Shown: positions 1 through 64,000 of the stretch, piece after piece
How the letters are laid out: the number at the start of each line of letters is the position of its first letter
Position numbering within the stretch: the stretch's first letter is position 1
NCBI RefSeq assembly: GCF_046105845.1
Contig: NZ_CP151004.1
Direction: 5' to 3' (one strand)
DNA: 64,000 nucleotides
Origin: Escherichia coli
Lineage (GTDB): Bacteria > Pseudomonadota > Gammaproteobacteria > Enterobacterales > Enterobacteriaceae
The notes under the pieces: model-generated
Databases searched by the model: none
The model's input: only the letters and a program-made list of their open reading frames with translations
What the model was told of the DNA's origin: nothing
Position numbers and translations under genes: made by a program

Positions 1-202
1 CTGCAGGGGTTAATCCGGCGAAAGCCAACTCTGTCAGACCACCGGTAATTAAGCCAGTCTGAATATCACCGAGAATAGCGCCAGTTAGGGTACAAACGAT
101 TATCGGGCGGAATAAAAATAAGGCTTCCAGCCAAAAATCAATCCCCAGAACGAAAACTAACGCCGCCAGGGATAATCCCTGAAGTAGGGTTATTTCATGC
201 AT
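1..202 (-). CDS. agaC: PTS N-acetylgalactosamine/galactosamine IIC component, N-terminal part only (gene continues beyond window start)
   Basis: Minus-strand reading from ATG at 202 gives MHEITLLQGLSLAALVFVLGIDFWLEALFLFRPIIV..., hydrophobic PTS IIC-like; sits directly downstream of agaB in conserved aga order. Confidence 0.8.
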   Translation of the reverse strand, partial: MHEITLLQGLSLAALVFVLGIDFWLEALFLFRPIIVCTLTGAILGDIQTGLITGGLTELAFAGLTPA

Positions 203-240
203 TTTTATTACCTCAAACCAATATTAAGGCGATTTTAGAT

Positions 241-717
241 TTAGTCAGGGATTTGTTCTTTTTGATCGCCAGGGACGTCCTGAATGAAAACATTCACGCC
301 ACGTTGTTTAATAAAACGTAAGTCCGTGAGATCCTGGTCATCGACATAAACTTTACTGCTGATTTGCTTTTTCCCTTCCGAGAAATGCATATTGCCGACG
401 TTGACATCTTTCAGGTCAATACCACCTTCTACCAATTTACGTACCGTTTGTGGCGTACGGCAAATCAGGAAGATCTTTTGATGCGGTGCAGCTTTGCCGA
501 TGACGTTAATGGTTTTTTCGATAGTAAAGAAACGAATGCCAAAGCCGTAGGTTTCCGCGGTAATACCCATTAATTTCTGTTGAATATCATCGTTAGCGAC
601 AACATCATCCACGACTACCAGCAGATTTGCACCGATGGTGGATGTCCAGGTCACGCCAACCTGACCGTGAACCAGACGGTTATCAATACGGGTTAAGAGA
701 ATATTTGGACTGCTCAT
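241..717 (-). CDS. agaB: PTS GalNAc-specific IIB component
   Basis: 158-aa ORF; LHGQVGVTW motif typical of mannose-family PTS IIB; synteny. Confidence 0.9.
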   Translation of the reverse strand: MSSPNILLTRIDNRLVHGQVGVTWTSTIGANLLVVVDDVVANDDIQQKLMGITAETYGFGIRFFTIEKTINVIGKAAPHQKIFLICRTPQTVRKLVEGGIDLKDVNVGNMHFSEGKKQISSKVYVDDQDLTDLRFIKQRGVNVFIQDVPGDQKEQIPD

Positions 718-883
718 TGTGTAATCCTCACCATAAAGTTGAATAATATAATTTTTTTAAATATATTATTATTGCGATATTTTACTGATGTATTTATTAA
801 GGTTTAGTTATCTCCTTTACCATTAAGGCACTCCCCGATATTAATCGGGAAGTACATTGGGATAAATCATAAAAAAATAATGA

Positions 884-1756
<873 letters not shown>

Positions 1757-2911
1757 TTATGCCTGCCACGGATGAATGATTACGCCTTGCACCACGCGGT
1801 TAACGGTGCCACTGGCTGATGGGGTATCCGGCGTATTGCCCATGTGCAGCGACTGCATCAGTGCAAACGTCTGGGCGTACATCAGGAAGCAAAATGCCTG
1901 CTCAACGTCGATAAAGTGACGTGACGGCGGCAGGATAATATGTGGACCGGCAGCAACGATGTCTGTGCTTTCCGCGGCGATGGCGATTACGCGCATTGCC
2001 TGGTTGTCACGACGAAGTTCAGCCAGCAGATCAAGATCATACTGACGGGTGTAAGGGTGGCTGGAGACAAATACCACCACCAGCGTTTCGTTATCGACCA
2101 GCGATTTCGGGCCATGACGGAATCCGGTCGGGGAATCATAAAAGGCCGCCAGTTTACCCGCCGTCAGTTCCAGTACTTTCAGCGCCGACTCGCGTGCTGC
2201 GCCCTGTAAGCCACCGCTGCCGAGATAAACGATCCGTTTCCACGGTGCGTAACCAAACACACCTTCGCTGAAATCGCCCAGTGAGGTCAGGATCGCCTGG
2301 CAACGATCCGCCACGTCGCGGAAGCTCTGGCTATTGATCGTCTCAGGTGCGAAAACCGCGAGGCAGCTGGCCATCATGGTGGTAATGCTGCTGGTCATCG
2401 CAAAGCCGCGATCGTGCGTTTCTGCGGGCATCAGCAGGGCAAACGCGTTATCGCTGTTGATCGCGTTTTGGTAAAGAGCGCCCGCTTCGTTGCAAGTGAT
2501 CGGCAGGTGATAGCATTCTGGTACAAATTGATTTGCCAGTTCCACGGCAGCGACGCTTTCTGGGCTGTTGCCGGATCGACCGAAGGAGATCAACAGCAGC
2601 GGATGAGCTGGATTCAGGTAGTCCATCGGATTAGTGACCAGATCGGTGGTCGGTACGGCGCTGAAGTTTTTACCGGTATGGCTGGCGAGCCACGGCGCGA
2701 TGATGTCACCGATAAATGCCGAGGTTCCGGCTCCGGTCAGGATTACCCGCAGATTCTCTTTGCGCAGTAACGGTTCAAGGAAGTTATTGAGCGCGGAACG
2801 TAGCGCGTCGATGTTGGTGAGTGAACGGATCCATGCGCGAGGCTGATGGCGGATCTCTTCTTCAGTCCATGTACCGGTTGCGGCAGCAGCAGGGGTGTAA
2901 TTTTCTGGCAT
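1757..2911 (-). CDS. agaS: SIS-domain sugar isomerase/deaminase (galactosamine-6-phosphate deaminase/isomerase)
   Basis: 384-aa ORF; position between agaA and kbaY. Confidence 0.9.
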   Translation of the reverse strand: MPENYTPAAAATGTWTEEEIRHQPRAWIRSLTNIDALRSALNNFLEPLLRKENLRVILTGAGTSAFIGDIIAPWLASHTGKNFSAVPTTDLVTNPMDYLNPAHPLLLISFGRSGNSPESVAAVELANQFVPECYHLPITCNEAGALYQNAINSDNAFALLMPAETHDRGFAMTSSITTMMASCLAVFAPETINSQSFRDVADRCQAILTSLGDFSEGVFGYAPWKRIVYLGSGGLQGAARESALKVLELTAGKLAAFYDSPTGFRHGPKSLVDNETLVVVFVSSHPYTRQYDLDLLAELRRDNQAMRVIAIAAESTDIVAAGPHIILPPSRHFIDVEQAFCFLMYAQTFALMQSLHMGNTPDTPSASGTVNRVVQGVIIHPWQA

Positions 2912-3260
2912 AACTCAATCCTTAGTCTGATGAACTTGACGTCGGGCGTTGTCGCTTTCGCTTACCTTTCGTTTCATTTCACTTGGTGATGTCTTTCGTT
3001 GATTAAAATCTATAGAAAAGAAACTGAAAGTTCAATGGAGAAAAAAGAAATAAAACGAAATTTGTGATCGTTGAAAGAAAAGACAAGGGAAGATTAAAGG
3101 ATTGCGTGATAACGTCGCTATGTTCACCGATTGCCGGATGCGGCGTACCGTAGGTCGAAGAAGACGCGTCAGCGTCGCATCCGACACCCTGCACAGAGCA
3201 CAACGAAAGAAAAAGAAAGGCCTTACGGGGGAAGTGAAGGCCCAATAAAGGAGCAAACCA
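2912..3260. promoter_or_regulatory. agaS upstream region with AgaR-operator-like motifs and a REP-like palindrome pair (3133..3188)
   Basis: TTTCGTTTCATTTCAC, GAAACTGAAAG and AAACGAAATTTG motifs; GCCGGATGCGGCGTACCG...GACGCGTCAGCGTCGCATCCGACA. Confidence 0.55.
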
Positions 3261-4394
3261 TCAAAACGAAGCTAATTGACCCTGAATCCAGATTTGTTGC
3301 ACATGCAGCCCGCTATCCAGCGCAACGACGCTGGCGCGTTTGCCCGGTTTAAGCGATCCCAGAACATCATCAACACCCAGCATACGCGCCGGATGCAGCG
3401 ACGCCATATGGATGGCTTCCGCAGGCGTTACGTCCGTCAACTCGACCATGTTGCGCACTGCCGCATCGACAGACAGCGTACTGCCCGCCAGCCCACCGGA
3501 CGCGGTACGGACAACGCCACCGTGCATCTGCACTTCTTCACCACATAACGTATAGCGACCATCCGGCATCCCTGCTGCCTGCATCGCGTCGGTGATGAGC
3601 ACGATTCTCTCTTTCGCACAGCAACAACACAGCGACATCGCCGCCGGATGCACATGATTACCATCGGCTATCAGTTCCAGCCAGGCGCGCTTGTCCGTTA
3701 ATCCCGCGCCAACCATTCCCGGTTCGCGGTGATGTAAACCTGTCATCCCGTTATAGCAATGCACCAAGCCGTCGGCACCAGCGTCAAACGCGGCACGGGT
3801 TTGTTGCCAGGTCGCCGCGCTATGCCCCAGCATCACCCGTACGTTTTGCTGTTTAAGATGGCGGATGGCCTGCAATGCCCCTTCTTTTTCCGGTGCCAGC
3901 GCTACCACGCGCAAGGTGTGCTGAGAAACGGCAATCAACTGATCCAGCTCGGCAATTTCCAGCTCGCGAAACAGCTCCGGCGGATGCGCGCCTTTATTCT
4001 GCGGCGTGAAGTATGGTCCTTCGAGATAACTCCCCAGCACTTGCGCACCAGGTCCGCCGCGTTGGCAACGTTGAGCAATACGTTTCAGCGCCGCATGAAT
4101 GGTATTAAGCGGAGCGGTTACGGTGGTCGGTAACCAACTGCCGACACCTTCGCGTGCTTTGTGCATTGCCAGCTTGTCGAGCACATCCGGCGCGTCATCC
4201 ATTACATCAACGCCCGCACCACCGTGTACATGGGTGTCGATGTAAGCGGGGCAGAGCAGTTCCGCATCGCGTTCAGTCACGCCCACTGGAATCGGTTCGA
4301 TTGCTGCGATGACACCGTCAGCAATACGCAACTGATGGTCATCGAGCCATCCCTCTTCAGTCAGCAGCCTTCTGGCGCGCAGAACGTGTGTCAT
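3261..4394 (-). CDS. agaA: N-acetylgalactosamine-6-phosphate deacetylase, full length
   Basis: ORF track 3261..4415; preferred start is ATG at 4394 (MTHVLRARRL...) which overlaps the agaF stop as ATGA; amidohydrolase HxH motif (DTHVHGG). Confidence 0.88.
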   Translation of the reverse strand: MTHVLRARRLLTEEGWLDDHQLRIADGVIAAIEPIPVGVTERDAELLCPAYIDTHVHGGAGVDVMDDAPDVLDKLAMHKAREGVGSWLPTTVTAPLNTIHAALKRIAQRCQRGGPGAQVLGSYLEGPYFTPQNKGAHPPELFRELEIAELDQLIAVSQHTLRVVALAPEKEGALQAIRHLKQQNVRVMLGHSAATWQQTRAAFDAGADGLVHCYNGMTGLHHREPGMVGAGLTDKRAWLELIADGNHVHPAAMSLCCCCAKERIVLITDAMQAAGMPDGRYTLCGEEVQMHGGVVRTASGGLAGSTLSVDAAVRNMVELTDVTPAEAIHMASLHPARMLGVDDVLGSLKPGKRASVVALDSGLHVQQIWIQGQLASF

Positions 4395-4825
4395 ATTCCT
4401 TCCTCGACCGGACATTCTTCATGGCAGCGGCCTAACTCGTCCACCAAACTGGTCAGCCCACGGTGTCCACACTCCAGCGCCTGCACACGGAACTCTTCAC
4501 CGCTTAACCCTTCGCGCTCCAGCACCATCTCCAGTAGCAGTTGCAAATTGGTGCCGGTGATCACTTCACAGCCCGGTTTTTGTATCGCCAGCGTTGAAGC
4601 TACGCGAAACGGCGTGCCGCCCAGCAAATCCGTCAGAAAAACAATGCCGTCTTCACAATCCAGTTGGGCGAAGGCCTCTTCAAGCTGCGATGTAAGCAGC
4701 GCGGTGCTTGAGGTTTCCGGAAAATCGATGGCGATAAACTGCGATTGCTCGCCGAGGATTTGCTTCATTGCTTTTTCCATGCCGCTGGCAAATCCGCCAT
4801 GCCCTGTCAAAATAATACTTAACAT
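4391..4825 (-). CDS. agaF: PTS galactosamine-specific IIA component
   Basis: 144-aa ORF; small PTS IIA of mannose family; gene is absent from K-12 (from memory), so its presence marks a non-K-12 aga locus. Confidence 0.85.
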   Translation of the reverse strand: MLSIILTGHGGFASGMEKAMKQILGEQSQFIAIDFPETSSTALLTSQLEEAFAQLDCEDGIVFLTDLLGGTPFRVASTLAIQKPGCEVITGTNLQLLLEMVLEREGLSGEEFRVQALECGHRGLTSLVDELGRCHEECPVEEGI

Positions 4826-4842
4826 CTAATACCTCATTGTAT

Positions 4843-5727
4843 TTAAAGGAAATGACAGAATTTACCGACGATGCCGAGAACCACGGTCACTGCAATCAGG
4901 CGCAGCGGACTCCAGCCGCGGCGTACCAGCCAGAACATGGTCAGGGTGTAGACCAGCGGTAAGAAGGCAGGCATCAGTTTGTCGATAACATCAGCCTGTA
5001 ACTTAACCACTGCGTCGCCCGCTGTGATTTCCAGCGTGGTGCTTAAACGAACATAGGTTGCCACCAGCGCGCCGATTACCGTCATCCCAACGATAGACGC
5101 AGCATGGCCGACTTTTTTGGTATTCGCTTTAATGAGTGGAATCGCCGCCACGCCCATGCGGTAAGCATAATGCGCCAGACCAAAACGCAGCCCCAGGTGT
5201 ACCACGTTGAACAGCACAATAAAGACGACTGCGCCAAGAATGGAGCCTTGCAATGCCAGACTGGCTCCAATCCCGCCACAAATCGGCAGTAGCGTTAGCC
5301 AGAACATTGCATCGCCAATCCCGCCAAGCGGCGCACCGACGGCAATTTTGGTGCTCTGAATACTGTTAACGTCCTGCTTAGAACGCTCCATCGCAAGGAT
5401 AATGCCGATAACAAACGTCACCAGAAACGGATGGGTATTGAAGAAACCCATATGCCCCTTCATGGCGCGCGCCAGGTCGCGTTTATTAGTGTGGATCTTT
5501 TTCAGAGCAGGCAGCAGACCGTACAACCAGCCAGAAGCCTGCATACGTTCGTAGTTAAAAGACGCTTGTAACAGCATGGAACGCCAGGCGACGCGGTTGA
5601 TATCTTTTTTCGTCAGCTCCGCGCCAATGCTCTGATCTTCATACACGTTTTCATTGACGCCAGTCAGCAATGTTTCTTCGTTTTCACTGACGTTCGGCAG
5701 GGTGGTTTGATTAGATGCCATCTTCAA
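4843..5727 (-). CDS. agaE: PTS galactosamine-specific IID component
   Basis: 294-aa hydrophobic ORF; IID-like; synteny. Confidence 0.85.
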   Translation of the reverse strand: MKMASNQTTLPNVSENEETLLTGVNENVYEDQSIGAELTKKDINRVAWRSMLLQASFNYERMQASGWLYGLLPALKKIHTNKRDLARAMKGHMGFFNTHPFLVTFVIGIILAMERSKQDVNSIQSTKIAVGAPLGGIGDAMFWLTLLPICGGIGASLALQGSILGAVVFIVLFNVVHLGLRFGLAHYAYRMGVAAIPLIKANTKKVGHAASIVGMTVIGALVATYVRLSTTLEITAGDAVVKLQADVIDKLMPAFLPLVYTLTMFWLVRRGWSPLRLIAVTVVLGIVGKFCHFL

Positions 5728-6490
5728 ATTCCTCTTTCTGTGCCGCAGGTTGAGTCGGTTCAGGAGATTTACGCAGCAGATCGATCAGCGCCATCGCCAG
5801 CGCGGCGGCAGCAATAGCCAGCACCGGTAACTTGAGCCAGGCGGCGGCAACAAAGCCCAGGATGAAGTAGGGGATGTAGACGTTTTTCATCATGATTTTC
5901 AGCAGCACGGCAAAACCGATTGCTGGCATGATGCCGCCCGCGACGCCGAGGCCGTCGATTAATCGTTGCGGCAGGACATCAATGATGGTTTTGGCATGTT
6001 CTGCGCCGAAGTAGATAGGCAGGAAAGCGCAGAGAAAATAGAAAGTGCCGAGTGCCAGCAATGCCAGATAGTTCACGCGTTCAATGCCGCGTGTATCGGC
6101 GTTCTCCGCCATCCGGTCGCAGCGAGACATCACGCCAGACATCACCGAGAACAGGAAGGTAATCCCCATCTGTACTGCAACAGCGAAAGGTACGGCGACA
6201 CCGACCGCGACATCGGGTTTCACGCCAGTAGTAATGGCAAACGCCGTGCCGACGATAGTACCGATAATCACGTTAGGCGGTTGTGCGCCTGCCAGCGGGG
6301 CCAGCCCCATCCACACCAGTTCCAGCGTACCGCCGGTTAAAATACCGGTATGCAGATCGCCAAGTACCAGCCCGACCAACGGGCCGAGGACCACCGGGCG
6401 GTGCATATGGGTTAGGCCGTTAAACATATCCAGGCCAGCGATAAAGGCGATAATGCCCAACGCGAATGCCTGCAACAGACTGATTTCCAT
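5711..6490 (-). CDS. agaW: PTS GalNAc/GalN IIC component
   Basis: 259-aa hydrophobic ORF; full length here. Confidence 0.85.
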   Translation of the reverse strand: MEISLLQAFALGIIAFIAGLDMFNGLTHMHRPVVLGPLVGLVLGDLHTGILTGGTLELVWMGLAPLAGAQPPNVIIGTIVGTAFAITTGVKPDVAVGVAVPFAVAVQMGITFLFSVMSGVMSRCDRMAENADTRGIERVNYLALLALGTFYFLCAFLPIYFGAEHAKTIIDVLPQRLIDGLGVAGGIMPAIGFAVLLKIMMKNVYIPYFILGFVAAAWLKLPVLAIAAAALAMALIDLLRKSPEPTQPAAQKEEFEDGI

Positions 6491-6500
6491 GATGAATCCC

Positions 6501-6974
6501 TCAAAGTAATTTAAAGAGGTCCACAGCAGGCTCTGTCGGGACGCCCTGAACGAAGCATTCCACCCCAGCGGCTTTCAGGTCGTTAAATGCTGCGATATCG
6601 CCCGCATCTACAGAAACCGTTTTGGCGATTTGTTGCTTGCCATTGGCGTAGTGCATATTGCCAACGTTAATGCGATTCACCGGAACGCCACCTTTCACCA
6701 GCGTCAGGAAATCGGCAGGTGTTTTACAAACCAGCAGGATTTTCTGTCGATCGGCGGCGCGATGAATGTTGTCGATGACTTTTTGCAGCGTCCAGAAACG
6801 TACGGCGATCCCTTCTGCCAGTACCATTTCCATCAGGTTTTGTTGTACCGGATCTTCGGCAACCTCATCGTTGGCTACCAGCACCAGATTTGCCCCCGCA
6901 AATCCGACCCACTGAACGCCGACCTGACCGTGAATCAAGCGTTCATCAATCCGGCTTAAAACAATATTTGGCAT
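6501..6974 (-). CDS. agaV: PTS GalNAc/GalN IIB component
   Basis: ORF track 6501..7010; likely start MPNIVLSRIDERLIHGQ at 6974; paralog of agaB. Confidence 0.85.
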   Translation of the reverse strand: MPNIVLSRIDERLIHGQVGVQWVGFAGANLVLVANDEVAEDPVQQNLMEMVLAEGIAVRFWTLQKVIDNIHRAADRQKILLVCKTPADFLTLVKGGVPVNRINVGNMHYANGKQQIAKTVSVDAGDIAAFNDLKAAGVECFVQGVPTEPAVDLFKLL

Positions 6975-6996
6975 AGCGTGTTCCTCTTTGTTTTGC

Positions 6997-8277
6997 TTAT
7001 TGGCCTTCACAGGCTGTGTGGTACTGCGCCAGGATGTCCTGAATATGGTTGATAATGAGTTCCCGTGGCGTTGGCTGCAGCTCGCCGGAGCGAACTTTCA
7101 CGTATTGCAGCGGCAGATACTGGCTGATGAGCGGTAGCGGAATTGGTGAATCCGCCAGATTACGAACCAGATGAGCGAAAGCGTCATCAATCTGGCTGTC
7201 CGGCCAGTAATAGCGCACGCGATCCGAGTAGCTATAACCACGCGCCAGGCGACGTGCGTTGCCGTCACCGTGGTAGTGGCTTTGCCAGTATTCCGGGCGG
7301 TCGAGCATCACGTTTTCCAGCACCTGACGCAGACCAGAACAGGCTTTTGCTGGTACCAGTTCTTCTTCAATCGCCGCCAGAGAGAACAGAGCTTCACGCA
7401 GGGCGAAGGTCAGCGCCGGGCCAACTTTCAGAATGGCAAAGTGGTCAATCACCAGCTGGCGCAGCGATTGCGGCGTTTGATAATCGGTAGAGTGCGCTTC
7501 GAAAATCAGCGTTTCGTAGTTTTCGACCATCTGGCTTAAGGCGGTCGCTTTAGCTGGCTGATAATCAATAACGTTGGTGTGATCGAATTCGACGCCGGGT
7601 TGTACCACCAGAGCAATGATGCGTGGCCAGATGGCACTCAGACCCTGCTTTTCAAAGGCGTGACGATGGGCTTCCAGCGTGGCGCGGGCGGCATCCGGCG
7701 TGGTGACCGCCAGCTCGCTTAAGGTTTCATGCGCGCCGCCAGGTACCGGTACTTCGGTACCAATGACATACTCCAGATCGGCTTCGCCAAAGTGTTCAAG
7801 ACAGGTTTCTTCCGCCACTTTCGCCAGACGGGCGGCGCGTTCAGCCACGATGTCATCAGTTAAGGGAATTGGATCGTCCTGACAGGACATACTGCAATCA
7901 AGGTGAATTTTTTTGAATCCTGCCGCCACGTAGCTTTTAATCAAATCATCGGCATTGGCCATTGCCTGAGCGGCTGGCAGGTTTTGCCAGCGGTTTGGCC
8001 CCAGATGGTCGCCTCCCAAAATCAACGCATCCTGTGGGAAATTCAACGAGTCGGCGAGCTGACAAACAAAGCCGCGAAAATCGGCGGGCGTCATTCCGGT
8101 ATAACCGCCGAACTGGTCCACCTGATTGGAGGTTGCTTCAATCAGTAACGGCGTTTGGTTTGCACTGGCGTAGCGGATTGCAGCTTCCAGCACCAGCGGA
8201 TGTGCGGAACAAACGGCATAAATCCCATTTGTTTTACCCTCTTTGTGCTGTCTCACCATTTCTGTCAGATGTTTCAC
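6997..8277 (-). CDS. kbaZ: tagatose-bisphosphate aldolase non-catalytic subunit
   Basis: 426-aa ORF; divergent from agaR. Confidence 0.9.
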
Positions 8278-8525
8278 TTTCCTCTCCAGTTCAGATTACT
8301 GCGATATTAATCTTTCGTTTTGTTTCAGTTGATACTGCGCCATGGTGAGATAAAAATAAAACGAAAGATAATAGTTTTCTGATCTGATTCACAAAAGAAA
8401 CATAATGAAAGCCACTGAAACGAGAGTAGCTTGCGCCAATGGGTAAGGTGGGCTTGCATTTGCTTAATAGAAAGGCGTTAATAGGCAAAACGAAATGAAA
8501 CGAAAGTTTTACGAAAGGACTTACT
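8278..8525. promoter_or_regulatory. kbaZ/agaR divergent promoter region with reiterated AgaR-operator-like motifs
   Basis: Multiple copies of CTTTCGTTT / AAACGAAAG-type motifs (e.g. AAACGAAATGAAACGAAAGTTTTACGAAAGG at ~8490..8520). Confidence 0.6.
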
Positions 8526-9335
8526 ATGAGTAATACCGACGCTTCAGGTGAGAAGCGAATGACAGGCACCAGCGAGCGACGAGAACAGATCATTCAGCGT
8601 CTGCGACAGCAAGGGAGTGTGCAGGTTAACGATCTGTCGGCATTGTATGGCGTATCTACTGTGACGATCCGCAACGATCTGGCGTTTCTGGAAAAGCAGG
8701 GGATCGCTGTGCGTGCCTATGGCGGCGCGTTGATCTGCGATAGCACGACGCCGTCAGTCGAGCCATCAGTGGAAGATAAAAGCGCGCTGAACACCGCAAT
8801 GAAACGCAGCGTTGCGAAAGCTGCCGTTGAGTTGATTCAGCCAGGTCATCGGGTGATTCTCGATTCCGGGACCACCACTTTTGAGATTGCTCGTCTGATG
8901 CGCAAGCACACTGACGTAATTGCGATGACCAACGGTATGAACGTGGCTAATGCGTTGCTGGAAGCTGAAGGCGTTGAGCTGCTGATGACCGGGGGGCATT
9001 TGCGCCGTCAGTCGCAATCTTTTTACGGCGATCAGGCTGAGCAATCGCTGCAAAATTACCACTTCGATATGCTGTTTCTTGGTGTAGATGCGATCGATCT
9101 GGAGCGCGGCGTCAGTACGCATAATGAAGATGAAGCCCGTTTAAACCGCCGGATGTGCGAAGTTGCGGAACGGATCATCGTGGTCACCGATTCCAGTAAA
9201 TTCAATCGTTCCAGTTTACATAAGATCATTGATACTCAACGTATCGACATGATCATTGTTGATGAAGGCATTCCTGCGGATAGCCTGGAAGGGCTGCGAA
9301 AGGCTGGGGTTGAAGTGATTCTGGTCGGGGAGTGA
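8526..9335 (+). CDS. agaR: DeoR-family transcriptional repressor of the aga regulon
   Basis: 269-aa ORF with N-terminal HTH and DeoR C-terminal domain. Confidence 0.9.
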
Positions 9336-9389
9336 GAAAGTGTGCCCGCTGGTCAACACGAATGCGTTCGGCGGGCATTGTGAACACCA

Positions 9390-9854
9390 TCAATGGGGTT
9401 CTTCTGTCTCTCGGGTGAGGGTTTCCCAGTCGGCAGGAGGATGTCCTCTTTTTAACATTTTGCTGAATACGGTATAGGCATCTGTTTTTTTACCGTAGGT
9501 GCGCAGAGTGTTTTCATCGTTCATCCATCCCAGAATGATGACTTTCTCTTTTTCACTATAACGAAAGAAGAGACGATAACGACCAGCACCAAATTTTACC
9601 CGTGACCAGTCTTTATTTTTCCCAGAGCCTAACGACTTGCCATGACGGAATGCCGGTGATGATGGATTGACCGTGATATGCTCCTCAATCACTTTATGGA
9701 CTACCGCCAATAACTTTGTGGCGGCTTTTCTCTGATAATTTTCAGGATCTTTTCCCTTTAATGTCTCGACTTCGGCAACTAAAGCGTCGTAGGTTTCCTG
9801 AAAACAGGGATGAGCATATAGCGCCCAACCATTAACCCTTTGTGGAAAATCCAT
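9390..9854 (-). CDS. yhaV: type II toxin (ribonuclease) YhaV
   Basis: 154-aa ORF immediately downstream of and overlapping prlF. Confidence 0.88.
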   Translation of the reverse strand: MDFPQRVNGWALYAHPCFQETYDALVAEVETLKGKDPENYQRKAATKLLAVVHKVIEEHITVNPSSPAFRHGKSLGSGKNKDWSRVKFGAGRYRLFFRYSEKEKVIILGWMNDENTLRTYGKKTDAYTVFSKMLKRGHPPADWETLTRETEEPH

Positions 9855-10189
9855 TATTCGTCGTCGCCAATCTCATCATCAATGTTGACGTCCATGCCAG
9901 CGACAAGTTTCTTTCCTTGTTGAATGTTGAATGGACGAGTTTTTTGCGGGTTGTTCTGGATATCTGCATCCAGAAAACGCAAAAATGCATTCATAGTATG
10001 ATCCTCCTGTTCATCTCCCAGTCGGCACATAAATACTTGCCCACCAGGCAGAATTTCGTAATGAATGCTGTCCTGGCCTGGCTTCAGTTTTAAGGCCTCA
10101 CGCACTGGCGCGGGGATAGTTGTTTGTCCGCGTATCGTGACCTTTGATTCAGTGGTCAGTACAGCGTGAGAGCGAGCATTAGCGGGCAT
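9854..10189 (-). CDS. prlF: type II antitoxin PrlF (SohA), AbrB/SpoVT-type DNA-binding
   Basis: 111-aa ORF with acidic C-terminus; 1-nt overlap with yhaV. Confidence 0.88.
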   Translation of the reverse strand: MPANARSHAVLTTESKVTIRGQTTIPAPVREALKLKPGQDSIHYEILPGGQVFMCRLGDEQEDHTMNAFLRFLDADIQNNPQKTRPFNIQQGKKLVAGMDVNIDDEIGDDE

Positions 10190-10287
10190 GATTCACTGTC
10201 CTTTTACAGCCTGTTTTCTGCTCAAATTATAAGCTTGAACTAAGGTAATGCAAATGCATTATTAATGTACGTGGGGGCTTTAAACAA

Positions 10288-10316
10288 TAAAAACATGGCA
10301 CTAAGGCCATGTTTTG
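10288..10316 (-). terminator. rho-independent terminator after garD
   Basis: CATGGC-ACTAA-GCCATG hairpin ~20 nt past the garD stop, with a T-run on the minus strand. Confidence 0.7.
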
Positions 10317-10337
10317 CGAGGGACGTTCCAAAAGAAA

Positions 10338-21767: not shown

Positions 21768-21785
21768 TTAATTCGTTGAGGATAG

Positions 21786-23120
<1,335 letters not shown>

Positions 23121-23145
23121 TCCGTAACTCAGGATGAGAAAAGAG

Positions 23146-24354
23146 ATGAATGAATTTCCGGTTGTTTTGGTTATTAACTGTGGTTCGTCTTCGATTAAGT
23201 TTTCCGTACTCGATGCCAGCGACTGTGAAGTATTAATGTCAGGTATTGCCGACGGTATTAACTCGGAAAATGCATTCTTATCCGTAAATGGGGGAGAGCC
23301 AGCACCGCTGGCTCACCACAGCTACGAAGGTGCATTGAAGGCAATTGCATTTGAACTGGAAAAACGGAATTTAAATGACAGTGTGGCCTTAATTGGCCAC
23401 CGCATCGCTCACGGCGGCAGTATTTTTACCGAGTCCGCCATTATTACCGATGAAGTCATTGATAATATCCGTCGCGTTTCTCCACTGGCACCCCTGCATA
23501 ATTACGCCAATTTAAGTGGTATTGAATCGGCGCAGCAATTATTTCCTGGCGTAACTCAGGTGGCGGTATTTGATACCAGTTTCCACCAGACGATGGCTCC
23601 GGAAGCTTATTTATACGGCCTGCCGTGGAAATATTATGAAGAGCTAGGTGTACGCCGTTATGGTTTCCACGGCACGTCGCACCGCTATGTTTCCCAGCGC
23701 GCGCATTCTTTGCTGAATCTGGCGGAAGATGACTCCGGCCTGGTTGTGGCGCATCTTGGCAATGGCGCGTCAATCTGCGCAGTTCGCAACGGTCAGAGTG
23801 TTGATACCTCAATGGGAATGACGCCGCTGGAAGGCTTGATGATGGGTACCCGCAGTGGTGATGTCGACTTCGGGGCGATGTCCTGGGTCGCCAGCCAAAC
23901 CAACCAGAGCCTGGGTGACCTGGAACGCGTAGTGAATAAAGAGTCGGGATTATTAGGTATTTCCGGTCTTTCTTCGGATTTACGTGTTCTGGAAAAAGCC
24001 TGGCATGAAGGTCACGAACGCGCGCAACTGGCAATTAAAACCTTTGTTCACCGAATTGCCCGTCATATTGCCGGGCACGCAGCCTCATTACGTCGCCTGG
24101 ATGGAATTATATTCACCGGCGGAATAGGAGAAAATTCAAGTTTAATTCGTCGTCTGGTCATGGAACATTTGGCTGTATTAGGCGTAGAGATTGATACAGA
24201 AATGAATAATCGCTCTAACTCCTGTGGAGAGCGAATTGTTTCCAGTGAAAATGCCCGTGTCATTTGCGCCGTTATCCCAACCAACGAAGAAAAAATGATT
24301 GCTTTGGATGCCATTCATTTAGGCAAAGTGAACGCGCCCGCAGAATTTGCATAA
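23146..24354 (+). CDS. tdcD: propionate/acetate kinase
   Basis: ORF track 23134..24354; likely start [16 protein letters not shown] at 23146; acetate-kinase family. Confidence 0.9.
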
Positions 24355-24387
24355 TTTAGTTGAAGTATTGTAGAGAGATTATTTTTC

Positions 24388-26682
24388 ATGAAGGTAGATA
24401 TTGATACCAGCGATAAGCTGTACGCCGACGCATGGCTTGGCTTTAAAGGTACGGACTGGAAAAACGAAATTAATGTCCGCGATTTTATTCAACATAACTA
24501 TACACCGTATGAAGGCGATGAATCTTTCCTCGCTGAAGCGACGCCAGCCACCACGGAATTGTGGGAAAAGGTGATGGAAGGCATTCGTATTGAAAACGCA
24601 ACCCACGCGCCGGTTGATTTCGATACCAATATTGCTACCACTATTACCGCTCATGATGCGGGATATATTAACCAGCCGCTGGAAAAAATTGTTGGCCTGC
24701 AAACGGATGCGCCGTTGAAACGTGCGCTGCATCCGTTCGGTGGCATTAATATGATTAAAAGTTCATTCCACGCCTATGGCCGTGAAATGGACAGTGAATT
24801 TGAATATCTGTTTACCGATCTGCGTAAAACCCATAATCAGGGCGTATTTGATGTTTACTCACCGGATATGCTGCGCTGCCGTAAATCGGGTGTACTGACT
24901 GGTTTGCCAGATGGTTATGGCCGTGGGCGCATTATCGGTGACTACCGCCGCGTGGCGCTGTATGGCATCAGTTATCTGGTGCGTGAACGCGAACTGCAAT
25001 TTGCCGATCTCCAGTCCCGTCTGGAAAAAGGCGAGGATCTGGAAGCCACTATCCGTCTGCGTGAGGAGCTGGCAGAGCATCGTCATGCGCTTTTGCAGAT
25101 TCAGGAAATGGCGGCGAAATATGGCTTTGATATCTCTCGCCCGGCGCAGAATGCACAGGAAGCGGTGCAGTGGCTCTACTTCGCTTATCTGGCGGCAGTG
25201 AAATCGCAAAATGGCGGCGCGATGTCGCTGGGGCGCACGGCATCGTTCCTCGATATCTACATTGAGCGCGACTTTAAAGCTGGCGTACTCAATGAGCAGC
25301 AGGCACAGGAACTGATCGATCACTTCATCATGAAGATCCGTATGGTACGCTTCCTGCGTACACCGGAATTTGATTCGCTGTTCTCCGGCGACCCAATCTG
25401 GGCGACGGAAGTGATCGGCGGGATGGGGCTGGACGGTCGTACGCTGGTGACCAAAAACTCCTTCCGCTATTTGCACACCCTGCACACTATGGGGCCGGCA
25501 CCGGAACCTAACCTGACCATTCTTTGGTCGGAAGAATTACCGATTGCCTTCAAAAAATATGCCGCGCAGGTGTCGATCGTCACCTCTTCCTTGCAGTATG
25601 AAAACGACGATCTGATGCGTACTGACTTCAACAGCGACGATTACGCGATTGCCTGCTGCGTCAGCCCAATGGTGATTGGTAAGCAGATGCAGTTCTTTGG
25701 TGCGCGCGCTAACCTGGCGAAAACACTGCTGTACGCAATTAACGGCGGGGTGGATGAGAAGCTGAAGATTCAGGTCGGGCCGAAAACAGCACCATTGATG
25801 GACGACGTGCTGGACTACGACAAAGTGATGGACAGCCTCGATCATTTCATGGACTGGCTGGCAGTGCAGTACATCAGCGCGCTGAATATCATCCACTACA
25901 TGCACGACAAGTACAGCTATGAAGCCTCGCTGATGGCGCTGCACGATCGTGATGTTTATCGCACGATGGCTTGCGGCATCGCGGGTCTGTCGGTGGCGAC
26001 GGACTCCCTGTCTGCCATCAAATATGCCCGCGTGAAACCGATCCGTGACGAAAACGGCCTGGCGGTGGATTTCGAAATCGACGGCGAATATCCGCAGTAT
26101 GGCAACAACGACGAGCGCGTAGACAGCATTGCCTGCGATCTGGTTGAACGCTTTATGAAGAAAATTAAAGCGCTGCCAACCTATCGCAACGCCGTCCCTA
26201 CCCAGTCGATTCTGACTATCACTTCTAACGTGGTGTACGGCCAGAAAACCGGTAACACGCCAGACGGTCGTCGTGCGGGTACACCGTTCGCACCGGGCGC
26301 TAACCCGATGCACGGTCGTGACCGCAAAGGTGCGGTAGCCTCGCTGACGTCGGTGGCGAAACTGCCGTTCACCTACGCCAAAGACGGGATCTCGTACACC
26401 TTCTCGATCGTGCCTGCGGCGCTGGGCAAAGAAGATCCAGTACGTAAAACCAACCTTGTCGGCCTGCTGGATGGGTATTTCCACCACGAAGCGGATGTCG
26501 AAGGCGGTCAACACCTCAACGTCAACGTAATGAATAGGGAAATGCTGCTGGATGCCATCGAGCACCCGGAAAAATATCCTAACCTGACAATCCGTGTCTC
26601 TGGCTACGCCGTGCGCTTCAACGCACTGACCCGTGAACAGCAACAGGATGTTATTTCACGTACTTTTACCCAGGCGCTCTGA
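24388..26682 (+). CDS. tdcE: 2-ketobutyrate formate-lyase / pyruvate formate-lyase (glycyl radical enzyme)
   Basis: 764-aa ORF; C-terminal glycyl-radical motif RVSGYAVRF. Confidence 0.92.
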
Positions 26683-26695
26683 CGCCGGAGGATGT

Positions 26696-27085
26696 ATGAA
26701 AAAGATTATCGAAACGCAACGTGCCCCAGGCGCAATCGGCCCTTATGTTCAGGGCGTTGATTTAGGCAGCATGGTCTTCACCTCCGGGCAAATTCCGGTT
26801 TGCCCACAGACCGGTGAGATCCCGGCTGATGTGCAAGATCAGGCGCGTTTAAGCCTCGAAAACGTCAAAGCGATCGTGGTTGCTGCCGGGCTAAGCGTGG
26901 GCGATATCATCAAGATGACCGTGTTCATCACCGATCTGAATGATTTTGCCACCATCAATGAAGTCTATAAGCAGTTCTTCGATGAGCATCAGGCGACCTA
27001 CCCGACCCGGAGCTGTGTACAGGTCGCGCGTTTGCCGAAAGATGTGAAGCTGGAAATTGAAGCCATCGCAGTACGTAGTGCGTAA
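26696..27085 (+). CDS. tdcF: RidA/YjgF-family enamine/imine deaminase
   Basis: ORF track 26633..27085; likely start MKKIIETQRAP at 26696 (129 aa). Confidence 0.9.
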   Translation: MKKIIETQRAPGAIGPYVQGVDLGSMVFTSGQIPVCPQTGEIPADVQDQARLSLENVKAIVVAAGLSVGDIIKMTVFITDLNDFATINEVYKQFFDEHQATYPTRSCVQVARLPKDVKLEIEAIAVRSA

Positions 27086-27156
27086 AGCCTCGTGAGCGGG
27101 ACGGTCGCAAGGTCGTTCCGCTCCACTTCACTGAACGGCAATCCGAGGGTGTGGAT

Positions 27157-28521
27157 ATGATTAGTGCATTCGATATTTTCAAAATTGGGATTGGTCCCTC
27201 CAGTTCGCATACCGTGGGGCCAATGAATGCCGGAAAAAGTTTTATTGATCGGCTGGAAAGTAGCGGCTTATTAACCGCGACGAGCCATATTGTGGTCGAT
27301 CTGTACGGGTCGTTGTCACTGACGGGCAAAGGCCATGCCACGGATGTCGCCATTATCATGGGACTGGCAGGAAACAGTCCGCAGGATGTTGTCATTGATG
27401 AGATCCCTGCATTTATAGAGTTAGTAACGCGCAGCGGGCGGCTGCCAGTGGCATCTGGTGCGCATATTGTTGATTTTCCTGTAGCAAAGAACATTATCTT
27501 CCATCCCGAAATGTTGCCTCGCCATGAGAACGGAATGCGGATCACTGCCTGGAAGGGACAGGAAGCGCTATTAAGTAAAACCTATTACTCTGTCGGCGGC
27601 GGGTTTATTGTCGAAGAAGAACACTTCGGCCTGTCGCACGATGTCGAAACGTCCGTACCTTACGATTTCCACTCAGCAGGTGAACTGCTGAAAATGTGTG
27701 ATTACAACGGCCTGTCTATATCTGGTCTGATGATGCACAACGAGCTGGCGCTGCGCAGCAAAGCGGAAATTGACGCCGGTTTTGCCCGTATCTGGCAAGT
27801 GATGCATGACGGTATTGAACGCGGGATGAACACTGAAGGCGTGCTGCCTGGTCCGCTCAATGTGCCGCGTCGTGCCGTAGCGCTGCGTCGTCAGCTGGTT
27901 TCCAGCGATAACATCTCTAACGATCCGATGAATGTCATCGACTGGATCAATATGTACGCGCTGGCGGTTAGTGAAGAAAACGCAGCTGGCGGGCGCGTGG
28001 TAACGGCACCGACTAACGGTGCGTGCGGCATTATTCCGGCAGTGCTGGCTTATTACGATAAGTTCCGTCGTCCGGTAAACGAGCGGTCAATTGCCCGCTA
28101 TTTTCTGGCCGCGGGGGCTATTGGCGCGCTGTATAAAATGAACGCCTCCATCTCTGGCGCGGAAGTCGGCTGTCAGGGGGAAATTGGCGTGGCCTGTTCA
28201 ATGGCGGCGGCAGGGTTAACTGAACTCCTGGGCGGCAGTCCGGCGCAGGTATGCAATGCGGCGGAAATCGCGATGGAGCATAACCTTGGGCTGACCTGCG
28301 ATCCGGTTGCCGGACAGGTACAAATCCCGTGCATTGAACGTAATGCCATTAATGCCGTGAAAGCAGTAAACGCCGCGCGGATGGCGATGCGCCGCACCTC
28401 GGCACCGCGTGTTTCACTCGATAAAGTGATCGAGACGATGTATGAAACCGGCAAAGATATGAACGATAAATACCGCGAAACATCACGCGGAGGACTGGCC
28501 ATTAAAGTGGTCTGCGGCTGA
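27157..28521 (+). CDS. tdcG: L-serine dehydratase (Fe-S)
   Basis: ORF track 27151..28521; product begins [19 protein letters not shown]. Confidence 0.9.
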
Positions 28522-28545
28522 CATTGCTGTCAGCTTTCATCCTTG

Positions 28546-28573
28546 GGTGCACAAATGTGCACCTTTTTTTTTG
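28546..28573 (+). terminator. rho-independent terminator after tdcG
   Basis: GGTGCACAAATGTGCACC hairpin followed by a T-run. Confidence 0.75.
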
Positions 28574-28796
28574 TGATCTGCCGCAAATAGAGAATGAATA
28601 TTCTCTTGCAGTTAATTTAGTAGAAAATTCTTATCCATCTCCGTTATTTCAAAGTCTTGATTGTGAAGATTTTCTCTGACCTCGCGCGTATCATTTCTTT
28701 ATTCTAATAACTCGCCTGCAAAAACGTAGACCGCATATCGCCTTGATGCGGCTCGGAAAAAAATAATAAGCCCTACAAAATATTGAGCGAGAAATT

Positions 28797-30128
28797 ATGG
28801 AAATTGCATCGAATAAAGGCGTCATTGCAGACGCTTCGACCCCGGCGGGTCGTGCTGGAATGAGTGAGAGCGAGTGGCGAGAAGCGATCAAATTCGACAG
28901 TACTGACACCGGCTGGGTGATTATGAGTATCGGGATGGCGATTGGCGCGGGGATTGTTTTTCTCCCGGTGCAGGTCGGTTTGATGGGATTGTGGGTATTT
29001 TTGCTCTCATCGGTGATTGGTTACCCGGCAATGTATCTGTTTCAGCGATTGTTTATTAATACGCTGGCAGAATCACCAGAATGTAAAGATTACCCGAGCG
29101 TCATTAGCGGTTATTTAGGTAAAAACTGGGGCATCCTGTTAGGTGCACTCTATTTCGTAATGCTGGTGATTTGGATGTTCGTCTATTCCACCGCCATCAC
29201 CAACGATAGTGCTTCCTACCTGCATACCTTCGGCATGACGGAAGGGTTGCTGTCAGACAGTCCCTTTTATGGTCTGGTACTGATTTGCATTCTGGTGGCG
29301 ATCTCCTCACGCGGCGAGAAATTGTTATTCAAAATTTCGACGGGGATGGTGCTGACCAAGCTGCTGGTGGTCGCGGCGCTGGGCGTGTCGATGGTGGGAA
29401 TGTGGCATCTGTATAACGTCGGTTCGCTACCGCCGCTGGGGCTGCTGGTGAAAAACGCCATTATTACGCTGCCGTTTACCCTGACGTCGATTCTGTTTAT
29501 CCAGACGTTAAGCCCGATGGTGATCTCTTATCGCTCGCGGGAAAAATCGATTGAAGTGGCGCGGCATAAAGCATTGCGGGCAATGAATATCGCGTTTGGC
29601 ATTTTGTTTGTCACCGTCTTTTTCTACGCCGTGTCGTTCACGCTGGCGATGGGACATGACGAAGCGGTAAAAGCCTACGAGCAGAATATTTCCGCGCTGG
29701 CAATTGCGGCGCAGTTTATTAGCGGTGACGGCGCAGCGTGGGTGAAAGTGGTCAGCGTCATTCTCAATATCTTTGCAGTAATGACCGCGTTTTTTGGCGT
29801 CTATTTAGGCTTTCGCGAAGCAACGCAAGGGATCGTAATGAACATCCTGCGTCGCAAGATACCTGCCGAGAAGATTAACGAAAATCTCGTTCAGCGCGGC
29901 ATCATGATTTTCGCCATTTTGCTGGCCTGGAGCGCCATCGTACTGAACGCACCGGTGTTGAGCTTCACCTCTATCTGTAGCCCGATTTTCGGCATGGTAG
30001 GGTGCCTGATCCCGGCGTGGCTGGTTTACAAAGTACCGGCATTGCACAAATACAAAGGGATGTCTCTGTACCTGATTATCGTCACTGGTTTGTTGCTTTG
30101 TGTTTCTCCGTTCCTGGCATTTTCTTGA
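28797..30128 (+). CDS. cyuP: serine/cysteine transporter (HAAAP family)
   Basis: 443-aa multi-TM ORF, paralog of tdcC; synonym yhaO. Confidence 0.85.
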   Translation: MEIASNKGVIADASTPAGRAGMSESEWREAIKFDSTDTGWVIMSIGMAIGAGIVFLPVQVGLMGLWVFLLSSVIGYPAMYLFQRLFINTLAESPECKDYPSVISGYLGKNWGILLGALYFVMLVIWMFVYSTAITNDSASYLHTFGMTEGLLSDSPFYGLVLICILVAISSRGEKLLFKISTGMVLTKLLVVAALGVSMVGMWHLYNVGSLPPLGLLVKNAIITLPFTLTSILFIQTLSPMVISYRSREKSIEVARHKALRAMNIAFGILFVTVFFYAVSFTLAMGHDEAVKAYEQNISALAIAAQFISGDGAAWVKVVSVILNIFAVMTAFFGVYLGFREATQGIVMNILRRKIPAEKINENLVQRGIMIFAILLAWSAIVLNAPVLSFTSICSPIFGMVGCLIPAWLVYKVPALHKYKGMSLYLIIVTGLLLCVSPFLAFS

Positions 30129-30155
30129 TTTACCTGAAATTTTAAGGTTTTTAAT

Positions 30156-31466
30156 ATGTTTGATTCGACTTTAAATCCGTTATGGCAGCGTTACATCCTC
30201 GCCGTTCAGGAGGAGGTAAAACCGGCGCTGGGGTGTACTGAACCGATTTCACTGGCGCTGGCGGCGGCGGTTGCTGCGGCTGAACTGGAAGGTCCGGTTG
30301 AACGTGTAGAAGCCTGGGTTTCGCCAAATCTGATGAAGAACGGTCTGGGTGTCACCGTTCCCGGTACAGGAATGGTGGGGCTGCCAATTGCGGCGGCGCT
30401 GGGAGCGTTAGGTGGAAATGCTAACGCCGGGCTGGAAGTGCTGAAAGACGCAACTGCGCAGGCAATTTCCGATGCCAAAGCACTGCTGGCGGCGGGGAAA
30501 GTCTCAGTTAAGATCCAGGAACCTTGCGATGAAATCCTCTTCTCACGCGCCAAAGTCTGGAACGGTGAGAAGTGGGCGTGTGTCACCATCGTCGGCGGGC
30601 ATACCAACATTGTGCATATTGAGACGCACAATGGTGTGGTGTTTACCCAGCAGGCGTGTGTGACAGAGGGCGAGCAAGAGTCGCCGCTGACGGTGCTTTC
30701 CAGGACGACGCTGGCTGAGATCCTGAAGTTCGTCAATGAAGTCCCGTTTGCGGCGATCCGCTTTATTCTCGATTCTGCGAAGTTAAATAGTGCGTTATCG
30801 CAGGAAGGTTTGAGCGGTAACTGGGGGCTGCATATTGGCGCGACGCTGGAAAAACAGTGCGCGCGCGGCTTGCTGGCGAAAGATCTCTCTTCATCCATTG
30901 TGATTCGTACCAGCGCGGCATCCGATGCGCGTATGGGCGGCGCTACGCTTCCGGCAATGAGTAACTCCGGCTCGGGTAACCAGGGGATCACTGCAACAAT
31001 GCCTGTGGTGGTGGTAGCAGAACACTTCGGGGCCGATGATGAACGGCTGGCGCGTGCGCTGATGCTTTCGCATTTGAGCGCGATTTACATCCATAACCAG
31101 TTACCGCGTTTGTCTGCGCTTTGTGCCGCAACGACCGCAGCAATGGGGGCCGCCGCCGGGATGGCATGGCTGGTGGATGGGCGTTATGAAACCATCTCGA
31201 TGGCGATCAGCAGTATGATCGGCGATGTCAGCGGCATGATTTGCGATGGTGCGTCGAACAGCTGCGCGATGAAGGTTTCGACCAGTGCTTCGGCTGCGTG
31301 GAAAGCGGTGTTAATGGCGCTGGATGATACCGCAGTGACCGGCAATGAAGGGATCGTGGCGCATGATGTTGAGCAGTCGATTGCCAACCTGTGTGCGTTA
31401 GCAAGCCATTCGATGCAGCAAACGGATCGGCAGATTATCGAGATTATGGCGAGCAAGGCCAGATAA
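30156..31466 (+). CDS. cyuA: L-cysteine desulfidase
   Basis: 436-aa ORF; synonym yhaM. Confidence 0.85.
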
Positions 31467-31485
31467 ACGCCAGGTTTTGGGTATC

Positions 31486-31519
31486 GTGCCGGATTAGGCG
31501 TTTACGCCGCATCCGGCAC
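31486..31519. repeat. REP-type palindromic element
   Basis: GTGCCGGATTAGGCGTTTACGCCGCATCCGGCAC. Confidence 0.7.
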
Positions 31520-31525
31520 CTGTCT

Positions 31526-31690
31526 TTACGCGGTAGCTTCATCCTCGGCTAAACGCGTTTCAGCATCAGCGACGATGGCTTCCAGCTCGCTCAACATCTC
31601 TTCATAGCCAAAATTTTTGGCGGTGCGAGCAGGTTCTTTCGCCACCACGGGCTTCACTGGCTGGCGCTTTTTGGCCGATTTTTTACTCAT
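31526..31690 (-). CDS. yhaL: small uncharacterised protein YhaL (54 aa)
   Basis: Not in the ORF track (below its length cut-off). Hand translation of the minus strand gives MSKKSAKKRQPVKPVVAKEPARTAKNFGYEEMLSELEAIVADAETRLAEDEATA. Confidence 0.6.
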   Translation of the reverse strand: MSKKSAKKRQPVKPVVAKEPARTAKNFGYEEMLSELEAIVADAETRLAEDEATA

Positions 31691-31712
31691 CATCATCTCC
31701 CTGTTAAAACAA

Positions 31713-32414
31713 CTAGACAGGCAAATCTATCAGCAAAGCGCGCAGTGGGGAATCGGCAACCAGCGTAATGTTAGCCTCGTCACGAATAAACGCCCCATCA
31801 CCGCAGGTTAGCGCCGCTTTCTCTTCATGATGCGTAAGCGCATGAAATTTCCCGTGAATCGATTGCAAATACGCGCGTGGCCCATGCAACTGGAAATTCG
31901 CACTTTCGCCTTTGTCGAGCACGATATGGTGTAGCCACACTTGTTGGCGTAATTGCAGACTTCCCATCGCACCCTCTGGCGAGGCGATTAATTGCTGCTT
32001 CTCCATATTAAGCGCCAGCTTTTGAATCAGCGGATTCTCTCGCTGCGGGCAGGCATCCAGCCAAAGCTGCATTCGCGTTAACGGTTTGTCTTTGCTGAGA
32101 TTGTGTTCGCTATAGCTGACACCCGGCTGGGTAGAGAGCAGCAACACCTCACCAGCGCTGGCCTGAACATGATTGCCTTCGCTGTCGCGATACTCAGCTT
32201 CTCCATCCAGAATCACATTTAAAATATCGACTTTGGGATAGGTTCGCGGCTGAAAGGCGGCACCTGGGGCCAGCACTTCCTGGTTAAGCACGCGCAGGGA
32301 GGCATAGCCTAACAATTTCGGGTCGAAGTAGTGTCCAAAGGAAAAAGTATACCGGGCCTGCAACCATCCGTAGTCTGCTTGTCCACACTGCCTGGCAGTT
32401 CGGGTAGTAATCAT
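31713..32414 (-). CDS. yhaK: pirin-like cupin protein
   Basis: 233-aa ORF. Confidence 0.85.
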   Translation of the reverse strand: MITTRTARQCGQADYGWLQARYTFSFGHYFDPKLLGYASLRVLNQEVLAPGAAFQPRTYPKVDILNVILDGEAEYRDSEGNHVQASAGEVLLLSTQPGVSYSEHNLSKDKPLTRMQLWLDACPQRENPLIQKLALNMEKQQLIASPEGAMGSLQLRQQVWLHHIVLDKGESANFQLHGPRAYLQSIHGKFHALTHHEEKAALTCGDGAFIRDEANITLVADSPLRALLIDLPV

Positions 32415-32518
32415 AATTCTTGACCTCTCTTTACTTCCTTTTATGGTAAGGGGCTGGACGCTACATTGTTAGCCAGATATTCTGCCCGGTATGTTCAAAT
32501 TTCCTGAATGAGAACGAA

Positions 32519-33415
32519 ATGGCCAAAGAAAGGGCATTAACGCTGGAAGCACTACGGGTTATGGATGCGATCGATCGCCGGGGCAGTTTTGCGGCGGCGG
32601 CGGATGAGCTGGGACGCGTGCCTTCCGCACTTAGCTACACCATGCAAAAACTGGAAGAAGAGCTGGATGTGGTGCTGTTTGACCGCTCGGGCCATCGCAC
32701 CAAATTCACCAATGTCGGGAGGATGTTGCTGGAGCGAGGGCGCGTTTTGCTGGAAGCCGCAGATAAACTGACTACCGATGCGGAAGCTCTCGCGCGCGGT
32801 TGGGAAACGCATCTCACCATTGTGACCGAAGCGCTGGTACCGACACCTGCCTTTTTCCCGTTAATTGACAAACTGGCGGCAAAAGCGAATACCCAACTGG
32901 CAATCATCACCGAAGTGCTGGCGGGGGCATGGGAACGGCTGGAGCAGGGGCGGGCGGATATTGTTATCGCGCCGGATATGCATTTTCGTTCCTCGTCGGA
33001 GATCAACTCGCGCAAACTCTATACCTTAATGAACGTCTACGTTGCCGCGCCTGATCACCCGATTCATCAGGAGCCGGAACCGTTATCTGAAGTGACGCGC
33101 GTGAAATATCGTGGAATTGCGGTGGCGGATACCGCTCGTGAGCGCCCGGTATTGACCGTACAGCTACTGGACAAACAGCCGCGTTTAACGGTGAGCACGA
33201 TTGAAGATAAACGTCAGGCATTACTGGCGGGGCTTGGCGTGGCGACGATGCCGTATCCGATGGTCGAAAAAGATATCGCGGAAGGGCGGTTGCGTGTCGT
33301 CAGCCCAGAATCGACTAGCGAGATCGATATTATTATGGCCTGGCGTCGTGACAGTATGGGGGAAGCGAAATCCTGGTGTCTGCGGGAAATTCCCAAACTT
33401 TTTAGCGGAAAATAA
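32519..33415 (+). CDS. yhaJ: LysR-family transcriptional regulator
   Basis: 298-aa ORF; divergent from yhaK. Confidence 0.85.
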   Translation: MAKERALTLEALRVMDAIDRRGSFAAAADELGRVPSALSYTMQKLEEELDVVLFDRSGHRTKFTNVGRMLLERGRVLLEAADKLTTDAEALARGWETHLTIVTEALVPTPAFFPLIDKLAAKANTQLAIITEVLAGAWERLEQGRADIVIAPDMHFRSSSEINSRKLYTLMNVYVAAPDHPIHQEPEPLSEVTRVKYRGIAVADTARERPVLTVQLLDKQPRLTVSTIEDKRQALLAGLGVATMPYPMVEKDIAEGRLRVVSPESTSEIDIIMAWRRDSMGEAKSWCLREIPKLFSGK

Positions 33416-33432
33416 TATTTGTTATTGTTAAT

Positions 33433-33461
33433 AAAAAGGGGCGAAATATCGCCCCAATTTT
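33433..33461. terminator. bidirectional rho-independent terminator between convergent yhaJ and yhaI
   Basis: AAAAAGGGGCGAAATATCGCCCCAATTTT, with A-run and T-run flanking the stem. Confidence 0.75.
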
Positions 33462-33465
33462 AATA

Positions 33466-33822
33466 TTAATTTGAACCAAACTTCGGATCGTTTCCGTAAC
33501 GATTGCTGCCAGAATTGCCCTCTAAACAGGCAAATACAAACAGAACTAACCAGCCAATGATCGGTACCAGATAGAGAAGCGCCCACGCACCTGAACGGTC
33601 AGTATCATGCAGACGACGAACGCACAGAGCAATGACCGGAATGATTGTTGCTGCCAGGTAAATGAGAGAAAGGAACGGAAACTCTAAACCTAAAATCAAT
33701 TGAATGACATTGATAATAGCGCCGACGATGGCGTTAATCAGAGTAAACATCCAGTACTCTTTACGACGTGCGCGACCAGAGAAACCAACATAATTTTTTA
33801 ATACGGATAAATACCACTGCAT
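33466..33822 (-). CDS. yhaI: DUF805 inner-membrane protein
   Basis: 118-aa ORF; paralog of the adjacent yhaH (shared LKNYVGF.GRARRKEYWMF motif). Confidence 0.8.
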   Translation of the reverse strand: MQWYLSVLKNYVGFSGRARRKEYWMFTLINAIVGAIINVIQLILGLEFPFLSLIYLAATIIPVIALCVRRLHDTDRSGAWALLYLVPIIGWLVLFVFACLEGNSGSNRYGNDPKFGSN

Positions 33823-34063
33823 AAAAACATCCCTTTAATTAAAAGTGACGAAAGTTTATTCCGGGTATTGTGTAAATGCTATTCGTATCTTTCTTTTTCG
33901 GATGTTATAAAGGTTTTGATATTTAAGATAAATACATGGTTATTTTTTATATGTAATTTATATAACGACATTGAAATATTTTAAATAAACATTAGTAAAT
34001 TATTCATTCATCAACATAATGATAAAAGCCGGATGAGTCAGACATCCGGCGAGCAGATTTGTT

Positions 34064-34429
34064 TTAAGCTTCCAGTTTTGGATCTGGTCCAAAGCGGTTT
34101 TCGCCTGGCGTACCCGCCTGGCAGTTAAAGACGATGATAATAAGCCAGCCGATAAACGGGATTAAGAATAGCAGTGCCCACCACGCCGAGCGGTCGGTGT
34201 CGTGCAGGCGGCGGAACTGAACCGCCCACCACGGTAAAAACACCAGAATACCGTAGATTGTTGTCAGGATGCCTTCGCCACCAGCGCGTTGCCAGCCTAA
34301 CATTTTATCCAGCAGCCCCAGCACGAACGTAAAGATGATGTTGACCAGAATAAACATCCAGTACTCTTTGCGCCGCGCACGACCCCGGAAACCGACATAA
34401 TTTTTTAGTACTTTCAGATACCAGTCCAT
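34064..34429 (-). CDS. yhaH: DUF805 inner-membrane protein
   Basis: ORF track 34064..34450; likely start MDWYLKVLKNYVGF at 34429. Confidence 0.8.
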   Translation of the reverse strand: MDWYLKVLKNYVGFRGRARRKEYWMFILVNIIFTFVLGLLDKMLGWQRAGGEGILTTIYGILVFLPWWAVQFRRLHDTDRSAWWALLFLIPFIGWLIIIVFNCQAGTPGENRFGPDPKLEA

Positions 34430-34554
34430 TTTTGCCTCAATTTTGCTCAATCACTTGTTTTTAAAGCAGCAAATTAAGAATAGACGTGAATGAAATGGCA
34501 GTAAATATTATCGCGATGAATTAATAAGGCACTGTGAAGGATAAGGGCAAGCGC

Positions 34555-34660
34555 AAAATCGCCAGATGCGCTACGCTTATCTGGCCTACGCGGCATTGTA
34601 ACATATTGAATATAAACGTTTTGTAGGTTGGAGAAGACGTTCACGCCGCATCCGACATAA
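34555..34660. repeat. pair of REP-type palindromes (BIME-like)
   Basis: GCCAGATGCGCTACGCTTATCTGGCCTACG and GACGTTCACGCCGCATCCGACA. Confidence 0.65.
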
Positions 34661-34710
34661 ATAACACGCACTTAGCTAATAATCAGAGGCACCTCGTAAG
34701 GTGCCTTTTT

Positions 34711-35697
34711 TTAACCGAAGCGAACATCTCGTCCATGCGGTTCATCGAGATCCTGCCACGGACCAATTGAAATAATCCCCGTAGGGTTGATGGTCTTATG
34801 GCTGCGGAAGTAGTGATTACGGATGTGATCGAAATTGACAGTTTCGGCAATCCCCGGCATCTGGTAGATATCGCGCAGGAAACCATACAGATTCAGGTAA
34901 TCGCTGATGCGGTGCTTATCACACTTGAAGTGGGTCACATACACTGGATCAAAACGGACCAGCGTGGTCCACAGGCGAATATCGGCTTCGGTTAGCTGAT
35001 TGCCGGTCAGGTAACGATGCTGGCCTAAAATCTGCTCCAGTCGCGCCAGCGATTCAAACACTTTCGCCACCGCCTCGTCGTAAGCTTGCTGGCTGGTGGC
35101 AAAACCAGCTTTATACACGCCGTTGTTAACGGTGTCATAAATCCAGCCGTTAAGTTCGTCAATTTTCGTTTGCAGGGCTGGTGGGTAGTAATCACCCGCT
35201 TTCGCGCCCAGCGCATCAAACGCGGTATTGAACATGCGGATGATTTCCGCTGATTCGTTGCTGACGATGGTGTGGTTCTTTTTGTCCCACAGTACGGGAA
35301 CAGTAACTCGTCCGCTGTAGTGTGGATCGGCGTGGAGATAAAGCTGATACAGAAATTCATGTTGATAGAGCGTATCTCCGGTTGCTCCCGGAAAACTGTC
35401 ATCAAAGGTCCAGCCGTTTTCCAGCATCAGCGGGTTCACTACGGAAACGGAAATAAACGGTTCCAGTCCTTTGAGTTTACGCATGATCAGCGTGCGGTGC
35501 GCCCACGGGCAGGCGAGTGAAACATAGAGATGATAACGATCTTTCTCTGCGGTAAAACCGCCTATGCCAGTGGGGCCAGGAGTGCCATCGGCAGTGAGCC
35601 AGTTACGAAATGCGGAAGCTGAACGTTGAAATTTACCGCCGGTGGATTTGGTATCGTACCAGGTGTCATGCCAGACGCCGTCAATCAGTTGACCCAT
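34711..35697 (-). CDS. yqjG: glutathionyl-hydroquinone reductase (Xi-class GST)
   Basis: ORF track 34711..35718; likely start MGQLIDGVWHDTWYDT at 35697, preceded by GGAGGAG. Confidence 0.88.
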   Translation of the reverse strand: MGQLIDGVWHDTWYDTKSTGGKFQRSASAFRNWLTADGTPGPTGIGGFTAEKDRYHLYVSLACPWAHRTLIMRKLKGLEPFISVSVVNPLMLENGWTFDDSFPGATGDTLYQHEFLYQLYLHADPHYSGRVTVPVLWDKKNHTIVSNESAEIIRMFNTAFDALGAKAGDYYPPALQTKIDELNGWIYDTVNNGVYKAGFATSQQAYDEAVAKVFESLARLEQILGQHRYLTGNQLTEADIRLWTTLVRFDPVYVTHFKCDKHRISDYLNLYGFLRDIYQMPGIAETVNFDHIRNHYFRSHKTINPTGIISIGPWQDLDEPHGRDVRFG

Positions 35698-35716
35698 TTT
35701 TCTCTCCTCCAATAGC

Positions 35717-35748
35717 AAAAACGAGGAGCTTCCTCCTCGTTTTTTATC
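35717..35748 (-). terminator. rho-independent terminator after yqjF
   Basis: AAAAACGAGGAGCTTCCTCCTCGTTTTTT symmetric hairpin. Confidence 0.7.
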
Positions 35749-35766
35749 GTTAAGTATAGCGCGTGC

Positions 35767-36159
35767 TTACCACTTTTTATTCAGCAGGCGGTCGATGCTA
35801 TACGCGCCCGGACCGGTAATTGCCAGTAGCAGGAATCCGCCAGAAATTGTCAGGTTTTTCATGAACATCAGCGAGTTGACGCCTTCAGCAAAGTTGCTGT
35901 GAAATAAAAATGCCGTCAGCAGCGTAAAGCCCGCAGTAAACAGGGCTGTGGTGCGAGTCAGGAAACCAAACAGGATTGCCAGACCACCACCAAACTCAAG
36001 CAGAATCACCAGCGGCAGCATAAAACCCGGGACGCCCATCGCTTCCATATATTGTTGGGTACCAGAGTAAGCGGTAATTTTTCCCCAGCCGGCCGTAATG
36101 AACAGAATCGGCATTAAAATGCGCGCTACCAGTACACCAACATCTTCTAATTTTTTCAT
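35767..36159 (-). CDS. yqjF: DoxX-family membrane protein
   Basis: ORF track 35767..36249; likely start MKKLEDVGVLVARIL at 36159 (130 aa). Confidence 0.8.
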   Translation of the reverse strand: MKKLEDVGVLVARILMPILFITAGWGKITAYSGTQQYMEAMGVPGFMLPLVILLEFGGGLAILFGFLTRTTALFTAGFTLLTAFLFHSNFAEGVNSLMFMKNLTISGGFLLLAITGPGAYSIDRLLNKKW

Positions 36160-36344
36160 CATACTCTCCACTGCGCCACTCAGGCTGCTGATTGTTTTTT
36201 TGTGCAAGGGCGCGGTATTAGCGTCGTTGCTGTCGATGGAGAGAATCATAAACGTGGTGAATGATGATTGTTAGCAAGGAAAACTGTCAAAAATCTTCAA
36301 AAAATTTGAGGGATAAGGCCGGAATGGCTCCGGCCAGAGGGAAG

Positions 36345-36644
36345 TTAACCGCGAAGCTGTTGCTGCTTGAGGGTCGTTTTAACCAGACGCCAGGCGCTCC
36401 ATACGCCAAAACCGCGTCTGGCCCAGCGGACCAGCATATTAGGATGGCGAATCGTCCAGATCGCCATCACGCTACTGCCAACCAGCGCCCAGGAGCGCAG
36501 ACTTAGCAGCATATTCCAGCGACGATCGTAAGCGCCTGTTGCCTCCAGCCATTCACGACGACTGGCGGAAAGATCCAGCCGTTGTTGCTGGATCTGGCTC
36601 AGCAGTTGCGCCTTACGTCGTTCACGTTCGACTTTACTGCTCAC
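36345..36644 (-). CDS. yqjK: small uncharacterised protein YqjK
   Basis: ORF track 36345..36746; the 99-aa product likely initiates at a GTG (V in ...SPVSSKVERERRK), from memory of the K-12 product. Confidence 0.6.
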   Translation of the reverse strand: MSSKVERERRKAQLLSQIQQQRLDLSASRREWLEATGAYDRRWNMLLSLRSWALVGSSVMAIWTIRHPNMLVRWARRGFGVWSAWRLVKTTLKQQQLRG

Positions 36645-37038
36645 GGGACTCCTCCTCGAGCAGCTGCCGATCGTTTGCCAGCTCATGGCGTGTATGGCGC
36701 AGCAGGGTGGATTTACGCGATTTACGTAACGTCCAGATACCGCCAATCAGTGCCAGTAGCAGCAACACCACGGTGGTGGCAATCATCGCATTCAGGCGAT
36801 ATTGCGGATCAACCGCCCAAATAATCAGCACCATCAGGCTCATAAGACCAAATGCAGCGAAAAGCATCGTCAGGCCCAGCATCAGTAAAAGTTGAAAGAG
36901 ATTCGCTTTTTCCTCTTCCAGCTCCACCACCGCCAGCCGCAGACGTGTTTCCACCATTTCAACCATGATGGAAACAATTCGCTGCCCGATGCCCAGAACG
37001 CTTTTACCGGGCCCTTGCGCGTGATGAGTGTCCGCCAT
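36634..37038 (-). CDS. yqjE: DUF1469 inner-membrane protein
   Basis: ORF track 36634..37107; likely start MADTHHAQGPGKS at 37038 (134 aa). Confidence 0.75.
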   Translation of the reverse strand: MADTHHAQGPGKSVLGIGQRIVSIMVEMVETRLRLAVVELEEEKANLFQLLLMLGLTMLFAAFGLMSLMVLIIWAVDPQYRLNAMIATTVVLLLLALIGGIWTLRKSRKSTLLRHTRHELANDRQLLEEESREQ

Positions 37039-37040
37039 AA

Positions 37041-37346
37041 TTAACGACGCGACAGCAGAACGCCGAGCACTACACCGATTGCAGCGCCAATGCCCACGCC
37101 CGTCCATGGATTTTCACGCACATACTCATCGGCACGCGCCGCCGCGACACGGGTTTGTTTGGCGATGGCATCACCGGTTTCACCCAGGCGATAACGGCTC
37201 TGTTTCAGTGCCTGCTCCGCTTTGCTACGAATCTTACTCAACTCTTCTTTCGACTTCTCGCCAGATGAGCTAAGTACCTCTTCCAGCGTATCGGAAAGGG
37301 ATTTCAACTCAGCACGCAGATGTTCCGTAGTGTGTTCTTTCGACAT
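37041..37346 (-). CDS. yqjD: ribosome-associated membrane protein (ElaB/YgaM/YqjD family)
   Basis: 101-aa ORF with C-terminal TM helix (GVGIGAAIGVVLGVLL). Confidence 0.8.
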   Translation of the reverse strand: MSKEHTTEHLRAELKSLSDTLEEVLSSSGEKSKEELSKIRSKAEQALKQSRYRLGETGDAIAKQTRVAAARADEYVRENPWTGVGIGAAIGVVLGVLLSRR

Positions 37347-37383
37347 AGTTTTCTCCAGGTGAGTAAGTAGTGACTATTGTGAG

Positions 37384-37752
37384 TTAGTAGTCGCGCGCTT
37401 CCAGCTTTTTCAGCTCTTCCTGCGCTTCTGCCAGTTTCCGTTCGCGTTTGGCAATCTTATCGGCATCGCCTTTTTGCTTCGCCTCGGCTAAATCTTGCTG
37501 GCGTTCCGCCACCTCATCTTTCTGCTTTGCGATTTTCTTCTGATGATCGGCACGCAGCTGGCTATCTGAACAGTTGGCCCGGACTTCACTCAGGGCTTTA
37601 TTCAGACCGTCAATACGATTCTGGTTTTGGTGTTTTTCGGCATAGCTGATCTCCTTAAGGATATTTTGCTCCTTTTCCTGACACAGGGTAGTGGCATAAC
37701 TACCGGCACTAAGAGCAAAAAGAGAAACAGCTAAAGCGATGCGGTATTTCAT
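37384..37752 (-). CDS. yqjC: DUF1090 periplasmic protein with signal peptide
   Basis: ORF track 37384..37767; likely start MKYRIALAVSLFALSAGSYA at 37752. Confidence 0.75.
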   Translation of the reverse strand: MKYRIALAVSLFALSAGSYATTLCQEKEQNILKEISYAEKHQNQNRIDGLNKALSEVRANCSDSQLRADHQKKIAKQKDEVAERQQDLAEAKQKGDADKIAKRERKLAEAQEELKKLEARDY

Positions 37753-37898
37753 TCTTGAACCTTCCATTGTGATTCGGACCTATTACAAAGGAACGATTGT
37801 CCAGACAACGAAGCGGTAGTGTTAACCACCGCCTCATTAATCATAGACAGTTACGGTGAAATCACCAAAGTCAGTGATATGTTTCGGATAACAGGAAG

Positions 37899-38282
37899 TT
37901 ATCCGAAGCGATGAGAGTTATCCCGCAACCGGGTCAGCCACTGCATAGCCTGACTATTATTGTCCTGCTGTGCAATGATGTAGCCATGGGGCAATGTTCT
38001 GTCGAGGACCGCTTTTGCGGCGGCACTCTGGTCGCTGGAGTCAAAGGTAATTAACAGAGTGTCATTTTTGGGGGTGATACTTTTGAAAGGAATGCCGTGA
38101 GCGTCAAGGTGATGCCAGATTGAAAAACCGTCTGGCATCGTTGTCCCTTGATGAACGGCACGAATCGCCAGCGTAGACTCTTGCTGGCGAACCGCGGACC
38201 AGGCCAGCAACAATGTGCCGACCAGAAGTAAAACAGCGCCGGACCAGGCTAGCTGGCGAAGCGACATGCGAGGTATTTGCAT
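37899..38282 (-). CDS. mzrA: modulator of EnvZ/OmpR (MzrA)
   Basis: 127-aa ORF with N-terminal TM anchor. Confidence 0.8.
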
Positions 38283-38285
38283 CCC

Positions 38286-38948
38286 TTACCCCCGATTTCC
38301 ATATTTCTTTTTCCATAACACGACCAGAGAACCTGCCAGGCCAAACACCAGCAGCACCACCGGGAGCAGCATCAGGCATGACATCAGCTGGTCCTCGTAC
38401 TTTAAAAATACCGGCGTTTTGCCGAGCATGTAACCCAGAGTTGTCAGGATCAATACCCACAGCAGACCGCTCATCCAGTTGAAGAACTGAAAGCGCGCGT
38501 TATTCAGCCCTGATAATCCGGCAATCGTCGGCAGCAGTGTTCTGACAAATGCAATAAAGCGACCAATTAACAGCGCCGATAAACCGTGTTTATGAAAAAG
38601 ATGGTGTGCGCGTTGATGATAATGCGCGGGTAAATGAGATAGCCAGTTTTGTACTGTGCGGGTATTGCCCAGCCATCGCCCCTGAATATAGCTGACCCAG
38701 CAACCGAGGCTGGCGGCAACGGTCAGCAGCAGAATCGTTTGCGGATAGCCCATCGCGCCTTTCGCAATCAATACGCCGACCAACACCAGTAAACTGTCGC
38801 CCGGTAAAAAGGCCGCCGGAAGCAAGCCGTTTTCAAGGAACAAAATTACAAACAAGACAAAATACAACATGCCAATCATCGACGGATTGGCCAGGGTTTC
38901 AAAATCCTGCGCCCACAGGGCTTGCAGCAATTGGGTCAAAAGTTCCAT
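38286..38948 (-). CDS. yqjA: DedA-family inner-membrane protein
   Basis: 220-aa multi-TM ORF. Confidence 0.85.
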
Positions 38949-39292
38949 TCATTATTCCTGGTGAATCGGTTAACGCCACGCTGGTTTTAAAAGATGCACT
39001 ACCGCAATGTTATTGCTGTTTTGGTATGTTTTGCGGGTTTGATACATCAACACAGCCTGAACTATTCCCTGTTAAATCGTGAGATAAGAAAGCATTCAAA
39101 AGCATAAATTCAAATTGAATCTAATTGTAACAAAGGTCAACGTTGTTCGTTATCAAAATTACATGTCCGTGGAGTCTGATTTTGCTGATTGCAGGGGAGG
39201 GTGGCGAGAGGATTTACACAGGCTGACACTTTATACTTTTCGCTTACCGACGAAGCAAACAGGCGCATTGCAGCGCCTGTCGGATGGAAATT

Positions 39293-40069
39293 TCATTTGC
39301 TGCCGCTGGTGGCCGTATCGAGATGCACTACCGGGTTTTCTGCGAACAGATAGCGGTCGGCATTGAACTCGAAATCGTCGCTGGTTTCGTTAAATAACAT
39401 GATTTTGGTGTTTTCCAGATGCTGCCACATTGCCAGCTTAGCAGCATGAGGATCTTTGCGAATTAACGCCTTGAGGATCTGATCGTGGTCATCGCACCAG
39501 TTATCGACAGTACGGGCATCAATGTGTTCGTGTAGTTTTTTCCAGTACGGGTTATGGCTACGCTGGGTCCACATTTTTTCAACGATAGCCGCCAGGGCGG
39601 AGTTCTGCGTCGCCAGGGCTACCTGAATGTGGAACTGCAAATCCCACTCGGAATCACGGAAGCATTGTTCGCCGCGCGCCTGCTCCTGGATGGCCATCAA
39701 TTTCATGATGTCCTGTTTCGTTACCTGAGTTGCCGCGAACTCGGCAATATTACTTTCGATGAGCTGGCGAGCCTGGAGCAACTCAAACGGACCGTAATTG
39801 GCGAATTCCATATTATTGTCCGCCGCCTGCTGATGACGCGGCTGGTTGGAAACCACGTGAATACCTGAACCTTTACGCACCTCCACATAGCCTTCAACTT
39901 CCAGCATGATGATGGCTTCACGAACTACCGTACGGCTGACGTTCTTTTCATCGGCAATAAAGCGCTCAGCAGGCAGTTTATCACCCACCAGATAGACGCC
40001 CTGTTCGATGCGCTCTTTCAGATCAGCGGCAAGTTGTTGATACAAACGGCGTGGTTCAGTGATTTCCAT
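39293..40069 (-). CDS. exuR: GntR/FadR-family repressor of hexuronate utilisation
   Basis: ORF track 39293..40084; likely start [12 protein letters not shown] at 40069 (258 aa). Confidence 0.9.
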
Positions 40070-40144
40070 ATGCGCTCCAGGCATGATACGGCAGACTATA
40101 TTTGTTATACCACTTTTGCGAGTTTAGCTCTACTCACAGTGATG

Positions 40145-40170
40145 AAAAAGCCGCCTGAGAAGGCGGCTTT
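40145..40170 (-). terminator. rho-independent terminator after exuT
   Basis: Minus-strand GCCGCCTTCTCAGGCGGC hairpin followed by TTTTTCATC. Confidence 0.75.
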
Positions 40171-40198
40171 GAAGGGAAACTAAAACTTACACGAAGCC

Positions 40199-41497
40199 TT
40201 AATGTTGCGGTGCAGGATCGTTATGTGTTTCCTGCGCCACCTCAATCGCCGGTTTGTTCTGCAACACGGTCCAGATAACCAGCGCACCCAGCAGGTCAAA
40301 TACTGCCAGAACTGCGAACAGCGGGCTGAAGCCGATGGTGTCAGCCAGTGCACCGACAACCAGTGCAAACAGCGTACTTGCCAGCCATGCGGACATCCCG
40401 GTTAAACCGTTTGCCGTTGCCACTTCGTTACGACCGAACACGTCAGAAGAGAGCGTAATCAGCGCGCCAGACAGTGCCTGGTGAGCAAAACCACCGATAC
40501 ACAGCAGCATAATCGCGACATACGGGTTGGTGAACAGACCGATCATACCCGGGCCAATCATCAGCACAGCACCCAGCGTTACGACCATCTTACGGGAAAC
40601 GATCAGGTTCACACCAAACCAACGCTGGAACAGCGGCGGCAGGTAACCACCGAGGATACAACCGAGGTCAGCAAACAGCATCGGCATCCAGGCAAACATC
40701 GCGATCTCTTTCAGGTTAAAGCCGTAAACTTTAAACATGAACAGCGGGATCCACGCGTTAAAAGTACCCCATGCCGGTTCTGCCAGGAAGCGCGGCAGCG
40801 CGATACCCCAGAACTGACGGTTACGCAGGATCTGACCAACGGACATTTTCTTCGCTGTGTCAACCTGGTGCTGGGCTTCCTGACCATTAATAATGTAGTC
40901 GCGTTCTTCATCGGTCAGATGCTTCTGGTCGCGCGGATGTTTATAGAAAATCAGCCATGCCATCGCCCAGATAAAGCTCAATGCACCGGAGATGATAAAT
41001 GCCATCTGCCAGCTGTGCATTACGATTGCCCATACCACCAGCGGCGGTGCAATCATCGCACCAATCGAAGAACCTACGTTAAAGTAACCTACCGCGATGG
41101 AACGCTCTTTCGCCGGGAACCATTCGGAGCTGGCTTTCAGACCCGCCGGGATCATCGCTGCTTCCGCGGCACCGACCGCACCACGAGCAACAGCCAGGCC
41201 GCCCCAGCTACCTGCCAGCGCGGTTGCACCACAGAACACGGCCCACAGCACAGCAAACATTGCATAACCGATTTTCGTACCCAGCACATCCAGTACATAA
41301 CCTGCTACCGGTTGCATGACCGTATAAGCAGCAGAATAGGCTGCGATGATATAGGAATACTGTTGGGTGGAGATGTTTAACTCTTCCATCAGAGTTGGCG
41401 CAGCTGCCGCCACAGTGTTACGCGTCAGGTAACCAAGCACGGTGCCGAGCGTCACCAGTGCGATCATATACCAACGTAACCCTTTAATTTTACGCAT
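40199..41497 (-). CDS. exuT: hexuronate (glucuronate/galacturonate) MFS transporter
   Basis: ORF track 40199..41617; likely start MRKIKGLRWYMIALV at 41497 (432 aa). Confidence 0.88.
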   Translation of the reverse strand: MRKIKGLRWYMIALVTLGTVLGYLTRNTVAAAAPTLMEELNISTQQYSYIIAAYSAAYTVMQPVAGYVLDVLGTKIGYAMFAVLWAVFCGATALAGSWGGLAVARGAVGAAEAAMIPAGLKASSEWFPAKERSIAVGYFNVGSSIGAMIAPPLVVWAIVMHSWQMAFIISGALSFIWAMAWLIFYKHPRDQKHLTDEERDYIINGQEAQHQVDTAKKMSVGQILRNRQFWGIALPRFLAEPAWGTFNAWIPLFMFKVYGFNLKEIAMFAWMPMLFADLGCILGGYLPPLFQRWFGVNLIVSRKMVVTLGAVLMIGPGMIGLFTNPYVAIMLLCIGGFAHQALSGALITLSSDVFGRNEVATANGLTGMSAWLASTLFALVVGALADTIGFSPLFAVLAVFDLLGALVIWTVLQNKPAIEVAQETHNDPAPQH

Positions 41498-41617
41498 GTA
41501 AAACCTCATCGTTTTGTTATATCCGCAGGAAGCGCGGCCATCATCCCGCCAGAGGCTGAAGATGTTAGTTACGACCGGGTAACCGAAAAAAAACCGGCAC
41601 GCCCCGAACGTTGCCAT

Positions 41618-43392
<1,775 letters not shown>

Positions 43393-43406
43393 GGTCTGGG
43401 GTTGAT

Positions 43407-44894
43407 ATGCAATACATCAAGATCCATGCGCTGGATAACGTCGCGGTTGCTTTAGCAGATTTGGCGGAAGGCACAGAAGTCAGTGTCGATAACCAGACTG
43501 TTACGCTGCGCCAGGATGTTGCTCGTGGACATAAATTTGCGTTAACGGATATCGCAAAAGGGGCCAACGTCATCAAATATGGCCTGCCGATTGGTTATGC
43601 ATTGGCGGATATTGCGGCGGGGGAACACGTTCACGCCCACAATACGCGCACGAATCTGAGCGATCTGGATCAGTATCGCTATCAACCTGATTTTCAGGAT
43701 CTGCCTGCGCAAGCGGCAGATCGTGAAGTGCAGATCTATCGTCGCGCTAACGGCGATGTCGGGGTGCGTAATGAGCTGTGGATCCTGCCAACCGTGGGCT
43801 GTGTTAACGGCATCGCGCGGCAGATCCAGAACCGTTTCCTGAAAGAGACCAACAACGCCGAAGGTACTGACGGCGTGTTCCTCTTCAGCCACACCTACGG
43901 CTGCTCACAGCTGGGCGACGATCACATCAATACGCGGACTATGCTGCAAAACATGGTGCGCCACCCGAACGCGGGCGCAGTGCTGGTGATTGGTCTGGGC
44001 TGCGAAAACAACCAGGTTGCCGCATTCCGTGAAACGCTGGGCGATATCGATCCTGAACGCGTTCATTTCATGATCTGCCAACAGCAGGATGATGAGATCG
44101 AGGCTGGGATCGAGCATCTGCATCAGCTGTATAACGTGATGCGCAACGATAAGCGCGAGCCAGGCAAACTCAGCGAACTGAAGTTTGGTCTGGAGTGCGG
44201 TGGTTCTGACGGTCTTTCTGGTATTACTGCTAACCCGATGCTGGGGCGTTTCTCTGACTACGTGATTGCTAACGGCGGTACTACCGTACTGACCGAAGTG
44301 CCGGAGATGTTTGGCGCAGAGCAGTTGCTGATGGACCATTGCCGCGACGAAGCAACGTTTGAAAAACTGGTCACCATGGTCAATGACTTCAAGCAGTACT
44401 TTATTGCCCATGACCAGCCGATCTATGAAAACCCATCGCCGGGGAACAAAGCGGGCGGTATCACCACGCTGGAAGACAAATCACTTGGCTGTACCCAGAA
44501 AGCGGGTTCCAGCGTCGTGGTTGACGTGCTGCGTTACGGCGAGCGTCTGAAAACGCCGGGGCTGAACTTGTTAAGTGCGCCGGGTAACGATGCCGTAGCG
44601 ACCAGCGCCCTGGCGGGTGCGGGCTGCCATATGGTGCTGTTCAGTACTGGTCGTGGCACGCCGTATGGTGGATTTGTGCCGACGGTGAAAATCGCCACCA
44701 ACAGTGAACTGGCGGCGAAGAAAAAACACTGGATCGACTTTGACGCGGGTCAGCTGATCCACGGTAAAGCGATGCCGCAGTTGCTGGAAGAATTTATCGA
44801 CACCATCGTTGAGTTTGCCAATGGTAAACAAACCTGCAACGAGCGTAACGACTTCCGCGAACTGGCGATCTTCAAAAGCGGCGTAACGCTATAA
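43407..44894 (+). CDS. uxaA: altronate dehydratase
   Basis: 495-aa ORF; paralog of garD. Confidence 0.92.
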   Translation: MQYIKIHALDNVAVALADLAEGTEVSVDNQTVTLRQDVARGHKFALTDIAKGANVIKYGLPIGYALADIAAGEHVHAHNTRTNLSDLDQYRYQPDFQDLPAQAADREVQIYRRANGDVGVRNELWILPTVGCVNGIARQIQNRFLKETNNAEGTDGVFLFSHTYGCSQLGDDHINTRTMLQNMVRHPNAGAVLVIGLGCENNQVAAFRETLGDIDPERVHFMICQQQDDEIEAGIEHLHQLYNVMRNDKREPGKLSELKFGLECGGSDGLSGITANPMLGRFSDYVIANGGTTVLTEVPEMFGAEQLLMDHCRDEATFEKLVTMVNDFKQYFIAHDQPIYENPSPGNKAGGITTLEDKSLGCTQKAGSSVVVDVLRYGERLKTPGLNLLSAPGNDAVATSALAGAGCHMVLFSTGRGTPYGGFVPTVKIATNSELAAKKKHWIDFDAGQLIHGKAMPQLLEEFIDTIVEFANGKQTCNERNDFRELAIFKSGVTL

Positions 44895-44914
44895 AGTCGA
44901 AATGAGTTGTTAAT

Positions 44915-44954
44915 AAAAAACGGCGTTTCATAATGTGAAGCGCCGTTTGCTTTT
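44915..44954 (+). terminator. rho-independent terminator after uxaA
   Basis: AAAAAACGGCGTTTCATAATGTGAAGCGCCGTTTGCTTTT. Confidence 0.75.
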
Positions 44955-44976
44955 CCATACCTGCTAAGGATTTATC

Positions 44977-45531
44977 ATGACCGCGTATTGGCTGGCCCAG
45001 GGCGTGGGTGTCATCGCCTTTCTGATTGGTATCACAACATTTTTCAATCGTGACGAACGTCGCTTCAAAAAGCAGCTTTCGGTCTATAGCGCCGTTATCG
45101 GTGTGCATTTTTTTCTTTTGGGCACCTATCCCGCGGGGGCCAGCGCTATCCTTAATGCCATTCGTACACTCATTACCTTACGCACGCGTAGCTTATGGGT
45201 AATGGCGATTTTTATTGTGCTGACTGGCGGAATTGGTCTCGCGAAGTTCCATCATCCTGTCGAACTATTGCCGGTTATCGGCACGATTGTCAGTACCTGG
45301 GCGCTATTCCGCTGTAAAGGGCTGACCATGCGCTGCGTAATGTGGTTTTCAACGTGTTGCTGGGTGATTCACAACTTCTGGGCGGGGTCGATAGGCGGCA
45401 CGATGATTGAGGGGAGTTTTCTGCTTATGAATGGCCTGAATATCATTCGTTTCTGGCGGATGCAGAAAAGGGGGATTGATCCGTTTAAAGTCGAGAAAAC
45501 AACCCCTTCCGCCGTAGACGAAAGGGGGTAA
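44977..45531 (+). CDS. ygjV: uncharacterised inner-membrane protein
   Basis: 184-aa multi-TM ORF. Confidence 0.75.
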   Translation: MTAYWLAQGVGVIAFLIGITTFFNRDERRFKKQLSVYSAVIGVHFFLLGTYPAGASAILNAIRTLITLRTRSLWVMAIFIVLTGGIGLAKFHHPVELLPVIGTIVSTWALFRCKGLTMRCVMWFSTCCWVIHNFWAGSIGGTMIEGSFLLMNGLNIIRFWRMQKRGIDPFKVEKTTPSAVDERG

Positions 45532-45534
45532 ACA

Positions 45535-46779
45535 TTAATTACGCAGGGCGCTATTTGCCAGACGATCGTCTTCTGCCTGGCAAGCTGCCGCAGTGAACAG
45601 CACGTCAGTTGAAGAGTTCAGCGCGGTTTCGCAAGAGTCCTGCAATACGCCGATGATAAAGCCGACGGCAACCACCTGCATGGCGATATCGTTCGAAATA
45701 CCGAACATATTACAGGCCAGTGGGATCAGCAGCAGAGACCCCCCCGCCACGCCGGATGCGCCACAGGCACACAGAGAAGCCACTACGCTCAACAGCAGCG
45801 CTGTGGGCAGATCGACCGGAATACCCAGCGTATTAACCGCAGCCAGCGTCAACACGGTAATGGTGATTGCTGCGCCCGCCATATTGATGGTGGCTCCCAG
45901 CGGAATAGAAACGGAATAGGTATCGCGATCCAGATTCAGCTTTTCACACAGCGCCATATTCACCGGAATGTTCGCCGCAGAGCTGCGGGTGAAGAAGGCA
46001 TACACGCCGCTTTCGCGCAGGCACAGCAGCACCAGCGGGAACGGGTTACGACGAATTTTCCACCACACCAGCAATGGGTTAACCACCAGCGCCACCAGTA
46101 ACATACAGCCAACCAGCACGACCAGCAGTTGCGCGTAGCCCCACAGTGTGGAGAAACCGGTGGTTGCCAGGGTAGAAGAAACCAGACCAAAAATACCGAT
46201 CGGTGCGAAGCGAATGACCAGTTTCACCATAAAGGTGACGGCATTCGACATATCGTTGACTAGGTTTTTGGTGGTCTCGTTACCGTGACGCAGTGCGAAA
46301 CCGAGGCCAATTGCCCACACCAGAATCCCGATGTAGTTACCTTTCAGCAGCGCGTCGATGGGGTTGGAAACCATGCTCATTACCAGCCCGCGCATCACTT
46401 CGACAATGCCTGACGGCGGCGAAATATCACCCGCGCTACTGGACAGGTGCAGGGTAGAAGGGAAGGCGAAGCTGAAAACGACTGCGGCCAGAGCAGCAGA
46501 GAATGTGCCCAGCAGATAGAGGAACAAAATAGGGCGGATATTGGTTTTCTGCCCGTGCTGGTGGTTAGCAATAGATGCCATTACCAGCATCAACACCAGG
46601 ATGGGGGCAACGGCTTTCAGTGCGCCGACGAACAAAGTACCTAACAGACCAACAGCTTCCGCCGCGGGTTTTGAGATCCATGCCAGAAGAATCCCCAGAA
46701 CAAGGCCGACCAGGATTTGTTTTACCAGGCTGCCATGAGCCAGACGCCGGAATAGCCCCGGTGAACGTTGCGTAGTCAT
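45535..46779 (-). CDS. sstT: serine/threonine:Na+ symporter
   Basis: 414-aa multi-TM ORF. Confidence 0.9.
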
Positions 46780-47070
46780 TTTTCGATCCTTTCATTGTGT
46801 TGTCGCACATCCCTGGTGCGTTCTGTCGACGCATCTTTCAGGATGTAACAAAGTGTTTGCAAGGTCGAGTATAAGGAAAGTTACAGCTTCGGGAAGCGAA
46901 AAATGCTGGATTTTAAAGAGCGGTCATATTTTGCAACTTAATTGTTACATTTATTTGACATAAACAGAGGGAAGGACTGGCTACTAAGGCTGATTAGATA
47001 ACATATGGGCAAAACTATTTGGAATATGAGAACGGTTGCGCTCCTTTAATGTGCTATGCCATATAAAGTC

Positions 47071-64000: not shown

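What the first reader, a model, noticed from the sequence alone, without database searches (positions are those of the whole stretch)
8278..8525. Dense array of AgaR-operator-like half-sites in the kbaZ/agaR divergent region and upstream of agaS
CTTTCGTTT / AAACGAAAG-type motifs recur at least five times in the 248-bp divergent region and again at 2940..3090 upstream of agaS, consistent with multi-site cooperative repression by AgaR. With the full agaWEFA set present, the regulon here is larger than in K-12.
Basis: partly seen in the sequence, partly recalled or inferred. Interest (0 to 1): 0.2.

Follow-up and report, generated by a model that had tools for sequence, protein, structure and literature searches.

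The report
Known AgaR repressor binding sites
The repeated CTTTCGTTT-type motifs are the already characterised binding sites of the AgaR repressor in front of the E. coli N-acetylgalactosamine genes; they are real and conserved across enteric bacteria, but ordinary.

Summary
CTTTCGTTT occurs at 1 mismatch or less five times in the 248-bp kbaZ/agaR spacer (8278-8525) and four times in 2940-3090. Local shuffles give 0.2-0.3 and never reach the observed counts.

The motifs are not palindromic half-sites. They are the 5' parts of roughly 24-bp tandem-repeat operators (TTTCR TTTYR TTTCN YTTKK). Six operators stand out:
- O1 8309-8332(+)
- O2 8347-8370(-)
- O3 8391-8414(-)
- O4 8486-8509(-)
- OS1 2963-2986(+)
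- OS2 3041-3064(-)

A matrix built from other genera scores them at 22-35 bits, against 9.4 bits for the best hit elsewhere in the 64 kb.

The spacer differs from E. coli K-12 at 5 of 248 bases, and AgaR is 268/269 identical. [quoted passage not shown] In 73 related loci from many Enterobacterales genera the operators keep their positions.

O3 was missed.

K-12 lacks window 3820-6114, so agaWEFA is indeed complete here.

Verdict: correct interpretation, already known, low interest. Cooperativity and promoter positions are inferred, not shown.

The parts
8309..8332 (+). Operator O1 (AATCTTTCGTTTTGTTTCAGTTGA), nearest to kbaZ and inverted relative to O2-O4
   Evidence: It has 3 mismatches to the 24-nt AgaR consensus and scores 28.2 bits with a matrix built from non-Escherichia sites. 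The block 8311-8337 is conserved in 73 sequences. The O1-O3 distance is 82 bp in 61 of 67 loci.
8347..8370 (-). Operator O2 (TATCTTTCGTTTTATTTTTATCTC), overlapping the likely kbaZ core promoter
   Evidence: It has 4 mismatches and scores 22.1 bits. The block 8350-8375 is conserved.
8378..8393 (.). CRP-like site: on the - strand TGTGA-ATCAGA-TCAGA, 9 of 10 matches to TGTGA-N6-TCACA
   Evidence: Read directly from the sequence. GATCTG..TC.CAAAAG is invariant in 12 genera. CRP dependence of the kbaZ promoter is recalled from Ray & Larson 2004 and was not verified here.
8391..8414 (-).
   Evidence: It has 2 mismatches and scores 25.5 bits. It has 3 mismatches or fewer in 65 of 73 loci, at a fixed offset of about -137 from the agaR ATG.
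8418..8426 (-).
   Evidence: It lies in the only unconserved stretch of the spacer, 8412-8449.
8454..8482 (+). Candidate agaR promoter PR: TTGCAT, 17-bp spacer, GTTAAT. The spacer holds a conserved single GAAAGG unit at 8470-8475. This is an inference.
   Evidence: CTTGCAT, AAGAAAG and TTAATAG are invariant or nearly so across genera. The consensus scan did not report it because its -10 element is weak.
8486..8509 (-). Operator O4 (AAACTTTCGTTTCATTTCGTTTTG), 17 bp before the agaR start codon; the autoregulatory site
   Evidence: It has 0 mismatches and the top score of 35.4 bits. It has 3 mismatches or fewer in 69 of 73 loci, at -40 to -42. It corresponds to the AgaR site in PMC8667592 Table S3.
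8526..9335 (+). agaR, the DeoR-family repressor gene
   Evidence: Pfam finds HTH_DeoR at residues 18-74 and DeoRC at 89-247. The protein is 268/269 identical to K-12 AgaR. It is annotated as agaR in the matching genomes.
3261..8277 (-). Regulated operon kbaZ-agaV-agaW-agaE-agaF-agaA, all intact
   Evidence: Shown by the ORF list, the annotation of the collinear genome and tblastn. K-12 lacks 3820-6114.
2963..2986 (+). Operator OS1 (TACCTTTCGTTTCATTTCACTTGG), between the likely agaS promoter and the agaS start
   Evidence: It has 0 mismatches and scores 34.1 bits. The block 2966-2985 is conserved in 72 sequences. It sits at about +52 from the agaS ATG across genera.
3007..3035 (-). Candidate agaS promoter PS: TTGAAC, 17-bp spacer, TAGATT. 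The spacer holds conserved GAAAAGAAACTGAAAG (3015-3030). This is an inference.
   Evidence: The block 3004-3036 is conserved. The matrix score is only 4.8 bits. The promoter matches 8 of 12 positions, just below the tool's threshold.
3041..3064 (-). Operator OS2 (CAAATTTCGTTTTATTTCTTTTTT), upstream of the likely PS
   Evidence: It has 1 mismatch and scores 31.0 bits. The block 3046-3060 is conserved. It sits at about +130 from the agaS ATG in many genera.
2955..3001 (+).
   Evidence: Column conservation is low at both. Neither gives an independent matrix hit.
3197..3243 (-). Terminator-like hairpin (3218-3243) with a U-rich tail, just 3' of agaA. The tail produces a weak AgaR-consensus hit at 3199-3222.
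   Evidence: Fold result. The hit has 4 mismatches and scores 11.9 bits, which is below the shuffle maximum of 19.4.
1757..2911 (-). agaS, first gene of the second regulated operon (agaS-kbaY-agaB...)

Best explanation
These are the operators of AgaR, the DeoR-family repressor of the E. coli aga/gam (N-acetylgalactosamine and galactosamine) cluster.

Operator anatomy. Each operator is about 24 bp and is built of tandem, non-palindromic T-tract units: TTTCR TTTYR TTTCN YTTKK. The two strong TTTC cores are 10 bp apart, which places them on one face of the helix.

Arrangement. Four operators lie in the kbaZ/agaR spacer. O1 is inverted relative to O2, O3 and O4. Two strong operators, OS1 and OS2, bracket the agaS promoter, and OS1 is inverted relative to OS2.

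Mechanism. Without the sugar, AgaR occupies these sites. It blocks the kbaZ promoter through O1-O3, which flank and overlap the core promoter and a CRP site. It blocks its own promoter through O4, at or just after the likely start point. It blocks the agaS promoter through OS1 and OS2. A GalNAc- or GalN-derived effector bound to the C-terminal DeoRC domain releases AgaR, and CRP then helps the kbaZ promoter.

What is shown and what is inferred:
- Shown here: the existence, statistics, anatomy and cross-genus conservation of the sites, and near-identity to K-12.
- Shown in the literature for K-12: AgaR binding at the three promoters, and induction by GalNAc.
- Inferred: the exact promoter positions, cooperative or looped binding, and the identity of the effector.
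For: Locus identity. The aga cluster is annotated in collinear E. coli genomes.

Similarity to K-12. The spacer is 243/248 identical to K-12, and the first ~170 bp upstream of agaS are nearly identical. AgaR is 268/269 identical and carries HTH_DeoR plus DeoRC domains.

Consensus scan. All 8 hits with 4 mismatches or fewer to the 24-nt consensus in the 64 kb fall in the two regions, two of them with 0 mismatches. Whole-window shuffles give a mean of 1.1. Local shuffles give p<0.001.

Matrix scan. With a matrix built only from non-Escherichia sites, the six operators score 22-35 bits. The best hit elsewhere scores 9.4, and the shuffle maximum is 19.4.

Comparative evidence. In 73 loci there are 287 hits at 3 mismatches or fewer in 41 kb of regulatory DNA, against 2 hits in 1.09 Mb elsewhere. 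Operator offsets and spacings are fixed: O1-O3 is 82 bp in 61 of 67 loci, and O4 lies at -40 to -42 in all 73. The phylogenetic footprints coincide with the operators while the sequence between them drifts.

Literature. [quoted passage not shown] PZ and PS are induced 5- and 20-fold by GalNAc. The promoters PR, PZ and PS are named (PMC3668189). An AgaR site has been used in synthetic promoters and represses there (PMC8667592).
Against: - No binding or expression data exist for this particular strain.
- The 24-nt consensus was recalled from memory and could not be verified in the paper library. It was itself derived from the K-12 copies of these sites, so the consensus scan is partly circular. 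The cross-genus matrix used sites picked with that same consensus.
- O2 is a weak match, with 4 mismatches.
- Promoter positions are ambiguous for kbaZ. The CRP-like site fits either about -41 or about -63, depending on which -10 element is used.
- One paper describes the sites as 'palindromes' (PMC4694137), which the sequence does not support.
Confidence: 0.93

Rival explanations
1. The motif density is a by-product of AT-rich promoter DNA (T-tracts, UP-element-like sequence, H-NS or Fis preference) and not a set of specific repressor sites.
For: The spacer has only 37% G+C. T-tract motifs are common in promoters. One consensus hit, at 3199-3222, is better explained as a terminator U-tract.
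Against: Local dinucleotide-preserving shuffles never reach the observed counts. Other AT-rich intergenic regions of the window score at most 9.4 bits. The sites keep their sequence, position and orientation across many genera while the neighbouring spacer sequence diverges. AgaR binding has been published for the near-identical K-12 sequence.
Confidence: 0.02
2. The sites are bound mainly by another regulator, such as a DeoR-family paralogue like GatR or a nucleoid protein, and AgaR plays only a minor role in this strain.
For: E. coli has several DeoR-family paralogues, and the paralogous gat/kba pathways share enzymes. Nothing was measured in this strain.
Against: agaR is adjacent, intact and 99.6% identical to the characterised repressor. 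The motif co-occurs with agaR orthologues in all 73 loci. Deleting agaR makes the regulon constitutive in E. coli C and BL21 (PMC3668189; PMC10101011).
Confidence: 0.02
3. The sites form a true higher-order repression complex. An AgaR oligomer bridges O4 with O1-O3, and OS1 with OS2, by DNA looping. The array would then be one machine, not a set of independent operators.
For: Spacer length is 249-251 bp in 63 of 73 species, and operator spacings are nearly invariant. O1 and OS1 are inverted relative to the upstream operators. DeoR and GlpR, of the same family, use multiple operators and looping; this is established knowledge recalled from memory.
Against: The fixed spacing may simply reflect two promoters, a CRP site and four operators packed into a small space. 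The centre-to-centre distances are not all whole helical turns: 38, 44, 82 and 95 bp correspond to 3.6, 4.2, 7.8 and 9.0 turns. No oligomer or looping data for AgaR were found (one search returned only a DeoR C-terminal domain structure).
Confidence: 0.3

Closest known systems
AgaR operators of E. coli K-12 at PR, PZ (kbaZ/agaZ) and PS (agaS), from Ray & Larson 2004, Mol Microbiol 51:813
   Same: This is the same locus with the same gene order. The spacer is 243/248 identical, all TTTC cores are identical, and AgaR is 268/269 identical. The three promoter regions carry the sites, as published.
   Different: The kbaZ operon here is complete (agaW, agaE, agaF, agaA), whereas K-12 has a 2.3-kb deletion. 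There are five substitutions outside the cores, one of which weakens the flank of O3. The REP-like element between agaA and agaS differs.
GlpR multi-operator control of the glp regulon (DeoR/GlpR family, E. coli)
   Same: It is a repressor of the same family with a sugar-phosphate sensor domain. Several operators per promoter overlap and flank the core promoter, with CRP co-regulation. This is established knowledge, recalled from memory.
   Different: GlpR operators are palindromic, whereas the AgaR sites are tandem direct repeats. The two regulate different regulons.
DeoR repression of the deo operon through three operators with DNA looping
   Same: Both use multiple, separated operators for one DeoR-family repressor. 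This is the model for cooperative, looped repression. Recalled from memory.
   Different: The DeoR operator is a 16-bp palindrome, and DeoR is an octamer. Looping has not been shown for AgaR.
Comparative reconstruction of AgaR regulons in Proteobacteria (Leyn et al. 2012, J Biol Chem 287:28047)
   Same: That study used the same kind of cross-species operator conservation as found here in 73 Enterobacterales loci.
   Different: The paper is not held in the library, so its motif could not be compared directly.

Membership tests
AgaR operator set of the E. coli aga/gam regulon | Sites lie upstream of agaR, kbaZ (agaZ) and agaS | tested here: met
   O1-O4 lie in 8278-8525, between kbaZ and agaR. 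OS1 and OS2 lie in 2963-3064, upstream of agaS.
AgaR operator set of the E. coli aga/gam regulon | Sequence matches the published AgaR consensus or a published site | tested here: met
   There are two exact matches and six further hits at 4 mismatches or fewer to WRMMTTTCRTTTYRTTTYNYTTKK, all in the two regions. The consensus was recalled from memory and not verified in the library. The site in PMC8667592 Table S3 matches 8487-8506(-) apart from one extra T in the table.
AgaR operator set of the E. coli aga/gam regulon | Orthologous to the K-12 sequence on which binding was shown | tested here: met
   The spacer is 243/248 identical, the part proximal to agaS is nearly identical, and the region is collinear with K-12 apart from the 2.3-kb deletion.
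AgaR operator set of the E. coli aga/gam regulon | The cognate DeoR-family repressor gene agaR is present and intact | tested here: met
AgaR operator set of the E. coli aga/gam regulon | Physical binding by AgaR, and derepression by GalNAc or GalN | not testable with these tools
   Published for K-12, E. coli C and EDL933 (PMC3668189). Not measured for this strain.
Cooperative or looped multi-operator repression (DeoR/GlpR type) | Cooperative binding to separated operators, with helical-phase dependence | not testable with these tools
   Only indirect evidence is available: conserved spacing and spacer length.
CRP-dependent promoter (kbaZ) | A CRP site matching TGTGA-N6-TCACA at an activating distance from the start point | tested here: inconclusive
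   The site at 8378-8393 matches 9 of 10 positions and is conserved. The start point is not known here, so the distance (about -41 or about -63) is undecided.

The most novel reading that the evidence does not exclude
Two features point to AgaR forming one looped repression complex that couples PR and PZ, and similarly brackets PS. First, operator geometry is near-invariant across Enterobacterales: O1-O3 is 82 bp, and the spacer is 249-251 bp in 63 of 73 species. Second, there are extra conserved single units in the promoter spacers (GAAAGG at 8470-8475, and GAAAAGAAACTGAAAG at 3015-3030). This architecture has not been demonstrated for AgaR. It would involve tandem-repeat recognition by a DeoR-type helix-turn-helix, for which the sequence search of solved structures found no DNA-bound example.
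Probability: 0.25. Interest if true: 0.3.

Novelty: already known. Interest (0 to 1): 0.08.

Why it matters
It matters little beyond annotation. The finding confirms that this strain carries the standard, intact regulatory apparatus of the N-acetylgalactosamine/galactosamine pathway, together with a complete agaVWEFA transporter and deacetylase set. The strain should therefore, unlike K-12, be able to induce growth on GalNAc.

The cross-genus analysis gives a cleaner operator map than a 9-mer count. It resolves six strong 24-bp tandem-repeat operators, their fixed spacing, and which 9-mer hits are spurious. That map could guide promoter engineering or a looping study of AgaR.

Tried and rejected
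Literature:
- I tried to read Ray & Larson 2004 and Leyn et al. 2012 directly. Neither is held.
- A full-text search for the consensus string found nothing. The consensus therefore rests on memory plus its two exact matches.
- Searches with 'AgaR' are swamped by the word 'agar'.

Scans:
- The generic promoter scan found no - strand promoter for kbaZ and none for agaS. The promoter positions are my inference from conserved hexamers.
- Rfam found no RNA family in either regulatory region. The only hit was rnpB at 16599-16975.

Rejected as operators:
- I considered 3199-3222 as a third agaS-side operator. I rejected it in favour of a terminator U-tract (11.9 bits, below the shuffle maximum).
- The 9-mer hits at 8418, 2955, 2993 and 8511 are not conserved.
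- The two consensus hits outside regulatory regions in related loci were checked. The Mixta hit (L082 10976) lies in an unrelated AT-rich spacer, and the E. albertii hit (L005 8) lies where agaS is missing. Both are treated as chance or uninformative.

Other:
- The palindrome description found in PMC4694137 was rejected, because the sites are not self-complementary.
- The sequence search of solved structures gave only a DeoR C-terminal domain, so there is no structural model of DNA recognition.

Full report
**Locus.** Window 1-9400 is the E. coli aga/gam cluster, in the reverse of the K-12 orientation.
- The - strand carries agaB 241-717, kbaY 884-1744, agaS 1757-2911, agaA 3261-4394/4415, agaF 4391-4825, agaE 4843-5727, agaW 5711-6490, agaV 6501-7010 and kbaZ 6997-8277.
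- The + strand carries agaR 8526-9335. It is followed by yhaV, prlF and garD.
- The kbaZ/agaR spacer is exactly 8278-8525, 248 bp.
- The 248-bp spacer is found in 5318 of 5426 complete E. coli genomes, and in all but one record at 95% identity or more. It is core-genome DNA.

**Observation.**
- Exact CTTTCGTTT occurs 4 times in 64 kb against 0.81 expected. All four are in the two aga regulatory regions.
- At 1 mismatch or less there are five in 8278-8525 and four in 2940-3090, plus two at 3201-3219.
- Local dinucleotide-preserving shuffles give 0.23 and 0.31 on average, and none of 2000 reaches the observed numbers.
- The two regions are the densest TTTC/GAAA stretches of the window.

**Anatomy.** The 9-mer is the 5' part of a longer unit.
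- I scanned with the 24-nt AgaR consensus WRMMTTTCRTTTYRTTTYNYTTKK. I recalled it from Ray & Larson 2004 and could not verify it in the library.
- It gives two exact matches, at 2963-2986(+) and 8486-8509(-). All eight hits at 4 mismatches or fewer in the 64 kb lie in the two regions.
- The sites read as tandem pentamers, for example C TTTCG TTTCA TTTCG TTTTG. Information peaks at TTTC cores 10 bp apart.
- They are direct repeats, not palindromes, despite the wording in PMC4694137.
- The site nearest each structural operon (O1, OS1) is inverted relative to the upstream ones.

**Link to published work.**
- The spacer differs from K-12 MG1655 at 5 of 248 positions, none in a TTTC core. The ~170 bp proximal to agaS are nearly identical.
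- AgaR is 268/269 identical to K-12 AgaR and has HTH_DeoR and DeoRC domains.
[quoted passage not shown] It names PR, PZ and PS, reports 5- and 20-fold induction of PZ and PS by GalNAc, and notes the 2.3-kb deletion in K-12.
- PMC8667592 used an AgaR site, CTTTCGTTTCATTTTCGTTT, that represses a synthetic promoter. It equals window 8487-8506(-) apart from one extra T in their table.

**Comparative test.** One scan of species-representative genomes with AgaR returned 80 loci from many Enterobacterales genera, including Escherichia, Klebsiella, Citrobacter, Enterobacter, Salmonella, Yersinia, Serratia, Pantoea and Mixta. AgaR identity ranged from 81 to 98%.
- kbaZ and agaR are divergent neighbours in all 80 loci.
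- In the 73 loci with both starts mapped, consensus hits at 3 mismatches or fewer number 287 in 41 kb of regulatory DNA, against 2 in 1.09 Mb elsewhere.
- The hits sit at fixed offsets from the agaR ATG: O1 at -219(+), O2 at about -181/-176(-), O3 at -137(-) and O4 at -41(-).
- O1-O3 is 82 bp in 61 of 67 loci, O3-O4 is 96 bp in 44 of 73, and the spacer is 249-251 bp in 63 of 73.
- Upstream of agaS the hits sit at about +52(+) and about +130(-).
- Column conservation and a 12-genus alignment show footprints that coincide with these features:
  - O1 plus TTGATACTG, at 8311-8337;
  - O2, at 8350-8375;
  - a CRP-like site plus O3, at 8376-8414;
  - CTTGCAT, at 8451-8460;
  - AAGAAAGG..TTAATAG, at 8468-8485;
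  - O4, at 8490-8506;
  - OS1, at 2966-2985;
  - the block 3004-3036;
  - OS2, at 3046-3060.
- The stretch 8412-8449 drifts freely between genera.
- A matrix built only from non-Escherichia sites scores the six window operators at 22-35 bits. The best hit elsewhere in the window scores 9.4, in the tdcR/tdcA spacer. The shuffle maximum is 19.4. This matrix is partly circular, because its sites were chosen with the consensus.

- Right: the motif, its enrichment, AgaR as the binding protein, both locations, and the K-12 comparison. K-12 lacks window 3820-6114.
- To refine:
  - The hits at 8488 and 8498 are one operator, O4.
  - The hits at 8418, 2955 and 2993, and the ACGAAAGG at 8511, are not conserved and are probably not sites.
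  - O3 was missed because its cores are TTTCA and TTTCT.
  - The 'larger regulon' means more intact genes in the same operon, not more operators.

**Mechanism (inferred from anatomy).**
- *PR.* The conserved TTGCAT-N17-GTTAAT (8454-8482) would start transcription near 8489. O4 would then cover the start point, giving autorepression.
- *PS.* TTGAAC-N17-TAGATT (3035-3007, - strand) would start near 3000. That places OS1 at about +14 to +37, a conserved GAAAG-rich spacer in the core, and OS2 at about -41 to -64.
- *PZ.* The CRP-like site (8378-8393) fits two readings. In the first, the -10 element is TATTTT (8358-8353) and CRP sits near -41, with O2 over the core, O1 downstream and O3 abutting CRP. 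In the second, the -10 element is TATCAA (8334-8329) and CRP sits near -63, with O1 over the -10 element and start point and O2 over the -35 element. In both readings AgaR would occlude RNA polymerase and crowd CRP.
- The generic promoter scan did not find these weak promoters, and no start-site data were available.
- Cooperativity or looping is suggested by the fixed geometry and by the family precedent of DeoR and GlpR (recalled from memory). It was not tested.

**Not operators.** The hit at 3199-3222 (4 mismatches, 11.9 bits) is the U-rich tail of a hairpin (3218-3243) directly after agaA. It is best read as the terminator of the kbaZ-agaA operon. Rfam finds no RNA family in either region.

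**Verdict.** The feature is real, correctly interpreted, and already characterised experimentally in K-12 and by comparative genomics. Interest is low.

Noticed in passing
window 3197-3243 (- strand): A hairpin, GGGCCUU...AAGGCCU, followed by UUCUUUUUCUUUCGUU lies 18 bp after the agaA stop codon. It looks like an intrinsic terminator for the kbaZ-agaA operon, and its tail mimics an AgaR site. The loop is too long for the terminator scan to report it.
   Followed up: partly
window 3100-3190: A REP/BIME-like inverted repeat (TGCCGGATGCGGCG 3132-3145 / CGTCGCATCCGACA 3173-3186) lies between agaA and agaS. Its left half differs completely from the K-12 sequence at the same place.
   Followed up: partly
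window 3820-6114: This is exactly the segment missing in K-12 MG1655 (the 2.3-kb agaW'-'agaA deletion). The two K-12 alignment blocks overlap by 10 bases in K-12 coordinates (L002 4068-4077), which suggests a short repeat at the deletion junction. For the 9.4-kb query, 4932 of 5411 matching complete E. coli genomes have one place covering at least 80% of it.
   Followed up: partly
whole window (1-9400, 9400-34000, 39001-64000): The best identity to any of 5426 complete E. coli genomes is only 98.9%, 99.0% and 98.5% over these long stretches, and about 97.4-97.9% to K-12. Gene content is standard (aga, prlF-yhaV, gar, rnpB, tdc, cyuPA, yhaJKL ... uxaA, ygjK, ebgA, fadH). The source may be a sparsely sampled Escherichia lineage.
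   Followed up: no
window 8278-8525, compared with the E. coli genome collection: The 248-bp spacer gives 5828 places in 5321 records, with up to 4 places in one genome and 3 places on plasmids. Some strains therefore carry extra copies of this regulatory region.
   Followed up: no
L005 (Escherichia albertii NBRC 107761), 1-2740: After agaA the locus has no agaS or kbaY. Unrelated genes follow instead (DUF302, a solute-binding protein), so the second aga operon is missing or moved in this species representative.
   Followed up: partly
PMC8667592 Table S3, compared with window 8487-8506(-): The published AgaR site, CTTTCGTTTCATTTTCGTTT, carries one more T than the genomic sequence CTTTCGTTTCATTTCGTTTT, which is identical in K-12 and in this window. 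The extra T would shift the phase of the third repeat unit in their synthetic constructs, unless it is a transcription error in the table.
   Followed up: no
window 3063-3069: TGTGATC immediately upstream of OS2 is conserved across genera, but the other half of a would-be CRP site is not. Its role is unknown.
   Followed up: no
window 9390-10189 and 16599-16975: The prlF-yhaV toxin-antitoxin pair lies directly downstream of agaR. RNase P RNA (rnpB, 318.6 bits) lies after garK.
   Followed up: yes

Follow-up and report, generated by a model that had tools for sequence, protein, structure and literature searches.

Escherichia coli K-12 carries the toxin gene yhaV and the antitoxin gene prlF between garD and agaR, and the same gene pair appears in a 64,000-nucleotide stretch of E. 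coli DNA (GCF_046105845.1, NZ_CP151004.1), the whole of which we refer to here as the window. A sequence-only reading of the window described the pair as an intact type II toxin-antitoxin (TA) module, composed of an AbrB-like antitoxin and an RNase toxin, and considered it noteworthy as the one TA pair retained in a window that has lost higBA. The question that this locus raises is whether the module is in fact undamaged and, if so, whether its presence here is anything other than the usual condition of E. coli.

The two open reading frames have exactly the positions, the lengths, and the 1-nt overlap that had been given for them (Table 1). Their junction reads GAC GAC GAA TAA / ATG GAT TTT, in which the A at position 9854 serves both the prlF stop codon and the yhaV start codon. 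The placement of the module between the aga and gar loci is also correct, since agaR and garD flank it as they do in K-12. PrlF matches PF15937 PrlF_antitoxin with an E value of 6e-42 (142.2 bits; cut-off, 32) and NCBIfam NF007429, the PrlF equivalog, with an E value of 1.4e-50 (170 bits; cut-off, 125). YhaV matches PF11663 Toxin_YhaV with an E value of 8e-54 (181.9 bits; cut-off, 35) over 137 of the 138 profile positions, while a search of the NCBIfam models gave no match for YhaV. Scores this far above the cut-offs cannot be put down to chance, and the earlier assignment of the locus as a prlF-yhaV type II TA pair with a predicted RNase toxin is fully borne out.

Table 1. Coordinates, strand, and basis of assignment of features in and next to the prlF-yhaV module of the window
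Feature	Position	Strand	Basis or remark
garD, neighboring gene	10338..11909	-	
Terminator-like hairpin of garD, AAAACATGGC-cttagt-GCCATGTTTT, then a T-rich tail; upstream limit of the module	10290..10315	-	Identical in K-12
Perfect palindrome TAATGCA-tt-TGCATTA, likely PrlF or PrlF-YhaV operator, overlapping the -35 hexamer	10246..10261		Sequence; core kept in Salmonella and Yersinia
Candidate sigma-70 promoter: -35 TTTGCA (10254..10249), 17-nt spacer, -10 TATAAT (10231..10226)	10226..10254	-	Consensus match, 10/12
Shine-Dalgarno AAGGA, 9 nt upstream of the prlF ATG	10199..10203	-	Direct sequence reading
prlF (sohA), antitoxin and autorepressor gene, 111 aa plus stop	9854..10189	-	ORF call; family HMMs; 100% identity to K-12 PrlF
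Tandem repeat (ATTCAAC)x2 in prlF, nt 258-271, slippage/frameshift hotspot	9919..9932	-	Wild-type two-copy state, 111-aa product
TAATG stop/start junction, 1-nt overlap	9852..9856	-	Direct sequence reading; same abutting antitoxin-toxin order in Salmonella, Paracoccus, and Yersinia copies
yhaV, toxin gene, 154 aa plus stop	9390..9854	-	ORF call; family HMM; 153/154 versus K-12 (T153P)
Weak hairpin, GC-rich, between the stops of the convergent genes yhaV and agaR	9344..9376	-	-20.6 kcal/mol, z = -1.63, not significant
agaR, neighboring gene	8526..9335	+	

Alignment with the K-12 proteins shows that PrlF is identical at 111 of 111 residues, which makes it the Swiss-Prot PRLF_ECOLI sequence as well, and that YhaV differs at a single residue (99.4% identity). 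There is no frameshift and no indel. Both frames are open, the 7-nt hotspot in prlF has the two copies of the wild type, and the module is intact, as had been stated. Aligned with K-12 MG1655, the 1002 bp between the garD and agaR stops differ by 5 SNPs and 0 indels. Two of the SNPs are in the 3' spacer, and one (10268, C to A) is 7 nt upstream of the palindrome; the 10268 A allele is common to strain NRZ14408. The exact YhaV sequence with P153 occurs on at least 1000 contigs under the YhaV name, and P153 is also present in strain 7/2. Thus, compared with K-12 PrlF-YhaV (b3129-b3130), which has the same genes, garD/agaR site, lengths, TAATG overlap, promoter, palindrome, and ribosome-binding site, the window differs by these 5 SNPs and by T153P, which is a common allele. 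We conclude that the locus is very probably the chromosomal prlF-yhaV type II TA operon and an intact ortholog of b3129-b3130, and no feature of the sequence speaks against this. Because the module is complete and essentially identical to that of K-12, it is an ordinary and already explained feature.

For the toxin, we compared YhaV with a family alignment of 54 sequences, down to 49% identity, from Salmonella, Citrobacter, Yersinia, Erwinia, Kosakonia, Paracoccus, Neokomagataea, and Chthoniobacterales. YhaV of the window keeps all 26 invariant and 29 near-invariant positions of this alignment. The invariant positions include W10, R85, K87, R92, R98, R118, and Y120, and R94 is near-invariant. 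Conserved arginines are reported to be needed for YhaV activity (PMC5408214), and W10 is the site of a mutation that was selected during evolution in chemostats (PMC5960147). Since the family varies in both sequence and length after L146 and the Pfam domain (residues 12-150) ends at residue 150, T153P is in an unconstrained tail. Many of the database entries named YhaV are 200 aa long (e.g., P0031, P0032, and P0034) and have N-terminally extended gene calls, and two others (P0036 and P0059) have both PrlF and YhaV domains, apparently by a frameshift at the junction or a fusion. Both kinds of entry look like annotation artefacts.

A search of all PDB chains with YhaV, either as a single sequence or as a family profile, detected no solved structure. 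A ThreeFoil match (E = 0.002) in the PDB search with PrlF and YhaV was rejected as a short repeat match to a designed protein. The AlphaFold2 model of YhaV, which was built from the family alignment, has a pLDDT of 89.7 and a pTM of 0.86, and when it was compared with the PDB by Foldseek, the top ~44 matches were all toxins of the RelE/ParE superfamily, with target-normalized TM-scores of up to 0.79. These matches include PfiT, the RelE proteins of E. coli and M. tuberculosis (among them ribosome-bound structures), HigB, HigB2, YoeB, and ParE. Because all of the top matches are RelE/ParE toxins, the model bears out the claim of a RelE fold, and YhaV is predicted to be a protein of the RelE/ParE-type alpha/beta fold. 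The modeled fold matches these toxins exclusively, although RelE, HigB, YoeB, and PfiT are roughly 85 to 110 aa, compared with 154 aa for YhaV, which has no sequence-level similarity to any solved structure. The partner proteins are also different: the antitoxin of RelBE is of the RelB type, whereas that of YhaV belongs to the PrlF family (AbrB/MazE-like). In published cleavage profiles, YhaV falls into one clade with RelE and HigB, its cuts being preferentially followed by G and biased with respect to codon position (PMC8546651). We note that PDB entry 2KHE, which is called a YhaV monomer in a figure legend of PMC7781912, is Thermus thermophilus RelE in the PDB library.

The membership of PrlF in the PrlF family stands, but the matches that bear on its description as AbrB-like, although concordant, are all below curated cut-offs. 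PrlF scores 19.5 bits against PF04014 MazE_antitoxin (cut-off, 24.7) and 27.1 bits against the TIGR01439 AbrB domain (cut-off, 28.3). A PrlF family profile searched against the PDB matched the AbrB-family chains 5itm, 5itj, and 2l66 at E values of 0.04 to 0.05 and SpoVT at 0.35 to 0.97. The MazE, AbrB, and SpoVT matches agree on PrlF residues 14-58, each of them weakly and below threshold. The top two matches of this profile search were designed repeat proteins, which we regard as spurious, and no true relative of PrlF came up when all PDB chains were searched with the single sequence. The AlphaFold model of the PrlF monomer is poor (pLDDT, 61.4; pTM, 0.27), and a Foldseek search with it returned noise. 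The swapped-hairpin AbrB fold forms as an interlocked dimer. The AbrB-like label, which the sub-threshold matches support, has its basis mainly in the literature (PMC7781912). MazE-type systems pair with a MazF-like toxin, whereas PrlF is paired with YhaV, which is predicted to be RelE-like.

The promoter hexamers, the palindrome, the ribosome-binding site, and the TAATG junction are all identical to those of K-12. The core of the palindrome is also present upstream of prlF in the copies from Salmonella (GGTAATGCAttTGCATTACC) and Yersinia (TGGTAATGCAATTGCATTACCA), at a distance from the start codon that is similar to that in the window and within flanking DNA that is unrelated. The PrlF-YhaV complex binds a palindrome in the prlF promoter (PMC7781912), and the palindrome in the window is likely the PrlF-YhaV operator, in agreement with this published binding. 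At the other end of the module, the hairpin between the yhaV and agaR stops was considered as a yhaV terminator and rejected. It is not distinguishable from shuffled sequence, so we claim no terminator downstream of yhaV, and a simple terminator scan did not call it.

Because the proteins and the control region are essentially those of K-12, the mechanism described for K-12 can be carried over to the window. A single promoter is predicted to drive both prlF and yhaV, and the TAATG overlap would couple the translation of yhaV to that of prlF. For toxicity, neutralization, DNA binding, ribosome dependence, and the connection with Lon, we draw by analogy on the literature on K-12. K-12 YhaV arrests growth and PrlF neutralizes it (PMC7781912, PMC8546651), and the two proteins are reported to form a PrlF2-YhaV4 complex that binds the palindrome cooperatively and represses the operon (PMC7781912). 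PrlF of the window would likewise be expected to bind and neutralize YhaV, and PrlF2-YhaV4 would be expected to bind the palindrome over the -35 hexamer and repress its own operon. If PrlF ran short, free YhaV would act as a RelE-fold endoribonuclease that cuts mRNAs on translating ribosomes, with growth arrest as the outcome. Ribosome dependence is supported by transcriptome-wide cleavage data, in which YhaV, as do RelE and HigB, has a sub-codon bias, a 5'-end bias, and G after the cut (PMC8546651, PMC11980606). Ribosome-dependent cleavage by YhaV is also attributed to Choi et al. (2017) where that study is cited in PMC7781912 and PMC11980606. Earlier in vitro work had reported ribosome-independent cleavage (PMC5408214), but later work favors ribosome dependence. 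The level of PrlF and its C terminus may also influence the activity of the Lon protease, as has been described in the literature.

With respect to higBA, the sequence-only reading was right about the absence, but the loss that it proposed does not follow. A tblastn search with K-12 HigA and HigB gave no match in the window, and in the alignment, the 924-bp insert of K-12 that contains higA and higB (3233713-3234636) has no counterpart. The fadH-rlmG spacer of the window (52203-52319) is 117 bp and contains two REP elements (short repeated palindromic) and no insert. The flanks of this site are 95.0 to 96.3% identical to those of K-12, compared with ~97.5% for the rest of the window. HigBA of K-12, which lies about 43 kb from prlF-yhaV in that genome, is likewise a type II module of the chromosome whose toxin belongs to the RelE superfamily, but it has the toxin gene first, which is opposite to the order in prlF-yhaV, and it is absent from the window. 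K-12 higBA DNA has matches in 4377 of the 5426 complete E. coli genomes, and only 2825 of these genomes match it at ≥80% coverage; about a fifth of E. coli genomes are without higBA. Contiguous empty fadH-rlmG junctions are found in other strains, including NRZ14408, which is the closest relative of the window. Strains of group B2 have been reported to retain an orphan higA (PMC7232551).

We then compared outgroups at this junction. A coding pattern from the C-terminal end of fadH, applied to one genome per species, gave 59 loci, which were searched with K-12 FadH, RlmG, HigA, and HigB. In 42 of the 46 non-Escherichia loci that contain both gene ends, the fadH and rlmG stops are -4 to 175 bp apart and there is no relative of HigA or HigB between them. 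Among the 59 loci, higBA is at fadH-rlmG only in some Escherichia lineages (sp. E1V33 and E. whittamii, with higA alone in MOD1-EC7003) and in Pseudocitrobacter. Two species representatives labeled E. coli have the same empty spacer of 116 to 117 bp as the window. Since 42 of the 46 outgroup loci are empty and the paired-REP spacer is present in the window and the outgroups alike, we conclude that the empty site is ancestral at the scale of the family. In K-12, the 9 nt that open the first REP (GCCGGATGC) are followed by the insert, at the end of which they are repeated. This direct repeat was considered as a deletion scar, but it fits insertion and precise excision equally, so we claim no direction for the change. 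For the lineage of the window, a site that never received higBA and one from which it was precisely excised would be alike in sequence. It is therefore correct to say that the window lacks higBA, which is the better wording, while "lost" is unproven.

The window is collinear with K-12 3225000-3284886, except for three extra segments. For the collinear part, the K-12 and RefSeq annotations list no other toxin or antitoxin. A search of the window against Rfam at gathering thresholds found only RNase P, which leaves the module and its vicinity free of any known type I antitoxin sRNA and of other Rfam elements. Each of the extra segments was considered and rejected as a TA candidate. The segment at 3819-6115 is agaA/F/E/W, which is missing from K-12 (the names agaA, agaF, agaE, and agaW were assigned by position), that at 46964-47402 contains only low-complexity ORFs, and that at 54497-56431 has one ORF, of 513 aa, for which Pfam gave no significant match (the best, at E = 0.18, is below the cut-off). 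The statement that the window contains one TA pair thus holds for the known families covered by the annotations, by Rfam, and by the screen of the extra segments. Its noteworthiness is another matter. At ≥80% coverage, the prlF-yhaV locus is present in 5132 of 5426 complete E. coli genomes (~95%), always named prlF/yhaV and always between garD and agaR, and because of this prevalence, its retention here is not noteworthy.

Several observations were made on the rest of the window. The N-acetylgalactosamine cluster (3261-6490) looks complete, with full-length ORFs of 384, 144, 294, and 259 aa that fill the 2.3 kb missing in K-12. The segment between sstT and alx is a 438-bp stretch of G+C-rich, repeat-like DNA, where K-12 has ~220 bp; its ORFs are rich in Arg, Ala, and Pro, and in NRZ14408 a hypothetical protein of 100 aa is annotated by RefSeq at the corresponding position. 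The third segment is a 1.9-kb insert between fadH and ygjK. Neither K-12 nor NRZ14408, the nearest genome, has it, and of the 5426 complete genomes only 251 match it at ≥80% coverage. Its ORF (54643..56184, minus strand) is a "hypothetical protein" with three internal repeats (INLINxxTD...VNELVxAMTNAL motifs). The region upstream of alx presumably contains the known Mn-responsive leader element, and Rfam detected no family there (48361-48660). The K-12 leader (L001 13282-13580), which is ~96% identical, was likewise negative, so the missing match reflects a limit of detection rather than anything peculiar to the window. Over 25 kb (6201-31200), the best match among the 5426 complete genomes was at most 99.1% identical, with NRZ14408, MS 69-1, GN02461, and similar strains as the nearest; because none exceeds this value, the source lineage is only sparsely covered by finished genomes.

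In other strains, the ATTCAAC repeat of prlF varies. A homologue search found many PrlF entries of odd length in E. coli and Shigella (118, 125, 130, 137, 144, 151, 119, and 126 aa), all of which diverge at residues 87-93, the site of this repeat. When we simulated 1 to 17 copies of ATTCAAC, these natural variants were reproduced exactly, by 5, 8, 7, 10, 13, 16, 9, and 12 copies, respectively. Alternative copy numbers, both simulated and natural, result in a frameshifted or extended PrlF. Among complete genomes, the annotation of E. coli FORC_042, which has 6 copies, lists prlF as a frameshifted pseudogene (L071 421-462), while E. coli MS 21-1 has 11 copies in frame and a PrlF of 132 aa (L072 339-415). 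The prlF repeat is thus a natural variable-number repeat, whose copy number in E. coli and Shigella ranges from 2 up to at least 16, and many of the variants are from Shigella sonnei. We searched the literature for reports of such natural variation of the prlF repeat and found none. The two-copy form is present in at least 4927 of 5426 complete E. coli genomes. A frameshift, which had been named beforehand as the finding that would speak against an intact module, does occur naturally at this repeat, and the window is free of it.

The effect of a single additional unit is known from laboratory work. In a large study of laboratory evolution, no prlF mutation other than the +7-nt allele was recovered, and this allele raised prlF-yhaV expression, lowered ompF, and conferred resistance to carbenicillin, aztreonam, and D-valine together with sensitivity to peroxide (PMC7686311). 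It is also the classic Lon-hyperactivating allele prlF1 and was quickly fixed as a compensatory change (PMC12107188). One could imagine that the repeat is a contingency locus, in which slippage between 2 and at least 16 copies toggles PrlF among wild-type, in-frame extended, and frameshifted forms and so switches autorepression, the activity of Lon, and heteroresistance to beta-lactams on and off in natural populations of E. coli and Shigella. We think this unlikely, but if it were true, the window would represent the ground state of a switch, which is more than an intact gene.

More distant prlF-yhaV pairs occur in other genera. The pair of Salmonella enterica (L065/L066) adjoins Phage_pRha and ANT antirepressor genes, that of Yersinia mollaretii (L069/L070) is between a holin-lysozyme-spanin cassette and KilA-N/ParB genes, and that of Paracoccus (L067/L068) is near hipA and, in one genome, also near an IS transposase. 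Judged by these gene neighborhoods, the more distant pairs appear to be mobile cargo. The Salmonella and Yersinia prophage pairs share with the E. coli module the protein families, the gene order, the abutting or overlapping genes, and the operator core TAATGCA-NN-TGCATTA. They differ from it in toxin sequence (63 to 67% identity) and in having a prophage-like setting rather than the fixed site of E. coli.

The physiological role of chromosomal TA pairs is generally disputed, and a reading of prlF-yhaV other than that of a classic addiction module has to be weighed. The pair could be mainly a regulator of stress and physiology, in which the dosage and C-terminal state of PrlF tune Lon, porins, and antibiotic susceptibility and the 7-nt repeat is a reversible mutational switch. 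The recurrence of the +7-nt allele in laboratory evolution with the effects on expression, ompF, and resistance given above, its hyperactivation of Lon and fast fixation, and the existence of natural alleles with 5 to 16 copies would all fit such a role, as would the selection of yhaV loss-of-function mutations in chemostats (PMC5960147) and the regulation by CpxR that has been reported for prlF. However, a regulatory role is compatible with the TA mechanism and in fact builds on it, and the natural expansions may be slippage noise or assembly variation. Moreover, the window and at least 4927 of the 5426 complete genomes are at the two-copy ground state, which means that switching is rare. We therefore regard a mainly regulatory role as rather unlikely.

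The phage-like neighborhoods of the Salmonella and Yersinia relatives, the Paracoccus copy near an IS transposase and hipA, and the G+C content of the module (44 to 47%, compared with 50 to 56% for the flanks) could instead suggest that prlF-yhaV is chiefly a relic of a mobile element, or an anti-phage (abortive-infection or exclusion) device, that has become fixed in the E. coli chromosome. The E. coli copy, however, is a bare islet of 1 kb, near which there is neither an integrase nor an att-like repeat nor a phage gene, and it is at the same site in ~95% of E. coli genomes, which makes this explanation improbable. It is more improbable still that the pair is intact and yet functionally silent in this strain through changes in its promoter or operator or through T153P. 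The only changes that could be invoked for silencing are the SNP at 10268, near the operator, and T153P itself. Both alleles are found in other strains, residue 153 is in the unconserved tail of YhaV, and every control element from the promoter hexamers to the junction is that of K-12. The reading that we prefer is that of the K-12-type TA operon in its wild-type state.

Taken together, prlF-yhaV in the window is an already known, near-universal, and undamaged E. coli module, with nothing surprising or novel about it. To carry this textbook TA pair on the chromosome in undamaged form is the normal condition of E. coli, and the value of the result is that of a clean annotation. The sole lead of some interest is the natural variation in copy number of the 7-nt repeat in prlF, which lies outside the two-copy state of the window itself. 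Because a single extra copy alters antibiotic susceptibility and Lon activity in laboratory evolution, this natural variation is worth a specialist's glance.

Follow-up and report, generated by a model that had tools for sequence, protein, structure and literature searches.

Tandem DUF805 genes yhaH and yhaI of Escherichia coli: a conserved copy and a strain-variable, probably silenced paralogue

Introduction

DUF805 (PF05656) is a very large and strikingly conserved protein family that is already catalogued as a domain of unknown function. Its other members include multi-unit proteins and proteins in which the unit is fused to a zinc ribbon, TPR, FHA or pilin domain, whereas YhaH and YhaI of E. 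coli are typical single-unit members with no distinguishing trait.

Some inner-membrane proteins are exploited by phages after adsorption, such as ManYZ by lambda and PtsG by HK97. YhaH resembles these factors as an inner-membrane protein needed for infection by PhiWec188/190. In the study of these phages, E. coli TK001 becomes resistant once YhaH is lost, a plasmid with yhaH restores infection, and according to the authors YhaH is required at the inner membrane besides the LPS receptor; they also name NfrB, which phage N4 uses. Unlike such factors, YhaH has no known transport function, and nothing is reported for YhaI.

The region upstream of yhaI resembles the H-NS-silenced, Ler-activated LEE promoters of EHEC and EPEC in its extreme AT-richness, in the activation of yhaI by Ler and in the reported binding of H-NS at the adjacent yhaH. 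Unlike the LEE operons, the yhaH/yhaI locus is chromosomal and lies on no recognised island or mobile element.

A further likeness is to dual-topology families, such as the EmrE-like SMR pairs and CrcB/Fluc, which Rapp and colleagues are said to have described in 2006. The likeness consists in the small size, the odd number of helices, the tandem paralogues and the fused versions in the family. However, the two members of a dual-topology pair have opposite K+R biases, whereas YhaH and YhaI are biased alike.

Identification of the genes

The gene order of E. coli K-12, yqjF-yqjG-yhaH(b3103)-yhaI(b3104)/yhaJ/yhaK, is reproduced, including orientation, in the window, by which we mean the whole 64-kb stretch of DNA that was analysed. 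This order and the DUF805 profile matches of both products bear out the names yhaI and yhaH, which an earlier note had given to the two genes. The region thus consists of known E. coli genes that are already catalogued, and the note as stated contained nothing new.

yhaI is located at 33466-33822 on the minus strand, as an ATG-start ORF for a DUF805 inner-membrane protein of 118 amino acids. yhaH, as identified by its ORF, its Pfam match and its identity with K-12, is located at 34064-34429 on the minus strand and encodes a DUF805 inner-membrane protein of 121 amino acids. It is 99.5% identical to K-12 b3103 at the nucleotide level, and its product ends with LEA instead of the LEP of K-12. The earlier note had ended the pair at 34450, where the longest ORF of yhaH (34064-34450, minus strand) opens with TTG. 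The true start is the ATG at 34429 (MDWYL...), which has a GAGG Shine-Dalgarno sequence 7 nt upstream and agrees with K-12 b3103 and with the alignment of the DUF805 family, so that the former end coordinate overshoots by 21 nt.

The convergent neighbour, which serves here as context only, is the ORF of yhaJ (32519-33415, plus strand), which encodes a LysR-type regulator and is 98% identical to K-12 b3105 at the nucleotide level. On the other side, the yqjG-yhaH intergenic region (34451-34710), the presumed site of the yhaH promoter, contains REP-like elements at 34561-34589 (plus strand) and 34636-34658 (minus strand) and a terminator-like hairpin of yqjG at 34706-34687 (minus strand). Its alignment with K-12 contains 12 gapped positions and reaches an identity of only 85%. 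yhaH is described as "surrounded by repeat sites" in the y-ome paper (PMC11551758).

Paralogy and age of the pair

The two proteins had been regarded as only moderately similar paralogs, to be compared by pairwise alignment. BLASTP aligns them with 63 identical residues of 118 (53%) and an E value of 1e-44, which is far beyond chance and indicates that they are homologous. When compared with Pfam DUF805, YhaI and YhaH score 109.1 and 120.7 bits, respectively, against a gathering score of 25.7 bits, and profile positions 1-110/111 are covered. The motif LKNYVGF-x-GRARRKEYWMF that the note had described is found in both YhaI (LKNYVGFSGRARRKEYWMF) and YhaH (LKNYVGFRGRARRKEYWMF). This motif is family-wide, because members from Bacillota, Actinomycetota and Bacteroidota have it in almost the same form, and is therefore no mark of a recent duplication of yhaH and yhaI. 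In an alignment of 67 DUF805 sequences, Y11, R17, R20, E22, F26, P62, R69, R70, H72, D73, N107, G110 and P113 are invariant. Both proteins keep all of these residues, and their motifs GRxRRxEYW, RRLHD and NxYGxxPK are arranged in the order of the family. At E <= 1e-3 the family numbers 49,537 cluster representatives, with clustering at 50% identity, and the E. coli proteins are 45-58% identical to Gram-positive or Bacteroidota members over approximately 115 residues. The scan of contigs for DUF805 relatives covered the diversity of the family and returned no Enterobacteriaceae, even though E. coli contains the patterns that were searched for; the orthologues of yhaH and yhaI were gathered by protein look-ups.

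The duplication of yhaH and yhaI is old, because in Citrobacter rodentium and in Superficieibacter electus, too, the tandem pair adjoins yhaJ. Nucleotide identity between E. coli and Citrobacter is 84%/75% for yhaH and 73%/58% for yhaI, and to judge from these values yhaI evolves faster than yhaH.

Strain variation of yhaI

yhaI exists in three states among 5,426 E. coli genomes: the window-type allele is present in 2,288 (~42%) and the K-12-type allele in 2,077 (~38%), and the gene is absent from 992 (18%). The yhaI gene of the window has the same length as K-12 b3104, and is only 84% identical to it because of a divergent central cassette of 173 nt with 67% nucleotide identity (33515-33687, minus strand; gene nt 136-308, codons 46-103). 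The bounds of this cassette are sharp, since 57 of the 58 differences between the two alleles fall inside it, while the flanks contain one and no difference; the first 45 and last 15 codons are identical except for one synonymous change. The gene is therefore the positional orthologue of b3104, and its sequence reads as a mosaic. The cassette covers the second helix, the RRLHDTDRS loop and the third hydrophobic segment of YhaI.

Gene conversion from yhaH was rejected as the source of the cassette, because at the 57 sites yhaH agrees with the window allele at 12 and with the K-12 allele at 21, which is only a slight excess. When phage and plasmid collections were searched for donors of either cassette, none closer than 52% was found.

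It is unlikely that yhaI is a decaying, functionless duplicate, the variability of which results from relaxed selection. The absence of the gene from 18% of the genomes and its faster divergence would fit such decay. So would the common frameshift variants of the K-12-type allele, in which a T7 run is changed to T6 or T8 in the protein database (P0055 on 345 contigs, P0073 on 190 contigs), and an IS1 inserted inside yhaI in one genome. However, the cassettes of the two alleles differ with a pS of 0.74 and a dN of 0.21 (17 codons with an amino acid change), and this low dN against a saturated dS indicates purifying selection. Both alleles also retain all family-invariant residues, the exact window YhaI protein is encoded on at least 1000 E. 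coli contigs, and both Ler and CpxR have a strong effect on yhaI. The T7 run is missing from the window allele. Phase variation, by which yhaI would be a contingency gene, was rejected for the window allele, because this allele has no homopolymer or short-repeat tract and the T7 run is restricted to the K-12-type allele.

Terminator-like hairpins and the AT-rich spacer

Each gene was said to have its own hairpin downstream, and both hairpins are indeed seen, each with a T-run after it. That of yhaH (34050-34028, minus strand) begins 14 nt past the stop codon and consists of GCCGGATG-N7-CATCCGGC followed by TTTTATCATT, with an 8-bp stem that contains 6 GC pairs and a folding energy of -15.0 kcal/mol. 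Its stem, GCCGGATG/CATCCGGC, resembles that of a REP element. The hairpin of yhaI (33455-33438) begins 10 nt past the stop codon and consists of GGGGCGA-N4-TCGCCCC followed by TTTTTATTAA, with a 7-bp stem that contains 6 GC pairs. It has a T-run on both strands and energies of -15.6 and -14.3 kcal/mol, and thus reads as a bidirectional terminator-like structure that would also serve the convergent yhaJ. Six sites were found in the terminator scan, compared with 1.7 +/- 1.2 expected from shuffles, and both of these hairpins pass it.

The gap between the genes had been described as approximately 240 bp of very AT-rich DNA. It is 241 bp long (33823-34063, minus strand), and its GC content of 27.0% makes it the most AT-rich stretch of the window, which has 50.9% GC. 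Only 0.25% of the 241-bp windows within the 64 kb reach such a low value, and the 120-bp GC minimum of the entire window (15.8%) is located inside the spacer at 33905. The GC contents of yhaI, yhaH and yhaJ are 43%, 52% and 55%, respectively. The spacer, which has no annotated feature, is 99.2% identical to that of K-12, and ~4,340 E. coli genomes match it with an identity of 95% or more, so that it is conserved among the strains with yhaI; its counterpart in Citrobacter rodentium is 223 bp long with 29.6% GC.

A candidate sigma-70 promoter for yhaI is located at 33904-33932 on the minus strand, approximately 82 nt upstream of the ATG, with a -35-like TTTATC (33927-33932), a 17-nt gap and a -10 sequence TATAAC (33904-33909). 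It matches the consensus at 8 of 12 positions, and no promoter-like site was detected in the region by a consensus scan with a threshold of 9/12. Alignment of the spacers places the candidate in a block that is common to E. coli and Superficieibacter (ATTTAT..TTATCAAA..CTTTATA). With 27% GC, the spacer has the AT content of an H-NS-silenced (xenogeneic-type) promoter region and may function as one. The spacer is probably not inert: it would contain the yhaH terminator together with the promoter and 5' UTR of yhaI, in DNA of the kind that H-NS binds. The high-affinity H-NS motif TCGATAAATT is not enriched in the spacer, where a single site with two mismatches was found. Likewise, the CpxR box GTAAA-N5-GTAAA is represented in the spacer by one site with one mismatch (33985-33999) without clear enrichment; the window contains 64 such sites compared with 50 +/- 7 expected, and 64 is reached in 4 of 100 shuffles. 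The spacer shows no excess of RNA structure (z = 0.14). Against Rfam, nothing at the locus exceeds the threshold, and the sole match, a weak one of isrD type, falls on the yqjG terminator.

It is possible, but on balance not probable, that yhaI is no in-place duplicate of yhaH, and that yhaI with its AT-rich upstream DNA is a horizontally acquired block of ~650 bp that was inserted between the yhaH and yhaJ stop codons and then silenced as foreign. The low GC content of gene and spacer relative to yhaH and yhaJ and the association with H-NS argue for this origin. So does the tight junction of yhaH and yhaJ, which is 33-41 nt long and devoid of any remnant of yhaI, in Salmonella, Klebsiella and the 18% of E. 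coli that lack the gene. In addition, YhaI resembles YhaH (54%) no more closely than it does DUF805 proteins from Bacillota or Actinomycetota (55-58%), and only 60 of 300 bootstrap replicates recover YhaH and YhaI as sister clades. However, the point-estimate tree does group these clades, the phage and plasmid collections contain no donor, and the pair occupies the same site in Citrobacter and Superficieibacter, which means that yhaI, if acquired, was acquired before those lineages split. At the junction, B2 E. coli, Salmonella and Klebsiella have mutually unrelated hairpins, which therefore do not indicate whether yhaI was gained or lost.

Regulation and transcription units

For K-12, S2 Table of Higashi 2016 (PMC4720273), from which yhaI is absent, marks both yhaH and the transcription unit of yhaH as TRUE for H-NS binding. 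Ler activates yhaI 36-fold in EHEC, where it is the strongest non-LEE Ler-activated gene (PMC3891560). Overproduction of CpxR increases expression of yhaH 1.9-fold, and that of yhaI 3.2-fold on arrays and 40.3-fold by qRT-PCR (PMC2731931). In Salmonella, SdsR represses both the mRNA and the protein of yhaH, and YhaH climbs towards stationary phase (PMC5137417). Pairing of full-length, processed or seed-only SdsR with the 5' region of the window yhaH, as calculated by RNAduplex, is no better than with shuffled targets (0.33 of the shuffles are at least as good) and is uninformative for E. coli.

These published data fit separate regulation of yhaH and yhaI. A two-gene operon would have no terminator or promoter between its genes, whereas yhaH and yhaI are separated by 241 bp with a terminator-like hairpin after yhaH, and their reported regulation differs. 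The entry "yhaH yhaI yhaJ" under the heading "Genes/putative operon" in Bury-Mone et al. counts against separate units. On this evidence, yhaH and yhaI are probably anciently duplicated DUF805 genes that form two separate transcription units, with yhaH as the conserved copy and yhaI largely silenced by H-NS. In this arrangement, the yhaH transcript would end at the hairpin at 34050-34028, and yhaI would be driven by a weak promoter of its own in the spacer, for which TATAAC at 33904-33909 is the candidate -10 sequence. Because this promoter would lie inside AT-rich DNA of the H-NS type, yhaI may be kept largely silent and be switched on once silencing is overcome, as by Ler in EHEC, or when the envelope is stressed (CpxR). 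yhaH would be expressed towards stationary phase and trimmed post-transcriptionally by the small RNA SdsR.

Architecture, topology and relation of the two proteins

YhaH and YhaI are small polytopic membrane proteins according to hydropathy and structure prediction, as expected for DUF805. Both had been assigned a two-TM architecture. Hydropathy reveals three hydrophobic segments in each protein, and the AlphaFold model (pLDDT 89, pTM 0.79) contains helices at 20-44, 50-73 and 78-85/89-99, so the count of helices does not hold, though perhaps only two of them cross the membrane, as domain fusions suggest. In this view, each protein has an amphipathic helix at its N-terminus besides the three hydrophobic ones, with the conserved polar motifs GRxRRxEYW, RRLHDxxRS and NxYGxxPK probably all facing the cytoplasm, which would require two full membrane crossings and a re-entrant third segment centred on Pro and Gly.

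Fused proteins suggest that the DUF805 unit is N-in/C-in. A TM-like window is present in only one of 49 linkers between the units of multi-DUF805 proteins; in one homologue an FHA domain directly follows the single unit, and in another a single TM lies between the unit and a pilin domain. In published work, YhaH was included in a screen as a C-in protein, and a YhaH-GFP fusion is membrane-fluorescent (PMC3225971). The K+R counts are 5.6 for the N-terminus, 0.15 for loop 1 and 3.0 for loop 2; in both proteins these residues cluster at the N-terminus and in loop 2, and loop 1 is nearly uncharged. An oppositely oriented pair was rejected for YhaH and YhaI, because this bias is strong and alike in both. 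No solved relative of the two proteins was found, and fold matching gave nothing informative.

DUF805 units are probably oligomeric, because many homologues contain two to four units fused in one chain. It is quite unlikely, though, that YhaH and YhaI are the subunits of one hetero-oligomeric membrane complex, as an unfused version of such two-unit proteins. Among the best 150 family representatives, many chains with two to four units and short, non-hydrophobic linkers (49) speak for such a complex, and tandem DUF805 genes recur (70 ORFs in 63 DUF805-bearing loci), with three in a row in Superficieibacter. Against it, yhaH is kept where yhaI is absent, yhaI frequently has a frameshift or an IS1 insertion, the genes have separate terminator-like hairpins and differing reported regulation, and a single mutation of yhaH suffices for the phage phenotype. 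YhaH and YhaI are not obligate partners in E. coli, because yhaH alone is present in 992 of 5,426 genomes and at the Salmonella and Klebsiella loci, and the yhaH single mutant is phage-resistant. No gene family recurs beside DUF805 genes across 80 loci from many phyla, except for genus-level synteny.

Function and implications

The description of both genes as of unknown function is still that of the 2024 y-ome review (PMC11551758), but for yhaH it has been slightly overtaken, as this gene is targeted by SdsR and serves phages as a host factor. The locus gives no match to PADLOC defence-system models at E <= 0.1, and only sub-threshold matches to NCBIfam. Our best guess, made with low confidence, is that DUF805 provides a membrane-embedded scaffold or a ligand- or lipid-binding site at the cytoplasmic face that is tied to envelope homeostasis. 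DUF805 genes are also carried by Stx phages.

On the reading favoured here, yhaH is the conserved copy, which some phages hijack as an inner-membrane host factor, and yhaI a fast-evolving, dispensable spare. A further proposal, that phages which use DUF805 proteins as inner-membrane host factors have shaped the state of yhaI, a spare copy that evolves fast and is usually silent, is speculative and in our view very doubtful. If it is true, the two deeply diverged cassette alleles over the second and third hydrophobic helices, the 18% loss, the T-run frameshifts, the IS1 hits and the DUF805 genes of Stx phages would be marks of an arms race and not of neutral decay. The three-state polymorphism of yhaI is ready material for complementation. 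For this very large and conserved family, E. coli offers a natural experiment with two unlike copies, a conserved yhaH with a phage phenotype beside a probably silent, strain-variable yhaI.

Identification of the yhaI and yhaH genes

The two open reading frames correspond to the E. coli genes yhaI and yhaH. The yhaI ORF is located at 33466-33822 on the minus strand and encodes a protein of 118 residues from an ATG codon. The longest yhaH ORF is located at 34064-34450 on the same strand and encodes 128 residues from a TTG codon. The biological start of yhaH is the ATG codon at 34429, which is preceded by GAGG and gives a product that begins with MDWYL; this start agrees with that of K-12 b3103 and with the family-wide N-terminus M-x-W-Y-L. 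The gene order yhaK (-), yhaJ (+), yhaI, yhaH, yqjG (-), yqjF (-) is that of the K-12 locus in reversed orientation, the entire 4.1-kb stretch aligns with K-12 at 96%, and the exact YhaI protein is recorded on at least 1000 E. coli contigs. These results identify the two genes.

The earlier note gave the same names and described the genes as diverged DUF805 paralogues, and both this observation and its interpretation are correct. Both proteins match Pfam DUF805 across the full profile, with 109 and 121 bits (cut-off 25.7), and share the N-terminal motif that had been quoted. Their overall similarity is moderate, as had been stated, with 53% identity between YhaI and YhaH (63/118; E 1e-44). The pair was already known and the finding is ordinary.

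AT-rich spacer and its regulation

The spacer between the two genes (33823-34063) was described as about 240 bp of very AT-rich DNA, and it is 241 bp long with 27% GC. Equally AT-rich 241-bp windows account for only 0.25% of the 64-kb window, and the lowest 120-bp GC content of that window (15.8%) is located inside the spacer. Each gene also has its own downstream hairpin, as had been noted, with a GC-rich stem followed by a T-run. The yhaH hairpin (34050-34028, minus strand) lies 14 nt past the yhaH stop codon and the yhaI hairpin (33455-33438, minus strand) 10 nt past the yhaI stop codon, each with a stem of about -15 kcal/mol. The latter can also be read as a terminator for the convergent yhaJ. 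The terminator scan found 6 sites, compared with 1.7 +/- 1.2 in shuffled sequences.

About 4,340 E. coli genomes contain the spacer at an identity of at least 95%, with no feature annotated within it. It gives no match in an Rfam search and no excess of RNA structure over shuffled sequence (z = 0.14). Read in the direction of yhaI, the spacer has the yhaH terminator at its 5' end, and downstream of this terminator lies a block common to E. coli and Superficieibacter, ATTTATCTTAAATATCAAAACCTTTATAAC. This block contains a candidate yhaI promoter on the minus strand, with a -10-like TATAAC at 33904-33909 and a weak -35-like TTTATC 17 nt upstream. The candidate agrees with the consensus at 8 of 12 positions, which is below the scan threshold, and the promoter scan reported no site in the region.

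Ler acts by displacing H-NS from AT-rich DNA. With this mode of action and the published data given below, putative silencing of the spacer by H-NS is the most economical reading. Separate control of yhaI, which would normally be quiet, fits the published data. In EHEC, yhaI is activated 36-fold by Ler, most strongly of all non-LEE genes (PMC3891560). Upon overproduction of CpxR, yhaI increases 3.2-fold in array data and 40.3-fold in qRT-PCR, and yhaH only 1.9-fold (PMC2731931). In the data of Higashi et al., yhaH and the transcription unit to which it belongs are flagged as bound by H-NS (PMC4720273, S2 Table). For the spacer, scans for the binding motifs of H-NS and CpxR were uninformative. 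In Salmonella, yhaH mRNA is a direct target of SdsR, and the YhaH protein increases towards stationary phase (PMC5137417); an in silico search for an SdsR pairing site in yhaH of the window confirmed none. Two overlapping CpxR boxes (GTAAA-N5-GTAAA), each with one mismatch, are found between yhaK and yhaJ (32420-32444, minus strand). They could be related to the reported 2-fold effect of CpxR on yhaJ, but boxes with one mismatch are common by chance.

Allelic states of yhaI

The yhaI gene of the window is 84% identical to that of K-12 (b3104), and 57 of the 58 differences lie within nucleotides 136-308 of the gene. This cassette (33515-33687; codons 46-103, 173 nt) is 67% identical to the K-12 sequence and makes yhaI a mosaic with sharp boundaries inside the gene. 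The rest of yhaI shows one difference before the cassette and none after it, and the spacer and yhaH are >99% identical to those of K-12. The divergence of the cassette is old and selectively constrained, because synonymous sites are saturated (pS 0.74) with a dN of 0.21. It is about as deep as that between the yhaH genes of E. coli and Citrobacter (pS 0.71), yet the flanks are nearly identical.

The window-type cassette is present in 2,288 of 5,426 complete E. coli genomes and the K-12-type in 2,077; rare hybrids, such as the protein P0004, also occur. In a third state, represented by 992 genomes, yhaI is absent together with the spacer and both terminators (about 33417-34066). The 33 nt that then separate the stop codons of yhaJ and yhaH (1817-1849 of the comparison locus L003) contain a hairpin unrelated to those of the window, TTAAGCACC...GGTGCTTAA, and YhaH ends with KLEQE, as in the B2 strains IHE3034 and JJ2434. 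Gene conversion from yhaH does not account for the cassette difference, and no donor was found in phage and plasmid collections.

Other variation is observed at the locus. The K-12-type yhaI contains a T7 run (about 6697-6703 of the K-12 locus L001, codons about 96-98), which the window allele does not have. Products of T6/T8 frameshifts (P0055, P0073, P0064), of 139/161 and 131 residues, are common in the protein database (345 and 190 contigs). IS1 is inserted in different strains at three sites, namely the 5' end of yhaH, the inside of yhaI and the AT-rich spacer (L002 2510-3207; L090 869-1566; L091 1059-1753), which suggests a local IS1 hot spot. The yqjG-yhaH intergenic region (34451-34710) contains REP-like elements at 34561-34589 (+) and 34636-34658 (-) and is 85% identical to that of K-12 with 12 gapped positions; the flanking genes are far less diverged. 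A sub-threshold Rfam match to isrD at 34667-34711 (21.5 bits versus gathering 37, E 0.48) overlaps a hairpin 3' of yqjG and is probably a terminator resemblance.

Age and origin of the pair

Citrobacter rodentium has the order yqjG-yhaH (121 residues)-223 bp-yhaI (119 residues)-yhaJ-yhaK, with a spacer of 29.6% GC, and Superficieibacter electus has three tandem DUF805 genes (145, 122 and 119 residues) beside yhaJ (L087 2119-3860). Therefore, the pair predates the split of these genera. REP-like GC-rich repeats occupy the 464-bp gap preceding the Superficieibacter yhaI orthologue. Salmonella enterica (L093) and Klebsiella pneumoniae (L094) have yhaH alone, about 40 nt from the yhaJ stop codon.

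A neighbour-joining tree of 67 DUF805 family members groups the YhaH orthologues in one clade in 298 of 300 bootstraps and the YhaI orthologues in another in 184. The point estimate places these clades as sisters, with support from only 60 of 300 bootstraps. Paenibacillus, Exiguobacterium and Streptomyces have DUF805 proteins to which YhaI is as similar (55-58%) as to YhaH (54%). In a scan of genome contigs with the window YhaI, the best matches were Bacillota/Actinomycetota proteins (55-58%), and no Escherichia or other Enterobacteriaceae locus was returned, though E. coli contains the search peptides verbatim. The N-terminal motif is near-invariant across phyla and is therefore uninformative on recency. 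Thus, yhaH and yhaI are old paralogues. Arrival of yhaI as an AT-rich insert, instead of duplication in place, is regarded as the less likely alternative.

Membrane topology of the DUF805 unit

The AlphaFold model of YhaI, built from an alignment of 67 sequences, is confident (pLDDT 89, pTM 0.79). Its N-terminus forms a short helix (residues 2-10), which is followed by two long ones (20-44 and 50-73) and by a third hydrophobic helix (78-85, 89-99) with a break at Pro87 and Gly90, both conserved. Hydropathy analysis also gives three segments in both YhaH and YhaI.

Many of the DUF805 family representatives (P0164-P0313) are head-to-tail fusions of two to four units without an extra transmembrane helix. 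Others carry N- or C-terminal zinc ribbons or TPR repeats. Together with the FHA and pilin fusions described below, these arrangements argue for a cytoplasmic location of both ends.

Several independent results argue that the number of membrane crossings of a DUF805 unit is even and that both of its termini are cytoplasmic. The mean number of K+R residues is 5.6 in the N-terminus, 3.0 in loop 2 and 0.15 in loop 1. Among the 150 best DUF805 representatives, fused proteins contain 49 inter-unit linkers (median 33 residues), only one of which shows a borderline TM-like window. If each unit made an odd number of crossings, the basic motifs of every second fused unit would have to be periplasmic. 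FHA domains reside in the cytoplasm, and the globular domains of pilins are outside. In P0278 an FHA domain directly follows a single DUF805 unit with no hydrophobic segment between them, and in P0303 a single transmembrane helix separates DUF805 from a pilin domain that follows it, so that in both proteins the C-terminus of DUF805 is placed inside. In 28 of 192 units, RRLHD and the C-terminal motif are separated by one more hydrophobic segment; this insertion would invert the conserved tail if the standard segment crossed the membrane. YhaH was part of a screen limited to proteins with a cytoplasmic C-terminus, either predicted or shown, and the YhaH-GFP fusion was fluorescent at the membrane (PMC3225971). 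Two crossings with a re-entrant Pro/Gly segment are thus somewhat more likely than three crossings. The two-TM architecture proposed in the earlier note differs from the plain helix count, which is three, and may be right in effect.

Function of YhaH and YhaI

A 2024 survey of the y-ome lists both yhaH and yhaI as still uncharacterised (PMC11551758). The searches revealed no activity: no solved relative was found, the fold search gave only generic matches, no defence-system model was matched, and a comparison of 80 loci from many phyla showed no conserved neighbours of DUF805 genes. In E. coli TK001, spontaneous mutations in yhaH confer resistance to the phages PhiWec188 and PhiWec190, plasmid-borne yhaH restores infection, and the authors regard YhaH as an inner-membrane requirement besides the LPS receptor (bioRxiv 10.1101/2024.11.29.626071; PMC12695924). 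This resistance is the only direct phenotype and concerns yhaH alone. Pressure from phages dependent on DUF805 proteins is a possible, but unlikely, explanation for the variability of yhaI. An intact unannotated DUF805 ORF is present in the nin region of the Stx phages Shigella phage 75/02 (L092 2471-2860) and POCJ13, on the strand opposite to most neighbours. It encodes 129 residues from a TTG codon, is about 40% identical to YhaI and has all family motifs. A DUF805 domain is likewise part of PHROG 12855 ('membrane protein', moron category).

The invariant residues R17, R20, E22, R69, R70, H72, D73, N107, G110 and P113 would come together at the cytoplasmic side of the membrane in the model with both termini inside. 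Association of DUF805 units with one another is suggested by the frequency of multi-unit fusions.

Follow-up and report, generated by a model that had tools for sequence, protein, structure and literature searches.

A wrong-strand T-run after yqjG in Escherichia coli probably marks the A-run side of a conserved 3'-end hairpin

Why should the end of a minus-strand gene carry what looks like a terminator for the plus strand? The question arises at the 3' end of yqjG in a 64-kb stretch of Escherichia coli DNA (64,000 nucleotides, here called the window) from a non-K-12 strain; across the stretch the closest complete genome is KE55 (99.3%), and K-12-like strains stand at 92%. A first-pass annotation of this DNA had pointed to a strong hairpin with a plus-strand T-run abutting the yqjG stop codon and had offered two explanations, namely that the hairpin ends an unannotated plus-strand transcript arising in the adjoining spacer or that it serves yqjG in reverse orientation. 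The genes around the site are the following.

32519-33415, plus strand, yhaJ, 1.27 kb upstream of the hairpin as read on the plus strand
33438-33455, either strand, hairpin terminator shared by the convergent genes yhaJ (plus) and yhaI (minus)
33466-33822, minus strand, yhaI
34064-34429, minus strand, yhaH coding sequence (DUF805), co-directional with yqjG and next after it
34711-35697, minus strand, yqjG coding sequence, glutathionyl-hydroquinone reductase
minus strand, yqjF

As had been stated, the genes flanking the hairpin, yhaH and yqjG, are both on the minus strand; they are co-directional, not convergent. The accompanying remark that no plus-strand gene lies upstream holds for the immediate surroundings but passes over yhaJ. 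The spacer between yqjG and yhaH has no RefSeq annotation. At the gene boundary itself we distinguish four elements.

34676-34686, minus strand, yqjG-sense tail CUGAUUAUUAG, a weak U-tract
34687-34706, either strand, hairpin with an 8-bp GC-rich stem (AGGCACCT/AGGTGCCT) and a 4-nt loop
34706-34712, plus strand, T7 run, which on the minus strand is A7, comprising five A's plus the two that end the TAA stop
34711-34713, minus strand, yqjG stop codon TAA, 4 nt from the first base of the stem

Read directly, the plus strand from 34687 to 34712 is AGGCACCT-CGTA-AGGTGCCT followed by TTTTTT, and positions 34711-34712 of the T-run are the complement of the AA in the yqjG stop (TAA, 34713-34711). Read in the yqjG sense the loop is UACG; its plus-strand reading is CGUA. 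On either strand the 20-nt hairpin folds at -12.6 kcal/mol, with a z-score of -4.6 and none of 200 dinucleotide shuffles folding as well, and the strong hairpin and abutting T-run are in the sequence just as first described. A GC-rich stem-loop and a U-rich tract directly 3' of the stem, the two marks of an intrinsic terminator, are both present on the plus strand, and "canonical intrinsic terminator on the plus strand" is a fair label for the sequence as such. The plus-strand stem can be extended to 10 bp (34685-34708, -14.5 kcal/mol) at the cost of two U's, and because the stem extends into these U's the consensus scanner lists the site on the minus strand only. Even there, acceptance was marginal, the yqjG-sense tail CUGAUUAUUAG having 5 U in 10. 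Tail scores in the window are 2.37 in the sense and 5.01 in the antisense reading. By sequence, then, the element is a terminator of the bidirectional type whose antisense reading is the better of the two.

The run of A's also invites a reading as a slippery site, and a -1 frameshift at A AAA AAG followed by the hairpin was considered and rejected: the heptamer lies 3' of the in-frame TAA, and ribosomes terminate earlier.

To which strand does the hairpin belong? We compared the DNA following the yqjG stop codon at 80 Enterobacteriaceae loci encoding YqjG with that of the window, 81 genomes in all. A hairpin of -6 kcal/mol or lower starts no more than 30 nt past the stop in 73 of the 81, most often at a distance of 3-8 nt. 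In 72 genomes the best hairpin folds more stably than 95 or more of 100 dinucleotide shuffles of its 60-nt region; the median energy is -14.5 kcal/mol, against -3.4 for the shuffles. The stems themselves vary, with 51 distinct 5'-arm sequences across the set. UNCG-type loops are found ten times in the yqjG-sense reading and twice in the antisense reading, and the sense tail outscores the antisense tail in 59 genomes, the reverse holding in 13. Eighteen relatives have a strong sense tail (score of at least 3.5), and in Enterobacter, Lelliottia, Yokenella and Pluralibacter there are textbook terminators such as GGGCATCAATAGATGCCC-TTTTTTAATT, the Enterobacter-type tail being TTTTTTAATT. Salmonella and Citrobacter carry TTATTAATT.

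The variety of stems also bears on how pairing can be assessed. For 49 orthologous regions aligned with MAFFT, RNAalifold returned no pairs, the 3' arms of the stem families being out of register; it was replaced by the per-genome hairpin detection and shuffles given above and by counting pairs in a subfamily. In the 16 sequences that MAFFT kept in register (the row 1424KP contributing only partly), 94.9% of cells are paired and four of the eight pairs show compensatory changes. The covariation score of this subfamily was reached by none of 500 shuffles, and partner columns that were slid out of place pair at 39-56%. The conserved object thus appears to be the 3'-end hairpin of yqjG in its minus-strand reading. 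The earlier suggestion that the hairpin serves yqjG in reverse orientation gains support from three sides: the position of the orthologous hairpin 3-8 nt past the stop, the covariation, and a sense tail that is usually the U-richer one.

The T-run is missing from all other genera that share the gene order in the 81-genome comparison. The antisense tail score of the window is the highest of the 81 genomes (median 1.94); a score of 3.5 is reached only by Escherichia and one Phytobacter, a score of 5 only by E. coli, and values across the Escherichia clade lie between 3.5 and 5.0. The stretch from stop to stem reads TAAACAAAGG, TAGACAAAGG or TAGTAAAAGG in sister Escherichia and TAACCACAGG in E. 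albertii, and the E. coli version, TAAAAAAAGG, is a single C-to-A change away from the sister-clade TAAACAAAGG. Ten of the 11 E. coli sequences that we read have A7, and KE55 has A6.

Within the species the arrangement is nearly fixed. A 49-mer spanning the last codons, the stop, the A-run, the hairpin and CTGAT is found identically in 4814 of 5417 complete E. coli genomes (blastn mode, 49-nt query); an earlier megablast search with a 70-nt query had returned 387 genomes only, probably through masking of the A-run and the lineage-variable tail. Stop, A-run and hairpin (27 nt) are 100% identical to K-12, whereas the remaining spacer is 87.5% identical. This contrast can be credited mostly to the hairpin; the near-invariance of A7 and hairpin would also fit a degree of constraint on the A-run, 7 nt being too short for a test. 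The sense tail is CUGAUUAUUAG in the lineage of the window and CUGAUAAUUAG in K-12, Nissle, O157:H7 and most E. coli, so that the species as a whole has a decayed tail of the form CUGAU(U/A)AUUAG. In O157:H7 a 1-nt deletion shortens the stem to 6 bp and leaves a perfect hairpin and the plus-strand U7. From these comparisons the T-run would be the mirror image of the A-run beside the stop codon, arisen only in E. coli. The appearance of a plus-strand terminator is a by-product of the A-tract adjoining the stop codon.

How often does such a run occur by the same scoring elsewhere? Among 62 long ORFs scanned in the 64-kb window, an antisense tail score of at least 5 was found at four 3' ends: the yhaJ/yhaI hairpin, the end of yqjG, the end of yqjF (35719-35742, with a symmetric A6/U5) and the end of the gene at 43407-44894. 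Apart from the first, each of these ends is followed by a co-directional gene. At the convergent yhaJ/yhaI hairpin, a high antisense score is expected. A wrong-strand T-run is not unusual by this measure, and what sets the yqjG site slightly apart is only its sense tail, which scores below the antisense one. A-tracts are found at many terminators and allow them to function in either direction, though not equally well (PMC4824070).

What the hairpin might do depends on what lies beyond it in the yqjG sense, where we located a candidate promoter and a pair of repetitive extragenic palindromes (REPs).

34477-34505, minus strand, candidate yhaH promoter TTTACT-17-TATTCT, conserved across genera, with a predicted start near 34472
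34561-34589, plus strand, REP copy GCCAGATGCGCTACGCTTATCTGGCCTAC, inverted relative to the other arm
34623-34656, minus strand, REP copy GTCGGATGCGGCGTGAACGTCTTCTCCAACCTAC, first arm of the REP pair (BIME), with a weak naRNA4 match

The candidate promoter sits downstream of the hairpin in the yqjG sense. In Salmonella, a yhaH reporter fusion begins at -43 from the AUG (PMC5137417), a position that we took as the 5' end of the 5' UTR, and it agrees with the TTTACT-17-TATTCT promoter. Because of this conserved promoter and the Salmonella fusion start, we treat yqjG and yhaH as separate units with the hairpin between them. Full-text literature searches pairing yqjG with yhaH and yhaJ with yqjF yielded nothing on the operon structure of yqjG.

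Both REP copies fit the REP consensus, which is matched elsewhere in the window too, and each has at most one mismatch per half; they were located by searching for the two halves of the consensus, the strict full-length pattern having given no match. Among the yqjG loci compared, the pair is confined to Escherichia, where it follows directly on the sense tail. The hairpin itself is not a REP and is older than the REP insertion, being present in genera without REPs. Past the REPs, the sense RNA is C-rich and G-poor at 34460-34560 (plus-strand GC skew +0.36 to +0.43), which is compatible with Rho loading, though the evidence is thin.

We consider it likely that the element is an ordinary conserved 3'-end hairpin of the yqjG unit and that the T-run is its E. 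coli-specific A-run side. The hairpin would separate the yqjG unit from the independently promoted yhaH, and in most Enterobacteriaceae it would act as an intrinsic terminator in the yqjG sense, with a U-rich tail behind the stem-loop. Insertion of a REP pair just downstream and decay of the sense U-tract to its present form would have followed in the Escherichia lineage, and then, in E. coli itself, a substitution in the already A-rich stretch between stop and stem would have produced A7. Sense termination at the hairpin is probably inefficient in E. coli, because the tail is poor in U and because the stem begins 4 nt past the stop, close enough for its folding to be blocked by a terminating ribosome. 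Bringing a stop codon nearer to the lambda tR2 terminator, from 28 bp to 5 bp before it, lowered efficiency from about 90% to below 10% through ribosome occlusion (PMC4824070). The E. coli hairpin may accordingly act mainly by pausing polymerase and by shielding the 3' end from exonucleases, with the REP pair and Rho presumably finishing termination downstream. With a poor sense tail (score 2.37, 4-5 U in 10), the word terminator may overstate its role in this species. Should a polymerase arrive on the plus strand, its release would be expected at the yqjG stop, at about 34712-34716. The element would be competent in both directions, the antisense capacity being in all likelihood incidental and not something that selection has favoured.

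A stricter version of the same account holds that the E. coli hairpin has no part in yqjG-sense termination and serves solely as a barrier to 3'-5' exonucleases for transcripts that Rho ends past the REP pair. The U-poor sense tail, the C-rich and G-poor RNA downstream of the REPs and the placement of the stem at a distance that gave near-full repression of a model terminator (PMC4824070) all fit such a function. The C-over-G signal, however, rests on some 20 G+C bases in a region that takes in yhaH promoter sequence, and supplementary file 2 of Adams 2021 has no Rho-termination region between yqjG and yhaH. The protective stem-loops described by Dar and Sorek (PMC6061677) also lack an upstream A-tract, whereas the yqjG hairpin has one: against a pattern of no U-tract and no upstream A-tract, its tail is U-poor but A7 precedes its stem. 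We regard a pure barrier as possible, if somewhat unlikely.

A different possibility is that the T-run has been selected. As an antisense insulator, the hairpin and U7 would halt plus-strand polymerases at the yqjG stop and so avert antisense transcription of the gene or head-on collisions within it; the polymerases could come from read-through of yhaJ, from spurious promoters in the AT-rich yhaI-yhaH interval or the REP spacer, or from divergent firing of the yhaH promoter. The plus-strand architecture is canonical, with a stem of -12.6 to -14.5 kcal/mol and then U7. The run is near-fixed in E. coli, O157:H7 retains U7 despite its stem deletion, and antisense tail scores are raised across the Escherichia clade. 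Plus-strand transcription is also known nearby. Supplementary file 2 of Adams 2021 lists a Rho-termination region at K-12 position 3253150 (minus), antisense to yhaI, which maps to position 33583 on the plus strand of the window; plus-strand polymerases therefore do pass the yhaJ/yhaI hairpin in K-12. The same site counts against the insulator, since yhaJ read-through, the only documented plus-strand transcription nearby, is stopped there by Rho about 1.1 kb before the hairpin, and little of it should reach the yqjG stop. In the Term-seq tables of Adams 2021, neither strand has a 3' end listed at K-12 3251900-3252299, and neither yqjG nor yhaH has an entry; low expression may be the reason, and the blank weighs against termination in the yqjG sense as well. 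The distribution of the T-run argues in the same direction, as it is missing in all other genera with the same gene order; a single base change from the sister-clade sequence suffices to make it, KE55 does with A6, and A-tracts upstream of terminators are common in the window. An insulator selected as such seems improbable to us.

One may go further and suppose an ancestral terminator whose polarity has flipped, the hairpin having been kept while the sense U-tract was lost and a perfect antisense U-tract gained and fixed, so that it would now serve chiefly to halt antisense polymerases exactly at the yqjG stop codon, with sense termination handed over to the REP pair and Rho. We think this, too, is rather doubtful.

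The remaining proposal, and the one made first, is that the hairpin ends an unannotated plus-strand small RNA that arises in the yhaH-yqjG spacer and includes the REP pair, for which a hairpin-U7 end would be suited to Hfq. A consensus scan found no plus-strand promoter at 33000-37000, and a laxer scan gave weak 8-of-12 candidates only, such as TAGACG-19-TATTAT (34481-34511, plus strand). On the plus strand the spacer has a single ORF (34534-34626, 30 aa), which overlies a REP. Plus-strand searches of Rfam gave full-length matches to two Hfq-binding small RNA families, isrD (RF01388, 21.5 bits) and STnc250 (RF01409, 17.7 bits), but both lie well short of their gathering scores (37 and 42), owe most of their similarity to the terminator hairpin and reach an E-value of 0.41 even in a 3.1-kb search. 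We rejected the Rfam identities isrD, STnc250 and naRNA4 as sub-threshold likenesses to the terminator hairpin and the REPs. Published tables, searched as text copies and weak as negatives for genes that are poorly expressed in standard media, point the same way: the SMRT-Cappable-seq and Kim 2012 start-site tables have no yqjG/yhaH entry by gene name or coordinate, the Cappable-seq start-site tables have no spacer entry by coordinate prefix, and RIL-seq-based small RNA predictions and Hfq CLASH tables have no yqjG/yhaH entry by gene name. With weak promoters, no start site, 3' end or Hfq-bound RNA listed, a T-run confined to E. coli and a spacer that is a lineage-specific, variable REP insertion, such a transcript is very improbable.

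The conserved yqjG 3'-end hairpin, with its A-run side read from the plus strand, remains the reading that we favour. Its import beyond annotation is small: a boundary between yqjG and yhaH that had carried no annotation gains a defined 3'-end hairpin. It does illustrate how a gene's own terminator, seen from its A-tract side, can pass for a "terminator on the wrong strand". The locus also offers a small, clean case of terminator turnover, from a U6 tail in Enterobacter through a UUAUUAAUU tail in Salmonella and Citrobacter to an antisense U7 in E. coli, where the sense U-tract is gone. It has been proposed that terminators may switch type simply by altering the U content downstream of the stem (PMC6061677), and the yqjG orthologues look like a series of such switches, in keeping with that idea. 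If the antisense run were functional after all, it would be a modest case of co-directional genes being insulated from antisense transcription.

Among known systems, the small RNAs isrD and STnc250 of Salmonella resemble the site in that the plus-strand alignment ends in a hairpin and U6; they differ in score, as given above, and in lying at another locus, and the yqjG-yhaH spacer is not conserved in Salmonella. Another parallel is found in bidirectional terminators. Ju et al. in 2019 reportedly used SEnd-seq to find such terminators between convergent gene pairs. The class is described as lying between convergent pairs that are transcribed from both sides, and a collision model has been put forward for it (bioRxiv 10.1101/2022.10.23.513370). 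The yqjG hairpin could likewise pause polymerases from either side at a gene boundary, but its two flanking genes point the same way, on the minus strand, with no plus-strand unit known, so the hairpin is not a member of that class. With the U-tract-less protective stem-loops of Dar and Sorek 2018 (PMC6061677), it shares a stable stem-loop after the gene with little U downstream, together with nearby REPs and a C-over-G region further on; theirs are not associated with upstream A-tracts, whereas the yqjG hairpin has A7.

The nearest match is the intrinsic terminator with an A-tract, capable of acting in both directions. As in that type, the yqjG hairpin has a GC-rich stem-loop, lies directly past the stop codon and carries an A-run that is a U-tract on the other strand. 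It departs from the type in that the U-tract on its own strand is degenerate, so that the better terminator faces away from the gene, and in that its flanking genes are co-directional rather than convergent. With these differences, the yqjG hairpin works like an A-tract intrinsic terminator.

Two of the compared E. coli loci differ in or next to the hairpin that follows yqjG. In the O158:H23 CFIAFB20140388 locus, an IS200C copy (locus positions 790-1510) is inserted at the yqjG 3' end, exactly at the junction of the stop codon (GGTTAAA|) with the A-run and hairpin that come after it (|AAAAAAAGGCACC), and parts yqjG from its own 3' hairpin. The O157:H7 ATCC 35150 locus has a 1-nt deletion of a G in the hairpin 5' arm (AAAAAAAGCACCT...; locus positions ~600-625). 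Its stem is down to 6 bp and a perfect hairpin with U7 is kept on the plus strand. The penultimate yqjG codon of this locus also carries an F-to-L change.

In the window, the sequence surrounding the yqjG 3' hairpin holds three further elements:

35719-35742, minus strand: a second hairpin, in the yqjF-yqjG intergenic region
34590-34622: the linker between the two REPs, carrying ATTCAATATGTTA
34436-34470, minus strand: a palindrome-like sequence, TTGCTGCTTTAAAAACAAGTGATTGAGCAA, in the yhaH 5' UTR

IHF recognizes the consensus WATCAANNNNTTR, to which the ATTCAATATGTTA of the REP linker is similar. With this putative IHF site, the REP pair would constitute a BIME-1/RIP-type element.

The palindrome-like yhaH sequence is kept across genera as GATCGCTTTAAAAACAAGTGATTGA, and as RNA it folds no better than shuffled sequences. 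An SdsR pairing region has been reported in Salmonella yhaH (PMC5137417). The palindrome could be an operator or an SdsR pairing region of the Salmonella yhaH type.

The neighboring yhaI-yhaH spacer (33823-34063) is extremely AT-rich and contains several weak, promoter-like plus-strand sites (33916, 33971, and 33992). Spurious antisense transcripts running through yhaH could originate in this spacer. The yhaI gene itself (33466-33822) is only 84.6% identical to its K-12 counterpart, amid near-identical flanks (yhaH, 99.5%; yhaI-yhaH spacer, 99.2%; yhaJ, 98.0%), a pattern suggestive of an allele that has diverged or recombined. The locus of the closest complete genome, E. coli KE55, additionally has an IS1 between yhaJ and yhaI (locus positions 1425-2122) that is absent from the window.

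The yqjF-yqjG hairpin lies 21 nt upstream of the yqjG AUG; there is also a conserved TATACT after the stop codon of yqjF. The hairpin reads AAAAAACGAGGAG-GAAG-CUCCUCG-UUUUU, with runs flanking both sides. The arms resemble SD and anti-SD sequences, and the actual SD is located ~12 nt downstream. This element may function as a leader terminator or a translational switch for yqjG. Nearly all Enterobacteriaceae loci retain its sequence (AAAGCGAGGAG-NNNN-CTCCTCGCTTTTGCTATCTGAAGGAG), which sets this element apart from the yqjG 3' hairpin.

Follow-up and report, generated by a model that had tools for sequence, protein, structure and literature searches.

The region 36345-37767 of the 64,000-nucleotide stretch of DNA analysed here (the window) is the known yqjC-yqjD-yqjE-yqjK operon (yqjCDEK) of Escherichia coli, located on the minus strand, an ordinary and already known locus. 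This operon, with the start sites given in the databases, is very probably the best explanation of the region. Conservation, anti-SD energies, codon-position variation and the N-terminal peptides of YqjD and YqjE lend good support to the annotated starts, the GTG of yqjK among them, and the arrangement of the genes makes translational coupling of yqjE to yqjD, and of yqjK to yqjE, most likely. The region contains four conserved coding regions, all on the minus strand:

37384..37752, minus strand: yqjC, 122 aa (RefSeq); Pfam DUF1090, E 1.7e-34; predicted signal peptide followed by a putative helical periplasmic protein
37041..37346, minus strand: yqjD, 101 aa; Pfam DUF883, E 4e-13, and DUF883_C, E 1.4e-15; C-tail-anchored inner-membrane protein
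36634..37038, minus strand: yqjE, 134 aa (RefSeq); Pfam Phage_holin_3_6, E 5.6e-21; inner-membrane protein with two transmembrane helices
36345..36644, minus strand: yqjK, 99 aa (RefSeq); Pfam YqjK, E 9.3e-25; GTG start at 36642-36644

The Pfam matches of all four proteins are far above the curated cut-offs and, together with the RefSeq gene calls, bear out the gene names given in the original prediction; the sizes proposed there (about 100-134 codons) agree with the RefSeq lengths of 122, 101, 134 and 99 aa for yqjC, yqjD, yqjE and yqjK, respectively. The proposed range does contain the four coding regions, but its end at 37767 is an ATG of the ORF track, whereas the true yqjC start is at 37752. 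The region belongs to the E. coli chromosome, with a match of at least 95% identity in 5422 of the 5426 complete E. coli genomes, and all four genes were found in the loci of 80/80 Enterobacteriaceae species. The same locus in E. coli K-12 is yqjCDEK (b3097-b3100). The region is 99.8% identical in DNA to RefSeq E. coli genomes; its genes run in the K-12 order, exuR-yqiM-yqjA-mzrA-yqjC-yqjD-yqjE-yqjK-yqjF-yqjG, and the differences from the K-12 locus are strain-level substitutions only. Open reading frames of 80-118 aa on the plus strand across the region have no Pfam match and their variation tracks the minus-strand frames, so that they were not considered genes. An Rfam scan of 35500-39300 identified no RNA family at E<=1. 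There are no solved structures for any of the four proteins, and a structure match (E 1e-4) to an engineered cytochrome trimer had no significant stretch and was taken as chance.

The start sites were compared across 82 loci (80 related species) by start-codon alignment, anti-SD energies, codon-position variation and published N-terminal data. At yqjC, yqjD and yqjE alike, 82/82 loci have ATG as the aligned start codon. At yqjK, the aligned codon reads GTG in 45 loci, ATG in 23 and TTG in 1; among the remaining 13, a start codon is one codon away in 12, and one locus (L026) is misaligned. The anti-SD pairing energies of the annotated starts are -11.8 kcal/mol for yqjK, -6.4 for yqjD, -6.2 for yqjC and +1.1 for yqjE. 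The strongest of these belongs to the following element:

36649..36657, minus strand: GAGGAGGAG, the yqjK ribosome-binding site, formed by Glu-Glu-Glu codons near the C-terminus of yqjE, 4 nt upstream of the GTG

The energy of GAGGAGGAG is equalled or bettered at just 0.6% of the positions in the 5-kb region, and the median for this site across 69 loci is -9.3 kcal/mol. The distant homologues of YqjK are 91-101 aa long and align from residues 1-10. No start codon lies within the open frame upstream of the yqjD ATG. At the protein level, the N-terminal peptide MSKEHTTEHLR begins at the annotated Met of YqjD, which is further supported by Ribo-RET and INRI (PMC13245402 Table S1), and the peptide MADTHHAQGPGKSVLGIGQR begins at the annotated Met of YqjE (PMC13245402). 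Neither yqjK nor yqjC has an entry in the TRAINSPOTTER table, none of the four genes is mentioned in the Salmonella riboproteogenomics supplements (PMC11005335), and the INRI-seq supplement lists yqjC only as a single-replicate out-of-frame ATG at +109, with no entry for yqjE or yqjK.

The main alternative for the starts is that the longer starts of the ORF track are true or co-used, giving rise to N-terminally extended proteins. The candidates are TTG 36746 (133 aa) or ATG 36686 (113 aa) for yqjK, ATG 37107 (157 aa) for yqjE and ATG 37767 (127 aa) for yqjC. The long frames are indeed open in this E. coli window (34 codons in yqjK, 25 in yqjE and 9 in yqjC), some public gene calls give a longer YqjK of 113 or 123-124 aa, and E. 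coli and 35 of the 82 loci have the codon -5 ATG of yqjC in frame. The original prediction had correctly put the yqjK GTG within a longer open frame, which runs for 133 codons from TTG 36746, and the GTG is supported as the true start. The long starts, however, have no usable ribosome-binding site (-3.1 to +1.9 kcal/mol), and no extension is present on distant YqjK homologues. Conservation of the upstream codons, which had been suggested as a check, speaks for the annotated starts, given that in other species the extensions run into stops or shift frame. In particular, 51/82 loci have an in-frame stop 0-3 codons upstream of the yqjK start, and a 96%-identical Escherichia species has one within 11 codons; the yqjE extension is out of frame in 27/82 loci. 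The yqjE/yqjD phase varies among species (gap of 2, 1 or -1 nt), and therefore the 23-codon extension of yqjE cannot be conserved. Codon-position variation in the extensions follows the frame of the upstream gene: in the 34-codon yqjK extension, the third positions of yqjE, equivalent to second positions of the yqjK frame, vary most between species (1.34), and in the yqjE extension the third positions of yqjD do (1.20). The ATG or GTG at codon -23 of the yqjE frame falls in the Pro-Trp codons CCR-TGG of yqjD; the window has ATG where the closest RefSeq strain has GTG, a change that is synonymous in the yqjD proline codon. Initiation data in favour of the longer starts, which the original prediction had named as its refutation, did not turn up, and the retrievable data, for YqjD and YqjE, favour the annotated starts instead, their N-terminal peptides fitting the short YqjE and YqjD. 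Thus, the long-start reading is strongly disfavoured and very improbable, and the extensions can be dismissed, although minor proteoforms may arise from the long starts in E. coli. The view that these starts are the least certain coding-sequence boundaries is overturned by the conservation across the 82 loci, the anti-SD energies, the codon-position variation and the N-terminal peptides.

The in-frame ATG upstream of yqjC belongs to a CsrA-binding and ribosome-binding block and is not a start codon:

37760..37767, minus strand: ATGGAAGG block, the yqjC ribosome-binding site and published CsrA site BS1 (AUGGA); contains the long-start ATG of yqjC

The ATGGAAGG block that holds this ATG is invariant, and fewer than half of the loci have the ATG in the yqjC frame, as noted above. 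The sequence CACAATGGAAGGTT is almost invariant (80 sequences); 74/82 loci contain ATGGA, and 82/82 have a GGA no more than 25 nt upstream of the yqjC ATG. BS1 has been footprinted and mutated (PMC10746276).

The original prediction described the genes as packed with short overlaps, which is true of yqjE/yqjK, where 11 nt (36634-36644) are shared, but not of yqjD/yqjE. The former is the sole overlap in the cluster; 2 nt separate the yqjD stop TAA (37041-37043) from the yqjE ATG (37036-37038), and a yqjD/yqjE overlap, of 67 nt and thus not short, appears only with the unsupported long ORF start at 37107. Both junctions are conserved. The gap between the yqjD stop and the yqjE start measures 2 nt in 55 loci, 1 nt in 25 and -1 nt in 2 (82/82 loci). 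Across loci, the yqjE stop and the yqjK start are at most 11 nt apart, most commonly as RTGA, and distant homologues have the same tight arrangement. Conserved proximity of stop and start, the feature by which translationally coupled cistrons were recognised, was accordingly found for yqjD/yqjE, for yqjE/yqjK and in the distant loci. The anti-SD energy of yqjE (median +0.7 kcal/mol over 81 loci) indicates that there is no ribosome-binding site in any of these loci, and yet yqjE is translated, as the N-terminal peptide demonstrates. The combination of the missing ribosome-binding site with a start 1-2 nt past the yqjD stop points to translational coupling to yqjD: yqjE is most likely read by ribosomes that have just finished yqjD (termination-reinitiation), and it is probably made solely in this way. 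The GTG of yqjK overlaps the end of yqjE and its strong ribosome-binding site lies in the acidic C-terminal codons of that gene, so that translation of yqjK would be tied to yqjE as well. Both couplings are read from the geometry of the junctions.

Alternatively, the four genes might be expressed largely independently, from their own transcripts and ribosome entry sites, with the tight spacing reflecting mere genome compaction. An internal yqjD promoter is proven, the levels of YqjC and YqjD protein are up to 20-fold apart, and global start-site mapping cited in the same work places additional predicted transcription starts ahead of yqjE and yqjK (PMC10746276), so that some independent expression is possible; yqjK also has a strong ribosome-binding site of its own. 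What weighs against this explanation, and leaves it unlikely, is that YqjE is translated from a gene devoid of a ribosome-binding site in all 81 loci and that the spacing is held within such narrow limits, at the yqjD/yqjE junction in every locus and at the yqjE/yqjK junction even among distant homologues. A holin interpretation of yqjE appears still less plausible, and slightly more remote even than the long starts. Under this interpretation, YqjE would be a true holin of the phage type, and the cluster would be what is left of a lysis or toxin cassette, as opposed to a housekeeping stress operon. It draws on the Pfam and RefSeq name of the family ('phage holin family', PF07332), on the two membrane helices, as in class II holins, and on the growth arrest caused by YqjE overexpression (cited in PMC10746276, PMC11302039). 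Neither phage relatives nor a lysis-cassette context were found for YqjE, though: there is no match to PHROG phage families at E<=0.01; the gene is core in E. coli (5422/5426 genomes), with synteny kept in 80 species; its partners are always DUF883 and YqjK genes and never an endolysin; and its base variation is that of ordinary purifying selection.

The preferred reading of the region as the yqjCDEK stress operon fits the published control of these genes, and the operon is better characterised than the original prediction implied, given that its promoters, its CsrA sites and the YqjD mechanism have been published. The relevant elements in the window are the following:

37834..37846, minus strand: sigma-S promoter of yqjC(DEK); C at 37846, -10 element TATGAT at 37845-37840, transcription start A37834, at -82 from the yqjC ATG
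37447..37451, minus strand: internal sigma-S start zone of yqjDEK within yqjC, CCAAA, at -105 to -101 from the yqjD ATG (PMC10746276)
37420-37418 and 37402-37400, minus strand: GGA motifs, CsrA sites BS2 and BS3, at the 3' end of yqjC, -50 to -80 from yqjD; fit the footprint in PMC10746276
37353-37356, minus strand: GGAG, the yqjD ribosome-binding site and CsrA site BS4; anti-SD -6.4 kcal/mol

The start sites and CsrA GGA motifs described in the literature fall exactly where they are expected. Transcription, as published, proceeds from the sigma-S promoter 82 nt upstream of yqjC and, for yqjDEK, from the second sigma-S promoter inside yqjC. The -82 start has been established by primer extension and in vitro transcription (PMC10746276), and CTATGMT occurs in the -130 to -60 zone in 72/82 loci. 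A pattern scan for promoters and terminators found sites no commoner than in shuffled sequence and missed the published sigma-S promoters. CsrA binding to the GGA motifs over the ribosome-binding sites of yqjC and yqjD represses translation during growth. Binding and regulation by CsrA at both genes have been demonstrated experimentally (PMC10746276), and GGA over the ribosome-binding site, the mark of a CsrA-repressed leader, is present in both; upstream of yqjD, GGA is found at -16 to -4 of the ATG in 82/82 loci. The BS2/BS3 zone is more weakly conserved, with 0 to 3 GGA motifs across species. At the end of the operon, the following element was detected:

36317..36335, minus strand: hairpin GGCCGGA-GCCAU-UCCGGCC, directly after the yqjK stop

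The minus-strand fold of 36255-36350 has an energy of -20.3 kcal/mol (z-score -2.46). The terminator scan made no call at this hairpin because its T-run is not adjacent; a weak terminator or an RNA-stabilising stem is possible.

YqjD belongs to the ribosome-associated ElaB/YqjD/YgaM (DUF883) family, as had been proposed. It contains an N-terminal helical DUF883 domain (PF05957, E 4e-13, 49.5 bits against a cut-off of 25.4, residues 8-60) and a C-terminal glycine-zipper tail anchor (PF19029, E 1.4e-15, residues 72-101; hydrophobic peak 81-99/101). Both features are shared by its E. coli paralogues elaB and ygaM. The score of 92.5 bits against the NCBIfam ElaB equivalog NF007709 is under the cut-off of 139, and hence YqjD is a paralogue of ElaB and not ElaB itself. 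ElaB and YgaM bind ribosomes like YqjD, and elaB is likewise repressed by CsrA. According to Njenga et al., the YqjD type, with yqjE-like and yqjK-like neighbours, is the archetype, whereas ElaB and YgaM come from later duplications. The protein encoded here is 100% identical to the RefSeq protein, and for E. coli YqjD, ribosome binding and inhibition of translation have been published (bioRxiv 10.1101/2024.08.16.608256); it is reported to tether ribosomes to the membrane and to block the exit tunnel in stationary phase.

The other three proteins are still without known function (PMC10746276), in line with their being listed as uncharacterised in the original prediction. YqjC matches DUF1090 with 118.6 bits (Pfam gathering score 24.4) and contains a hydrophobic N-terminal segment (residues 5-23) and two cysteines, C24 and C61. 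The pattern of the N-terminal MKYRIALAVSLFALSAGSYA is conserved in the 82 loci and, from its hydrophobicity and conservation, is a predicted signal peptide, so that YqjC is predicted to be a secreted periplasmic helical protein. Variation in yqjC is concentrated at third codon positions (1.26 vs 0.52 at first and 0.31 at second positions). YqjE scores 75.2 bits against Phage_holin_3_6 (gathering score 28.4), with hydrophobic segments at 58-76 and 84-102, and YqjK scores 87.3 bits against PF13997 (gathering score 28.1), with homologues of 91-101 aa that align end to end. YqjE, with its two membrane helices, and YqjK are both membrane proteins, and as their genes are always beside a YqjD-type gene, they probably act with YqjD.

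With the locus, the promoters, the regulation by CsrA and the part played by YqjD in ribosome hibernation already published, the region holds little for discovery. The use of the present analysis is mainly in clean-up: the annotated starts, including the yqjK GTG, are supported, the yqjD/yqjE overlap is unreal and the extensions are dismissible. The lack of a yqjE ribosome-binding site in all species examined and the role of the upstream ATG of yqjC may be helpful to those who work on this operon.

Distant YqjK homologues were reached by an exhaustive search of representatives, a plain homologue search having yielded only enterobacterial relatives. In six distant loci, genes for DUF883-like, holin-3_6 and YqjK proteins are adjacent and tightly spaced, the same synteny as reported by Njenga et al., and the yqjD-yqjE-yqjK triad and its tight junctions are kept at 26-34% identity. 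A comparable operon is PA3040-PA3042 of Pseudomonas aeruginosa, where a YqjE-like gene and then a third small gene come after a DUF883 (YqjD-like) gene, the frames being <15 bp apart; stationary phase and envelope stress both induce this operon (PMC11302039). PA3042 reportedly lacks a recognised domain, and growth is reportedly not inhibited when PA3040 or PA3041 is overexpressed, in contrast to YqjD and YqjE. We tentatively suggest, as a rather speculative scenario, that YqjD, YqjE and YqjK might form one inner-membrane complex of fixed ratio, its stoichiometry set by the enforced coupling, with YqjE and YqjK as the missing partners that time the plugging of ribosomes by YqjD at the membrane. 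None of the six distant loci has a DUF1090 gene beside the triad and, unlike yqjCDEK, the PA3040-PA3042 operon also has no DUF1090 (yqjC) gene; within the scenario of a fixed-ratio complex, yqjC may be a later add-on in Enterobacteriaceae.

Four reading frames, every one on the minus strand, occupy positions 36345-37767 and are named yqjC, yqjD, yqjE and yqjK in RefSeq, flanked by mzrA, yqjA and yqiM at one end and by yqjF and yqjG at the other. Of 5426 complete E. coli genomes, 5422 match a 1751-base query over the cluster at 95% identity or higher (top match, 99.8%), and with scores far over the curated Pfam cut-offs YqjC belongs to DUF1090, YqjD to DUF883 and DUF883_C, YqjE to Phage_holin_3_6 and YqjK to the YqjK family. 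The genome matches, RefSeq annotation and Pfam families together show a genuine gene cluster rather than open frames grouped by chance. The gene names and sizes in the original prediction agree with these sources, and the cluster end that it gives, 37767, belongs to the mechanical ORF of yqjC, which begins upstream of the real start at 37752. The locus is an ordinary E. coli operon that has been characterised before, and its discovery interest is low. No Rfam family matches 35500-39300, no plus-strand ORF in the region matches a family, and no solved structures exist for the four proteins. RefSeq also places a 27-codon small-protein gene, yqiM (38970-39053, minus strand), directly upstream of yqjA.

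Genes of the cluster (RefSeq) and anti-SD pairing energies of their starts
37384-37752, minus strand: yqjC, 122 aa, annotated ATG, -6.2 kcal/mol
37041-37346, minus strand: yqjD, 101 aa, annotated ATG, -6.4 kcal/mol
36634-37038, minus strand: yqjE, 134 aa, annotated ATG, +1.1 kcal/mol
36345-36644, minus strand: yqjK, 99 aa, annotated GTG, -11.8 kcal/mol
Longer ORF-track starts: -3.1 to +1.9 kcal/mol

The start sites had been considered the least certain coding boundaries in the window, which overstated the matter, as conservation, ribosome-binding energies, codon-position variation and, for YqjD and YqjE, N-terminal peptides favour the annotated starts. The yqjK GTG does lie, as noted originally, within a longer open frame (a mechanical ORF of 133 codons from TTG 36746). 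The proposed check of upstream codon conservation was run on 82 loci, and favoured the annotated starts over the longer ORFs. All four genes were located in each of the loci from the 80 Enterobacteriaceae species in the comparative set, and yqjC, yqjD and yqjE each have ATG at the position of the annotated E. coli start in all 82 loci. For yqjK, 45 of the 82 loci have GTG at that position, 23 have ATG and one has TTG; in the remaining 13, a start codon is one codon off (12 loci) or the locus, L026, is misaligned. An in-frame stop is found 0-3 codons upstream of the yqjK start in 51/82 loci, and in an Escherichia species at 96% identity the frame is already closed by a stop at 11 codons upstream.

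The pairing energy at the yqjK GTG is exceptional, given that -10 kcal/mol or better is reached at only 0.6% of the positions in the region. Its ribosome-binding site, GAGGAGGAG, is written in the Glu-Glu-Glu codons of yqjE, and across 69 species the energies have a median of -9.3. For yqjE, the 81-species median is +0.7, and thus yqjE has no ribosome-binding site in any of them. An alignment of 80 sequences shows the expected third-position excess of variation in each annotated gene. In the 34-codon extension before the yqjK GTG, variation is highest (1.34) at yqjE third positions, the second positions of the yqjK frame; in the 23-codon extension before the yqjE ATG, it is highest (1.20) at yqjD third positions. 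Both extensions were rejected as coding in their own frame because the variation follows the frame of the upstream gene.

The gene junctions bear on the same question. The predicted yqjE/yqjK overlap is real (11 nt, 36634-36644); that of yqjD and yqjE is not, as two bases separate the yqjD stop TAA (37041-37043) from the yqjE ATG (37036-37038). Across species, 55 loci have a yqjD-yqjE gap of 2 nt, 25 have one of 1 nt and 2 have one of -1 nt. The frame of yqjE relative to yqjD thus shifts between species, which rules out conservation of the 23-codon yqjE extension at the protein level. The apparent start codon of this extension, at -23, was dismissed as merely the yqjD Pro-Trp codons CCR-TGG read in another frame. 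At this codon (37107), the window has ATG where the nearest RefSeq E. coli has GTG; the difference is synonymous in yqjD, altering the third position of a proline codon (CCA versus CCG before TGG), and illustrates that a silent change can create an apparent alternative start. At the yqjE/yqjK junction, RTGA is commonest, the start and the yqjE stop sharing bases; the 11-nt overlap takes its place in the Escherichia and Citrobacter amalonaticus group. The ATG of the 5-codon yqjC extension sits within a nearly invariant CACAATGGAAGGTT block and is in frame with yqjC in just 35/82 loci because the spacer length differs by one base.

N-terminomics (TRAINSPOTTER; PMC13245402, Table S1) includes the YqjD peptide MSKEHTTEHLR, with Ribo-RET and INRI-seq support, and the YqjE peptide MADTHHAQGPGKSVLGIGQR, both classed as database start sites; yqjK and yqjC have no entry in that table. 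Distant YqjK homologues from an exhaustive search (26-45% identity) are 91-101 aa long, with alignments beginning at the first few residues. The yqjK GTG is predicted as the start on strong comparative and sequence evidence, backed by these homologues. Public gene calls give YqjK as 99 aa in large clusters and also as 109, 113, 123, 124 and 155 aa versions; gene callers are inconsistent although the biology is clear. A few database entries name YqjK 'Cell division protein FtsH', an evident mis-annotation.

The regulation of the operon has been described (PMC10746276; bioRxiv 10.1101/2024.08.16.608256). In particular, one sigma-S promoter gives a transcript beginning 82 nt before yqjC, and a second, within yqjC, gives one beginning 101-105 nt before yqjD; CsrA represses translation through BS1 (AUGGA), over the yqjC ribosome-binding site, and BS2-BS4, before yqjD; and YqjD, a tail-anchored protein, holds ribosomes at the membrane and blocks the exit tunnel. 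The published promoter and CsrA elements are each present at the expected position.

Regulatory elements in the window
37845-37840, minus strand: yqjC promoter -10 hexamer TATGAT, with C before it at 37846
37834, minus strand: A, yqjC transcription start, matching the published start
37767-37763, minus strand: BS1, at the expected position of the CsrA site
37451-37447, minus strand: CCAAA, internal yqjDEK start zone, at the published position
-74, -56 and -10 from yqjD, minus strand: GGA motifs at the expected positions of CsrA sites

Given the position of BS1, the ORF-track yqjC 'start' is part of the CsrA/ribosome-binding block. Because yqjE has no ribosome-binding site and a conserved 1-2 nt spacing, it would be translated by ribosomes ending on yqjD, and yqjK translation would be linked to that of yqjE via the overlapping stop and start. 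Downstream of the yqjK stop, a 7-bp GC-rich hairpin (GGCCGGA-GCCAU-UCCGGCC; 36317-36335, minus strand; fold z-score -2.46), with no adjacent T-run, could act as a weak terminator, or stabilise the RNA as a stem between yqjK and the yqjF promoter region. The mechanical yqjF ORF (35767-36249, minus strand) has 160 aa, versus 130 aa (MKKLE...) from the RefSeq start at 36159, an ATG aligned in 81/81 loci. INRI-seq detects an in-frame GTG 12 nt upstream of this ATG in K-12 (5 replicates); it falls in the conserved cTGGAGAg ribosome-binding block and is probably not a conserved start, since CTG occupies the site in 59/81 species.

Six loci with distant YqjK homologues, in unrelated genomic contexts, were also examined. 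A Phage_holin_3_6 gene (129-135 aa) lies directly upstream of the YqjK gene (94-98 aa) in all six, and a gene of ~101-109 aa precedes it in 5/5 with enough upstream contig (the L085 contig ends early), with DUF883 matches in two and no recorded Pfam match in three. Neighbouring genes overlap by as much as 14 nt or lie up to 9 nt apart, and a DUF1090 gene is beside none of the six. Thus, yqjDEK is a conserved core, in agreement with the synteny that Njenga et al. describe and with the Pseudomonas aeruginosa PA3040-3042 operon (PMC11302039). One locus, L082 (CP025084.1, 1-5291), from a more distant genome, has exuR-yqjA-mzrA and yqjDEK-yqjF-yqjG-LysR in order, without yqjC; a 218-nt gap replaces the Enterobacteriaceae yqjC, so that either the Enterobacteriaceae lineage gained yqjC by insertion or the L082 lineage lost it.

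Simple hydropathy gives YqjC a signal-peptide-like N-terminus, YqjD a single C-terminal membrane helix, YqjE two membrane helices and YqjK one weakly hydrophobic segment. No PHROG phage family matches YqjE, its context is core chromosomal and syntenic, and its 'phage holin' label derives solely from the Pfam family name; the RefSeq product name 'phage holin family protein' is thus likely to be misleading. YqjD weakly matches the C-terminal half of the PADLOC model LeoC (E 7.4e-5, 21 bits), the end of which, judging from sequence similarity, may be a DUF883-like tail-anchor module.
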